A stretch of DNA of 64,000 bases from the human T2T-CHM13v2.0 reference genome, Homo sapiens, in assembly GCF_009914755.1 (NCBI RefSeq), contig NC_060929.1. One strand, 5' to 3'. The notes under the pieces are model-generated. The model did no database searches. It worked only from the letters and a program-made list of their open reading frames with translations, and was not told the DNA's origin. Position numbers and translations under genes: made by a program. Positions 1-64,000 of the stretch are shown here, piece by piece; within the stretch, counting starts at the first letter, position 1, and every line of letters starts with the position of its first letter.

Positions 1-183
1 TGGCAGTTAAACATGTATTGATACAGTCAAATAACCACAAGGCCAGGGATGCTCTACTTAAGGCCATCCAGGAACTTCCAATTGCTGTTTGCTGTGCACA
101 GGCATACTGAAGCTTAGCGTGCTGAGTATCCAGCAAAACCTAGCACGATCTTTATTTCCCTAAGTTAGTTTTAAAATTGTCTT

Positions 184-795
<612 letters not shown>

Positions 796-881
796 TTAAA
801 GAGGGTTGAGAAAAGAGGCAGAGACTAATAGACTCGGGTTAAAAGCTGGCAAAGAGTGGGAGTGTTTGAAGATGTATGAAA

Positions 882-928
882 TGCATTCCAGGCTGGGTGA
901 CAGGGCAAGACTCTGTTTCAAAAAAAAA
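882..928 (+). mobile_element. Isolated Alu 3' end fragment
   Basis: TGCATTCCAGGCTGGGTGACAGGGCAAGACTCTGTTTC followed by A9. Confidence 0.85.
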
Positions 929-2598
929 GATTGTCTTTAGTGTCAGCATGGTCAAAATGTTTACATCCATCCAAACAGCTTATTTCAAAACAAATACACC
1001 CAGCAGTCGGCCAATCAAGGCTTAATATTAGGAGAGTCTTATTAATATGAAATGTGCAAGGCTGTGAAACGTGTAGGTGAATGAGAAGATAAAAAGATGT
1101 AGAGTGGTCACATCCCTACTCGAATGAAAGTGAGACCTCATGCACGACTGACCAGATGAGAGTGACCACGGTGTCCCAGTGACAGCTGTGTCAGGATCCA
1201 TTAATGTTTCATAACTCACGGGGCCCATTATTAAGCATGCCTCTCCTCAACAGCGTTTGGGGGTTTGACCCGAGTCCTCTGCATGTCACTTCATTTTAAA
1301 AGGCTATTTTTCAAATCTGGAGCCATCATCGAAGGTCTCAAAAGATAAGTTATTTAATGGATAACAGAGTATTTTTTAGTAATATTAGTTATTTTAAAGA
1401 AATAAGGTGAGACTCCTAAAAGCTGGAGCCAAAGGATCCTTCTGACTTGAGTGTGAAGGAAAAGACCCTCTCTTCTCCACCATAAGCTCTCAGTGTAGGA
1501 GAGTCCCTTGGGCGAAGGCAGAATCTGGAGAGAATCAAGATCTCCCCCTGAACTTACCAGAAGCCCTTGGAGAAGCCCTGGAACCACCTGTCTCTAATTA
1601 ATCTCTCCTGTATTCCCTTAGCACTTACACCTCATAATTATATTTATGATTGTAATTGTATTATATTACAGTTCAGATCTCCTTATGATAAATACCATCA
1701 TAATGAAAACTTCACTATTATCAAAAGATTCCCCAGCCTTAGCCAATAAACTACTTATTTCGGAAATCCAATAAAATAAGGTTCTATTGAAATACAATAA
1801 TTTGGATGTTCCTTCAATTATGTTGTAAAGGAATTTGACCTTGCGGCTATATTCTTTGTCATGTGAGAGTGCACGGGCCCTTCCTCTGGATCATAAGATC
1901 CTTAACAAAATAGTCCCTAAGACAGTTTCTTACGTAGTAGATGCTTAATAAACACTAGAACAAGTGAATGATTTGCAATAGATGTGTAATGGAAACTGGA
2001 TCCCCCAGTATAGAGCAAAGGCATCACTAAAATTATTGAACTGCAATTAGCATGGCCTTCATTCTTCATTACCATTTTTATCAGTATTTGAATGAATTAA
2101 GTGTGAAACTGTAGCCCTGATGTGAAATCTTTTAGACTTTTTGTTCATCCCTGATGCTTCCTTCAAAAAACAACCAGTTTTATATCAGCCAGTAACAGAA
2201 GACCTATTTGTGCCTACATGACTCTGTCAACACTGGCATTAACTGGCTGGTAGTTTTCTGGCCTGTGATATTTATTTCCCTACAGCTCTGATTATAACAT
2301 TGATACAAATTCTTCAGTCCTAGTGGAAGACAATTTTACATGGACACTATTGGTCCATTGTATTATAGTATTATCTATATATACAAACCATAGCACATAT
2401 TTGTCTACTCTTTTGGAAACCGACATTTTTGAAAAATAGTGTCATAGTGGCTACACTGAAAGTAAAATATTTTAAATCAAAAGTTTAAATATGATAAGCA
2501 AACACTAATTTATTCTTACTAAATGTGAGCAGGATCTTTGAATCAAGGATGCAATATGACTATTAAAACTCCTACCTCTACCTGATGAGAAAAGATCA

Positions 2599-2862
<264 letters not shown>

Positions 2863-3344
2863 TTATCAAGAGAAGTATACAACAAGCAAATGGTAGAGCT
2901 GGAATTCAAAGCCAGAGCTGCCCTTTACCATTGTGCTACCCTCCTTCCACTCCAGGAACGCCCTTTTCACAACTGAAAACAATTAACGTTGGAAGATATA
3001 CTCAATCCCACTTAGCCAATAATGCTCCACAGATTGACAAGAAAAGAAAGCAATGCAATAGGGCAGAGTTGTACAAATCTAGGAAAAATAAGTAATTTAG
3101 GGCCATATCCTATATCCTTCAATAAAGATGATAATGTGCTGATGGAAAGGAAGGCTATGGAGGTTAATGTTAATATTAAATTATTGAATCACTGGTGATT
3201 ATGAGGTTATTAAACAAGTTATCCTTTCTGTACTAGTCTCCTACTTGTATGTCTGGTCAAGTACCCAAAGCTGAAATCCTATATCTAGCCCAAAGGAAGG
3301 AGCTAAAAGCCCCAAGATCTCTAAGAAAAAGAACTGCAGCAGCC

Positions 3345-3570
3345 GTGCAATGAAATATAAACTTTGGAGACAAATTTAGTTTTCAATCTCCGCTGTGGTG
3401 CTTAGTAACTGCATGACTTTAGGCAAGTTATATAACCTTTCTAGGCCTCTGCTTCTTTGTTAGTAAAATGGGGATGATGGTTACTGGCATGTGGTTCATA
3501 GGACTATTTTGAGTAGTAAATGACAAAATGCAAAGATCACACTTGTGTATACTACTAATTGCTCAATATT
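3345..3570 (+). mobile_element. MIR
   Basis: Core-like TGCATGACTTTAGGCAAGTTATATAACCTTTCTAGGCCTCTGCTTCTTTGTTAGTAAAATGGGGATGAT. Confidence 0.8.
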
Positions 3571-4299
3571 ATTTGTTATTTTAAGTAGTTATTTGTTGAC
3601 AAACAAAAATTTGACATTCATTTCCGTCAAAATTTTCTTCATACATGACATGCCCAAATCCCTTTAACTAGATTCATTTTTTTTTTTAATTACAATGCTC
3701 TCATTAGAAGAGAGAATCTATTTTCTCTGGAAAAAGAGCCACATTAATGATCATGCAAACTTCATTCTTCAACTTTTTTTTGTAAAATTTTTGTAGACCA
3801 TACAGGAAATAACACCAAACTTCGTTTATGGTGCTTAGCATTATTATTGCAGTTTGATGATTTTCCTAGAAATTGAAAATTTTATAATAATTTATTCAAG
3901 AAAGTTTTTATCTGAGCTCTAAAATTCCTTCAGATTCATAGACCTGACAAGAAAGAAAGTCATCAGGAGTGTCAGATAAATAATAAATGGGACTGCAGTT
4001 TTAGAAGGTGCTTGAGTAATACTGTCTTCAAAGTTCTCAAGAATGAGAGGATTTGCATTGGAATCAAACCAACACATTTAGAAGGTGGGGTATTTGCAGT
4101 GCTGAGGTGCCCCCCCTCACGACCCAGGTCACCCGCTCTAGAACGCCTTCCTGGGCCCTCGACAGCCATGAGGAGGCACCTGGCCCCTCAGGGACTTTTG
4201 CAGTACTTTGCGCACAATTCACACATAGCAGTTATTACACATATGCCTTATTTTGTTTTGTTTGGGTTTGGTTTGGTTTATATTGCATCCATTGAGATT

Positions 4300-4880
4300 T
4301 TTTCTTAAAAAAATGAAATCTAAATATGCTGCTGGCCTGCTCAAAATCTCTCTCCCTGATTTTAGGAGAAAAAAAGTCCTGAACACTTCCACGTGGTGTT
4401 TGTTACAAGCCATTTATGGTCGGCCATGCTTCCTTCTCCAGCCTCATCGTTTTCTGCTCTTCCCCTCCTCACCCCAGGGAACTGTGAACTGTCACCTGGG
4501 TCAGGCTGTGCTGCCTGTCCCCCTGGGCTTTGGACCTGCTGCTTCCTTGCTGGAATGCTGCCTCGGCCCTCCGGCTCCCCCAACACCAGTCATCTGGCAG
4601 GCTGCTGCTAATATCACTTTCTGTGGAAAGCCTTCCCAGACCTTCCTCCCTCAGAACTGGATGGGCTGACTCTTTCACATCAACCAATATATACCCCAAT
4701 ATCACACTGAAGACTTGGTGTTGAAATGCCTGTTTTCTTGCCCTTCTTCCCCACTCAACAGGGAGCTCACTGAGGGCAGACATCAGGTCTTTCTCACTGG
4801 TGTAGCCCCAGCTTCTAGCCCATTGCCTGGCTCATAAAAGACCCTTAGTAATTATCTGTTGAAGAGATTAATCTGAATCG
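4300..4880 (+). mobile_element. L2 3' fragment
   Basis: GGAAAGCCTTCCCAGACC...GAGCTCACTGAGGGCAGACA...GCCTGGCTCATAAAAGACCCTTAGTAATTATCTGTTGAA, typical of the L2 3' end. Confidence 0.75.
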
Positions 4881-7707
4881 ATACACTTAAATTCAACAAA
4901 AACACAATATTATCTTTCAAATAAAAAGGGATATATAACATATGGAGAAAACGCTATCTTCTTGGCAGCTGGTGTGAGAATTCCTTTGTAGGAAGAGGCT
5001 TGCTCTGCTATAAACAGCCTCTGATAAGCCTGCTATGAGGTAGGAGCAAGCTTCCTGCTGGGGTCCAGGCTTTGTGCAGAAGAAGACTCTGCCTAATAAA
5101 GGAGAGAGAGCAACCAGGTGCAAGGCCAAGGGCTTCCCCAGGGGACGAAATCAAAGAAAAGAAGATTCTAGCTTACGACCCAGCTAGAAAAAGACTTTGG
5201 GGAAAAATGCACAATGAAGGCTTTATTAAGTTGTTTCCTATGTGGTGTGTGATGGAAACCTCTTCTCCATCCAGCCTAGTAAATCTTCAATAAGCCTCCT
5301 TTATTTTTTTTAACTTTGATAATTAATGCTTTTATATAAAAAAGAGTTTTGTGATTTTGGAAGCTCAAAGAGGACAAGGGGGAAATCAACATATGGTTAT
5401 TACACATTTTTTTAAAGTACATTTTTTCCTGAGTCTCTCTACAGGCTTCCAAGCAAGTCAGGCTTCCAAGGTCTATAATGTGAAGGCACCAGCGATCAAA
5501 AGTCTTCGGATCACATAGATCTATCGTCCTTCCTTAGGAGGAAGAATCCAGCAAGGAGCCGCTGGCTCACTTGGTTACATCTTGAGTAGATAAGCCCATC
5601 CCAGGCTGTCATCCAAGCAAGCTAGAAGGAAGTGAAATCTTTGGAATCTTTCATTCTAAACCTAGCTTTCATTCTAAATATGGCCTCGTCTCTGTTAGCT
5701 TTGTCATTTCATGCAGTCAATTAACAAATTAATAACTAAAATTAGGCTTTATGAATGGAAAATGTGTGTGGGGAATAATTGGAGATGGGGTTGTTATTCA
5801 TGAATCCACCTACCTCTCCCTTCTAAAGGTTGCTTTGGGGAATTATTTTGTGCTGAGCACCTGCATGTGGGCAGGCAAGTTTGGGGAAGTGGGAGAAGTT
5901 TGGTGAAATGGCTATGCATAAAGCACTTGGAAGGGACTGGGGAAGAGGGACAGGGTCTGGAAGGCTGAGCATTACAATACAGGGGAGAGAGGAAGAAAAG
6001 AAGATATATTCTGTGGTGTGTGTCTAGTGCAGGCCAGAGAGACTTGGGAAGAGAAGCTCTGGTGAATAGAGGGTTTATGAGAGTATATCCCATGGACACT
6101 GTAAAATCATCCTTCATTTCCCTTCCAAAATCCTTAGGAAATTTTACATTATGGGCTAGTGCTTTGGGTGTGAGCGGATTATGTCTGACGCCATGGGTGT
6201 TCATAAGTGACTTGAGAGTGACTGTAGAGGCTACACAGAAATCTCTGTGAGGGGCATGTAATTGTATTCATTCAACAATTCTGCTATGCTTCTCAGATTG
6301 CAGAAAAATCACTGCTCAAAATTCCCCACTTGTCAACTTATCCTTAAGACATTTTTCACAGGAGCTCTGATCATCATCACCCCACACTTTGCACCAGGGC
6401 TGTTTCAGAAGCAGTGTTGCTCTTCCTCACACATTCAGTCCAGCACAGCTGGTGGCAGTCGGCAGACCTTTGATGTTGGAGACCTCTTAGGCACAGGAGA
6501 TGTGTATGCTGGGACTCTTCTAAAGGGGAGAAGGAAGCTAAATATCTCTTGCCTGAATTAAAGTTTATGTTTCTGCCATATTTCTCCTAGCTTTCTCATA
6601 CTCCAAATCCTCTCAAGAAGGAATAAAGTAAGCACTAATATATGTTAAGTGTCTATGAGCCAGGTACCGTGCTAAATACTCAACATGAGTTAACCTCAGG
6701 CCCACATTTTTCTATAACTATGTACCAAGAAATAATGGGCTAAGAAATCCTACCTGATGATGGATCATCCAGACCACTGCCTGATTCAACAGCATCCCCA
6801 CTATAAAGATTATTTGTAAGCAGACTATTTGAGGCACAGGGAATGGTCTTGTTTAGAGTGGGTCTAAACTACCATTTTGATTTAGAGACATCCTGGAGGA
6901 CTCAGTTCAAGTTTATATCAATCACAGATTTGGTAGGAGAGAGGGGTTATATTTATTAAAAACTTCCTAATTGACAGTTATAGACTATATACCTTAAATA
7001 TCATCTTGAAACCTACCTTCAGGATTTTAATCAGGTTAGCATACTATCTGGGGAACAGAAAGAGGTTCATAGAGGAGAGCTAGCATCCCTCTCAAATTAT
7101 TTGGAACTCTTAATTTTAGGATGAAGGAGGGATAACCTAGACTTGCTTTTTTTTCTTTTGTCCAAGGGCTTTCTTGAGTCAAAAGAAACTAGCTTGGGTG
7201 ATTCCAGATTGCAATGAATTGTCTGGATTCAAAGTCAAATGGGTTCAAATTCGAAGCATCCCAGAGTCATCAAGTGAGTAAATCAGTCACAGCAGGTCAG
7301 GACATACTCTGACACTCTATGGCTGCTAATTTTACTGGTACCACTTAGAAAGAGACAAATTGATACTCCAATTTAATGTTTTCAAGTATATGACTTCAGT
7401 GACTAACACTATTATTAGAAACTAAAGTTTAGATTCAAAGCATGTCTAGAAATGTTAAAGACCTTTACTTTTTTCAAGATAAGAAAGGATTATACCAGGG
7501 TTAGAAGACTTATTCTTGGGGGAATAGCATTAAAACATAGCTCAATGTTAGAAACAGGTGACCATTTACTTATGAGAAAGCTGAAATGTAAATAGCTTTG
7601 TAATTCATTACCATTTTGGGCTAGTGGTGTTCAATACAATTTTCATTCATAAGGAAATGGAACATCAAGCATCCAGGATAAAAATAAAATATGACTCACC
7701 AAAATAG

Positions 7708-8022
<315 letters not shown>

Positions 8023-9151
8023 TAGCATTTAATGAAAGGTTATTTGTTTTTATTTTAAAATCTTAAGCACATTGTAACATTACCTTGAATAAACACTGCT
8101 ATTAACCTTCAGCTGTAAAGTGATTTTCAATAATGAGAAGAGGCATAATATCCAAGAAAATTTTCTAATACAAATATTGTTTAGAGAGACTAAATAAAAG
8201 GTGAGACTCTCCACTGAAACTGGCCAAAGGAAGATGCAAATTAAGAATTTACCCAAAATAGAGTAGGAACCCATTTTATTAGAAGTAAAGCAAAATAAAG
8301 GCTTCAACCACCCGAAGTCGCATACCAGTGATTTAATTGGAAAGGTCTTTTCTTATAAAGAGGATTAATTCCAATTAACGGAAAATTCAAATTATGTTTA
8401 TAAACACTAACAAAACATTATCATTCCATAGCATATTACTTGCACAGCACCTATCCTATAAGACATTTTATGAAAGACAAAGGTTCATTCATTTTGCTAA
8501 TTCCCTATTTTATAGATGAAGAAACTGAAGCATAAAGCATTTAGAAGGCTGCAAGTTTCTAGAGAAGCTGAAGAAAATCTTTCCCTTAGTCCTTTGTTCA
8601 TGATATTCCTCTAAGAAAAAAAAAAAAAGCAAGTCCCATGTAGCACAAAATATAAAAAGTGAAAGCTTTGTAAGGATCTATTGCAGCAACCCTGAAGAGA
8701 TGTGGAATTGAAAGTGAGAAATAAATACTTACAAATGCAAAGACTTAAATTCCCATCTCTCTGGCCCTTCTAATAAGGCATGAATGGAAGGGTTCTGCCT
8801 CACCCAGGGAAAGAGGTTCTTGATACACAGCTCTTATGCTTGCAGCTCTTGACATCTTCTTTAGCACTTTGAGGACATTTAGCATCCTTGAAGCAAGAAA
8901 GTTCATGCCATTGTTGACACTATCAGCCACATTGTGACCTGGCAATGTGAGGTTTCCTTACGGAGGCCTGCTCTCAAGTTATAGGGCCAGATCAACCCCT
9001 GACTTGCTGTTCCTGGACTGGGAGCTAAATTATAAAAAGCCCACAGCCCAGGAAGTAGTAGCTAAAAGCTATCTGAGCAACCAGCAGAGAAATGTACCTG
9101 CTAAGATTCTCTAAGAGCAACCCAGAAGCCACTGTTGTCATTGTCCCAGGC

Positions 9152-9200
9152 TGTGTGTGTATGTGTGTGTGTGTGCGTGTGTGTGAAAGAGAGAGAGAGA

Positions 9201-9254
<54 letters not shown>
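9152..9254. repeat. Compound microsatellite (TG)~17-(AG)~7-(GC)3-(CA)~24
   Basis: Read directly from the sequence. Confidence 0.98.
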
Positions 9255-9256
<2 letters not shown>

Positions 9257-9379
9257 AAACAAGTCCCAGGGGACTTTGGTTGTTGCTATCTGTCTTCTGA
9301 AGGAGCTCCTGTAGTTACCCAGCAGGGCCCAGGCGGGGAGAAGAGCAGCAAAAGATGTTGCTGGGGAGGAAGGAGGGGC

Positions 9380-9520
9380 TGGTTACAGAGGGCCTGCAGT
9401 CCTCTCCATACTGTAGAGCTCAGATTTCATCCAGAAGGCATTTGGAGGCTGATGAAGGTTTTTAGCAGAGAAATGCACTTTAGACCCATGGTTCTATTCT
9501 GGCTGGCTGCAATGTGGAGT
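9380..9520 (-). mobile_element. L2 fragment
   Basis: GATTTCATCCAGAAGGCATTTGGAGGCTGATGAAGGTTTTTAGCAG...CTGGCTGCAATGTGGAG. Confidence 0.6.
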
Positions 9521-9544
9521 AAAGTGAGCAAGAATTGCCTTGCT

Positions 9545-9645
9545 CATCATTGTGGCACAGTGTCCGGTACAAAGTTACTAAGTAGGTGCTCAATAAATAT
9601 CTATTAACTAGATGAATGAATGAATGAATGATTAAATGAATAAAT
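9545..9645 (+). mobile_element. L2 3' terminus
   Basis: GTAGGTGCTCAATAAATATCTATT followed by a (TGAA)n tail. Confidence 0.8.
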
Positions 9646-9859
9646 TTAGTAAGGGACAAAGAAGAGTCTGGCAGAGTTCCCTGTGTTGAAGGTTACCAAC
9701 AGTATCTTAATCACGAGATGAAAGAGATTTCTTAATGTGTAAAAAGGAGGATTACACTATCTGCTTTATAAGATGATTATGCCTTTCTGGAGTGGGAGGA
9801 AGAGAGAAAAAAAAAGCCTCATAATAGTGGTGGAGGCAGAAAAAAAGACAAACTATTAA

Positions 9860-10165
9860 CGAATTATGGTTGGTATCATGAAAGAAAACAAAGACCACTC
9901 TAGAGAATAACAACGAAGGTCTATTTTACAGAGTATAATTGAGAAAAATCTCCTTAGAATGTGATATTCAAGCTGAGCCCCAAATGATGAGAAGGAACTG
10001 ACTATTTGAAGAAGCGAAGGAAGAGCTTTACAGGAAGAGGAACAGCTTCTGCAAAGGCTCTGAGGCAGGAAAGAGCTCATTTTGTTCAAAAAATGGCAAA
10101 AGCAGTGACTGGAGTTCAGTAACAGAGGTAGGGGCCAGATCACTCAGGGCTGGTAGATCATGATC
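9860..10165 (-). mobile_element. L2 fragment
   Basis: CAGGAAGAGGAACAGCTTCTGCAAAGGCTCTGAGGCAGGAAAGAGC...GGGGCCAGATCACTCAGGGC. Confidence 0.8.
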
Positions 10166-11200
10166 CCGCCAACCCCCTTCCCTGTTCCAGCAGGAAGGAT
10201 GAAAGGAGTCTAAGCAAGGTAGCAGAACAGACGAACAAGTGGAAGTGCAAGGGAAATGTCAGGCCATGTTTATTCTAAACCTTCTCCAAAGGGACCACCA
10301 CAGCCTAGAGACACTCGGAAGGGAAAGAAATACATGTGTTGAAGACCAAGTTTTCCAGCTTGGTCAATTAAGATGCTTGGAAAGTCCTATTCCTGGACAA
10401 CCATGCTTTCTCTTTCCCTCCAGAAGAATTACAAACCTGAGTCATGGAAAGAGAGGGTTTTTTTGGTTGGGTTTTTTCTTTCAATATTATAGCCCATTCC
10501 AAAGTAAAATTGACAGGAGGAAAACTGTGTAAGGAATGAGTAGGGAGTGGAAAAAGCTGCCAAGACAGTGCAGAGAGTGGGGAGGTGGGGAAGCAAGTCA
10601 GTAAAGGAAGAATTGCTTTTCTGCCTTTTTTTTTTTTTTCTTTTTTTACCTCCTGGCCCACTGCTACCCCTTCATCCTCATCCCAAAGGAGATGGGACTG
10701 GCTGAGTGTGGGATTAGATGGCCCCAAGGGAAGACAGTTTCTACCTCTTGTCCTTCCTGAACTTGCTGCATGTTAGATTTTTCTCCTGGACAAAGATACA
10801 CCTATACAGGAAGTTCCCCTTCTAGTGGGGAGAATGTCGTTTTTGAAAATTCTCTTTGATAATTCCTAATTAAAGTTCTTCTGATTTTGCCTGCAACTTA
10901 GTAGTTCCATAACTTGTCTAGGAAGAAATATTTTGTAGCTGAAAGCAGATGGGATCCCAGTAGTAGGAGGGGGAAATGTGTCTCTTCCATGAACTGGAAA
11001 AGTCTGAGTTGAAGGACTGGTTGTATCTTGGGTACCTCTTACCGCTGGGTGGGACTTCTCTCTGGGCTTATTATAACAAACATAACATAGCTCTCTGGGC
11101 TCAGCATAACAAACATGGGGTAAATCCCAGATCCACTGCTTATACTACAGGACCCTGAGAGAGTTACTTAGATATGTCGAAAAATAAATCTCCTATAACT

Positions 11201-11441
11201 CTGTGTTTTTCCAAAGTTGGTGATCATTAATAGGACATAAATTAAATTTATGGGATCAACAAACATTTTTTAAAAAGAAATAGAACAGAATAGAAAATAA
11301 TAAAGTGGCTCACATAATATACATATGCAAGTTATATATATGTAGCCCTGCTTATGTGAATGCATGTATGCGTATGTGTATATATACATATGCATGCATT
11401 GTTTATCATGGGTAATCATCAAAGAAATTTGGAAAATACTG
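11201..11441. mobile_element. hAT-Charlie MITE (MER112/MER113-like)
   Basis: Imperfect TIRs CTGTGTTTTTCCAAAGT and AATTTGGAAAATACTG; internal AAATAGAACAGAATAGAAAATA and a TA/TG-rich tract. Confidence 0.65.
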
Positions 11442-12324
11442 ATAACTTAGTTCCTAGCTTCCATTCCCACTCAGAAGTCAGAGAAAAAGTTAAAATTGTA
11501 CATTCAACACTGCTCAGCATCTTTTAGATTCCAGTGGTCTATTTTGGGAGTTGGTATGTCTGTTCCTCTCCTCCCTTTTTACTTCCTTCTCCTTCCTGTT
11601 GGGCCACATTCCTCCTCCTTCCTTGGGGCAGTCTGCCTTGGTCTCAGCGGTATTAAAGCTTCAGGAAGACAAACCAACCAACAATAAGCCCCTAACATCC
11701 CAAGACTTATGAAGAGGAGAGAAGACAGCAGGAAATGCTTTTAAAAATAATATCCCACACTACATATATAACTTACCTGAGACTCAGTTTCCTTGTCTGT
11801 TAAATGTGGTGAAGATTAGAATAATTGTTTAATATTTAAATGCTTACAACATTTTAGGTACTGGATGGATATGAATACTTTTCCTCTTTAGGCTCTTGTA
11901 TTGTTCATGTTTTGTGCTAAAAGAATTTCTCCAAGCCAGCCCTAGTTCTCCGGGAACTTAGCTGGGAGATGGATGTGTATGGTACATGGAGACAGCAAAA
12001 TGAAAACAAATCAATACATCAATGGAGTGGAAGGTATTTATATCATACTCAGTCAAGTGTGTTTTATGGCCCACAGCCAAGGGTCTAAGATACCTCAACT
12101 GATGAATCCCCTAAGAAACTAGTTCCAACATATTCAGATTGAAAAAAAAAAAAAAAGGACTGTACCCAATTACAACAGTGTGGGCACAGGCAGGGCCAAC
12201 CAACCCTAAGCAAATTTGAGAATGGTGACATGTCCATTCCTCAGCCCCCTACTTGTCTGTCCTGCTCCCTAGTTCAGGGCCTGGTGACAGTCCTCTGATT
12301 GAGAACTTAGTTGTCCTCATGCTG

Positions 12325-12637
12325 TTTTTATTTTTTATTTATTTATTTTTACCGAGACGGAGTCTTGCTCCATTGCACAGCTTGGAGTATAGTGGTGCGA
12401 TCTCGGCTCACTGAAACCTCCATCTCCTGGGTTCAAGCCTTTCTCGTGCCTCAGCCTCTTGAGTAACTGGGACTACAGGTGTGCACCACCACGCTCAACT
12501 AATTTTATTGTATTTTTAGTAGAGACGAGGTTTCGCCATGTTGGCCAGTCTGGTCTCGAACTCCTGACCTCAGGTGATCCACCCATGTCGGTTTCCCAAA
12601 GTCCTGGGATTGCAGGCATGAGCTACTGCACCTGGCC
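12325..12637 (-). mobile_element. Alu (AluS-type)
   Basis: Full antisense Alu; TCATGCT repeated on both flanks (degenerate TSD). Confidence 0.96.
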
Positions 12638-12755
12638 TCATGCTCCTTTTAAAACACACCCCCACCAACCATCCTGAGAAGATTCTAATGGCATATAGAA
12701 TAACTGACACTTTAACCAAAACCCAGTCCCACTCAAGGTATCTGTGGGGAGAGTT

Positions 12756-12868
12756 ATACATATATATAAAAATAGATTTTTATATAAAAAATAGTAATAT
12801 ATAATAAATTAAATAATAATATAAAATAAATAAATATAAAAAATATATTCATATATAAAATAAATTTT
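12756..12868. repeat. AT-rich low-complexity tract
   Basis: About 110 nt that are almost entirely A/T. Confidence 0.9.
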
Positions 12869-13127
12869 TCTCCCTTTTCTCCCTGAAGAACCTTAGCTTA
12901 GCCTCCCCAGTGTGGCACAGTGGGTAAGTGAGGAACGGCTTAGAAGGGGAAGAGGGCCCACGGTCTGGCCTGCCCACAGGGCATGCCCTGTCTAGCTGAA
13001 GACCCCCTGACCAGTTCCTAAAGCAAGTGAGGTAGGAAAAGATGCCTCCACCAGAACTAAAGCTTGTCCATGTGACAGGCATAGAAAGACCTCAACCCCC
13101 AGGTCATTATGCCCTAACCTGTCCCCT

Positions 13128-13167
13128 ACTATTAGGGTTTTCCAGAGAATTAGAACCAATAAGGTGC

Positions 13168-13198
<31 letters not shown>

Positions 13199-13600
13199 TG
13201 TGTGTGTGTCTGTGTGTATGTGAGTGGAGAAAGAGAGAGAGAGGGAGAGGTTTAGTTTAAGGAATTGGCTAATGCAATTATGGAGCTTGACAAGTTCAGT
13301 ATCTGTTGGGTAGGCCATAAAGCTGGAGATCTAGGGAAGAGCAGATGTTGCAGGTGAAGGCCGCCTGCTGGAAGAATTCCTTCTTGCCTCAGGGAGGTCA
13401 GTCTTTGTTCTATTCAAGCCTTCAACTGATTAGATGCCAACCACCCACATTATGGAGGGCGATATGCTTTACTCAAAGTTCAACAATTTAAATGTAAATT
13501 GTATTCAGAAACACTGTCACAGAAACATCCAGAATAATGTTTAATCATATATTTGGGTGACCTGGCCCAGACAAGGTGACACATAAAATTAACCATCACA
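13128..13600 (-). mobile_element. MLT2 (ERVL) solo LTR, MLT2C/D-like, with internal (TG)n
   Basis: TATTAGGGTTTTCCAGAGAA...AAGGAATTGGCTAATGCAATTATGGAG...GACACATAAAATTAACCATCACA. Confidence 0.9.
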
Positions 13601-14319
13601 GAGTAGGTCTAGGTCAGCAAGATGGCTGACTAGAGATGCCTGGCACTTGTTTCTCCCACAAGAAAGGACCAAGGTAATGAATAAACAGAGAAGATTTGAC
13701 TGGAGTGTCCAAAGGAGAGTAATGGAGTGTAGCAGGGGCGTGGAGATACACCTGTGGTGACTGGAAATCTAGGAGGTCATTGTGGAGGCACCTAGCCTCT
13801 GCAGCACCGTCTTCCTTGGCTGGATCAAATCTACCTGGAGTCCCACTGTGGGGAAAGGTAAGCAGGAAACTCCACCAGCCCCCATTGCCACCACAAATAC
13901 CTAAAGTCCCTACTGCAGTAGAATCCTATTGTCCTCACAAGCCCTGAGCCCCGTTTGAAGAGATGGTAGGAATTCACACTGCTGCACTTCCCTGCATTAG
14001 AAGCATAAAGTGTGTACGCCCCACTCCTCACCCACCCACTGTGAGGCAGGCTGTGCAGCATGGCACCATCTTGAGACCAGAGCCACCTCTGGAGGCCAGT
14101 AGCCACTGCCCTTCTCCAGCACTAGGGTTCCATATTCATTCCACTAGCCCACACAGGTGGCTGAATGCCACAACTCCAGCTGCATGGAGCCTGGGCCCAG
14201 GATCAGCTGTCACTCTGGTCTTGTTTAGCAGGGAAACAAATTCCCACTGCCAGTTGGAGGAACAGTCTTCCAGTTGGAGGAATAGTCTAGGAGTCCTGCC
14301 CAGGGAAAACCTGCCCTTG

Positions 14320-15110
14320 AGCTAGCCAAACTGTTGCACACTCTCTCCCTGAGCAGGAAAGGCTCTCAAGCCTCCAAGCAACTGACATGCTCTTGGGCTG
14401 ATGGAGTGGCTACATGCCTCTGCCCAGAGCCTGGGAAACGTTCCCACAGTGCCCAATCCCCTGCAGAGAAGCCCCTGGCCTGCCCATTGCCCCATGGCCA
14501 CAATGGTAATCCAAGAAACAGCTCCATGGGCTGCCCCTGGAAGACACACCCCCAGGCCAACTAAGCAGCCCAGGACCCACATCCCAGGCCTTAGAAACAG
14601 CCCCATAAGCCACCTATGGTGGGCACACCTCCAGGCCAACCAAGCAGCTGTGTGCCTGTGTCTCAGACCTGAGAAGCAGCCCCACAAGCCACCACCATGA
14701 GACATGCCCTCAGGCCAATAAGCAGCCATGCACCTGCATCTTGAGCTTGGGAAGCAGCCGTGTGGGCCATCACCAGCAGACATGTCTCCAGGCTAGACAA
14801 GAAGCCATGCGAACACATCCTGCACCTAAGAAATAGCCACATGGTCCGTCCCTGGCAAACAAGTCCTTAAGCCACCTGAGCAGCTATGTGCCCATGCCCC
14901 AGGACTGAGAAATTTCCCTGTTGGCTGCTCCTGCCAGGCACACCTCTATGCTGGCTGAGCAATGGCGTGCACCTGCTCCTGGCTAAAGTAACAGCTCTAT
15001 AACCCCTAACCCCAGCCCCAAGTTGGCTGACCCACTGTATGCATGCACACACCTCTGACATAAGAAATAGCCCAACAAGCCGCCCCCTCACCCCCGGCAA
15101 AGCCACACCA
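14320..15110 (+). repeat. Degenerate ~79-bp tandem array within the L1 5' UTR
   Basis: Unit starts GCAGCC/GCAGCT/GAAGCC/GCAATG at 14565, 14644, 14722, 14801, 14880 and 14959; each unit has a central AGAAACAGCCC-like and a terminal CCAGGCCAAC-like motif. Confidence 0.85.
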
Positions 15111-15717
15111 CCCTCACCACAAACTGTCTCATCCTAGGCTACTGGGATACTTGAAAAACTTAACTAGTATGGATTACAGCTAAGAAAACTACATGGAGAC
15201 TACACTAGTGCATCCAGCTAGAACTAAAGCCAATGCATCCAACCAAACCAACACCCTAAGGCCCATTTATATGCCTAAATCTTTCCCTACAAAATCAACT
15301 CCATAAAATTGGAAGAGGTGACTCTTTCACCAGATGCGTAGAAACCAACGTAGGGAAACATCAAACATGAAAAAGCAAGGAATCATGGCATCTCCAAAGG
15401 AACACAATAGTTCTCCAGTATTATTCAGGGTTATTATAGACAGGAGAGGACATACTCTCCTCACATACTCACTGAATTTCCTTAAGGTTATTAGTTTTGC
15501 ATTATTTTTCTGGCTTTTCATATAACTCTTTATGATTAGGTAACAAGAACCACCATCATGAAAGCATGCAAAACTATAAAACTCATTGATTGAACCAAAG
15601 GAGAAAGAGTTAAGGAATCAAACCTTATCGCTACAGAAAACTACTCAACCACAAAAATAATCAGAAGGAAAGAGAGGAACAAAGGATATACAAAACAACC
15701 ATAAAACAATCAGTAAA

Positions 15718-18700
15718 ATGACAGGTGTATGTTCTCCCCTGACAACAATAACCCTAAATGAGCATGGATCAAATTCCCCCTTTAAAAGATATAGACTGGC
15801 TGAATGGACTCAAAAAAAAAAAAAAAAAAGCAAGGGCCAACTACATGCTGCTGGCAAGAAACTCACCTCACCTGTGGCTGAAAGTGAAGGGATGGAAAAA
15901 GGTATTCCATGCAAACAGAAACCAAAAGTAAGCATGAATAGCTATAATGATGTCAGATAAAACAGACTTCAGGTCAAAAACTGTAAATAGAAACAAGGAA
16001 GGAAATTATACAATAATAAGGGGATTAATTCAGCAAGAGAATATAACTATTCTCTTAATATATATGTACCCAACACTGGAGCATCCAGATATATAAAGCA
16101 AATAATTAGATCTAAAGGGAGAGATAGAGCCAATACAATAATAGTTGGGTACTTCAATACCTCACTCTCAACATTGGATAGATCATCTAGACCAAAAATC
16201 AACAAAGAAGTATTAGATTTAAGCTGCACCATAGACCAAATGGACCTAACAGACATTTACAGAACATTTCACCCAACAGTGGCAGAATATACATTCTTTT
16301 GGTTAGCAAATGTAACACTCTCCAGTATTGACCATATATTAGGACAGAGAACAAGTCTCAAACATTTTTAAAAATCAAAATCATACTGAGTATCTTAGCT
16401 GATTACAATGAAATAAAACTAGAAATCAATAACAAGATTAACCTTGAAACTATACACACACATGGAAATTAACGTTCTCCTGAATGACCAATATGTAAAG
16501 GAAGAAATTAAGAATGAAATTTAAAAAATTTTTGAAACAAATGAAAATAGAAACACAATATACATGTAGGACACAGCAAAAGCAATATTAAGAGACAAGT
16601 TCACAGCAACAAATGCCTGTGTCAAAAAACTAGAAAGACACAACCTAACAAACAGCCTAATGATGCACCTCAAGGAACTAGAAAATACAAGCCAAACCTA
16701 AAATTAGTAGAAGAAAAGAAATAATAAAGGTCAGAGTAGAAATAAATAAAATTGAGACTAAAAAAATTACAAAATATCAATGAAATTAAAAATTGTCCTT
16801 TGAAAAGAGAAAATTGACAACCCAATAGCTAGACTAATTAAGAAAAAAAGAGTGAATACCCAAATAAATAAAATCAGAAGTCAGAAGTGAGGTATCACAA
16901 TAGATACCACAGAAATACAAAGGATTATTATTGATCACTATGAACAATTACACATCAATAAATTTGAAATTCTAGAAGAAAGGAACAAAATTCTGGACAC
17001 ATACAATTTACCAAGATTGAACTAAGAAGAAACAGACAGCCTGAACAGATCAATGACAAGTAATGAGACTGAATCAGTAATAAAAAAAAATCTCTAAACA
17101 GTGAAAAGTCCAGTACCCAGATTCACTGCTGAATTCTACCAAACCTTTAAAGAAGAATTAATAACAATTCTTCTCACTTATTTTAAAAACTGAAGTGGAG
17201 AAATTCTTCCTAACTCATTTTACAAGGTCTACATGACCTGATACCAAAACCAGACAAGGAAGGACACAACAAAAAACTACAGGTCAATATCTGTGATAAA
17301 CATAGATGTAAAAATTCTCAACAAAATACTAGCAAATCAAATGCAACAACACATCAGAAAGATAATATGCAATGATCAAGTGAGATTTATCTCAGGAATG
17401 CAAGGACAGTTCAACATATGTAAATTAATAAATATCATACATCACATCAACTGTATGAAGTACAAAAACCATATGATAATCAATAGATTCAGAAAAAGCA
17501 TTTGATAAAATGCAACATCCCTTCCTGATAAAAACTCTCAATAAATTAGGTATAGAAGGAAAGTAATTCAACACAATAAAAACTATATATGACAAACCCA
17601 CAACTAACATCATACTAAATGAGGGGAAGCTAAAAGCTTTTCCTCTAAGAACTGAAATGGGACTAATATGCCCACTTTCACCCGTCTTATTCAACACAGT
17701 ACTGGAAATCCTGGCCAGAGCAATCAAGCAAGAGAAAAAAAATAAAAGGCATTCAAACTGGTAAAGAAGAAAGTCAAATTTTCCCTGTTTGTAGATGATA
17801 TGATCTCATACACAGAAAGAAATCTAAAGACTCACCAAAAAACACTTAGAACTAATCAACAAATCCAGCAAATTCGCAGGATTAAAAATCAATGTACAAA
17901 ATTAGTGTTTCTACACACAAAGAACAAGCTGAAAAAGAAATTGAGAAGGCAATCTCACTTACAATAGCTACAAACAAACACACAAACAAAACCCTGGGAA
18001 TAAATGTAACCAAGGAGGTGAAAGCCCTCTATAAGGAAAACTACAACACTGATGAAAGAAATTGAAGAGGATACAAACAAATAGAAAAAAATCCCATGCT
18101 CATGGATCAAAAAATTTATTATTGTTAAAATCATCATATGATCTAAAATAATCTACAGATTCAATGCAATGCTTATCAAAGTACCATACCAATGATATTA
18201 TTCACAGAAATAGAAAAAAATCCTAAAATTCACAGGGAACCACAAGAGATCCTGAATAGCCAAAACAATGCTGAGCAAAAAGAATGAAGCTGAAGCATTA
18301 CTCTACCAGACTTCAAAAAATATTACAAAGCTGTAGTAATCAAAACAGCATGACATTGGCATAAAAATCCACATAGACCAGTGGAACAGAATGAAGAACT
18401 CAGAAACTAATCCATATACCTACAGCCAATTGATTTTTTTTAAATAAAGATACCAGGAACTTGCACTGGGGAAAGGACAATCTCTTCAATAAATGGGTGC
18501 TGGGAAAACTTGATATCCATATGCAGAAGAATGAAACTATATCCCCACCTGTCACCCTATACAAAAATCAGTTCAAAATGAACCAAAGACCTAAATACAA
18601 GAAACAATAACTACTAGAAGAAAACATAGGGGAAAGGACATTGGCCTGGGAGAAGATATTCTGAAAAAGACCTCAAAAGCACAGGCAACAAAAGCCAAAA

Positions 18701-19497
18701 TAAACAAATGCGATTATATAAAACTAAAAAGCTTCTGGGCAGCAAAGAAAAGAATCAACAGAGTGAAAAGAAAACCTACAGAATGGGAGAAAATATTTGC
18801 AAACTATTCTCCCACTGGGGATTAATATCAAAAATATTCAAGGAACTTGAACATCTCAATGGCAAAAAAATAAGCAATCTGATTTAAAACTGGGCAAATG
18901 ATCTGAACAGACATTTCTCAAAAGAAGACATACAGATGTCCAACAAATAAATTTTTAAATGCTCAACATCACTAATCATAAGGGAAATGCAAATCAAAAC
19001 TACAATGACTTCATCTCACCCCAATTAGAATAGCTATTATCAAAAAGACAAAAAAAATGCTGGTGAGGATATGGAGAAAAGGGAACTCTTATACACTGTT
19101 GATGGGAAAGTAAAATAGCACAGCCACTCTGGAGAACAGTATGGAGGCTCCTCAAAAACTACAAATAGAACTACCATGTGATCCAGCAATCCCTCTACTG
19201 GGCATTTATCCAAAGGAAAGGAAATCAGTATATTGAAGAGACATCTGCACATTCATGTTTATTACAGCACTATTCACAATAGACAAGATATAGAATCAAC
19301 CTAAGTGTCCAACAACGGATGAATGGATAAAGGAAATGTGACATATATACACAGTGAAATACTATTCAGCCATAAAAAAGAATGAGATCCTGTCATTTGT
19401 GGCAACATGGATGTAAGTAGAGAACATTATGTTAAGTGAAATAATCCAGGAACAGAAAGTTAAACACCACATGTTTTCAGTCATATGTGGAAGCTAA
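15718..19497 (+). pseudogene. L1 ORF2 (endonuclease/reverse transcriptase) relic with many stops and frameshifts
   Basis: N-terminus MTGVCSPLTTITLNEHGSNSPFKRYRLAEW; DLTDIYRTFHP; RT motif LFVDDMI at 17785-17805 (FADD in active L1); ends ...ATATGTGGAAGCTAA. Confidence 0.93.
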
Positions 19498-20025
19498 AAA
19501 AAGGTTGATCTCATAGAAGTAAAAAGTAGAACACTGGATACAAGAGGATGGAAAGGGTTGGGGGAGGGAAGGGATAGGAAGAGATTTGTCACAGGACATG
19601 AAATTACAGCTACATAGGAGGAATAAGTTTTAATATTCTTTACTTATAAGTTCACTGTAGGATGACTGTAGTTAACAATAATACATAGTTTCAAATAGCT
19701 AGAAGGAGACTTTTATAATGTTCCCATCTCAAAGAAATGATTAATATTTGAGATGATGGATACGCTAATTACCCTGATCTGATCACTATAGATGATACGT
19801 ATTGCAATAACAGTATGTACCCCATAAATACGTACAATTACTAGGTATCAGCTTTAAAAATTAAAAATATAAAACAACTTTATGTTTAAAAAAATTAACC
19901 ATCGCAATTGCTAGATCCTAGAGCAGACCCAACACACCAACATTAACCCAAATGTTTTCAACTCCAGCACTCTTTCAAAATTCCCTGAGTCAAAATGGTA
20001 TGTTGTAGCACATTTTAAAATTTTA

Positions 20026-20762
<737 letters not shown>

Positions 20763-20908
20763 TCTTTTGCATTCTTAAAAATTAAAAATGCAAAAAAGTT
20801 TTTGTTTATATGGGTTATATCTCTAGATACTATGCTTTAGATAAATATATATAATATTGGAAATGAAAAATGAGATATTTTAAAAATATTTATTTAATAA
20901 TTTATTTT

Positions 20909-21192
20909 ATTTTATTTTACTTTATTTTAAGACAGTCTCACTCTGTCAACCAGGCTGGAGTGCAGTGGCGTGATTCTGGCTCACTGCAACCTCCGCCTCC
21001 TCGTGCCTCAGCCTCCTGGGTAGCTGGGATTACAGACCTGCACCACCAAGCTCAGCTAATTTTTGTATTTTTAGTAGAGAAGGGGTTTTGCCATGTTGGT
21101 TAGGCTGGTTTTGAACTCCTGACATCAAGTGATCCTCCCGCCCCGGTCTCCCAAAATGCTGGGATTACAAGCACAAGCCACCGCGCCCAGCC
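20909..21192 (-). mobile_element. Alu (AluS-type) with a small right-arm deletion
   Basis: (TTTTA)n tail; TSD TAA(T/G)AATTTATTTT; the GGGTTCAAGCGATTC segment is missing near 21000. Confidence 0.95.
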
Positions 21193-21514
21193 TAAGAATT
21201 TATTTTAAAATAAGAATGAGAACAAATGGTAGCACAAATAATATATGCAAAATAAACGTTTTCCAAAACAAAAATAATTGGTTATGTGTATCATTTTTCT
21301 GTAAATCTTTTTAATGCTACCTTAATAGAATATGGTAGGATTCTCATATCTGCTTCTGCATTTAATAGGTTATGCTCTGTTGTTTTGGTTAAAGTATATA
21401 AAGAAATCCAGTGTTACATATATCAAGTTGGAAAAGAGAAGATTTGTCCTGGACTCTTTGGACCACATTTTGAGAATCACTGGTTTCATAGAAATACCTC
21501 CTTCTGTGAGTCAC

Positions 21515-21800
21515 GGCCCTAGGTTTTGGTCTCTGCTGTCAGTAACCATTTGTGCCACTTTGGGCAAGTCACTAAAGTATTCTGGATTGCAGATTCCTCA
21601 TTGAAACAAACAAAATAATTAACATTGTTGGATACCTACTAAGTGCCAGGCACAAGTGCATAAATTATTTAATTGAATCTTCATAACAAGCAGTTGTGTA
21701 GTGGGTAAATATTAACCTGGGAGGAACTGGTTCAAGATGCTAACATGGATGCGACTGATATTGCAGAATGGGACATGGAGCCCCGGAATGACACTCACCA
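21515..21800. mobile_element. Two MIR fragments in opposite orientation
   Basis: TTTGGGCAAGTCACT...TTCCTCAT (+), then ACCTACTAAGTGCCAGGCAC...AATCTTCATAACAA (-). Confidence 0.65.
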
Positions 21801-21832
21801 GTTTAATAGCCATACTCTGATTACTTCTTTCT

Positions 21833-22286
<454 letters not shown>

Positions 22287-22611
22287 TAAATCACTGGTTT
22301 CTATTTCCACCTCTCCTATTCCTCCACTCCAGGACACATGGGAGGGATGAGGGAAAGAGCTGGTATCTGGGAGATAAAGGTAGGTAAAGAGGGGAAGTGA
22401 TGCACCAGAAGATGAGGAACCCAGGCTGAATTGGAATATTGGTGGATGGAAGTGATGTTGGATACATGGAAGTGAAATGGGACTGCACTGTGAAGGGCGG
22501 CACATCATGAGGAGCCTCCCAGCCGCCTGGAACCCACCTGACTATTAGGGCTGGTCATGCCCATGAAGATTAGGGTTTTGGGTTAGGGTTAGCTTGCTGG
22601 CCCAAGGAAAC

Positions 22612-22740
22612 CTTGATTTGTAGCCTTTGCCAATTTCCAGGATACAAATACCTCCACCATGGCTATCTTTAAGTTACCAACATCTGAACAAGCTGGGAAG
22701 AGATGCACACGAGTGGCTTTCAAGAGCCAGTGCCAGAGTA
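22612..22740. mobile_element. MER63-like (hAT-Blackjack) fragment
   Basis: GATTTGTAGCCTTTGCCAATTTCC...CCACCATGGC...GGGAAGAGATGCAC. Confidence 0.7.
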
Positions 22741-23204
22741 AGCCTCTTCTTTACACAGCAGAAGGAAGAAATTAAGGCCTAAAGAGATGAAAAAACTTGT
22801 CTGAGAACATACATGCTTTCTAAAGGATGGAGTTCCCATTGTTTGGGAGGATTAAATGAAATAATCAGGTAAAAGGGCAATGCCTCTCACAAACCAGGTG
22901 CTCCATAAATGCTAGCTTTATTATCATTGTTATTATTGCCTTTTGCCACTATACCTAGGGTGCCTTTCAGCTCTAACTTTATACAAGGTGAATTTCTAGG
23001 AAGTGGCTTATTTAGAAGTGCATGGGTGTATAGTGTGCTATAAAAATATATAATCTGTTTCTAAAGCCGTTATTTTACATCAGTATCCCAGAGTTGGAGA
23101 GATTATGCCCTTCTGCATTTATGTCTTAATTGATCTAATCATTCCCGTGAGACTTTCTGAATGAAGCTGACTAAAAAATAATGTAATTGTTCAAAGAAAC
23201 TTAG

Positions 23205-23690
23205 GAGGCCTTTGACTAGCAATTCTTCTTCTAGGAATCTATTCCATTAAGATATTCTGTTTAGTCAGTAATACCAGTGATAGCAAAAATTTGGAAACAC
23301 CCAAAAGTACACCAATTAAAAATTGTTATATAGATTTTGTACATCTATAAAATAGAATATTATGTAGCTATTTAAAAGAACAAGGCACTTGTCTATACAT
23401 ACTGACATTGAACTATCAAAGTAAATCTGATTATTTTTAGGATAAACTCAGTCACATTAAAAAAAAAAAACAAGAAAAAATCCATGTATAAATTCACTGT
23501 ATATAAACAATAGAAAAAGGTCCAGACAGCTTATGACTGTGTACAAACTATGAATGGTAGTTTATCTGGAGGGAAGAAATAAAATGGGAATGAAGGTGAT
23601 AAGCAATTTTTATTTTTAACTGTATATCTATTTTATTTTTTTACAGTGAGCCTGTAATTGTGCATTCCTTGTCTAATTTTAAATAAAACA
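23205..23690 (+). mobile_element. Ancient L1 (L1ME-type) 3' fragment
   Basis: CTTTGACTAGCAATTCTTCTTCTAGGAATCTA...AGAATATTATGTAGCTATTTAAAAGAA. Confidence 0.7.
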
Positions 23691-24509
23691 CTTTTTAAAG
23701 AGATTCCAGGATGTGATTAGATATATAGTTATATAGCCTTAACATACATGATTCAAGGTTTTCAATAGCAGACTTTGGAAGGGGTTAGAAAGTCTCAGAA
23801 AAAGAAAGAGATTGAAAGAAGAAAAGACCATATATTGACGTAGTGTCTCCTCTGCCAGGTCTCTTAGCAGTTCTCTTTTCAAATAATTTTTCTCCAATGG
23901 CTAAACTTGAGTTATTGAGCAGAAATTGTCCTTTATTCTATGGCTAATTGGAAGGACCAGTAGCTCTTTGAGTGGACTATATTAAAATTAACCTTGAATC
24001 CCATATATAAGCCAAGGCTCAGGTCTTAGTTTGTCAATACTTACTGAGCCACTTAGCTCAACTGGTGAAATCTGGGGTCAGCACGAAGCAAATTTCAAAT
24101 TGTTAACCTCTTATTTTTCAGGGTTGTATTTGTATGTGTATGCATGTGTGTGTATACGTATGAGCTTGTGCATTATATGTATGAGCTTGTGCATATGTTG
24201 GAATAAGGGAGCTTCTGGTGACTTGGGCCAAGTAAGAAAGAACAAAAAAGGCACCGCTCTAAGATTGTTTTTTCACATCTTCTACAAAGTAATGATTAAC
24301 TTGAGCTGACAAATTATTATTTTAAGGCTAAGAGTCATCAATACCTTAGCATAGATTAATTTAGTTAGGCAATTGTTTTTCTTTTTTCCTGACAACTAAG
24401 ATGTAGGGGATAAGAAAACTAATCAGGGAGAAAGGGGAATAATTTGTAGTATGGGGCACCAAATTTTATGTGGGGAGGGATCTCTAGAGAAGCATGTGAG
24501 AAAAAGGCA

Positions 24510-24705
24510 AGCCTTTGAATCTGGGCTTGTCATTTGCCAAATTTTGCTTCCTAGGACAAATTTTTTAACCTCTCAGATGCTAAATTTTCTCAACCATAAA
24601 ATAGGGATTGCATAAATTGCAGGACTGTTGTAAAGACATATATGTAAAGGCACCCAGCATAGAGACTAGTACATAGTGACTGTGCAATAGATTGTGGTTA
24701 TAATT
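24510..24705 (+). mobile_element. MIR
   Basis: TTTAACCTCTCAG...CATAAAATAGGGAT...TATGTAAAGGCACCCAGCATAG. Confidence 0.7.
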
Positions 24706-27650
24706 TGGATAGCAAGAAAGGGTAGCCAAGAAGACTTGAAAGAAACTCTGTGAATTGAAATCCATTTAAATAAGTGTCAATAAATACATAACCTTTACTT
24801 TAAACACTTACGGTTTGGATGATCTCCTGGGTGTCAAAAGTTTGAGCCAGCCACTTTCTGGAAATGGGTTGCTTACTAATAGGCATATCAGGAGCTGAGG
24901 GATACAGGAAAGGATGTAGAAAGAAACCAAAGGGAAACATTATTCCACAGTGACAGAGGGGAGCTATGATACCTGTTTCTCAAATGTATTCCTGTGGGCA
25001 AGACGACAGAAGAGAATATGTGTGATGGCTCATCCCCATTCTCTTTAAACTCAGCAGACAACCCCGGTGGGCATGTTAGGAGAGTCAGTCCCCCATGCCA
25101 TCTTTCTCGAGCAAGAACCTGGTATGTTAATGCCAACTGTGCCTCACCCATAAATAGCAATGATGCTACAAATAATGAATTAGATGAGGGAGGCCAGTCC
25201 TCTGATGGAACTCTCAATTTAAATAGAGGGCATTTGCACTGAGAATGGAACTTGTGAAAGGCAGAGCCAACTGAAAGCAGGCAGGGAGATTAGTTTCTGT
25301 CATCAGTCATCGCTGACACTGGGCATTTCTGAGATTGTTGTGATGGTCAAGGAAAAAGCCTTAGAGGAGAAAATGAATCTTTTAGAAAGATGTGAGGTTG
25401 CTTAATCTGGAAGACAGAGGAGGGGTTTGAAGAAGGAGGAGAATAAGACTGGAGTGAAGGGAGAGAAAGGTTACTCGAAGAGGATTTTGAACTGACTGAA
25501 GCAAGGTGAGGAAGAAAAATGAGTTTGCAAAAGTTGAGATACAGCTTGACACTGGTAAGTGTGGTGGTGGTGATGCTGAGGACAATAATTACAAAGATTA
25601 TAAAGATTATAACATTAAGCTACCCTTACAGTTTATATATTACTTCCACATTTATTCTTTCACATAATTCTCCCTGTGATACCTTGGGAGGACAAAAGAT
25701 GGTAAACAAATCATCAGAATTCACTTGAAAAGCTGTCAATATCGTAAATGCAGAGTCAGATGCTATGTTTCTAAATTATTTCAGACTCATCACAACTTCA
25801 AATATGTTCTTAAGTGTCTGGCAAATCAAAGATTTTGCTATTAAACAAATTAACTATACTGCTTTTCTAGGACTATGGATTAACCATCACAAAAAGTGTC
25901 TTATCATCAGTCAGGTAGAACCTTCACATTCCACAGAGCAATGGTGAAAAATCCAACCCACTCAAAAATGGTCATTCAACGTCGGTAAACTTTCTGTACA
26001 CACTGAAAAATGTCCCCCTCTACTAAACATTATTGTAAAATACTTGAAAATCTAAATTGAAATAGTTTCTATAAGAGCAGATATAAAGGATTAAAATAAA
26101 AATGGCAAGGACAACTGCAAGCAAAAGCATTGCAGAGTCAGCAAATATTACATTTAACTCCACATTAATTCTCAGAAGGAATTTAACGCAATTTCCTTCA
26201 TTCTAACTCAAAAATTAATTTCTGTATACTGTCCTTGAGATTTGGATTGGGAATGAAAAAGAGAAAACTATTGAAAGTATGAAAATTTGACATGAATTAA
26301 TCAGCCAAGAGTTCAGACACTGGGGACTGAAGATTAAACTTTATAGTTTAGAAACCCAAGGGCAGTACTTTTTCTTATAAGTGTACCTCACATAAAAAAA
26401 AAAAAAAAAAACCTCTACTAATATGTATATTTCATTTACAACATTCAAGTGAGGAGGTAATTTTTATGGCATTCCAAAAAGAAGGTACAAAGAGATTAAA
26501 CAATTTATAGAAAAGTCAAGGAGGAGTCAACGCTAGAACAAGATGGCCCTAATCCCAGCATTATCAGTATTTTAGACACAAAGATAATCTCATTCCTCTA
26601 CCCATTCATGTTAAAGCCTATGGAGGATGAGACATTTGAGCCTTAAAGACTCAGAGAAAGAAAGTTGTCATTGTCCATGGGGTTTTGGCACTCAGAAAGA
26701 AACCTTGAAGGTCTTAGTCGTTGCTGTGTTATTCCAGGAGTGATGGTGGTTGCACAGCCCTATGATCATCTCCGTCCACTGCTGACAGCCTGTTGAAGCT
26801 ATCAGTCACTGCCTGAAAGAATTCAGTCCAGAAGATTAAAGTGTGAGGTTTGCATATAGGGTCATCTGCCCTGGTCTTCCCCAGGGAAGATGAACACAAG
26901 TACTCTATGGGGCTAACATTCAGTTTAGCCTACATGCCTCTGTGCAGTAAAGAGCTTAGTTTGTAAAAGTTGCCTAATCCAGATATATAGAGTATCTGTT
27001 CCTTTTCCAGAGAATAATCTAAAAAAAAGGGTGAGCAAATGAACCTATAGAATCTGCCAGCCTTCATCACGTTCAAGCCTAGTCAACTTATGAAACAGCC
27101 TAAAACACCACATGCTATGTTTAGGGACTGGATTCCATATCTCATAGAGTGAGTGAACTTTTCATTTTTGTCATACAAAATCAAGTTGGTGCACTTGATG
27201 TAAAGGGGAAGCCAGGGATAATTCACTCTGTGCTAGACTTTAAGGCCCTTGAGGACATAGTGATTTTGTTTCCCTCCACATCCCTCTAAGACTCTCATAT
27301 TGCTTGATCTGTGGAAGATAGTCTTTTTACGTGTTCAATCAACAATTATTAGCCACCTCCTGTGTGGGTAACCAGACTGGAAAATAAAGTATAAGATACA
27401 GTCTTTGCCAAAGAATTGGAAAAACTGAACTTACAGAAAACAGCTGAAAGCATGGGCAATGTATAACATGATACCAGGAAACTAAGTATGCACCTAAATT
27501 TTAAGGGAGGGTCAGCATTACTCTGAGACTGGAAACCTAAGACACAAATTGCTTGCTCTGCTCTTTGGAGCTTTCCAAATATTCCATTCCCTCATTCTTC
27601 CTATTAGTGGAAAACCCCAAATAAAACAGAATTCGTTCACACTTAAAGAT

Positions 27651-28190
27651 GTGATTTCCCACTTCCAGGAAGATAGAGTAGTGTACTTTCCCTATTCCTT
27701 TCACTAAGTACAACCAAAAACTCCAGACATTATGTATATAACAAACCTAAGAAACCTCTGAAAAGTGGCGAGAAGACTTTGGATTAAGTAGGGACCTCAT
27801 GACCCAAGGAACAATACGGTGGTGAGTGCCCTGATTTTCTTTTTATTCATTTTTCCCAGACTTGGAACTAAAGAAACCAGCAACCCAGAAACACCAATGG
27901 GCACAGACAAAAAATGTTCCAACGAAAGCCTGCTCTCTAGCCAAAGGACCAAGAAAAGGGCAATCAAGCACAGAGAACTTTTAGACAATAACTGCTCTAC
28001 TCCAGCCAAACACCAAAGAAAACACTGTGGCTCTGTCCACACCCACCAGCAAAGGCCAATAGGGACCCTACATTTCCAGCCTGATGAAGCTGTAATGAGG
28101 CACCCCCATACTTTTGTTGAGGTGGTGTCAGAAAAGGCAATGTGGGGAGCCAGGACTTTGATCCCCACTAACTGGTAACAAAACCTCGTG
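27651..28190 (+). mobile_element. L1MC-type 5' end (first ~540 nt of the 5' UTR)
   Basis: CCACTTCCAGGAAGATAGAGTAG...CTAAGTACAACCAAAAACTCCAGACATTAT...AAAGCCTGCTCTCTAGCCAAAGGACCA. Confidence 0.75.
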
Positions 28191-28203
28191 ATAGAGCCCT
28201 GTC

Positions 28204-28622
28204 TTGTAAGATGTAACCTCATGTACCCTAGGTAAAAAGTACACGGGGCCAGGCACGGTGGCTCACACCAGTAATCCCAGCACTCTGGGAGGCTGAGGTG
28301 GGAGGATCACTTGAGGTCAGGAGTTCGAGACCAGCCTGGACAACATGGTGAAACCCTGTCTCTATTAAAAATACAAAAATTAGCTGGGCATGGTGGCAGG
28401 TGCCTGTAATCACAGCTACATGGGAGGTGGAGGCAGGAGAATCATTGAACCTGGGAGGTGAAGGCTGTAGTGAGCCAAGATCACGCCACTGCACTCCAGC
28501 CTGGGCAACAAGAGTAAAACTCCGTCTCAAAAAACAAAGTACATGGGATCTCTCTGCATTATTTGTTACCATTGTGTATGAATCTATAACTATCTTAAAA
28601 TCAAAAGTTTAATTTAAAAAAG
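28204..28622 (+). mobile_element. L1MC1/2-type extreme 3' end (~110 nt), split by an Alu
   Basis: GTAAGATGTAACC...GTACATGGGATCTCTCTGCATTATTTGTTAC...ATCTTAAAATCAAAAGTTTAATTTAAAAA. Confidence 0.75.
28247..28535 (+). mobile_element. Alu (AluSq-like)
   Basis: CAACAAGAGTAAAACTCC 3' end; TSD AAAGTACA(C/T)GG. Confidence 0.96.
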
Positions 28623-28721
28623 TAAAGGAATTGAGGCATTTGTGACCATTGAAGTGCCTCTACTGAGAGAGAACATTTCATCCTAGGGTAATCCACAATA
28701 GTAACCTAAAAGTTAGGAGTG

Positions 28722-29158
28722 CATATTCATTTCCTGTGGCTGCTCTAACAAACGACCACAAATTTGGTAACTTGAAACAACAAATTTTTTTTTCTAGAAC
28801 AGTTCTGGAGGCCGGAAGTCTGAAAGCAGTATCAGTAGGTGGAAATCAGGGTGCCCAGCTTCTGGTGGCTGTGACATTCCTTGGCTTAAGGTAACATCAC
28901 TCCAATTGTCAAACCTCTTTCTGCTTCATCTGTCTATTACCTTCTCGTCTGCACGTATGTGAATTCTCCCTCGGCCCCTCTCTTATAAAAATACTGATAG
29001 CATTTAGGACCCACATGGTAATCCAGAATAGTTTTCCTTTCTCAAATTCCTTAATTGAATCACAGCTGTAACAGCTGTATTTCCAAATAGGGTAACATTT
29101 ACAGGTTCTAGAAATTAGAACCTGACATCTTTGGGCAGTCATTATTCTGCTTACCACA
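28722..29158 (-). mobile_element. MLT1 (MaLR) LTR, MLT1C-like
   Basis: TTTCCTGTGGCTGCTCTAACAAACGACCACAAA...CAGTTCTGGAGGCCGGAAGTCTGAAA...ATTATTCTGCTTACCACA. Confidence 0.85.
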
Positions 29159-29264
29159 GTGTGCTAAGCAGTCCACTGTGCAAATGTGGTGTAATTTATT
29201 TAATAAATCTACACTTGGGGTGTTTTGTTTTCTTTACTATAAACATGAACAAGGATACTTTTGC

Positions 29265-30010
29265 ATTAACAAATAGTTTTGGAATATCTATGCTGTGTCA
29301 GCTTCTCTTTTAGGCACTAGGGATAAAGCAGTGAAGAAAACAGACAAAAATCCCTCCCTTATGGAGATCATCTTCTAGTAGGAGAAGGCAGATATCGACA
29401 ATAAATGAATGAGTAAAATATACAGAATATTAGTTAGTGATCATTGTCATGCAGGAAAATGAAGCAAGGAAGGGGGATATGAAATACAAGGGAGTTGCAT
29501 GTTGCAATTTTATTTTTTGAAATGGGGTGGCACTCTGTTGTCCAGGCTCAAGTGCAGTGGTATGATCATGGCTCACTGCAGCCTCTAACTCCTGGGCTCA
29601 AGGGTCCTCCCACATCAGCTTCCCAAGTAGCTGGCACTACAGGTTCATGCCACCACACCCAGCTAATTTGTTTGTTTGTTTTTGTAGAGACAGGGTCTCC
29701 CTATGTTGCCTAGTCTGGTCTCAAACTCTTAGGCTCAAGAAATCCTCCCACCTTGGCCTCCCAAAGTGTTGGGATTACAGGTGTCAGCCACCCAGCCTGT
29801 GCTGCAGTTTTAAATGCGGGATCAGGAAGACCACAGTGAAAGGGTGAAAAATGAGCAAAGGCCTCAGTGGGATGGGAGATCAAGCCCTCTTTATTTACCT
29901 GGAGGCAGAGCAGTGTGGACAGAGCAGTTTCAAGTGCCAAGCTCAGAAGAACAGCACAGAGTCTGGGCGCCTGGAACAGAGTGAGAGGAAGAGTAGTAGG
30001 GACTGAGATA
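29265..30010 (-). mobile_element. L2 fragment split by an AluJ
   Basis: TAGGCACTAGGGATAAAGCAGTGAAGAAAACAGACAAAAATCCCT...; the L2 resumes after 29797. Confidence 0.8.
29513..29797 (-). mobile_element. AluJ
   Basis: GATCATGGCTCACTGCAGCCTC, GGGCTCAAG, GAGACAGGGTCTC; TSD-like TGTTGCAATTTTA and TGCTGCAGTTTTA. Confidence 0.93.
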
Positions 30011-30297
30011 TATCTCTTAGAACCCTTCTCTACTTATTTTTAGATAGGATTAATACAACGATTACTAATTTGTGAGTGTTTCCTTTCTGTACCTCCGCAA
30101 TAGTTTTGGTCTCTCCTCCACCTCCTCTACCTTTTAGGAAGATGCATTCTTGGTCCAAGGCGGGAGAGCCTGGGTCGGAAAGGAGGAATACTTTGACAAA
30201 GAATGTTTGAGGATCACAGCTACCACGTATAGGGATAGTGACTTGTGGGAGAGGGTGAAAAGGGGCCTAACATGGTATGTAATTCTGTGAGCCCATC

Positions 30298-30650
30298 AGA
30301 TAGGGTTTGGACTTGCGTCCCCACCCAAATCTCCTGTTGAGTTGGAGGAGGGGCCAAGTAGGAGGTGATTGGATCATGGGGGCAGGCTTCTGCCTGGCTG
30401 TTCTTGTGATAGTGAGTTTTCACAAGATCTGATGGTTTAAAAGTGTGTGACACTCCCCTCCTTGTCTCTTTCTCTCTCTCCTGCCACCATGTGAAGAAGG
30501 TGCTTGCGTCCCCCACGCCTTCTGCCATAAGTTTCCTGAGGCCTTCAGTCATACTTCCTGTTAAGCCTGCAGTACTGTTAAACCTCTTTCCTTCATAAAT
30601 TACCCAGTCTCAGGTAGTTCTTTATAGCAGTGTGAGAACAAACGAATACA
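30298..30650 (+). mobile_element. THE1D-like solo LTR
   Basis: GGTTTGG...CCCCACCCAAATCTC...AAATTACCCAGTCTCAGGTAGTTCTTTATAGCAGTGTGAGAAC...AATACA; perfect 5-bp TSD CCATC. Confidence 0.93.
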
Positions 30651-30784
30651 CCATCCTTTCCATGGGAAAGTGCTTGAGTTATTCTGAAATTATTTTGAAC
30701 TATGAATTTGCTTCAAGTTACATGAACTGTATATTCCAAGACACCATTTGGGGACTGAGCTTCATGAGTCATGGTGTTTGTTCA

Positions 30785-31830
30785 GGATAAATTCTGACAA
30801 GCAAAATTGCTGAGCCAAAAGGAATACTTTCCATTTTGATACACAGTATCAGATTTCCCAGAAAGGTGATATCATATTACATGCCCAGCAACAACTTGCT
30901 CCCCACAAGCTCACCCCACTGAGCATTAACTCTCTTTTTGTCTTTGTATGTTATGGGAAAAATGATTTCTCAACAATATATGATAAATCTGCATCTTGGC
31001 AACATGAGGGCAAAGGTCTTTTTCTATGCTTGTTTGCTATTTGTATTTCCTCTTTGGTGAACTGTTTGTTCATATCCTTTGCCTTTTTTCTATTGGACTA
31101 TGCATCTTTCCTTATTGGATTTGCTAGAGACTTTTATATTTTCAGGATATTTCACTTTTGTCTGTAAAATACTGCAAGTAGACTTCCCAGTATAACAGGG
31201 GTTCTTGAATGTATGCAACAGAAAATAACTGGCTCCTTCCAGCAGAAAATGAATGTATTGAAATGATATTTGGTAGATCACAGAATCACTGGAAAAGCTA
31301 GAATTCTAGACTTTGAAAATAGAGCAGCACCAAAGGAAGCAGGGCCAACCACAAGCCCAAACAACACTGTAGGAACTGTCTGATGAGGACCCCACCAATA
31401 CTGACACTGGATGCTGAAAGCCACTCCTGGCACCTCTGCCCACCTGGTCTTGGAGATTCGATGCTGATGCCACAAAAGTGGACTCTCTTCTGTCTTGATT
31501 CAAAGTCCTGGGCCAGAGTGTCTGATTGGTTGAGCCTCCATCACAGCCTGCATCCCCATTGCAAAGAGCGGGAACAGAGAGAGTGACTTTCAGAACTGTT
31601 CATCTCCAGTGTTGGAGAGTGGACCTTGCTCTTCATCCAGAGTCACACAGTGGAGAACTCCCCATATGTAAAAGGGGAAGCAGAGGCGAGGCAGAAACTG
31701 ACAGAGACTGAGAGCCCTATACTCAGCTTGTTTAAATTTAAATTTTGTTTACAGTGCTTTTAGCTTCACAGAGAATTAAATTTTCTGGGTGAGTATATGA
31801 AAATATTTCCTTTATGATCTCAGATCTTAA
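30785..31830 (-). mobile_element. Ancient L1 fragment (L1ME/L1M) split by an LTR
   Basis: ATTTGTATTTCCTCTTTGGTGAACTGTTTGTTCATATCCTTTGCC. Confidence 0.7.
31190..31722 (-). mobile_element. Old MLT1 LTR (K/L/M-type)
   Basis: TGCAACAGAAAATAACTGGCT...TCACAGAATC...GTGTCTGATTGGTTGAGCCT. Confidence 0.6.
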
Positions 31831-33161
31831 CAGCTCTGCTGTCTGCATACCCTCTCCCACCTTCCTGAATTCTCCCAGCTGAACCAAGTAGGCCTGCATT
31901 TTTTCTTTTTAAGGATAGTCTGAGCTTGTATCAAGGGCTTTGCAGACTATCCTTTGAGTTTTAAGGCAGCTCTGGTACCCCAGACCTTCCTCTCATGTCA
32001 GAAATGTCCTTGACCCTCAGACATGGGCTCTGGAGGCTAATTATCTCAGGTGGTGGCCTGTCACCTTCTAGGCTGGAAATCTACCACCTCTGAAAATGTT
32101 TAATTTTCAGTCTTTTAGACAGGGGACTTTTTCTGACCTGTTCATCAAAGTGTGTTTTCATGACTAAGGAGTCCCCTAACTCTCCTACTGCTATAGGTAT
32201 ATTTTATTACTCAGTTAATTTCGACTGGCCTCGTATCATGGGATACTTGACATTTCAATACCTTAGGCATTAAATTGAAAAACACCTAATTGATCATTTT
32301 CATACAGTAAGTTTAAGTTTCCCTTTCCTACTCAAAAGAATGCAGCGTAGTCTTAGGGACACTTGAATATTTTCTACTGGTCTTTGAGGGGCTCAGTCAC
32401 CTTTGCTCTCTTTGTCTACATGGTTAGAAACCTGTCTGTACATGTTGAGCAGACTGGTATGCTTATCACATGCTAGAGAAGTTTCTGGAGGGTTCTCTGC
32501 CTGTTCTGTATATTTCAAGAAAGCCCCAATGCTGGTTCCCCATCCATGGCCCTCCTCCAGACTCAGTTGTGGAAGGGGGATGGGGAATGAAGCAGGTATG
32601 AAAACAATGGGGCCACACTCTTCTACAGCCAGGATACTCCTTGCAGAGAGAAGGCCCAGCATGGCATCATCAGGAATGGAGCCTAGGCCCTGGCACTCAC
32701 AGGTGTCCTGGAGGAGTTGGAGCCCAGATATGGGACATCCAGTGTAGGCAAGCAAGAAGCTTGGAGACCAAAGTCCCTGTGGGTGATGGAGGGAAACTTA
32801 CCAGAGAGATAGCATCTGGAATGTTTGGAGACTGGCATTAGGTGGCAGCCCAAGGAGGAGTCCAGGGCAGAGAGGCTGAAAATTGGAGGAAGGGGGAAGG
32901 CTCCTGGTCTAGGGCTCAGGGGCAGGGCTCCTGCCCCTGGGAGGTCTGCAGTGAGGACCTGTGGCCCCAAGCATCACCATAAGCAATCAGGCAGACAAAA
33001 TGAGTCAAAGATGTGATCTTTAGAATGGGAGAACAAGCTGGGGCTGAGACAGAATTGCCTACGTTCAAATCCCCATTCTATCACTTATCACCTATGTAAC
33101 TTTGGTCAAGTAACAGACTTTCTGTGCTGCAGTTTCCTCATCTGTAAAATGAGAATAAATT

Positions 33162-34018
33162 CCTGTAATCCCAGCACTTTGGAAGGCTGAGGCAGGCAGA
33201 TCACTTGACTCCAGGAGTTCGAGACCAGCCTGGGCAACATGGCAAAATCCCGTCTCTACAAAAAATACAAAAACTAGCCAGGCATGGTGGCACGTGCCTG
33301 TAATCCCAGCCACTGTGTCCGGAATTGGTGGGTTCTTGGTCTCACTGACTTCAAGAATGAAGCCGCGGACCCTCGCAGTGAGTGTTACAGCTCTTAAGGT
33401 GGCGCGTCTGGAGTTTGGTCCTTCTGATGTTCGAATGTGTTCGGAGTTTCTCCCTTCTGGTGGGTTCGTGGTCTCGCTGGCTCAGGAGTGAAGCTACAGA
33501 CCTTCCCGGTGAGTGTTACAGCTCTTAAGGTGGCGCGTCTGGAGTTGTTCCTTCCTCCTGGTGGGCTCGTGGTCTCACTGGCTTCAGGAGTGAAGCTGCA
33601 GACCTTCGCGGTGAGTGTTACAGCTCATAAAAGCAGCGTGGACCCAAAGAGTGAGCAGTAGCAAGATTTATCGCAAAGAGCGAAAGAACAAAGCCTCCAC
33701 AGTGTGGAAGCCCACGCCCACCCGGAACTCCAGCTGGCCCGCAAGCAACGCGCGCAGCCCCGGTTCCCGCTCGCGCCTCTCCCTCCACACCTCCCTGCAA
33801 GCTGAGGCAGCCGGCTATGGCCTTGGCCAGCCCAGAAAGGGGCTCCCACAGTGCAGCAGTGGGCTGAAGGGCTCCCACTTTGGCGGCGCTACTCGGGAGG
33901 CTGAGGTGGGAGGATTGCTTGAGCCTGAGAGGTCAAGGCTGCAGTGAACCATGATTATGCCATTGCACTCTAGCCTGGGTGACAGAGTGAGACTCTGTCT
34001 CAAAAAAAAAAAAAAAAA
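33162..34018 (+). mobile_element. AluJb (5'-clipped) split by LTR12C (pieces 33162-33313 and 33888-34018)
   Basis: ...TAATCCCAGCCAC | GCTACTCGGGAGGCTGAGGTGGGAGGATTGCTTGAGCC; TSD GAGAATAA at 33151 and 34027. Confidence 0.93.
33314..33875 (-). mobile_element. LTR12C (HERV9) LTR, internally deleted, 5' end rearranged
   Basis: TGTGTCCGGAATTGGTGGGTTCTTGGTCTC terminus; U5 repeats; jumps to U3 at 33710/33711. Confidence 0.95.
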
Positions 34019-34148
34019 GAGAGAGAGAGAATAATAACAAAGCCTACCTCATAGGAATTTTTTTTTTTCTTTGTGACAGAGTCTTGCCTTGTTGCCAGGC
34101 TGGAGTGTAGTGGCGCAATCTCGGCTCACTGCAACTTCCACCTCCTGG

Positions 34149-35417
34149 TGAGAGGGGACAGCGTACTGGCAGTCCTCACAGCCCTCGCTTGCTCTCGGTG
34201 CCTCCTCTGCCTGGGCTCCCACTTTGGTGGCACTTGAGGAGCCCTTCAGCCCACCGCTGCACTGTGGGAGCCCCTTTCTGGGCTGGCCAAGGCCGGAGCC
34301 CACTCCCTCAGCTTGCAGGGAGGTGTGGAGGGAGAGGCGCGAGCGGGAACCGGGGCTGCCTACGGTGCTTGTGGGCCAGCTGGAGTTCCGGGTGGGCGTG
34401 GGCTTGGCGGGCCCTGCACTCGGAGCAGCGGGGCGGCTCTGCCTGCCCCGGGCAGTGAGAGACTTAGCACCCGGGCCAGCGGCTGCGGAGGGTGTACTGG
34501 GTCCCCCAGCAGTGCCAGCCCACCGACGCTGCGCTCGATTTCTCACCGGGCCTTAGCTGCCTTCCTGCTGGGCAGGGCTGGGGACCTGCAGCCTGCCATG
34601 CCTGAGCCTCCCACCCCCTCCATGGGCTCCTGTGCGGCCGGAGCCTCCCCAACGAGTGCCACCCCACGGTGCCCAGTCCCATCGACCACCCAAGGGCTGA
34701 GGAGTGCAAGCCTGGCATGGGACTGGCAGGCAGCTCCACCTGCAGCCCTGGTGCGGGATCCACTGGGTGAAGCCAGCTGGGCTCCTGAGTCTGGTGGGGA
34801 GGTGGAGAACCTTTATGTCTAGCTCAGGGATTGTAAATACACCAATTGGCACTCTGTATCTAGCTCAAGGTTTGTAAACACACCAATCAGCACCCTGTGT
34901 CTAGCTCAGGGTTTGTGAATGCACCAATGGACACTCTGTATGTAGCTGCTCTGATGGGGACGTGGAGAACCTTTATGTCTAGCTCAGGGATTGTAAATGC
35001 ACCAATCAGTGCCCTGTCAAAACAGACCACTGGGCTCTACCAATCAGCAGGAAGTGGGTGGGGCCAGATAAGAGAATAAAAGCAGGCTGCCCGAGCCAGC
35101 AGTGGCAACCTGCTGGGGTTCCCTTCCATAGTGTGGTAGCTTTGTTCTTTCATTCTTTGCAATAAATCTTGCTGCTGCTCACTCTTTGGGTCCACACTGC
35201 TTTTATGAGCTGTAACACTCACCGGGAAGGTCTGCAGCTTCACTCCTGAGCCAGCAAGACCACGAACCCACCATAATGAAGAAACTCCCAACACATTCAA
35301 ACATCAGAAGGACCAAACTCCAGACGCGCCACCTTAAGAGCTGTAACACTCACTGCGAGGGTCCGCGGCTTCATTCTTGAAGTCGGTGAGACCAAGAACC
35401 CACCAATTCCGGACACA
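34149..35417 (+). mobile_element. LTR12C solo LTR, both termini intact (1269 bp)
   Basis: TGAGAGGGGACAGCGTACTGGCAG...CCAATTCCGGACACA; perfect 4-bp TSD CTGG at 34145-34148 and 35418-35421. Confidence 0.97.
34820..35110 (+). promoter_or_regulatory. LTR12C U3 enhancer/promoter
   Basis: About 41-bp repeats carrying CCAAT (NF-Y) motifs; CCAATCAG near 35040; GT box GGGTGGGG; AGATAA; TATA-like GAATAAAA near 35075; LTR AATAAA at 35161. Confidence 0.75.
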
Positions 35418-36309
35418 CTGGGTTCAAGCGATTCTCATGCCTCAGCCTCCCGAGTAGCTGAGATTACAGGCATGAGTCACAACCCCCAGCTGTTTTTTTT
35501 TTTTTTTTTTTTTTTTTTTTGGTAGAGACTGGGTTTCACCATGTTGGCCAGAATGGTCTTGATCTCCTGACCTCGTGATCGGCTTGCCTCAGCCTCCCAA
35601 AGTGCTGGGATTACAGGCGTGAGCCACCACTCCCGGCCAGGATTGTTATGAGAAGCAAATTAAATAATATATGTAAAGCGCTTAGAAAAGAGTAGGTGTT
35701 AAAAAAGTTATTATTAGTCAATATTATTATTAGCACAACTGAGATAATCAAAGCAGAAGAAGCCTTAAGGCGGTCTTGATGTGGAATCACCAAAGTGGTT
35801 TAGTTATTCTTCAGTTCCCTCTAAATAAGGACAAGATTGGTCACAGATCTGGGGTAAGGATAAACTACAGACAGGGCTCAAGTGGTAGAAGAGAGCTGCA
35901 GAGGCAAGGAGCCAGGAAAATTCTTGCAAATGTAGTTGGGAGAATCACATTTTATTTTCTGGCAACTCTGACACATAGTCATTGTGCCCTATGGCCTATC
36001 CAGAATCTTTGGGCTCCCTGGGGCTAGTGCTAGAGATGTGAGTCATGAGAGAGAAGAGTCTGGAAGGCCCTCTGCCACCCTGGGGCCTCTGCCGTAGGCT
36101 GGCTCCTCTAAATCTCCAGGGTGAGCAGTGGCCACGAGAGAGAGCACGCACCTCTGGCCTCATGCCAGCCCTCTTCATGGACCTGCTGATCACAAGTGCA
36201 GCTGGAGTGTGAGGCATCAAAATACATACCCTATTTCACAAGTCATGCCCTCATCAATCCCTCTTGCACACATTAAGACAAAAACATGGCATTAAAAATA
36301 GTTATTTAC

Positions 36310-36533
36310 TGATAAGAACTTATGAACATAAAGAAGGAAACAGCAGACACTCAGATCTACCTGAGGGTGGAGGCTGGGAGGAGAGAGAGGAGCAGAAAAG
36401 ATAGCTATTAGGTACTAAGCTGAATACCTAGGTGATGAAATAATCTGTACAACAAACTCCCGTGACATGAGATTATCTATGTAACAAACCTTCACGTGTA
36501 CCCTCGAGCCTAAAATAAAAGTTAAAAAAAAAA
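36310..36533 (+). mobile_element. L1PA15-like 3' end (5'-truncated)
   Basis: GAGGAGCAGAAAAGATAGCTATT...GGTGATGAAATAATCTGTACAACAAAC...CCTAAAATAAAAGTTAAAAAA. Confidence 0.88.
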
Positions 36534-36542
36534 TTTACCATC

Positions 36543-36817
36543 ATAATAATGGCTACCATCATTGGCAGTTTAATCATGTGCCAAGGTACCATGTACTATG
36601 TACGTAGCTAAGCGCTAAATATCGATTGCTTTTATTGCTCAGTTAATTTCAATTACTTCAGTTGGTCTTCACAACCTTAAGAGGTAAGTTACTGTTTCAG
36701 CTTTGCAGATGAGGACACAGGCTCAGGAGGGTTGAATAACTTGACCACGGTCAAATGGCCAGTAAATGGTAGAGCCAGAATCCAACTCAGGTAGTTCAGT
36801 ATGGAGCCTGAGCTTTT
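36543..36817 (-). mobile_element. MIR
   Basis: TTTGCAGATGAGGACACAGGCTCAG...AACTTGACCACGGTCAAATGGCCAGTAAATGGTAGAGCCAG. Confidence 0.8.
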
Positions 36818-37709
36818 AAGAGGAGGGGAGGAAAATGCTTTGGAGTAACGTTTCTAAATGAAATACTGCATTTTTGACAGCAGACAGTACTGTCTGCTGC
36901 CTTCCTTGGTGAGCTAACACCAACTTGAAACAATTGCTCCCTCCCCAGGCAGCATCTGCTTTGGTTCTCCAAGGAAATTGATTCACTCTGTGGAGACTCT
37001 CTTTGGGAGAGGCCAAAGTTCCTTACAGCTTCTGGGATCACAAAACCCTTTTCAACAAGATCCCTTAGGCCCAGGCTCCTAAAAACTGTGTAATAAATTT
37101 ACCATCAAAACAATCTCACTTGATCCCTCTGAGACCATCATGCTACAAACAAAGGTAAGATGATATTCCTATAAATATTTCTCCTGTGAAATCATTAGAG
37201 TTTTTTCCCCTCCTATGCTAAACTGTATTCTTCAAATTTAATATAATTTCATAGTTCCCCTAAATCATTCATGGGTATATATACAACATTCAACTGTTCT
37301 ACATCCTGTCATTTGAATAAGAATGATTATTAAAGTTTAGGCTGATTCTAAAATGCAAAAGCATTTTACTGTTTTTCATATTAAAAATGCCATAATGAAA
37401 TATTTTTAAATGTTATAGCAATTATCTTTTCACCGCACAAACCTGCATTGTCAACTATGCCACATTAAAATGTTAAATCACTACTTTAATATCAATTTAT
37501 AGAAGGAGAGAGAGAAAAACCGCTAAAATTCATCTTCTGTGTGGTGGGTTTCTCCACATCTTAGTACATGTGGTCTGTCATGGTTGAGACGTGCTGTCTT
37601 ACACAGGAAACACCACAGATTTTAGAGGTCTTAGACTTGAAATAACAGGGAAGTCCAGGGATTGTGTATTTCTTCCTCATGTAAAAAAAAAAAAAAAAAA
37701 AAAATTAGG

Positions 37710-38007
<298 letters not shown>

Positions 38008-38625
38008 TTAGGTTAATCAGCTATTTTTCTGGGTTCCCAGACCCAAACCTGCAGGACATTAATGGGATGCAAGCAAACCTGAGCAGCTGGGCTTGCAAAA
38101 ATAAAATTACTTTCAGAAGCCATAATGCAGGTTGTATGCTTTGGGCATCAGTAGTGTGGTCTCCTCTATTCCTGCTAGGCCAGCTGCATTGAGCTCTCAG
38201 TGACGGAGGTAATGGTAGAACATTAGGGCAGTTCTTGTTGCCCTGGACAAGTGTTAATGAGGAAGAGGCATGGATATGAGAGATACCACATTCAGGCTCT
38301 TATCTCTCAATGAATCATGCACAGTTCTCACAATATTATCTATTAAACTCAGCTGAATGTCTTAGTCACACTGAATATAATCATTACACAGAGGACTTTG
38401 ACCTGTCCCATTAGGTGATTAAAAAACAAAAAGTACATTTTTAATAGATTTCATAAAGACCCAATTGTATATGACTCTCTGGCTGCTTAAGAGAAGCTAT
38501 TAAATGAAGTCCACATTGGGTCAGTACCTCACTTTTAAGCCCTTGAAATCACATGGTCTTATTATCTATGAAGTTTTCAAAAATGAGCTTGTTAACATCA
38601 AAACTGAAAATCCGCTAAATAGTAC

Positions 38626-39025
38626 TCCTATAGTTTGGATATTTGTCTCCCCAAACCTCATGTCAAAATTTGATCCCCAGTGTTGGAGGTGGAGCTGCAT
38701 GGGAGGTGCGTTTGGGTCATGGGGTGGATCCTGCTTGAATGGCTTGGTGCCATCTTCACAGCAATGAGTTCTCATTCAATTCATTCCCACAAGAGCTGGT
38801 TGTTAAAAAGAGCCTGGCACCTCCCCTCCCCTGCTTCCTCTCTCACCGCTTGATCTCTGCACATACCAGCTCTGCTGTGCCTTCTGCCATGAGTGGAAGC
38901 AGCCTGAGGCCCTCACCAGATGCCCAGTCTTCCAGCCAGCAGAACCGTAACCAAATAAACCTCTTTTCTTTATAAATTACACAGTCTCAGACATTCCTTT
39001 ATAGTAATACAAATGGACTAAGACC
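38626..39025 (+). mobile_element. MSTB-like solo LTR
   Basis: CTATAGTTTGGATATTTGTC...GAGCTGGTTGTTAAAAAGAGCCTGGCACCTCCCC...GGACTAAGAC; perfect TSD AGTAC. Confidence 0.93.
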
Positions 39026-39057
39026 AGTACCAACAGGTTATGTTATAAACAAATTGC

Positions 39058-39091
39058 ATTGCTTCTCAGCCTTTTGGCTAAGATCAAGTGT
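39058..39091 (+). pseudogene. RNU2: U2 snRNA 5' fragment retropseudogene (tailless)
   Basis: ATTGCTTCTCAGCCTTTTGGCTAAGATCAAGTGT equals U2 nt 1-34 with two CpG transitions; TSD TAAACAAATT(G/T)C at 39046-39057 and 39093-39104. Confidence 0.93.
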
Positions 39092-39294
39092 GTAAACAAA
39101 TTTCACTATTCATGAGGATTTTCAGTCAGAAACGAGTTACCGAATGGGTGCTTAGTAAATATTTGACTAACTGATTTTTGCTGGTGTTATCTCTATTAAT
39201 ACATCAAATCAGCCTTAAGGGATGCTACAGATTGAAGACCTGTAACCTACGATAAATTTACTTTGTGTTAAGGTGGACTTAAAGTAAAAAAGTA

Positions 39295-40555
39295 ATGCTG
39301 TGAAATTGGAACCCTTGCACACTGTTGGTGGGAATGCAAAATGGTGCAACCACTATGGAGTATAGTATGGAAGCTCCTCAAAAAATTCAAAATAGGACTA
39401 CCATATAATATAATTCAATAGTCCCACTTCTGGGTGTATACTCAAAAGAATTGGAATCAGGATCTTGAGGAGATATTAGCAGTTCCATGTTCACTGCAGC
39501 ACTATTCACAATAGCTAAGAAACAACTTAAATGTCCATCGACAGATTAATGCATAAAGAAAATGTGGTATATGTATATATACAGTTGAATCCTATTCAGC
39601 CTTTAAAAAGAAGGAAATTCTGCAATATATGACAACATGGATAGACCTTGTGATGGTTAATATTAAGTGTCAGCTTGATTGGATTGAAGGATGCAAAGTA
39701 TTGTTCCTGGGTGTGCCTGTGAGGGTGTTGCCAGAGGAGATTAACATTCAAGTAAGTGGACTGGGAAAGGAAGACCCACACTCAATGTAGGTGGGCACCA
39801 TCCAATTGGCTGCCCATGCGGCTAGAAAAAGCAGGTGGATGAAGGTGGAATAAGCTGGCTTGCTGAGTCTTCTGGCCTTCATCTTTCTCTCGTGCTGGAT
39901 GCTTCCTTGAATATCAGATTCCAGGACCTTTGGCTTTTGGACTCTTGGACTTACACCAGTGGTTTGGCAGGGGCTCTCGGGCCTTCCGCCACAGACTGCA
40001 GGCTGCCCTGTCGGCTTCCCTGCTTTTGAGGCTTCGGGGCTTGGACTGAGCCACTACTGGCTTCTTCCTGTCTTCTCAGCTTGCAGATGGTCTATTGTGG
40101 GACTTCATCTTGTGGTCATGTGAGTCAGTTCTCCTTAACAAACTCCCCTTCATATATACATACATACTACTAGCTCTGTCCCTCTGAAAAACCCTGACTA
40201 ATATAGACCTTGAGGACACTATGCTAAGTGAAATAAGGCACTCTGAGAAAGACAAGTACTACATGATTCCATTTATCTGAGGTATCTCAAATAGTCAAAT
40301 TCATGAAGTTAAAGACTAGAATGATGGTTACCTGGGACTAGGCGGAGAGGGAAATTAAGAGTTGGTAACCAATAGGCATAAAGTTTTAGTTAAATAAATT
40401 TAGTTAAATAAAACAAATACATTTTAGAAATCTGCTGTTCAACATTGTATCTATGATCAACAATAACATATTTTATACTTAAAATTTATTAGGAGGGTAG
40501 ATGTCATACTAAGTGTTCTTACCACAATAAAATAAAAACTAAAATAGAAAAAGAA
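39295..40555 (+). mobile_element. L1MA9/10-like 3' portion split by MLT2A
   Basis: ACACTGTTGGTGGGAATGCAAAATGGTGCAACC...AAGTGTTCTTACCACAATAAAATAAAA. Confidence 0.88.
39649..40205 (+). mobile_element. MLT2A2-like (HERVL) solo LTR
   Basis: TGTGATGGTTAATATTAAGTGTCAGCTTGATTGGATTGAAGGATGCAAAGTATTG...AACCCTGACTAATATA; perfect TSD GACCT. Confidence 0.92.
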
Positions 40556-40614
40556 GTAACTCCTTTTACCTCTTCACCTCCCTCATCATATTAACATCTT
40601 TGTTTAGTTTGGGA

Positions 40615-41059
40615 TATCCTAGGTTTAACTCCTCCGGAAACAGATTGAGATAAAGGTATGCATGCAGGGATTTTATTAGGATGTGCTTGGGAAAACAACA
40701 CTTGTTAGTGGGTGAAGAAAGCAGGATTGGGCAGAGGGAGATGTTGAGCTGTGATGCAGTTGCAACAAGGCCTCAGCCAATCCCAATGGGAGTCTGAAAG
40801 GTAGATAGCCCCTCAGAAAATCCCTGAATTTGAGGCAAGGGAGCTAGGACTTGGTATCCCTCATCAACCAGTCATTGGTTGTGACCTACCCCTAGGGAAA
40901 GAGAAATAACACTGGGCAAGACACTTCCTTTTGTCTAAGGGCAATTCCTGGAGAGGGACTCAGCTATGAGCCTCAACAGGTAACACCCTAATAGTTGGGG
41001 GAATAAGTGCCTTGGTCCTGAATATGGAATTTGGATGGCATATGACAGAGCCCACTACA
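40615..41059 (-). mobile_element. LTR16C-like (ERVL) solo LTR
   Basis: GCAGGATTGGGCAGAGGGAG...GATGCAGTTGCAACAAGGCCTCAGCC...GGGCAATTCCTGGAGAGGGACTCAGCT...CCACTACA. Confidence 0.85.
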
Positions 41060-42568
41060 CTGGATCACACCACAAATTCACCATGCGGGAACTAAAACTC
41101 AGCCTCCCCTCTGCAAGTTAAATTTTCCTTCTTACTTTCCTTTCTTTGTTATCAGCATCACCATTTTTCCTTACCCAAGGTAGTAGATGAGAAATCTAAA
41201 GATTTCTAAAAATTGCTTTGGGCGATTTTTAACAGTCTGTCACATTTAATTTCCAGCATATTTATCCTTTTAAACAATTTTAAATAATTCACTACAAAGT
41301 GAAATCTGGCATAAGTCCTATCTGTCTTTTACTCCCTGAATTACTGAAGAAGCCAAGACAACAGATTTCTAGGCAGTTTTTAGGGCCTGGGATGGGGACT
41401 AGTGATATAACCAAGAAATGAGGAAGTGGCTGGTCTCTGCTGTTTTTTCTTTCTATTTTAGAGAAGAAAGCTTGAATCATTGGTCGGGCAAATAAATACT
41501 CAACTATTCTCTGGAAAGTCCTCCTCTGTTTATAAGAATGCAAATGAATAACCTTGAAAAAAAAGTCTTGTTATTTTATATACAAAAAAATTTAACATGA
41601 GCTAAATGTTTTCGGAGATTGAGATTTAAAAAAAAAACCTATCCAGTACTTGTGGGTGCAACCTCGTCTTCCACTAGTGTAAGTATTCTGTCAAAGACCT
41701 AGTTGCCACTCTCAAACACTGTACTCAAAGCACTCGCAGGGAAACACAGGAGATATTAAATTATAGTGTAATTAAATTAAATTATCACTTTGCTATCCCA
41801 CCAATAAGGCTGAGACGGCACTTCTGTTATGAATCTTTGCTTGCAAATCCTTTTACTTTGGGATAAGAACTCCTTCCTGGCAGAAGCACTTTGGGCTTAA
41901 AGGTGAAGTTGTGGATTAGAGGATTGTACAAGGGTTCTTGCACCCAGAAGATTCTAAGGACAAAAATTAAAACTCACTTGTTTTGAAGATTTTTGATCTT
42001 GGGCTTTTGAATAATTTTACTTATCTGAAACATGAATCTATATAGTGCATATTGGATGATTTTTGCATTCTAAATATAAAGCTTCTTGAAATCTAAAAAC
42101 AGCCTTTTTTTGTTGAGTAGTAAAAGGAATATTTTAATGTTAGGAAATTTTGGATATGCAGAGAAAATCACTACTTCTGAATGAATGGGCCAGAAACCAG
42201 TACTGAGGATCTGAAGCAAGAGCTGTAGGGTCCACCAGAGTTTATCTTCTCTACACCTACTATATACACAGCACTTATGAGATACCATAATGATGTTCAC
42301 AGTGTGAAGAAAACAAAATCTCAGATTTTTAACAATATAAAAAAGAAAACAAGGCAGGAAGGCACTTGGGACTCAATGTTCCTCTTTTTAAGCCTTTAAG
42401 CTTCTTAAGCAAGTCCCATTGGATACATGGGGAAGATGAGTTTCCCCTAAGTACCACTCCTAAAACCTCTGAGGCCACAAGGAGCCTGTGAAGCTGACAC
42501 AAAGAAGTGCCCCTGGTGTACTTTAGATGCATGTGTTTCTACCTGCACATGAAAGTGCACATTCTGAT

Positions 42569-43037
42569 TGTATTAGGGTCCTTCAGAAAAACAGAACTTG
42601 TAGGAGAGATAGTTAGATAGATACATAGATAGATAGAGATATAGGGGTATAAGTATAGATAGAGAGAGAGATCTATTATGAGGAACTGCTGCACACAATT
42701 ATGGAGGCTAAGTCCCACAATCTGCCATCTGCAAGCTGGAAACCCAGGAAAGCTGGTAGAATAAATCCCGGTCCAAGGGCAAGAGAAGACTGATGTCTCA
42801 ACTCAAGGAGGCTGGTAGGAAGCAAAAGGCATGGTATCAATTCCTCCTTGCTCCATCTTTTTGTTCTATTCAGGCCCTCAGCAGATTGCATGATGTCCAT
42901 ACACACTGGGGAAGGCACCCTGCTTTACTGAGTCACTGATTCAAATGCTAGCTTCATCTGAAACACCCTCATAGACATAGTCAGAAATAATGTTTAATCT
43001 GGGTATCCTGTGCTGCAGTCAAGTTGACGCTATCACA
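42569..43037 (-). mobile_element. MLT2B-like solo LTR with internal (GATA)n
   Basis: TGTATTAGGGTCCTTCAGAAAAACAGAAC...AAGTCCCACAATCTGCCATCTGCAAGCTGG...GTCAAGTTGAC; flanks CTGAT and CTCAT. Confidence 0.88.
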
Positions 43038-43313
43038 CTCATTGCAGGAGTACATTGACATGAATGAACCATATGTGAAGGCCCTACGGAATGGTTTCAT
43101 CCACCCTCCCCTTACCCTTCAAACTCTCTCTGGAGTCTACCTGGGGAACCCACATGGCATCCAAGTGGCAGTGGATGAATGGATAGTGGCAACCACAGGA
43201 AGCCTGTTGAGACACATGTGACGATAGGCCAGCATCCTTGGCCAAGAGTCTTTATGCAGACCTGTTTTGTAGAAAACATGTAAGCAAGGGACTATTGAAG
43301 GAATGGCTTAAAG

Positions 43314-43494
43314 CAGAAATTCTCAAACTTCACCCTGCATCAGAATTCCCTGAAGAGTTTATTAAAACATGGATCCTTGGGTCCCATCCCATAGTTTCTG
43401 ATTCAGCACATCATGGGGAAGGCCCTCAAATTTGAATTTCTAACAAGGTAATGCTGATGCAGCGGGTCCAGGGATTCTGCACTGAGAACCCGTA
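43314..43494. mobile_element. MER5A-like hAT MITE
   Basis: TTCTCAAACTT...TGCATCAGAAT...GTTTCTGATTCAG...ATTTCTAACAAG...TGAGAACC. Confidence 0.8.
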
Positions 43495-43799
43495 GTATAA
43501 AGAAAAGAGAACTTCTACTGTCTTCTTTTGAGGTTTTCAAATTCATTCAAATTGTTGGGCTCAGTGGTGAGGATGACTGTCAGGTGGAGGTGAGTGACTG
43601 TCCTCAGGTAAATGATTCTAATATCCTGAGATGAGCCAATGATCTGATGTTGGGAGCAGGGACTGTGGAATAGCTCTCCACCAGGGCCCTTGGAAATGAA
43701 ACACAGAGAATTGATTTGCTCCCCTGCTTCTTTGTAAACAATACAACAAAGTTATATAGCTACACCTCTGGTCATACATGCGCCTGTTGTCGTCTGCTT

Positions 43800-44353
43800 G
43801 TTCCTGTTCCCTTGGGGAACTGCTCTTCCCCCACTCCAATCATATACTTCTGGTGAGCTTAGAATCATAGCATTACGCTCCTGGGCTACAGTGGTAAGTA
43901 TTGACCTTAGTCTCTTGGCAAATATTCCTTTGGCATTTGACTAAAGCCTAGCCAATCAAAGTTTTTCCCCAGGAAATTTCTAAGTTTTATTGGTAGGGAA
44001 AGTTCTCATTCATTTCTGATCACAAAGCTTTAAGAATGTGTTCAACAGCTGCTGTCAGTCATGCCCTTTACCAGGTAGGTTGTGTGAGAGAATGAAAAAG
44101 ACAGAAGGCAAAACAACAAGTGGAATCAAATCTTTTCAGCAATAAGTCTTTTCTTCTAGTCACTGAGAGCTTGGAGCTACTTGGGTTCTGCAATGATTTC
44201 TTCAGTTCTGTTTTTTGTTTTTTTGTCAGTATCTTTCAACTTCTATTCCTCTCCCATTTCCCCATCCTGTTCCTCACCCTCCCTTTTTACTTTTTGCTTA
44301 AAATATTTTAGTTGGATTTCTGTCACTTGCAAAGGAAAGAATCCTGACTAGTA
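43800..44353 (+). mobile_element. Old MLT1 LTR (J/K/L-type)
   Basis: 3' end GTTGGATTTCTGTCACTTGCAAAGGAAAGAATCCTGACTAGTA; internal GCCAATCA. Confidence 0.65.
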
Positions 44354-45284
44354 TGGATTAGTCCTCTAGTAATCAAACCCATCAAGGACAAGGCAGGTGG
44401 GAGGGTGGGGTGAAGCAAAGCCATGAAAGTACGTATGTGATGGGATTTCATACGTACCCATATGGCAGGCTTTTACAGCTGCAAGGAACAGAGCTTCCCT
44501 CAGGTTTCCTGAAAGAAAATGGTGGGACTAAAAGTGGAAACCACCAAAAAACAGATGGGCCTTAGGGCCAGCTCCTGTCTGGGTCATGCTCACCGCCTCT
44601 CCTCCATGTCATCTCTGCTTCTCAAGAGTGTATCTGTTCCATTCTCCCTTTACTCCTGTGCGGCCGATACTGTCCCCGTTTTCTAGTCCAAATCCCAGGA
44701 GGTCAGCTAATTACACTGCTGTCCCCATTGTGCAGAGTTCTTTGTTCTTGACCATTGTGGGTTGCCAGATAACCTCTTTGGATGACGCACCATCTTGGCC
44801 TATCAGGGCTTCCCCCAAAGAACAATGGCAAAGGCTGGGGAATGTAGGACGAGGTAGACACTCCATTGTGTCATGGAACATGTGTGTCCCAGAATACCAG
44901 AAAGAAGAGTCAGAGTATGACATGTCAAACAAATACTAAATAAAAACATTCACCAGAAAGTCTAAAATGCATCAGAAAGGGGTGGGTGCAGAGAAGTTAT
45001 AGGACTTTCTGAAGTGGTCTGGGCTAGAGCCAAGTACTTCAGGTCCTGGAGAAAACAGTGTTACACAGATGGGTGCTTTGCAGCTCGCTCAGAAGCGCGA
45101 GGCCCCTCAGCCACAGCAAGCCTACCGGCCTTTGTTTGGCTTGACTTCTACGACCTGACTACGGGAAATTTGGGAGAGTCCTCCCATGTTCTACACTTTC
45201 CACCATGATTCCAGAAGGACTGATGGAATCAGTAAATGACTAGGGTGGAATCCCAGTCAGACCTATGGTGGAATCCCAGTAAAT

Positions 45285-45450
45285 GACTTTGAGCAAGTTT
45301 CTTTGCCTTTGAAGCCTCAGTTTCCTCACATCAAGATGAAATTACCTGCTTTCACAGAATTGTTATGAAGAGCAAATAAGACAAGACCTGTGGGTCACTT
45401 AGCCTAGCTCCAGGCACAGATAAAGTGCTCTTTAAATGCTAGTTATCATT
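45285..45450 (+). mobile_element. MIR
   Basis: GACTTTGAGCAAGTT...GCCTCAGTTTCCTCA...GTGCTCTTTAAATGCTAGTTAT. Confidence 0.8.
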
Positions 45451-45716
45451 GCTCTGTCATCACCATCATCATCATCATTCTCATCATTTTCATTAGGATA
45501 TTTTCAAGGTGAGTGAGTGCAATATGCCTCCAGGGATACATTTGTGAACAAAGCTTATCTCCCTACCTGTTCGCTGATACTAGTCATTTTTCTAACAAAC
45601 ATCCCCACTTACAAATGAAATTAAAATCTAAATGTATTTAAACTGTAAAGCTATATGTCCAAAGTGAGCACTGTGTTATACAACTTAGAAGGTTTTTATT
45701 TTAAAAATAAAGAGAT

Positions 45717-45786
45717 GAAGGAAGGAAGGACGAATGGACGGAAGGAAGGGAGGGAAGGAAAAAAGGAGGGAAGGAGAGAAAGAAAA
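45717..45786. repeat. Imperfect (GGAA)n purine tract
   Basis: Read directly from the sequence. Confidence 0.85.
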
Positions 45787-46939
45787 TCCTCTTGTAAAAG
45801 TTCTCTTCACATATAAGATTTTATACTTTATTTTAAAGGAGATTCTTTTTGTTAATTAAGGTATCAGTACAACAATAAAACCAACAGAAAAAGATATCTA
45901 AAAATCTTTTCATTTTGTACAGCAAATATCCGGGTATATTTACCTTATGTAAAATCATTCATTTGGTCTAACATGCCAGTAGAATTATCAAAAGTTTACT
46001 TTAACAAGATATGAAAAGGTTGGGAGGGTGTGGCTTAAATATAATCTACAATTTTAAAATTTAATTTCACATATTGCCATGCTGTTCTATTACATATGCA
46101 GGAACGGGAAAGGCAATGTTCTTCAGACTTGAAAAAAATTAATCCACAGTTCTTGGCATGGACAACCAATGTTATATTTAAAATATACATATCTAATGTG
46201 AGACCCATTATCTAATAAAAGTCATGAAATCTAGCTTATTCACTTTGTAACTTATAATAACTGAAAGTTGATCAAAGAAAAGTAATTCCATTTTTATTAC
46301 ATTGTTACTATTTTTATGGGCAAAATTTAAAATGTATGATAAAAATTCAATATACAATAATTGAAACATACAGTCTGACCTCACATTGCTCTGATAAATC
46401 TGTTCATTTCTGGCCATTTTCAGTGTTGCTATAGTGAACAGTGTTGACAAGTGGATGAAAAAAGCTTATAAATGGAATTCAGATCATAGATAAAACTGAA
46501 CATAAACTATCTCCCAACATTTCTGCATGTTGGGAGGCCCGGTTTGTGCCACAGATGGCCATCTCCCAATAATACATAAAACATTTCTTGCTGGAGCTCA
46601 GCACACATTGTTGAATGCACAGGTCATTTGAACAGAACAATAATTCAATTCACTTAATAATGACCTCACTGGGAACAAACACAGACACAGGATGATGCTG
46701 TTAGGAGAACAAAATTGTACTAGAGTTTTAAAAATGAAATTCTTAAATAGCCGCCATGCTCTCTTGTCAAAATAGCACTTAAATGTATTCAGTGTTTAGC
46801 GACCAGGCAGGCTCACTGAGTTTATTTTAGTCTCTTGAATTTTACTGCTGTGTGTCTGTGCCATGTTCCTTCAGTTTTCACGCTGGTAGCTTTCCTGGGA
46901 AGGTCAGTGGTGCTCACTGAACCTTTTATTATCTTACAG

Positions 46940-47083
46940 GCTGAGCTCATTGATGAAGAAGTCTTGAGTTCATCATTTTTTCTTCTCTAATAGCTGAGAT
47001 GGCAGTCAATGAGAGTGACTGCAGAAAGTTTCAGAAGGACACATGGGAATCATTTAACCAGGCCAATAAAATCAGCTATTTAT
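46940..47083 (+). ncRNA. Candidate spliced exon A (alternative acceptors: exon starts at 46940 or 46994)
   Basis: CTGAACCTTTTATTATCTTACAG|G and TTTTTTCTTCTCTAATAG|C acceptors; TAT|GTAAGT donor; non-repetitive sequence. Motif evidence only. Confidence 0.45.
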
Positions 47084-48141
47084 GTAAGTAACAGTTATTA
47101 TAACCTCAACCATCAAGACTGTATTTCTCTAGAATAATTTTTATTTGGGGGCTAATTTTATTCCTAGCTTATAAGGCTTAAAATCCAGGATTTCCTACTT
47201 TGGCAGTAATGAATGAACTGAGCCAGGAGAAATCAGGATCTAGATGCTCTCTTTTCAGCATTTAGATGCTTACACCACTGATACACATGGGTTCAGGTAC
47301 CACCTACCTAGAATTTTTAGTCAGAGGTTCATTTCTATATTCTAAAACTAAACCCAAGTGCTATTGAAATTAGGCACCTTACTGCCATAGGCTTAACTAT
47401 TAATATCACGTTCTCTTTTGTCACTCACATTTACTGTAAAAGCACACTTAATCAACAGCAGGGACTTTAAATATGTTTTGCTTAATATATTTTATTAAAA
47501 AGACCTTTAACTTTTAGGATCAAATCATAAACCTAAAGAACAGAGGGGATTAAAAAAACCCAAAAAACAGAAAATTGAGATATAACCTATTCAAATCAAG
47601 ATTAATTTAATAATGGAGAGCAAAAAATCATATAGGAGTCTTATCAACAATTGTTTCATAGTTTAATTATTTTATTCTTTATTCTTTTGTCCCCTTCCAT
47701 CTGTCTTAGTAGGCTTGAAAAAACTCAGTCTACTTTCCCACAAAATCGTGCTTTTATGCTTGGGAAACACATTTCTCTATAGGAGCTAACCCATTAGCTT
47801 ATTTCTGTACCTGCTTCATCAATATCAGCTGGAATACCCTGTAATAGTGGCAATTTATTAACCTCTGCTGTAAAAGGCAACAGAAAGAACACTCATGCTA
47901 TTTTTCCACAAAAATGGTGGTCAGGAGAAAGGGTGTTTTAGAGAGGTAGTGATACAGGGAGGGGAGAGGGGAAGCCATTAATAAGAAGCAGAGTACATTT
48001 TCCACTGACATATATACAATTCTCAAGACTAAAGAGGCGTCTATAATCTAAACAGGACACCCCCTGTTCCTTCTTCATCTTCCCCTCCCTTCTTTTACAG
48101 ACACTTCCCCCGGAAGACATAGCCCTTGCTTCACTGTCTGA
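46999..48141 (+). CDS. Hypothetical spliced 41-aa smORF MAVNESDCRKFQKDTWESFNQANKISYLYTSPGRHSPCFTV (46999-47083 + 48101-48141)
   Basis: ATG in a GAGATGG context; the frame stays open across the predicted A-B junction; no homologue recognised. Confidence 0.15.
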
Positions 48142-48160
48142 AGGAGAGAAAATGCAAAAG
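48101..48160 (+). ncRNA. Candidate spliced exon B (60 nt)
   Basis: About 35-nt polypyrimidine tract ending TCTTTTACAG|A; donor AAG|GTAAAT. Confidence 0.5.
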
Positions 48161-48606
48161 GTAAATAGATAAATACAAAAGACAGCACGTAACTTAAGGA
48201 CCATACTGATATTATAAGAGTTCAGAGAAATTGAGATTGGGAAAGGTCCTTGAAGAAATTGCAAGGCGTGAGTGCAGCCCCCTGCTCCTGTGAGGCTGAG
48301 GGGGAATTTTCCTTCCTCTCATTGCCCCCTGGGGTGCTATGTTTTTGTCCATCTCCCAGTATGAAGGAGATCCTTCTGCAGCGAAGCCCACCATTAGCTG
48401 AGCCCAGCAGCTCAGCTTCTCAGTTTTCCTGGCACTTGCCTGAGGGCTTGCAGACTGAGCTTGCAGACTGAGCAGGATGCTGGGCATCCACTGTGCCTTC
48501 TCAAGGGAAAGGGAGGGAGCTGGGGCACAGAAAGCCAAACTCCTCTCCAGGCAGAGGCACTAGGGAAGCGGGAGCAGGAGGGAGGAAAAGTCCATTGTAT
48601 GCTGCT

Positions 48607-48843
48607 AATAATCACAATAATAACATTGAAACAGCACTTACTACGCCCAGGACAGTTCCCAGCAATTTACATGGGGTATTAACCCAGGTAATCCTCACAA
48701 CAACCCTATGAGGAAGTACTATTCATATGCCCATTGTACAGATGAGGCACAGAAAAACTAATGAACTTGCCTAAGAACACACAGCTACTTAATTGGCATA
48801 ACAGAGACTTGAGCCCAGACACAGCCCGACTCTAGCACCTCTG
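48607..48843 (-). mobile_element. MIR
   Basis: TAATCCTCACAACAACCCTATGAGG...CCCATTGTACAGATGAGG...AACTTGCCTAAG. Confidence 0.88.
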
Positions 48844-48849
48844 TTGTTA

Positions 48850-49027
48850 CATGGTTCACAACTCAGGCAGCACATTAGAATCACTTGGAGAGCTGTTAAT
48901 CAATACTGATACCTGTCCTCAACCCCAGAACTACAGATTTAATTGATCTGCAGTGGGGCCCAGGGCATGAGGACTTTTTAAGTGTCCCCAGGTGATTCAA
49001 ATGTACAGCCAGGAGAGAGCCACACTA
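48850..49027. mobile_element. MER5A-like hAT MITE
   Basis: GCACATTAGAATCACTTGGAGAGC...CCCCAGGTGATTCAAATGTACAGCCAGG. Confidence 0.8.
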
Positions 49028-49146
49028 TTTAGGCTCTCTCTACACGGTTATCTCAGGACCTCAGCACCTCTGCTTTCCTCCCTGTTACTCAGACTATTAC
49101 ATTACACCCTGATCTTACACTCTGCCACTCTCCATTTTTCTTCCCT

Positions 49147-49698
49147 TGCAGTGGTTTTAAAATATGTCCACAAATTCTTGAACACTCATCTCTTCGAAAG
49201 GTAGAGATGACTCCCCTCCCCTTGAGTAGTGACTCTCTTCTAATAAATGTAATTTAGCAGCAGTGAGGGTCTGTGACTTCCAAGACCAGGTCATTAAAGA
49301 CCTTTGCAGCTTCTTCCTTCCTGGTAAGTTGTGGATTGCTCCCTCTGGGGGAAGCCAGCTGCTATGTCATAAGATCACTCAGCCCTATGAAGAGGACCTC
49401 CTGGTGAGGAACTGTGGACTCCTGCCCACAGCCAAGGAAGAATGGAGGTCTTCCAGCAAGTAATCACTGAATGAGCCAAATTGGGAGTAAATCTTCCAGC
49501 CCCAGGCAATCCCTAAAATGACTAGAACCCTGGTGGACATCTTGAATGCTACCTCATGAAAGACCTGAGCTGGAACCATCCTGCTAAGCTGCTCCCAGAT
49601 TCCTGACCGTCAGACACTGTGCAAGATCATAAATGTCCATTACTTTACACTGATAAACTGTGGGTTCATTTGTTATGTAGCAATAGATAACGAATACA
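49147..49698 (+). mobile_element. MLT1F-like LTR
   Basis: GGTTTTAAAATATGTCCACAAATTCTTGA...GCTAAGCTGCTCCCAGATTCCTGACC...GTAGCAATAGATAACGAATACA. Confidence 0.9.
49152..49323 (+). ncRNA. Candidate exon C (exonised MLT1F 5' part)
   Basis: Acceptor CTCTCCATTTTTCTTCCCTTGCAG|T; donor CTG|GTAAGT (weaker alternative AAG|GTAGAG at 49200). Confidence 0.3.
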
Positions 49699-49839
49699 GC
49701 CATCTTCAACCCCCACCTCCAACTCGCAAGTCCTCCCATATTGACTTGGAGCTGGGAAGTTGCCAGTGCTACAATAGAAAAGTGTCTGACATCCTAAGGT
49801 GGAATTCTGAATGCATTTACCATAGAAACATAGCTGCAT

Positions 49840-50060
49840 GAATATTTATATATGTACATAAATGTATGTAGATGCATAGAAGAAGTCTGGAAGAAACAAG
49901 TCACACTGTTAATAGTTGTAGAGCCTGAGATAGGAAGGGGAGTGGGAGCAGGGGTTGGGGAGAAAGCCAAAGGGAATTTTTCTTGCTGCTCTGCAGGCTA
50001 CTGTGTCATTTGGACGTTTCACACCAAGAATATATCCATGCACCACTTAGGTAATGAAAC
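49840..50060 (+). mobile_element. L1ME-type 3' UTR fragment
   Basis: ATGCATAGAAGAAGTCTGGAAG...CACTGTTAATAGTTG. Confidence 0.55.
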
Positions 50061-50224
50061 ATATTTTTCCTGCATAAAAGTGAGGGAGGTTTAAAAAAAT
50101 AAAAGTGGCATAATCATACCCAAGGCTGGGTTCTGTTGGAAGTAGAATACTAGAAAGTTCTGCAAGTACATTGTGGATACAGTAGTAATTTTGTAGCCTG
50201 TCCTGAGGGCCTTAATACCAGGTA

Positions 50225-50400
50225 GAACACTGTGAGAACAACAGGCCTTGAATCCTGATCTCCACATGTGCTTAATTCTTGACTCTAACACTTAACCAGC
50301 TCGGCAAGTTATGAAACTGTTCTGAGCCTGTTTCCTCATCTGTAAATTTGGGATAATGATTTGAGAATTATAGAAGCTAAATATATACATCACCTCATAC
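50225..50400 (+). mobile_element. MIR
   Basis: GGCAAGTTA...CTGAGCCTGTTTCCTCATCTGTAAATTTGGGATAATGA. Confidence 0.75.
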
Positions 50401-50856
50401 AGTGAATGGTCTGGAGTTTGCAGTCACCAAGTGATAGCTGTCATACTGTGGGAAATATGATGCTAGTTCCAAACACGTACATTTTGGGATCATTACCTGT
50501 AAATAAGTTAAGGGTTCCATGAATTATATATTTTTGTCAATTCCTCTTTTTTTGGGGATGCAAACAAATTCATGAAACAAAGTAGACTTTCAAGACTCAT
50601 TTACCGCATGAATTTTGCAAACATTCCAGAGGTCAAATATTTGTTTTCTATTTAAAGTGATAAAGGCATGAAAAAGTCATATTCCTGAGCTACAAGAGAG
50701 AAACTGAGGACAGTGGAGATGAGAATAAAATCCCTAAAGCTTAAAGGATGCTGGATCTGGATTCTACTGGATGTTGGTGCTGAAGAGTGGGACTGTCCTA
50801 TCCTTTTCACATATGTTAGAGGTCACACACAGGGAGCCCACAGACCCCAGCATGCC

Positions 50857-50893
50857 AATAAACGTGTTTCTTGTGACCCATACAATGTTTCTG
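50857..50893 (+). terminator. Candidate polyadenylation site
   Basis: AATAAA at 50857-50862 in a non-A-rich context; CA at 50879-50880; downstream TGTTTCTG. Confidence 0.3.
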
Positions 50894-51839
50894 AAAAGCA
50901 TTTGAATTAGTTACCCACATTTAAATTGGGAAGATTTCACATAGAAATAAAGGTTTCATATTGCTCTTAAAAAAACTGACATAACTGGCTATCACGGGCC
51001 AACTGGCTAGAACTGAATCGTGGATTCCTCCTTAGTTAGGGTGAGGGTTCTTCAAGAGGCCATAAACCCTACTTGGACTGGCCCGAATCCCTCATTAGGG
51101 TTATCTACTTGTCCTTTAGGCATTCAGTTTGCTCCACTGAAACTTTGGATGTTTATTCCAATCTAGTAAGAGTGTTGCTGGGATGGGATGACCACATGCT
51201 TCTATAGTTATAAAAACTGCCCAACCATGCCTGCAATGAAGAGATCCCAGAAATAGAGGCCATCTTTCTCTGTTTACTTTTTATTGAACCAAAGAAGAGG
51301 AATGTGGAGCTCTCCAAAATGTTTCCGTGAGGAAATGAAGAGCTGTTATTTATAATCTACTATACTTCTACAGTGAGCTAATATTTATCAGGAAGACCTC
51401 CAGTCTCTCAAATGGTCTAAAGTTGCGTGTCATTTCAGCCAACCTATCTGCATCATCTTTTCCATTTGAGTAGTCTGGGATTCTTTGCCTCTGCACATGC
51501 TCAAATCCTACAACTGGAAGAAAAAGCTGAACTATGACCCTTGCCTTTGATATATATAGAGAGATACTTATCGAGTTTGGTGATATTGAGTTCATTTTTA
51601 ATATCACGGAGTCACTTGTGAATCAATACCTGTCCAATATTTGTCTAATAAATGTTCCTCTCTGACAGTTATTAAAAACAAACAAAAATAGGTTCTATTT
51701 CCTTAACTCTGCTTGAGGATCTTTCAATAGCAAAATTATCCCCCATAATTAACAAAAGCAAATATGAGTTTGCTTTTAAAAGACTCATTTGCTAGTCGTT
51801 TTTTTAGTCTAGGTCATTTCTGGCCTAGGTTATTTTTTG

Positions 51840-52060
51840 ATATTTTATTTAAAAAATTTTCAAACATACAGAAAAGTTGAAAGAATGGCACAGTGAACAC
51901 CCACGTATTCACCTCAAGATTCAATAATGAACATTTGCTATATTAACTTTACCACATATTCATTTATTCTTCTTTTAACCTATAAATTTTGATACATTTC
52001 AAAGTAAGTTGCAGACATCAGTGCATTTTACTCCTAAACACTTCAGCATTCATAGCACCA
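51840..52060 (-). mobile_element. L1MC4/5-type 3' fragment
   Basis: TTTCAAACATACAGAAAAGTTGAAAGAAT...AAAGTAAGTTGCAGACATCA...CCTAAACACTTCAGCAT. Confidence 0.75.
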
Positions 52061-52084
52061 GAGTTCAATATTTATGTTTTTAAA

Positions 52085-52730
52085 AGTTTTAACTGTGGTA
52101 AAATATACACAACATAAAATTTACCTTTTTAACAATTTTTAAGTGTACACTTCTGTGGCATTAAGTACAGTCACATTGTAGTAAAACCATCACCACCACC
52201 TATCTTCAAAATTTTTCCTTTTCCCCAACTGAAATTCTTCACCCATTAGACACTAACTATCCATTCTTCCCTCCTCTCTGCCTTTGAAAACTACCATACT
52301 ACTCCCTGTCTCTATGAATTTGACTACTCTAGATACTTCATATAAGTGGAATCATACAAGATTTGTCCTTTTGTGACTTTCTTATTCCACTTAGCATAAT
52401 GTCTTCAAGGGTCATCCATGTTGTCACATGTTAGAATTTCCTTCCTTTTTAAGACTGAATAATATTCCATTGTATATACATATCACATTTTGTTTAACCA
52501 TTCATCTATCAGACACCTGGGCTGCCTCCACCTTTTCTTTCCAAGACTGTTTTTTTCAGAGCAGATTTAGATTTCTTCCACTTTTTGGCTATTGGGAATA
52601 ACGCTGCTGTGAATATGGGTGTACAAATATCTGTCTGAGTACCTACTGTCACTTATTTGGAGTATGTACCCAGAAGTGGAATTGCTGGAGCATATGCTAA
52701 TTCTATGTTTAATTTTTTTGAGGAATCCAC
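52085..52730 (-). mobile_element. L1MB3/4-like 3' portion
   Basis: TGTGGTAAAATATACACAACATAAAATTTACC...CTGTCTCTATGAATTTGACTACTCTAG...CCCAGAAGTGGAATTGCTGG. Confidence 0.88.
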
Positions 52731-53309
52731 GGTTTCTTTTTCATATAACATTTATACCTAGTGAAATGCACATATCTGAAGTGTATAGATTTTGTTACAT
52801 TGTAACAAATGTATACTCTAGTGGATTATTTTTCTTTTCTTTTTTAGGTCCATCGATATATACATATAAGAATTTTTCCATTAGAATGCTACACAGTCAG
52901 TGGCCAAAAGCCTGTTGGAAAGAGTGTGGGCTTAGATGACATCAAGACATACAGTTTTAGAACCTACTGGCCTTATCTCTTCACATATTTTGAAGTCTAA
53001 AAAAGGATCTCACTGTCCTGAAATCAGAAATTTGCAAAAATCATCATCTCCATCTTCTACTACTGACTATAAACATTTTACCTTGTGTAAGCAATGACCA
53101 CAATAGTTCCAAAGAAGGAGTTTTAAACAAAAGAATGCATGTGGGGCTCAATTTTTAGCTCCCACCCATTACCAGAAAGAGATGATCTCTCCCTACATCC
53201 ATCATGCAGATTTTTCCAGAGTCTAAAAATTCTAAGCAGGTAGTAGCAAATTTATCATACAGATCAGTAGTTTATAATATTGAAAGTGAAAACAACAATG
53301 AATATAGCA

Positions 53310-53630
53310 TATTTTTTGCTATCAGATTGACAAAAAGTGACAGTTTCACTGGGAAAAGTGTGGAGAAACAGGCATTGGCAGATGCTGTAGGTGACATAAA
53401 ATAGTAGGGCAATTTGCTAATAATCTGTTAACATTTTTAATATACATTATTCCTAACCCAGAAGTTTCACCTCTAGGAATTTTTCTTACAGAAATACTCA
53501 TACGAGCGCACCAAGGTATATTTGTACATGGTTGCTCATTGCCACGTGGCTTGTAGGAGCAAAAAATTGGAAACGACCCAAATATCAGTCAGAAGGTAGC
53601 TGCTAAAAATAAATCCTGATATACACACAT
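53310..53630 (+). mobile_element. L1ME-type fragment
   Basis: GTGTGGAGAAACAGGCA...ACCCAGAAGTTTCACCTCTAGGAATTT...GCAAAAAATTGGAAACGACCCAAAT. Confidence 0.75.
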
Positions 53631-54073
53631 TTAACTGGTATAACTTGCTTTACCAGCTTGGACACAAATGAGGTTACATCTTTTTTATTTTTTCAAATTA
53701 CATTAGGCCCAAACATCTATGTGCCAGATTAGTGCCAGAGGAAGTCCACTGCCTGTCTCCTCTCTTAAGGCCTCTTCTCTCTCCCTGAATTGTCCAAACA
53801 CCCTGGGGCTTTTACTCCTTGCAAAGCAGCGAGTCTTGCTTCTAAATGCCTCCTGGAGAGAAAACTAGAGAATCTGATTAGTCTATTAGGAGCCTTATTT
53901 TCAACGTCTGTTGCTTCTGTTTGCCATACTGTGACTGTTGAAAGCTGCAAAAGTAATAAATAGGGAGTAGTGTTGTAAAATAAAGATGGGGGAAAAAAAA
54001 AGGCTTGATTGAGTCTGTTTTGAAAAATAAAAGTAAAGATCTTACTTGTATTTAAACATGAGCTATCTTTGAC

Positions 54074-54105
54074 TATATATGTGTGTGTGTGTGTATATAT
54101 ATATA
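54074..54105. repeat. (TA)n(TG)n(TA)n microsatellite
   Basis: Read directly from the sequence. Confidence 0.9.
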
Positions 54106-54739
54106 AATTTAGCATATACTGTAGTTGCAACAATGATTTAATTTTTCGAGTAAACAAAGAATGAATCAAGTGTTGATTTGGTGCTTGGGGGGATACATTT
54201 TCTAACAAAATTATTTGAAAGCAAATTTTGACACCCTTCACTTCACACTGACTTTTATATATAGCAGAATGACAAGGGTCACCTTGAGGAAAAGTGTGAG
54301 GGCTTAATCAATTTTGCTGAGACCCTCTCTTAATTCTTTGATATTCAAGTAATTCTTCTTTTGAAAAATGTATCCTGTTATCATTCTTGTTTTTCTCATC
54401 TTTAATTGTTAACTGGTCTAACACTGTTAGATATTCATTTGCTTATGGAACAGTTCTCCAAAATCATTTTCAATGGCTTTATAAAATCATGCATCTTTTG
54501 CAAGAGTAGCAGTTTTACATTGCAACTGAAATGCATTTTATTTACATTATATTGTGGGATGTTTATAACATCTGCAATCAGGAAAATTGACTGGCTGAGT
54601 GGGGATAGAGGCTGATATTAAGTTGGGAGGGCTATTTAAGTGAGGACTAATTTAGTAAGTGGTCAGTTCATTAGTGGATATTTTCCTGTTATGACCAATT
54701 TCTGCTTTCCTACACAACTTAGCAACTACTTGGATTGAG

Positions 54740-55040
54740 ATAATAATGAATAGCTGGATAATAAGAAACTTCCGTACTACGCAGTACTAGAGAGGAATTA
54801 GGTGTGTATTGACATGGAAAAACATTCACAATGCATTGCTAACTATAAAAAACAAGTTCCACATGAATAGTATAACCATGTTTCTATGAAATAATAACAA
54901 ATGTTAGTATATGCATAAGAAATATAAACAAATAAAACAACCTGGAAGATACTCCAAACTATTAGCAGTCATTTCTGATGAATGTGTGGGGAGTGGGGAA
55001 AATGACTTCATCATTTTTGAATATGATAAAATCTAATTTA
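54740..55040 (+). mobile_element. L1ME-type 3' UTR fragment
   Basis: GTATTGACATGGAAAAACATTCACAAT...AAAAAACAAGTT...CTGGAAGATACTCCAAACTATTAGCAGT. Confidence 0.65.
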
Positions 55041-55058
55041 AAATATTTTTAACTAGTG

Positions 55059-55342
55059 GACCAGGTATAGTGGCTCACACCTATAAACCCAATGCTTTGG
55101 GAAGCTGAGGCAGGAGGAACGCTTGAAGCAACATAGCGAGACATTGTCTCTACAAAAGAATTTTTAAAGAAATTAGCTGGATGTGGTGGCACATGCTGGT
55201 AGACTGAGCTACTCTGGAGGCTGAGGTGAGAGAATTACTTGAGCCCACAAGTTCAAGATTACAGTGAGCTGCTATGATCATACCACTGTACTACAGTCTG
55301 GGTGACAGAGTGAGACCAATATATATAACATACATATATTTA
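55059..55342 (+). mobile_element. AluJ (Jo-like) with a left-arm deletion
   Basis: GCAACATAGCGAGAC, CTTGAGCCCA, TATGATCATACCACTG; TSD AACTAGTG. Confidence 0.92.
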
Positions 55343-55371
55343 AACTAGTGTAGCTGAAATAGAACCAAAGT

Positions 55372-55470
55372 TGAAGAAGAAGAAGAAGGAAGAGGAGGTT
55401 GAGGAAGGGAAGGAGAGGAAGGAAGAAAAGGAGGGAGGGAGGGAGACAGACAGGAAGGAAAAAGGAAGAT
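55372..55470. repeat. Purine-rich (GAA/GGAA/GGGA) tract
   Basis: Read directly from the sequence. Confidence 0.85.
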
Positions 55471-55609
55471 GGGCTGTCATTTGATTAGTGTCCAAACAGG
55501 GTATTCCTAGAGTTTTTATTAGCCCATTTTGAAGGGATGTGAAAGGTTTTTTCAATTGCAACCTATTGTGTTATAAATACCCCAGAGCTCATTTTCAAAA
55601 TAACCAAAT

Positions 55610-55725
55610 CACAAACATTTGTTGAGAATCTGTTATTTTCAAGGTACTATGCTGCACTTAGTGCTCAGAGGAATACAAGAATCTATAAGACTTCTAGCTT
55701 CTCTCAAAAAGCTAACAATTTAGTT
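55610..55725 (-). mobile_element. L2 3' end fragment
   Basis: CAAACATTTGTTGAGAATCTG...CAAGGTACTATGCT. Confidence 0.55.
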
Positions 55726-56049
55726 AAGAATTCAGGAAAATCTTCACTTGAGATAGGGAAACTGCATCCAGCCTTCAGTGACCAAGATGGCACAGCTGTG
55801 TGATGGTGGAGAAACTGACTAGCTGACGCTTAGTCTTTGCTGCTGCCTAGTATTCTATGGGTTTAAGCATTAGATGAGAGTCAGGACTGAGTGCAAGATA
55901 TTTACCTTCAGAGAAAAATGTAATTCTTTATTTTTCATAGGAAGGGAAACCCACAGATTGGTTCAAAGGCCAGTTAGAGCTCCATTCAGATTTGATGAGA
56001 GTATCAGGGGGCTTTTGACATGGATACTCATGAAGTGTGATGGTGAATA

Positions 56050-56185
56050 GTAGGGTATGTATTATTATTATCGCTGCCTCATTTTATAAACAAAGAACTA
56101 AGATTAACTCAGGTACACTCTGCTGCTAAGAGCAGAATCAGGATTTAAACCCAGTACCTCTGATTCCAGAGCCTGCATTCTTAAT
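56050..56185 (-). mobile_element. MIR fragment
   Basis: CTCATTTTATAAACAAAGAACTAAG...GCAGAATCAGGATTTAAACCCAG...CTGATTCCAGAGCC. Confidence 0.7.
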
Positions 56186-56706
56186 TTTTCAGATCCACTC
56201 CTTTATCCAAATGTACTGTCTAACTGCTAGGGTCTGAGATCAAAGGATGACCAGATCGCTCTTGTGCAAGGAAGAGATGTTCAGCATGGTACTAATCAAT
56301 GTGTATATTTACTGTGTAGTTTACCCCAGAAGAAAAGAGGAAACCGGCTGCGTAAATGGAATTTGGAGGAAGGTAATACCTCCTGCCAAACAACATCGCT
56401 ATCCGTGAAATCTCTACAGTCTTTCTGGATAAGAGGTTGCCAAGATTTCTGTAGACATGGTCTTCCTTTCCACTCCTGGAAATAATCCCTTTAGGGCAGA
56501 ATTGAAACACATTAGCAGGTAACACTTTCTGCCTTTGTTCTTGTAGAGTGAAAAGAAACTGGGCCTTATATCCACTGTTGGGATGGTACGTGAAATGCAA
56601 ACTACTCCTCTTTCATAGAAAATTTCTGGAAGTCATTGCCTTGAAAAGTTTTTAAAAAGTATTCTCAGCATCCTAAAATAATGGAAAATAACTTGTGAAT
56701 AATCAG

Positions 56707-57031
56707 TGCTACGGTTTAAATGTGTCCCCCAAAAAGCACGTGTTGGAAACTTAACCCCCAATGCAGTAGTGTTGGGAGATGGGCCTAATGGGAAGTATTT
56801 AGGTCATGAGGGTGAACCCTCATAAATGGATTAATGCTGATTATAAAAGGGCTTGAGGCAGTGAGTTTGATCTCTTACTCTCTCTTGCCAATGTGATGCC
56901 TTCTACCATGAATGATGCAACAAGAAGGCCTTCACCAGATGCAGCTCCTCGAGCCAAATAAACTTCTATTGTTTATAAAAATTACCCAGTCTGTGGTATT
57001 CTGTTATAGCAGCACAAAAGGAACTAAGACA
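56707..57031 (+). mobile_element. MSTD-like solo LTR
   Basis: TGCTACGGTTTAAATGTGTCCCCCAAAA...ATTACCCAGTCTGTGGTATTCTGTTATAGCAGCACAAAAGGAACTAAGACA; flanks ATCAG and ATGAG. Confidence 0.9.
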
Positions 57032-60000
57032 ATGAGCTATAAATTATTTTTCCCTTCTTTGCTCTCTTTATCTCTGAGAATGTGAGGACTTAGCATTGAA
57101 CATTGCAATGATTTATGGACAATGTCAAAGGTCTCTGAAAAATAATAATTTGCCATTTTGCTGAGGCAAGCATCAGAATCCTAAACATTATTGTCTGAGA
57201 ACAAATCACTTGATTAGTGAGTGGGCCCAGCCATCCACCTGGTATTCACATCACAAGCAAGATCTTACAGCTTTCTTTAATTGTCATGTCTGCAATAAAT
57301 CCTGTGAAGAGATAATAACTTTGTTTCTTTGTGAAAAATGGCCCTGTAAAGAAAGTCAACTGTTAGTGCTTGTGTTGAAAAGTGATGGCATTTATTAATT
57401 TGCATGATTATATTTAGATAATTACATGATTAGATTAATATTTAGAGTACAATTAGGTGCACAATGTTGACGGCTGCTTGATATACTTAGAAATTTGGAG
57501 GGTCTCTGTGTACAGAGACATTTCTCTATAGCCTGGCACATGTCTTCTTGGAAAATGGATGGCAAGAAAACTTCCGGCTTTACCTGTTGGTTACGGAAAA
57601 AAAGAATATTTTATATTACTGTGATCTTTTGGGAGGCAGGCATCTTTAGTAAACCAAATGTTCTGTGTCACTGCTAGGGTCTGAAATTGCTGTTTGGCAA
57701 CAAAAGCTCTCTCGGGTCAGGGAAGCAGTTGCTTTCCCCTAAATTTTTCTTTTAAAAAATCCTCTGCAGTTGACCTCATTGTTCACCATTCTGCAGATGA
57801 GAAAGGACTCAATTGTTTTCAGCTGAGAGTTCCACATAGCAATCACAATAATGCCAGAATCATACAAACCACTGAATTAAGGTGGCTCCCCAACCCGCTA
57901 TCACCAGGCTGTTGACAGGCGAAGAGCTGAAGCCATCTTTGATATATATTTCCCATCCTCTCTTCCCTGGAATGTTATTAGGCACATTAGGTTCTAACTG
58001 GAGCACTAATCATTGAATCATTTATTATTCTGCACATGCCCCTTACTGGTAGTCAGTGAAACTCAGATGAGAATACCCCACCCAGGATTTGATTGTGATG
58101 ACACATGGCAAGATGTCAAGCATCTCCAGAGGCCTTAGATGTTTGGCCTATTGCCATTTGAGAAATGGCCTCTGATTTTCATTTAGACTTCATGAGGATG
58201 TTGCAAAAAATTGTTCTTATAACTGGTGCTATCTGTAATTCTTAATGGTAGTCTTGGAAATGTGGTAGCATTGTACAGTTGGGCTTATAGTCTCTGAAGA
58301 ATCTTTGCTGTCTCAGAAGAACTCAAGGAAACTGAATTTCCAGACCTGGCAAAGATCCATTTTTTAAAACTGCTTGTTTAGCCTTGTTGCCTTGAGTCAA
58401 ATAAAGCAAGTTACTTTATGAAGCATGAACAATGGCAGAAACATATCATTAAAATGTTAATTTAATTTGACTTGTTGAGGTAAGAATTCAGACAGTTTGG
58501 TTTACCGAAAAGAGACTGGGATTAGTGGTACTGTTGTTGATCTGGAATGAATCTGGTCATGTGAATGAGAGTTCTAAGGCAAAGAGAATGGGTGTAGTTA
58601 TGAAGACTTTCTACCTTTGCTGTAGGTTCAGGACTAAAGTATAAAATGTGCTTTCTTCAGTTGTTCATTTTGTACTTTTGACACACATTAAATCCACTTT
58701 TAAGAGGTAGGTAAATTTAATATGTATTTGGCTGATAAGTTTAAATTTGTGATCATATGTTTTTCATTTATTCCTCCCTTTTCCTCACTTCTCTGAACCA
58801 AAATGGGATGAAGGTCTCATTCTCAAATGCTGTGATCTTGTTTTGCAAATCACCAACGGGTCCATCGTATAAGTTAAAACTTTGCAGGCCCAGGTGTCAC
58901 AAGAGTATTCTTTTCTATTTGCCAAGATAAAATCCCGACTTATGGCTTGGGACCATATTGTAAAATGTAAATAACATTTTAATGAGTACTATAGAGGAAG
59001 ACTTTGCTGGGCCAGTTGCCCACCACTGAAGGGCTGGATTTAAGTGTACCTTGGGTTATAATGAAACTAGTTTGGTGGTCTTAGCCTCCCTAGTAGACAT
59101 TTTCCCACATTAGAAAACCAGCACAGGATTTCATGCAATTCCGTACAAAGGACAATTGCAGTTCTGCTCAAAACCAGAACTGGAGTGTGGATGGGGTAAC
59201 TAGAGGAGAAGCTAGAGGAGGAAGAACAACAGGGAGCCTTTCAATCCAAAGTTAAACTCCTGCCTAGATTTAGGAGGAAAAGGGAAGGGGAAAAATAATT
59301 GCATATGTATTTTTATTTCTGTCCACATTCTGTAATCTCAAATACCATCTGAAGATATCTTCTCCTTTCCATTTCCTGCACTGTCCATGTTCTTGACTCT
59401 GTGAGAATATGTATTTCAAAAACTTTGACTAAAAGCATTGTGTTAACCTCTCTATACTAGTAACTCCAGCTCCTGGAGCTGTAGGACTCAACACCCACAT
59501 CTCAACTAGATTCCATAGAAATTGTATTCATGTGTTTCTTACCTCTCCTGATTCCAAATTCATCTTTTCTAACTAGCTGCATCTCACTTGTCCCTTAACC
59601 AAGGTGCCGTCCCAGTTCCCATAGGGGGCCCTTTGTAATGACAGGTACACACCTTCATCTCTTAGTTTTTGCACTAGTCTATATGGAAGTTAATGCCTAA
59701 TCATATACATTTGATACTCTATTACTGTTCTAATTGACTGACTGAAAGTATAAGCCAACCTTTTAAAGCTAGAGGAAGAAAACCCCAAGCGTAAGATGCT
59801 ACACTCCTGACCTCACTATACTTCAACGAAAGAGAATTATTCAGTCCTTTTTCTCTTTGGAAAAAGACTCTGGCTCTAAATCCCTTAATGATTCTACCTG
59901 ATTTAAATCTGACTATAATCCTGCATGGTAAATTAAGATTCTGCACCTTTTCACCCTTGCTTTTGGAATAATGTGTCTAACCCAACACCTGCCTAAAGAG

Positions 60001-62479
60001 ATCAGATCCTCTAAATGATCCAAAGCCATTCTGCTTGGGAATGGAAACCGTAGCATCAGCTCCAAGAGAAGCAAATGGTGCTAACTCCCTCTGACTCGGA
60101 CAGTGCTTCCACTCATGGGGGCTTCATAAGTGGTTGCATTTAGAGACCCGCTCCCTGAAAAAAAGGATATCTGTTTCTTCCAATTGCATGTGGAGTTCCC
60201 TGAACAGTCATTACAGGTCTCTTCCAGCATCCCCTTCCCTTCAATGTCCCCCACCACCATTCCCACTCCCAGTAAAATTAGACAAGCCTATATTCTACTT
60301 AGAGGAAGAAGGTATTGTCCCTGGGAGGTTCCCAGGTCCCCAGCCATTAGAAGAAATCTCCAGGTCTGTCTCAGCACAGTACTTCCCTGTAGCAGGATAA
60401 TGTGCCCTTCCTGGAGCTGGGCCGACTTTGCCCTAAGGTTACATTTCTACACAAAGAAGCCTTTAAGGGTGCTGTTGCAGGCCTCCACACTGGAGGTTTA
60501 TATCTGTCAATCTTAGAAAAAAAGGAGGCTGTAATAAAACTGCAGGAGCCAGCAGTGGGGGATTACAACTCCAGGATCAGAGGAGGTCTGCCTCACAGCC
60601 CCGCTAGATGCTGAGATTGGCCTCTCTGAGGATGGAGAACAATAAAGCGGAAGGAATTTAAGTCAATTGGCTGCTGGATTGCATTAGCAGGACTCAGAGA
60701 AGGGGCACTTGCTGAGGGTGGTGCCTGGATTCTTGGCCGCTGCCCTTGTGCCAACCAAGCTGGGAGATCCAGAGTCTGAGGGAATGAGAAAAGTTCACCC
60801 AAGTCCAACAAGTTGGGGAGGCCTGTGGCATGCAGACACCCAAATTGGAGACTGTGTGTGCTGCAGCCATTGCAGCTCCAAGTGTAATTTAGTTGATTTA
60901 CAGTTAATATGAGCAAATATTAATTAAGGTTTCAGTGAGTGACCATGATAGGCAGAAAAACAGGAAATACATCAGAAGGTGTGCTGGAACACTTTGCAAA
61001 GAAAACAGGAGGAAAAGCAAAAGTAGTGGCCTCTGGGAGCTGGGCAAAGAGAGTATTGGGGGAGTCTGAAAGTGGACCTGCCTGGTGGAAGGCATGCAGG
61101 TGGGGGAGGTGGAGTAGAGAATAGAGAAGAGAATAGCTGAGACTAGAGAGGACATCACTGACACCTGCCCAGCAGCTCTGCAGCCTTGAATTTGGCAGTG
61201 TGGTCCTGATGCCTGCATGGAAGGCTTGTTGGACCCAGCTTGAGAGCTTCCTAAAATATCCTTGGGCCTGATGCAATATCACTTTGTGATGGCACTGCAT
61301 TGCGATGTGGTGACAGGATAACCTGGTGGTGGAGAGGGAAGGCCTTTTATGTCTTCATATGATTTCATCTGAGAGAGGCCAAATGAGCCCGGCACTCCCA
61401 AAGGAGAATGGGTGGGTTGGAAGAGTGGTTAAGCTCTCTGATGTGGAAGGAATAGAGTTCCCGTCCACCCACCCCCACGACAGAGGGCTAGATGCCTGGG
61501 AGATGCTCAGTTAGGAGAGGGAAACTCTGGAGGACAATCCCAAGGGGCCTCTCAGCAGTTCACAGGGGCTCTAAAACGCTAAGGGGAGGAAGAGCAGTGT
61601 TAACATCAGCCTTCACCTGGAGAAGGCAGCACAAAGAACAGGGCAGCTTCCCCCTAGAATATGCCCTCTGAGTAAGGGAAAAGGAGTTGGATTGGGAAAG
61701 GAGAGACGACACAGGCCTAGTGTGGAGAAAGCCACCAGGAGCTCCAGCACTCTCCAAGGTTTGGCCTAGGTCATCTCCAAATAAAAACAGTTTGCCTAGC
61801 TCTAGGCAAGCCCTTGTTCTGCATAATGATTTGAATTTTGAAATGTGACTTAAACCTTGCAAAGGAATGCAACTCTTTTCTCCCTCCCCCAGGCCATTCT
61901 ATCTTTCTTAGAGGGCCAGAGGTGGATCAGAGGGAGGAAGGTTTAAAATTTTAGCCCCTTTACCAAAACATGGAAAGTGTCAACCACTAAGTCTCCCGCC
62001 ATCCCCGCCCCCAATGCTCAAAGTGTTCAAAACTAAAAGCTACAGCATCTTTTCAGCAAGTAATCAGCACAAGTTGAAAGGCACATGCTGTTGCATTTCT
62101 GATCAGATTGTATGTTAAGCAGGAAAATATACCCCCACCCCAACCCTTTTTGGCTAAATGCATGTCTGTTTAAAGAAGCCACCAGGCAGTGCCTCTCACT
62201 TTGTCTTGGCAGGGCACAACCATCAGACGAAGTGGGAGGAAGAAACATTAACTTCAACAGCTGTTTCTTGACCCCGGCTGTCAGTCTTCCCAAGAATAAA
62301 TTTTGGAGAGTCCTATTTGAAACAAAGAGGGAGTTTTGGGGGAGAGAAAAGTTGGTTGGTTCCAGGGCGACCGCCCAAAGAAGCAGGGAACAAGATGTTT
62401 GCAGTTACCACGCAGCCTGCAAGCCTCTGCCGGGTGCAGGGATGGAGCAAAGTAACTTGAAAGCTCCCCTCTCGGCGCC

Positions 62480-62738
62480 CTGTGCCTGCAGCTTCCCCCC
62501 CTAACGCGCGCCCAGATCCAGCGCCGGTGGTAGGAGCCGTAGCTCGACTACAGTAATTCCCCAGCTCGGGCGGCTTGAAACTGCTCGGGCTGAATAGCAT
62601 TTGCTGTTCCGTCCTGCGGCCGCCTCCCGCCGCGGCTGCCGCGCTCCCTGCAAAGCAGCTCTCATTATCCCGGAAGTTGTGCTGACACAGTCTCGCTGCC
62701 ACCAGAAGTTTGTCAACATCAAACTTCTCCTGTGTGGG
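62480..62738 (+). other. Candidate non-coding first exon (start approximate)
   Basis: ATG-free CpG-rich segment ending in the donor-like GGG|GTACGT, followed by G-rich intron-like sequence. Confidence 0.4.
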
Positions 62739-62819
62739 GTACGTTCACCTTCCACGAGTATTTAATCGAGCCAACAAGCAAACAAACAAACCCAAATAAA
62801 CCTGCCCGTGATGTTATGG

Positions 62820-62821
<2 letters not shown>

Positions 62822-62858
<37 letters not shown>
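62822..62858. repeat. Pure T37 mononucleotide run
   Basis: Read directly; no adjacent Alu or L1 body. Confidence 0.97.
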
Positions 62859-62861
<3 letters not shown>

Positions 62862-62916
62862 TTCCTGGAAAGCTGGAGCTGTTAGGAATGTGCTGGTGGG
62901 GTCTGAGAGTGCCTGT

Positions 62917-62936
62917 GGGGTGGGCGGGGGGGTGGG
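62917..62936 (+). other. G-quadruplex-forming motif
   Basis: GGGG T GGG C GGGGGGG T GGG with 1-nt loops; a second motif lies at about 63017-63045. Confidence 0.75.
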
Positions 62937-64000
62937 CGGATGGAGATAAGGGAGACGGCCCCCCGGGTGGGGAGTGAGGAAGGGGCAGCGGAGGCGGCAG
63001 GCGGGCAGCTAGAGCTGGGGGCGGGAAGGCGGCTGGGGCTGGGGGCCGGCGAGTGGGTCCTGCAGCCTCTTGGCTGCTGCTTGTTTGGAGGATGTACGGA
63101 CAGGGGCGAAGGTGGCTTTGGGTCCCCCGACCCCGCAACAAAGGTTATATGGAAGTGATGGCGAGGCAAAGCTGGGAGGGCCGGGACGCCCACTGTGCTC
63201 TCCACACTCCTGCAGGACATTTCTGCAGACATCTCACGGCATCTTTCGGAATAAAGGGCATTGGGGTCATAAAATGTATTCTGAGACTTAAATTGCAACA
63301 TTAAAAAAAATTCCATAGGATTGGAGGGCAGGGATGCACCATCATTTCTGTCTTTGAGAGGTCTCTTCTGGTATCCTTGATTAAGACCATTTGGTCTAAA
63401 CTTAACTGACTTCCTCAGCCAGGTCTCGGCGTTTAGTTCAAGTTGCAGCAACACAGTTTGATGTTTGTGGTTTCCAGTTGCTCCCCTGCTGAGATGCTCC
63501 AGGTGCTCCACCAGCGCCTGGGGACTCTGATTAACACTTTCCATTCCATAGTTTTACCCGGACAGGGTCAATCCTGCTCAGATGATGGAGAGGACAAGGT
63601 CGGCCTTGCAGAGTTGAGACACAGGCATTCATGAAGGGGTGCTACTTGGGGGCCACAGGCTTTTGTGGAGGGGCTGGAACTTCAGACACTGATAATAACT
63701 TTGTATCTGCTTCGGAAAGCCACTAGTACTGCACTCAAACAGGGGAGAACAGAAAGGGGGTTGCGGTAATACCCCACGTGGTGTCCAGGCAGATGGGGCG
63801 GCTGAGAGAGTTCAGTATCTGTCCACCTGTGGGTGCAGCCACATTCTTCTCTACTCTTCAAAAATAAGTCGGAGTGAGTAAATATCTCTGAAGAGATTAA
63901 TATTACTCATTATCCCACTATGATATTGTGGGAGTGGGGAGGCAGGTTTCATCCATTTAGGAAGCGAAGAGCTGAATTTTCTCTTCTTGTTGGTCATCTG

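What the first reader, a model, noticed from the sequence alone, without database searches (positions are those of the whole stretch)
33045..35730. Mirror-symmetric nest: MIR > two tail-to-tail Alus > two head-to-head LTR12Cs (about 2.5 kb quasi-palindrome)
Seen: one MIR is cut twice about 30 nt apart, by AluJb(+) and AluSc(-), whose tails are only about 40 nt apart. Each Alu carries an LTR12C antisense to the Alu and inserted in its right arm. The two sites are about 34 nt apart in Alu coordinates, each next to a CCCAG/GGGAGG motif. The locus reads AluL>LTR<AluR> spacer <AluR LTR> <AluL. Established: closely spaced inverted Alus are depleted and fragile, and LTR12C is not abundant enough for two copies 273 bp apart to be expected. 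Inference: either the Alu hairpin attracted HERV9 integration twice, or one LTR was copied into the opposite arm. Any read-through RNA could fold into several hundred bp of duplex (an ADAR/MDA5 substrate), and the DNA could extrude a cruciform.
Basis: partly seen in the sequence, partly recalled or inferred. Interest (0 to 1): 0.8.

Follow-up and report, generated by a model that had tools for sequence, protein, structure and literature searches.

The report
Two inverted LTR12C copies inside Alus
Two old retroviral LTRs landed separately in two back-to-back Alu repeats and later seem to have swapped about 130 bases, so this is an ordinary nested-repeat locus with a small recombination scar rather than a new kind of element.

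Summary
The nest is real. One MIR-like repeat is split by a tail-to-tail Alu pair with a 41-nt spacer. Each Alu carries an antisense LTR12C, and the two LTRs lie head-to-head.

The left LTR (33314-33888) is only a 575-nt remnant. The right one (34149-35417) is complete.

They are separate integrations:
- Each has its own 4-bp target-site duplication.
- They have different U5 repeat numbers (3 versus 2).
- Over 406 shared bases they differ by 7.6%, no closer than random family pairs.

Whole-LTR copying and "hairpin attraction" are not supported. About 0.35-0.5 such close pairs per genome are expected by chance. The CCCAG-type sites are recurrent LTR12 targets: 45 genome-wide 3' ends sit at one Alu motif.

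The last 128 nt of both LTRs differ at only 2 positions. They share a base found nowhere else among 425 genomic copies. That fits a short gene-conversion tract between the inverted copies, which is a known process.

The left LTR also has two private scars: a ~770-nt deletion and a small fold-back inversion.

A read-through RNA could form about 640 bp of duplex, but no transcript is annotated. A cruciform is unlikely. Interest is low to moderate.

The parts
33045..33159 (+). MIR-like repeat, first piece. It ends at the Alu-left target duplication GAGAATAA (33151-33158).
   Evidence: Read. The joined pieces align colinearly with another copy at window 48821-48616. The name MIR is recalled and was not tested against a library.
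33160..33313 (+). Alu-left, 5' part. The Alu is 5'-truncated by about 20 nt. Its last 4 nt, CCAC (33310-33313), are one copy of the left LTR's target duplication.
   Evidence: 82% identity to the inverted Alu-right over 113 nt.
33314..33888 (-). Left LTR12C remnant, 575 nt. The 3' end is intact, there are 3 U5 repeat units, about 770 nt of the interior are deleted, and the 5' end is rearranged.
   Evidence: 96% over 397 nt to other genomic copies. (alignment to the right LTR and to locus L002).
33314..33441 (-). Left copy of the proposed conversion tract (the 3'-terminal 128 nt of the LTR). Shared rare bases are at 33434, 33418 and 33377.
33708..33710 (-). Junction of the private internal deletion in the left LTR, with a 3-nt overlap of the flanking alignments.
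   Evidence: A 22-mer across the junction is unique in the genome (1 match at up to 1 mismatch).
33868..33888 (-). An inverted 19-21-nt snippet at the left LTR's 5' end. It is the loop of a short LTR palindrome (7-nt stems), flipped. The 64 or so terminal nt beyond it are lost.
   Evidence: left LTR 1-19 matches right LTR 83-65 on the opposite strand, 94.7%. The junction 22-mer is unique in the genome.
33889..34018 (+). Alu-left, 3' part with its A tail. It starts with CTAC (33889-33892), the second copy of the left LTR's target duplication. A (GA)n run follows, and the Alu's own duplication GAGAATAA is at 34027-34034.
34020..34057 (+). MIR-like repeat, middle piece. This is the spacer between the two Alu tails.
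   Evidence: (I14: 41 nt between the A and T runs).
34058..34148 (-). Alu-right, 3' part (T run first on the + strand). It ends with CTGG (34145-34148), one copy of the right LTR's target duplication.
   Evidence: 78% identity to the inverted Alu-left over 77 nt.
34149..35417 (+). Right LTR12C, complete, 1,269 nt (TG...CA ends), with 2 U5 repeat units.
   Evidence: 91% identity over its whole length to other genomic copies. (perfect 4-bp duplication CTGG).
35290..35417 (+). Right copy of the proposed conversion tract. Shared rare bases are at 35297, 35313 and 35354. The two differences from the left copy are at 35299 and 35385.
35418..35638 (-). Alu-right, 5' part. It starts with the second CTGG (35418-35421). 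Its middle A-rich linker is expanded to a long T run on the + strand (about 35494-35521).
35639..35730 (+). MIR-like repeat, third piece.

Best explanation
The locus is an ordinary nest built in steps. An old MIR-like repeat received two Alus, tail-to-tail. Later, two separate HERV9/ERV9 proviruses integrated 260 nt apart, one into each Alu. Both landed at sequence motifs that this retrovirus's integration machinery favours, and each collapsed to a solo LTR.

Because the two LTRs lie inverted and close together, they later exchanged sequence. A short non-allelic gene conversion made the last ~128 nt (at least 58 nt) of their 3' ends alike. Two substitutions have accumulated there since.

The left LTR also suffered two private repair events. 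One is a ~770-nt deletion with 3 nt of microhomology. The other is a flip of an 18-nt palindrome loop, joined to the loss of the terminal ~64 nt.

Shown: the anatomy, the separate origins and the private junctions. Inferred: the conversion, its mechanism, and any link between the scars and the inverted architecture. My confidence is about 0.9 for the separate integrations and about 0.7 for the conversion tract; the figure given is for the whole statement.
For: Separate integrations:
- The right LTR is flanked by CTGG/CTGG. The left LTR is flanked by CCAC/CTAC, while the homologous stretch of Alu-right holds one CTAC only.
- 48 of 55 family members with both ends have a perfect 4-bp duplication.
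- The left LTR has 3 U5 units and the right has 2.
- At 3 of 3 columns that separate 2-unit from 3-unit copies, the right LTR has the 2-unit state and the left has the 3-unit state.
- Outside the tract they differ at 31 of 406 positions. The median for other pairs is 7.0%, and 68.5% of 1,176 other pairs are as close or closer.
- In the tree of those columns they are not sisters.

Conversion tract:
- There are 2 differences in 126 aligned columns. Only 0.6% of 1,176 other pairs show so low a tract-to-rest ratio. The Poisson P is 0.004.
- They share 3 of the right LTR's 5 non-majority bases in the tract, against 0.16 expected (P 0.0006).
- The 24-mer carrying one of these bases occurs twice in 3.1 Gb, in these two LTRs only. 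The common form occurs 423 times.
- A second shared base is found in 17 copies genome-wide.
- Only 2 of 1,485 pairs share 2 rare variants in that segment, and this pair is one of them.
- On the tract columns the two are sisters, SH-aLRT 91.

Tract length fits published LTR conversions: maximum tracts of 14-450 bp with a mean of 99 bp, more frequent between nearby copies (PMC4921805, passages read).
Against: - The AU test does not reject a sister position outside the tract (p 0.446), so the mosaic rests on distances and rare variants rather than on a rejected tree.
- The reciprocal best hit over the terminal 130 nt is narrow. For the left LTR, the right LTR scores 222 bits and the next copy 220. 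For the right LTR, the left scores 223 and the next 214. Only 40 of about 2,400-2,600 candidates were scored in each search.
- The tract was delimited after seeing the data.
- One of the three shared bases is a CpG transition carried by 5 of 55 comparison rows.
- Two carriers among 425 copies is roughly what a per-site mutation rate would give, so the argument rests on their being neighbours.
- The comparison set was 51-57 rows chosen as best matches, not all ~2,500 copies.
- The direction and date of the exchange are unresolved.
Confidence: 0.68

Rival explanations
1. Pure coincidence with no exchange. There were two independent insertions, and the shared bases in the last 128 nt are parallel mutations in a generally conserved part of the LTR.
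For: - Several unrelated copies are also 97-98% identical to the left LTR in the terminal 130 nt.
- One shared base is a CpG transition found in 5 of 55 rows.
- 2 carriers among 425 copies is near a plausible per-site mutation frequency.
Against: - The two carriers are neighbours 1.9 kb apart.
- 3 of the right LTR's 5 non-majority bases are shared, against 0.16 expected.
- Only 2 of 1,485 pairs share 2 rare variants.
- The tract-to-rest distance ratio is lower than in 99.4% of the other pairs.
Confidence: 0.14
2. Local copying of a whole LTR. The left LTR was templated from the right one (or the reverse) during break repair between the inverted Alus. Its deletion and fold-back would be by-products, and later divergence would have blurred the kinship.
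For: - The patchwork shape of the left LTR (a deletion plus an inverted snippet, both junctions unique in the genome) resembles template-switching repair.
- The AU test does not reject a sister position outside the tract.
- The two are sisters in the tract.
Against: - The left LTR has an intact 3' terminus and a 4-bp duplication of the family's usual length at a different Alu position.
- It has 3 U5 units against 2, and 3 of 3 diagnostic columns disagree.
- It is 96-97% identical to other genomic copies but 91-93.5% to the right LTR in segments B and C.
- The right LTR was not among the 40 scored best matches of the left one.
Confidence: 0.07
3. Structure-directed integration. A hairpin or cruciform formed by the inverted Alus drew the HERV9 integration machinery to this spot twice.
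For: - Two integrations lie 260 nt apart, both in the right arms of inverted Alus, and both antisense.
- Retroviral integration is known to favour distorted or flexible target DNA (PMC4422553, abstract start seen in the listing).
Against: - The expected number of such close pairs by chance is 0.35-0.52 per genome, or 2.7 if all 5,726 first-look candidates count.
- One of 56 other loci (L036) has a second LTR12-like copy about 190 nt away with no Alu hit at either edge of its LTR.
- 5 of 54 loci (9%) lie in Alus, close to the Alu share of the genome (more than 10%, PMC3215922).
- 0 of those 5 have an inverted Alu within 100 nt.
- The same Alu motifs are hit 45 and 3 times genome-wide, which points to sequence preference.
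- The Alu arms are 78-82% alike with a 41-nt spacer, outside the range reported as structure-prone (PMC10164571, PMC3215922).
Confidence: 0.04
4. Shared viral ancestry of U5 only. Both proviruses came from a short-lived virus lineage, or a recombinant, that carried the rare U5 variant. The tract would then be inherited rather than converted.
For: - The tract lies in U5.
- From general knowledge, retroviral strand transfers can recombine LTR parts from co-packaged genomes.
Against: - No other genomic copy carries the variant 24-mer (against 423). That lineage would have left exactly two copies, and those two 260 nt apart.
- By my reading of the polyadenylation signal, the tract begins in the middle of U5, not at a U3/R/U5 boundary.
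Confidence: 0.05

Closest known systems
Non-allelic (ectopic) gene conversion among human LTR elements (PMC4921805, Sci Rep 2016; passages read)
   Same: A short tract (here at least 58 and at most 128 nt) is made alike between two paralogous LTRs. It is recognised by clustered shared variants. The published maximum tracts are 14-450 bp with a mean of 99 bp, and conversion is more frequent between copies close together in cis.
   Different: Here the partners are two solo LTRs of separate origin, 260 nt apart and inverted. The event is old and is inferred from one genome, not from population resequencing. Donor and acceptor are not resolved.
Nested transposable-element insertions (younger repeats inside older ones)
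   Same: The order MIR, then Alus, then LTRs follows from the interruptions and target duplications read. It agrees with LTR12C being hominoid-age (PMC8767690, passages read).
   Different: The mirror symmetry is unusual to look at. Given two insertions into an inverted Alu pair, I estimate from orientation alone that both being antisense has a 1-in-4 chance.
Unstable closely spaced inverted Alu pairs (Lobachev/Stenger work, as described in PMC3215922 and PMC10164571; passages read)
   Same: This is a tail-to-tail inverted Alu pair with a short spacer.
   Different: The spacer is 41 nt and the arms are 78-82% alike. The strong depletion of inverted full-length Alu pairs is reported for spacers of 24 bp or less (PMC3215922). 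Going from a 12-bp to a 20-bp spacer already cuts Alu-repeat-induced recombination about 40-fold, and divergence cuts it exponentially (PMC10164571). This pair is therefore outside the fragile class.
Weakly palindromic target-site preference of retroviral integration with a 4-6 bp duplication (PMC4422553 and PMC2857682; only the listing and abstract starts were seen)
   Same: LTR12C insertions show a 4-bp duplication (48 of 55 perfect). They also show a symmetric preference: T two bases before the duplication (34/53), T and A at its 2nd and 3rd bases (38/53 and 32/53), and A two bases after it (39/53).
   Different: The preference here is read from fossil insertions of an extinct virus. It creates a marked hot spot inside Alu. 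I did not find that hot spot described in the searches, where only the top listings were looked at.
Arm-to-arm gene conversion in large palindromes (Y-chromosome palindromes; seen only in the reference list of PMC4921805, otherwise recalled)
   Same: Inverted copies on one chromosome are kept alike or made alike by intrachromosomal conversion.
   Different: Those arms are kilobases to megabases long and more than 99.9% identical through ongoing conversion. Here a single short tract is seen in otherwise 7.6% divergent arms.

Membership tests
HERV9/ERV9 solo LTR (LTR12C-type) | Full-length similarity to the many genomic copies of one LTR family | tested here: met
   - Right LTR: 91% identity over positions 1-1267 to the best other copies; 3,881 first-look candidates, 40 scored.
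- Left LTR: 94-96% over about 397 nt; 5,726 candidates, 40 scored.
- The 3'-terminal 18-mer occurs 2,054 times at up to 1 mismatch, against 7 for the control. This is close to the ~2,500 LTR12C copies stated in PMC8767690.
- The subfamily label itself was not tested, because no repeat library was on hand.
HERV9/ERV9 solo LTR (LTR12C-type) | Intact TG...CA termini | tested here: inconclusive
   The right LTR has both termini (row L031). The left LTR has an intact 3' terminus, but its 5' terminus is lost or rearranged.
HERV9/ERV9 solo LTR (LTR12C-type) | 4-bp target-site duplication flanking the element | tested here: met
   The right LTR has CTGG/CTGG, 4 of 4. The left LTR has CCAC/CTAC, 3 of 4. 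Across the family, 48 of 55 duplications are perfect and 5 of 55 match at 3 of 4.
Non-allelic gene-conversion tract | A stretch much more alike than the flanking homologous sequence | tested here: met
   2 of 126 positions differ in the tract against 31 of 406 elsewhere. The ratio is below that of 99.4% of 1,176 control pairs. The Poisson P is 0.004.
Non-allelic gene-conversion tract | Shared derived variants absent or rare in all other paralogues | tested here: met
   The variant 24-mer occurs 2 times, against 423 for the common form. A second shared variant is in 17 copies genome-wide. Only 2 of 1,485 pairs share 2 rare variants.
Non-allelic gene-conversion tract | Discordant trees for tract and flanks | tested here: inconclusive
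   On the tract columns the two are sisters (SH-aLRT 91). On the rest they are not sisters, but a sister position is not rejected (AU p 0.446).
Non-allelic gene-conversion tract | State before and after the event seen in orthologues or populations; donor identified | not testable with these tools
   No other primate genome or human population data was on hand.
Fragile inverted Alu pair | Spacer of about 20-24 bp or less | tested here: not met
   There are 41 nt between the A and T runs (I14). The threshold comes from PMC3215922 and PMC10164571.
Fragile inverted Alu pair | High identity between the arms | tested here: not met
   The arms are 82% identical over 113 nt and 78% over 77 nt.
Long double-stranded RNA source (ADAR/MDA5-type substrate) | Long intramolecular duplex in a transcript | tested here: inconclusive
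   Folding 33045-35730 as one RNA gives 443 LTR-LTR pairs and 194 Alu-Alu pairs, with helices of 186, 119 and 93 bp. The hub's table annotates no transcript across the locus. Expression and RNA-editing data were not on hand.
MIR (mammalian-wide interspersed repeat) | The pieces belong to one old repeat with copies elsewhere | tested here: met
   The three pieces, joined by coordinates, align colinearly across both junctions with window 48821-48616 (60% identity, E 7e-6). The family name is recalled from the core sequence and was not tested.

The most novel reading that the evidence does not exclude
The three oddities of the left LTR may be scars of one or a few break-repair events provoked by the inverted LTR/Alu architecture itself. 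The oddities are the tract copied from or to its inverted neighbour, the flipped palindrome loop with terminal loss, and the ~770-nt microhomology deletion. If so, the locus is a natural human fossil of the quasi-palindrome instability known from yeast. Asymmetric deletion would then have made the structure tolerable.
Probability: 0.15. Interest if true: 0.45.

Novelty: new member of a known kind. Interest (0 to 1): 0.25.

Why it matters
- A striking mirror-symmetric repeat nest can arise from ordinary steps: independent insertions at favoured target motifs.
- Close inverted LTR copies can exchange short tracts. This can mislead age estimates or trees built from LTR divergence.
- The by-product may be the more useful result. 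LTR12 insertions show a clear symmetric target preference and a strong hot spot at one Alu motif. This helps explain why these promoter-bearing LTRs sit where they do.
- The locus could feed double-stranded RNA only if something transcribes through it. That remains untested.

Tried and rejected
- **Genome-wide count of close head-to-head LTR pairs.** I tried one pattern with a long variable gap. The tool answered "bad gap" and I dropped the approach. Pattern searches list only the first 100 places, so all copies could not be enumerated.
- **Unbiased sample of 60 LTR12 sites with wide flanks.** This was meant to measure pair frequency and Alu hosting. I did not ask again and used the 56 loci already held, which had been chosen as best matches to the two LTRs.
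- **One literature search.** It failed on term length and was re-sent in shorter form.
- **Whole-LTR sister test.** The tree of non-tract columns does not place the two together, but the AU test cannot reject it, so this test alone decides nothing.
- **Reciprocal best hit over the terminal 130 nt.** It is formally met, but by too small a margin to count as strong evidence.
- **Direction of the conversion.** No column in the tract separates the 2-unit from the 3-unit group, so donor and acceptor stay open.
- **Literature searches.** They turned up no paper on this locus or on an ERV9 hot spot in Alu. Only the top 5-12 listed papers per search were looked at.


Full report
**Anatomy**

Reading 32800-36000, with repeat and BLAST scans, confirms the nest. 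A MIR-like repeat is split into three pieces: about 33045-33159, 34020-34057 and 35639-35730.

Alu-left lies on the + strand and is 5'-truncated. Its own duplication GAGAATAA is at 33151-33158 and 34027-34034. Alu-right lies on the - strand. The two Alu tails face each other with 41 nt between the A and T runs (I14).

Each Alu is interrupted by an LTR antisense to it:
- The left LTR is at 33314-33888 on the - strand.
- The right LTR is at 34149-35417 on the + strand.
- They are head-to-head with 260 nt between them.

The inverted arms are 219 nt at 95%, 168 nt at 93% and 152 nt at 91% identity. The Alu arms are 82% alike over 113 nt and 78% over 77 nt.

The three MIR pieces, joined by coordinates, align colinearly across both junctions with another old repeat in the window (48821-48616, 60% identity, E 7e-6).

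The names MIR, AluJb, AluSc and LTR12C could not be tested against a repeat library.

**The LTR family**

The window's own genome could be searched.
- The right LTR matches other copies at up to 91% over its whole length (40 of 3,881 candidates scored).
- The left LTR matches others at 94-96% over about 397 nt (40 of 5,726 scored).
- The 3'-terminal 18-mer occurs 2,054 times at up to 1 mismatch, against 7 for the reversed control. This is in line with the "some 2,500 copies" of LTR12C given in PMC8767690 (passages).
- That paper also places the LTR12C-type 5' extension in hominoids, roughly 20 million years ago.

**The left LTR is a remnant**

Against the right LTR and its closest full-length relative L002:
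- It keeps the 3' ~400 nt (96.5% identical to L002) and positions 90-255.
- It lacks about 770 nt in between. The flanking alignments overlap by 3 nt.
- At its 5' end it carries a 19-21-nt piece in the opposite orientation (left 1-19 matches right 83-65, 94.7%).
- That piece is the loop of a short LTR palindrome with 7-nt stems. The ~64 terminal nt beyond it are gone.
- Both junctions are unique in 3.1 Gb: 1 match each at up to 1 mismatch. They are therefore private events and not subfamily features.

**Separate integrations**

- The right LTR is flanked by CTGG on both sides. The left is flanked by CCAC and CTAC, while the homologous stretch of Alu-right has a single CTAC.
- In 55 family members with both ends, 48 have a perfect 4-bp duplication and 5 match at 3 of 4.
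- The left LTR has three U5 repeat units and the right has two.
- At the 3 columns that separate 2-unit copies (7 loci) from 3-unit copies, the right LTR has the 2-unit state and the left has the 3-unit state each time.
- Outside the terminal tract the two differ at 31 of 406 positions (7.6%). The median of 1,176 other pairs is 7.0%, and 68.5% of those pairs are as close or closer.
- In segments B and C the right LTR ranks 15th and 52nd among the left LTR's partners.
- The tree of these columns does not join them. The AU test, however, does not reject joining them (p 0.446).

**A homogenised tract**

In the last 128 nt (right 35290-35417, left 33441-33314) the two differ at 2 of 126 aligned columns. 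At the rate of the rest, 9.6 differences are expected (P 0.004). Only 0.6% of other pairs show so low a tract-to-rest ratio.

They share 3 of the right LTR's 5 non-majority bases there, against 0.16 expected (P 0.0006).
- The 24-mer around one shared base occurs exactly twice in the genome, in these two LTRs. The common form occurs 423 times.
- A second shared base is carried by 17 copies genome-wide, these two included.
- The third is a CpG transition seen in 5 of 55 comparison rows.

Only 2 of 1,485 pairs share two rare variants in this segment, and this pair is one of them. No rare variants are shared in the other two segments. On the tract columns the two are sisters with SH-aLRT 91.

Against this reading:
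- The reciprocal best hit over the terminal 130 nt has a thin margin: 222 versus 220 bits, and 223 versus 214.
- The tract was defined after seeing the data.
- The comparison set is 51-57 best-matching rows, not the whole family.

I read this as a short non-allelic gene conversion between nearby inverted LTRs, followed by two substitutions. The process and the tract size are known for human LTRs (PMC4921805, passages).

**Chance and target choice**

- For 2,054-2,500 copies in 3.117 Gb, 0.35-0.52 pairs of insertion sites 260 nt apart or closer are expected. The figure is 2.7 if all first-look candidates count. One such pair in a genome is therefore unremarkable.
- One of 56 other loci (L036) has a second LTR12-like copy about 190 nt away.
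- 5 of 54 other loci lie inside Alus, near the Alu share of the genome. None of the 5 has an inverted Alu within 100 nt, and two have one at about 400-500 nt.
- Target sites show a symmetric preference: T two bases before the duplication (34/53), T and A at its 2nd and 3rd bases (38/53 and 32/53), and A two bases after it (39/53). CTGG is the commonest duplication, at 5 of 53.
- Genome-wide, 45 LTR12 3' ends are joined to CTGGGATTACAGG (up to 2 mismatches, control 0). That is about 66 times a uniform expectation.
- Two other copies sit at exactly the right LTR's Alu position.

It is explained by sequence preference, not by a hairpin.

**Structure-forming potential**

Folded as one RNA, 33045-35730 gives 443 pairs between the LTRs and 194 between the Alus, with helices of 186, 119 and 93 bp. 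Three points limit this:
- The two LTRs point away from each other, so their own promoters would not transcribe across both arms.
- The left LTR has lost most of its interior.
- The hub's table shows no transcript here.

For DNA, the centre of symmetry is a 78%-identical Alu pair with a 41-nt spacer. Strong depletion of inverted Alu pairs is reported at spacers of 24 bp or less (PMC3215922). Recombination falls about 40-fold from a 12-bp to a 20-bp spacer, and exponentially with divergence (PMC10164571). A cruciform is therefore unlikely.

Whether the left LTR's scars were provoked by the inverted architecture cannot be told from one genome. Truncated copies also occur elsewhere: 2 of the 56 other loci lack the 5' end.

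Ape and monkey orthologues, a RepeatMasker run, a complete all-copy tree, a genome-wide count of close pairs, RNA-editing and expression data, and long-read variation.

**Verdict**

The locus is an ordinary nest of independent insertions at favoured motifs. It has a probable short conversion tract and two private rearrangements in one LTR.

Noticed in passing
Loci L002-L060; genome-wide counts: LTR12-type insertions show a clear symmetric target preference: T two bases before the 4-bp duplication, T-A at its centre, and A two bases after. They also show a strong hot spot in Alu. 45 LTR 3' ends genome-wide are joined to CTGGGATTACAGG, about 66 times a uniform expectation. I did not see this described in the papers listed by my searches.
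   Followed up: partly
L036 1-1312 and 1501-2820 (G000:C4:192972731-192977050): Two LTR12-like copies lie in the same orientation about 190 nt apart. The second is only about 80% identical to the window's right LTR. This is another close LTR12 pair, seen in 1 of 56 other loci.
   Followed up: no
Window 35203-35417 and 33314-33630; loci L032-L035, L039, L042, L056: The number of ~70-nt U5 repeat units varies among family members. 7 of the 56 other loci are colinear with the 2-unit right LTR, and most have 3 units like the left LTR.
   Followed up: partly
Window about 35494-35521: The middle A-rich linker of Alu-right is expanded to a run of about 28 T on the + strand.
   Followed up: no
Window 34019-34030: A short (GA)n run sits between Alu-left's A tail and its target duplication.
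   Followed up: no
Window 48616-48821: Another MIR-like copy, 60% identical to the split one. By the hub's table it lies in an intron of the predicted lncRNA LOC107986385, about 250 nt before a RefSeq enhancer mark (49072-49151).
   Followed up: no
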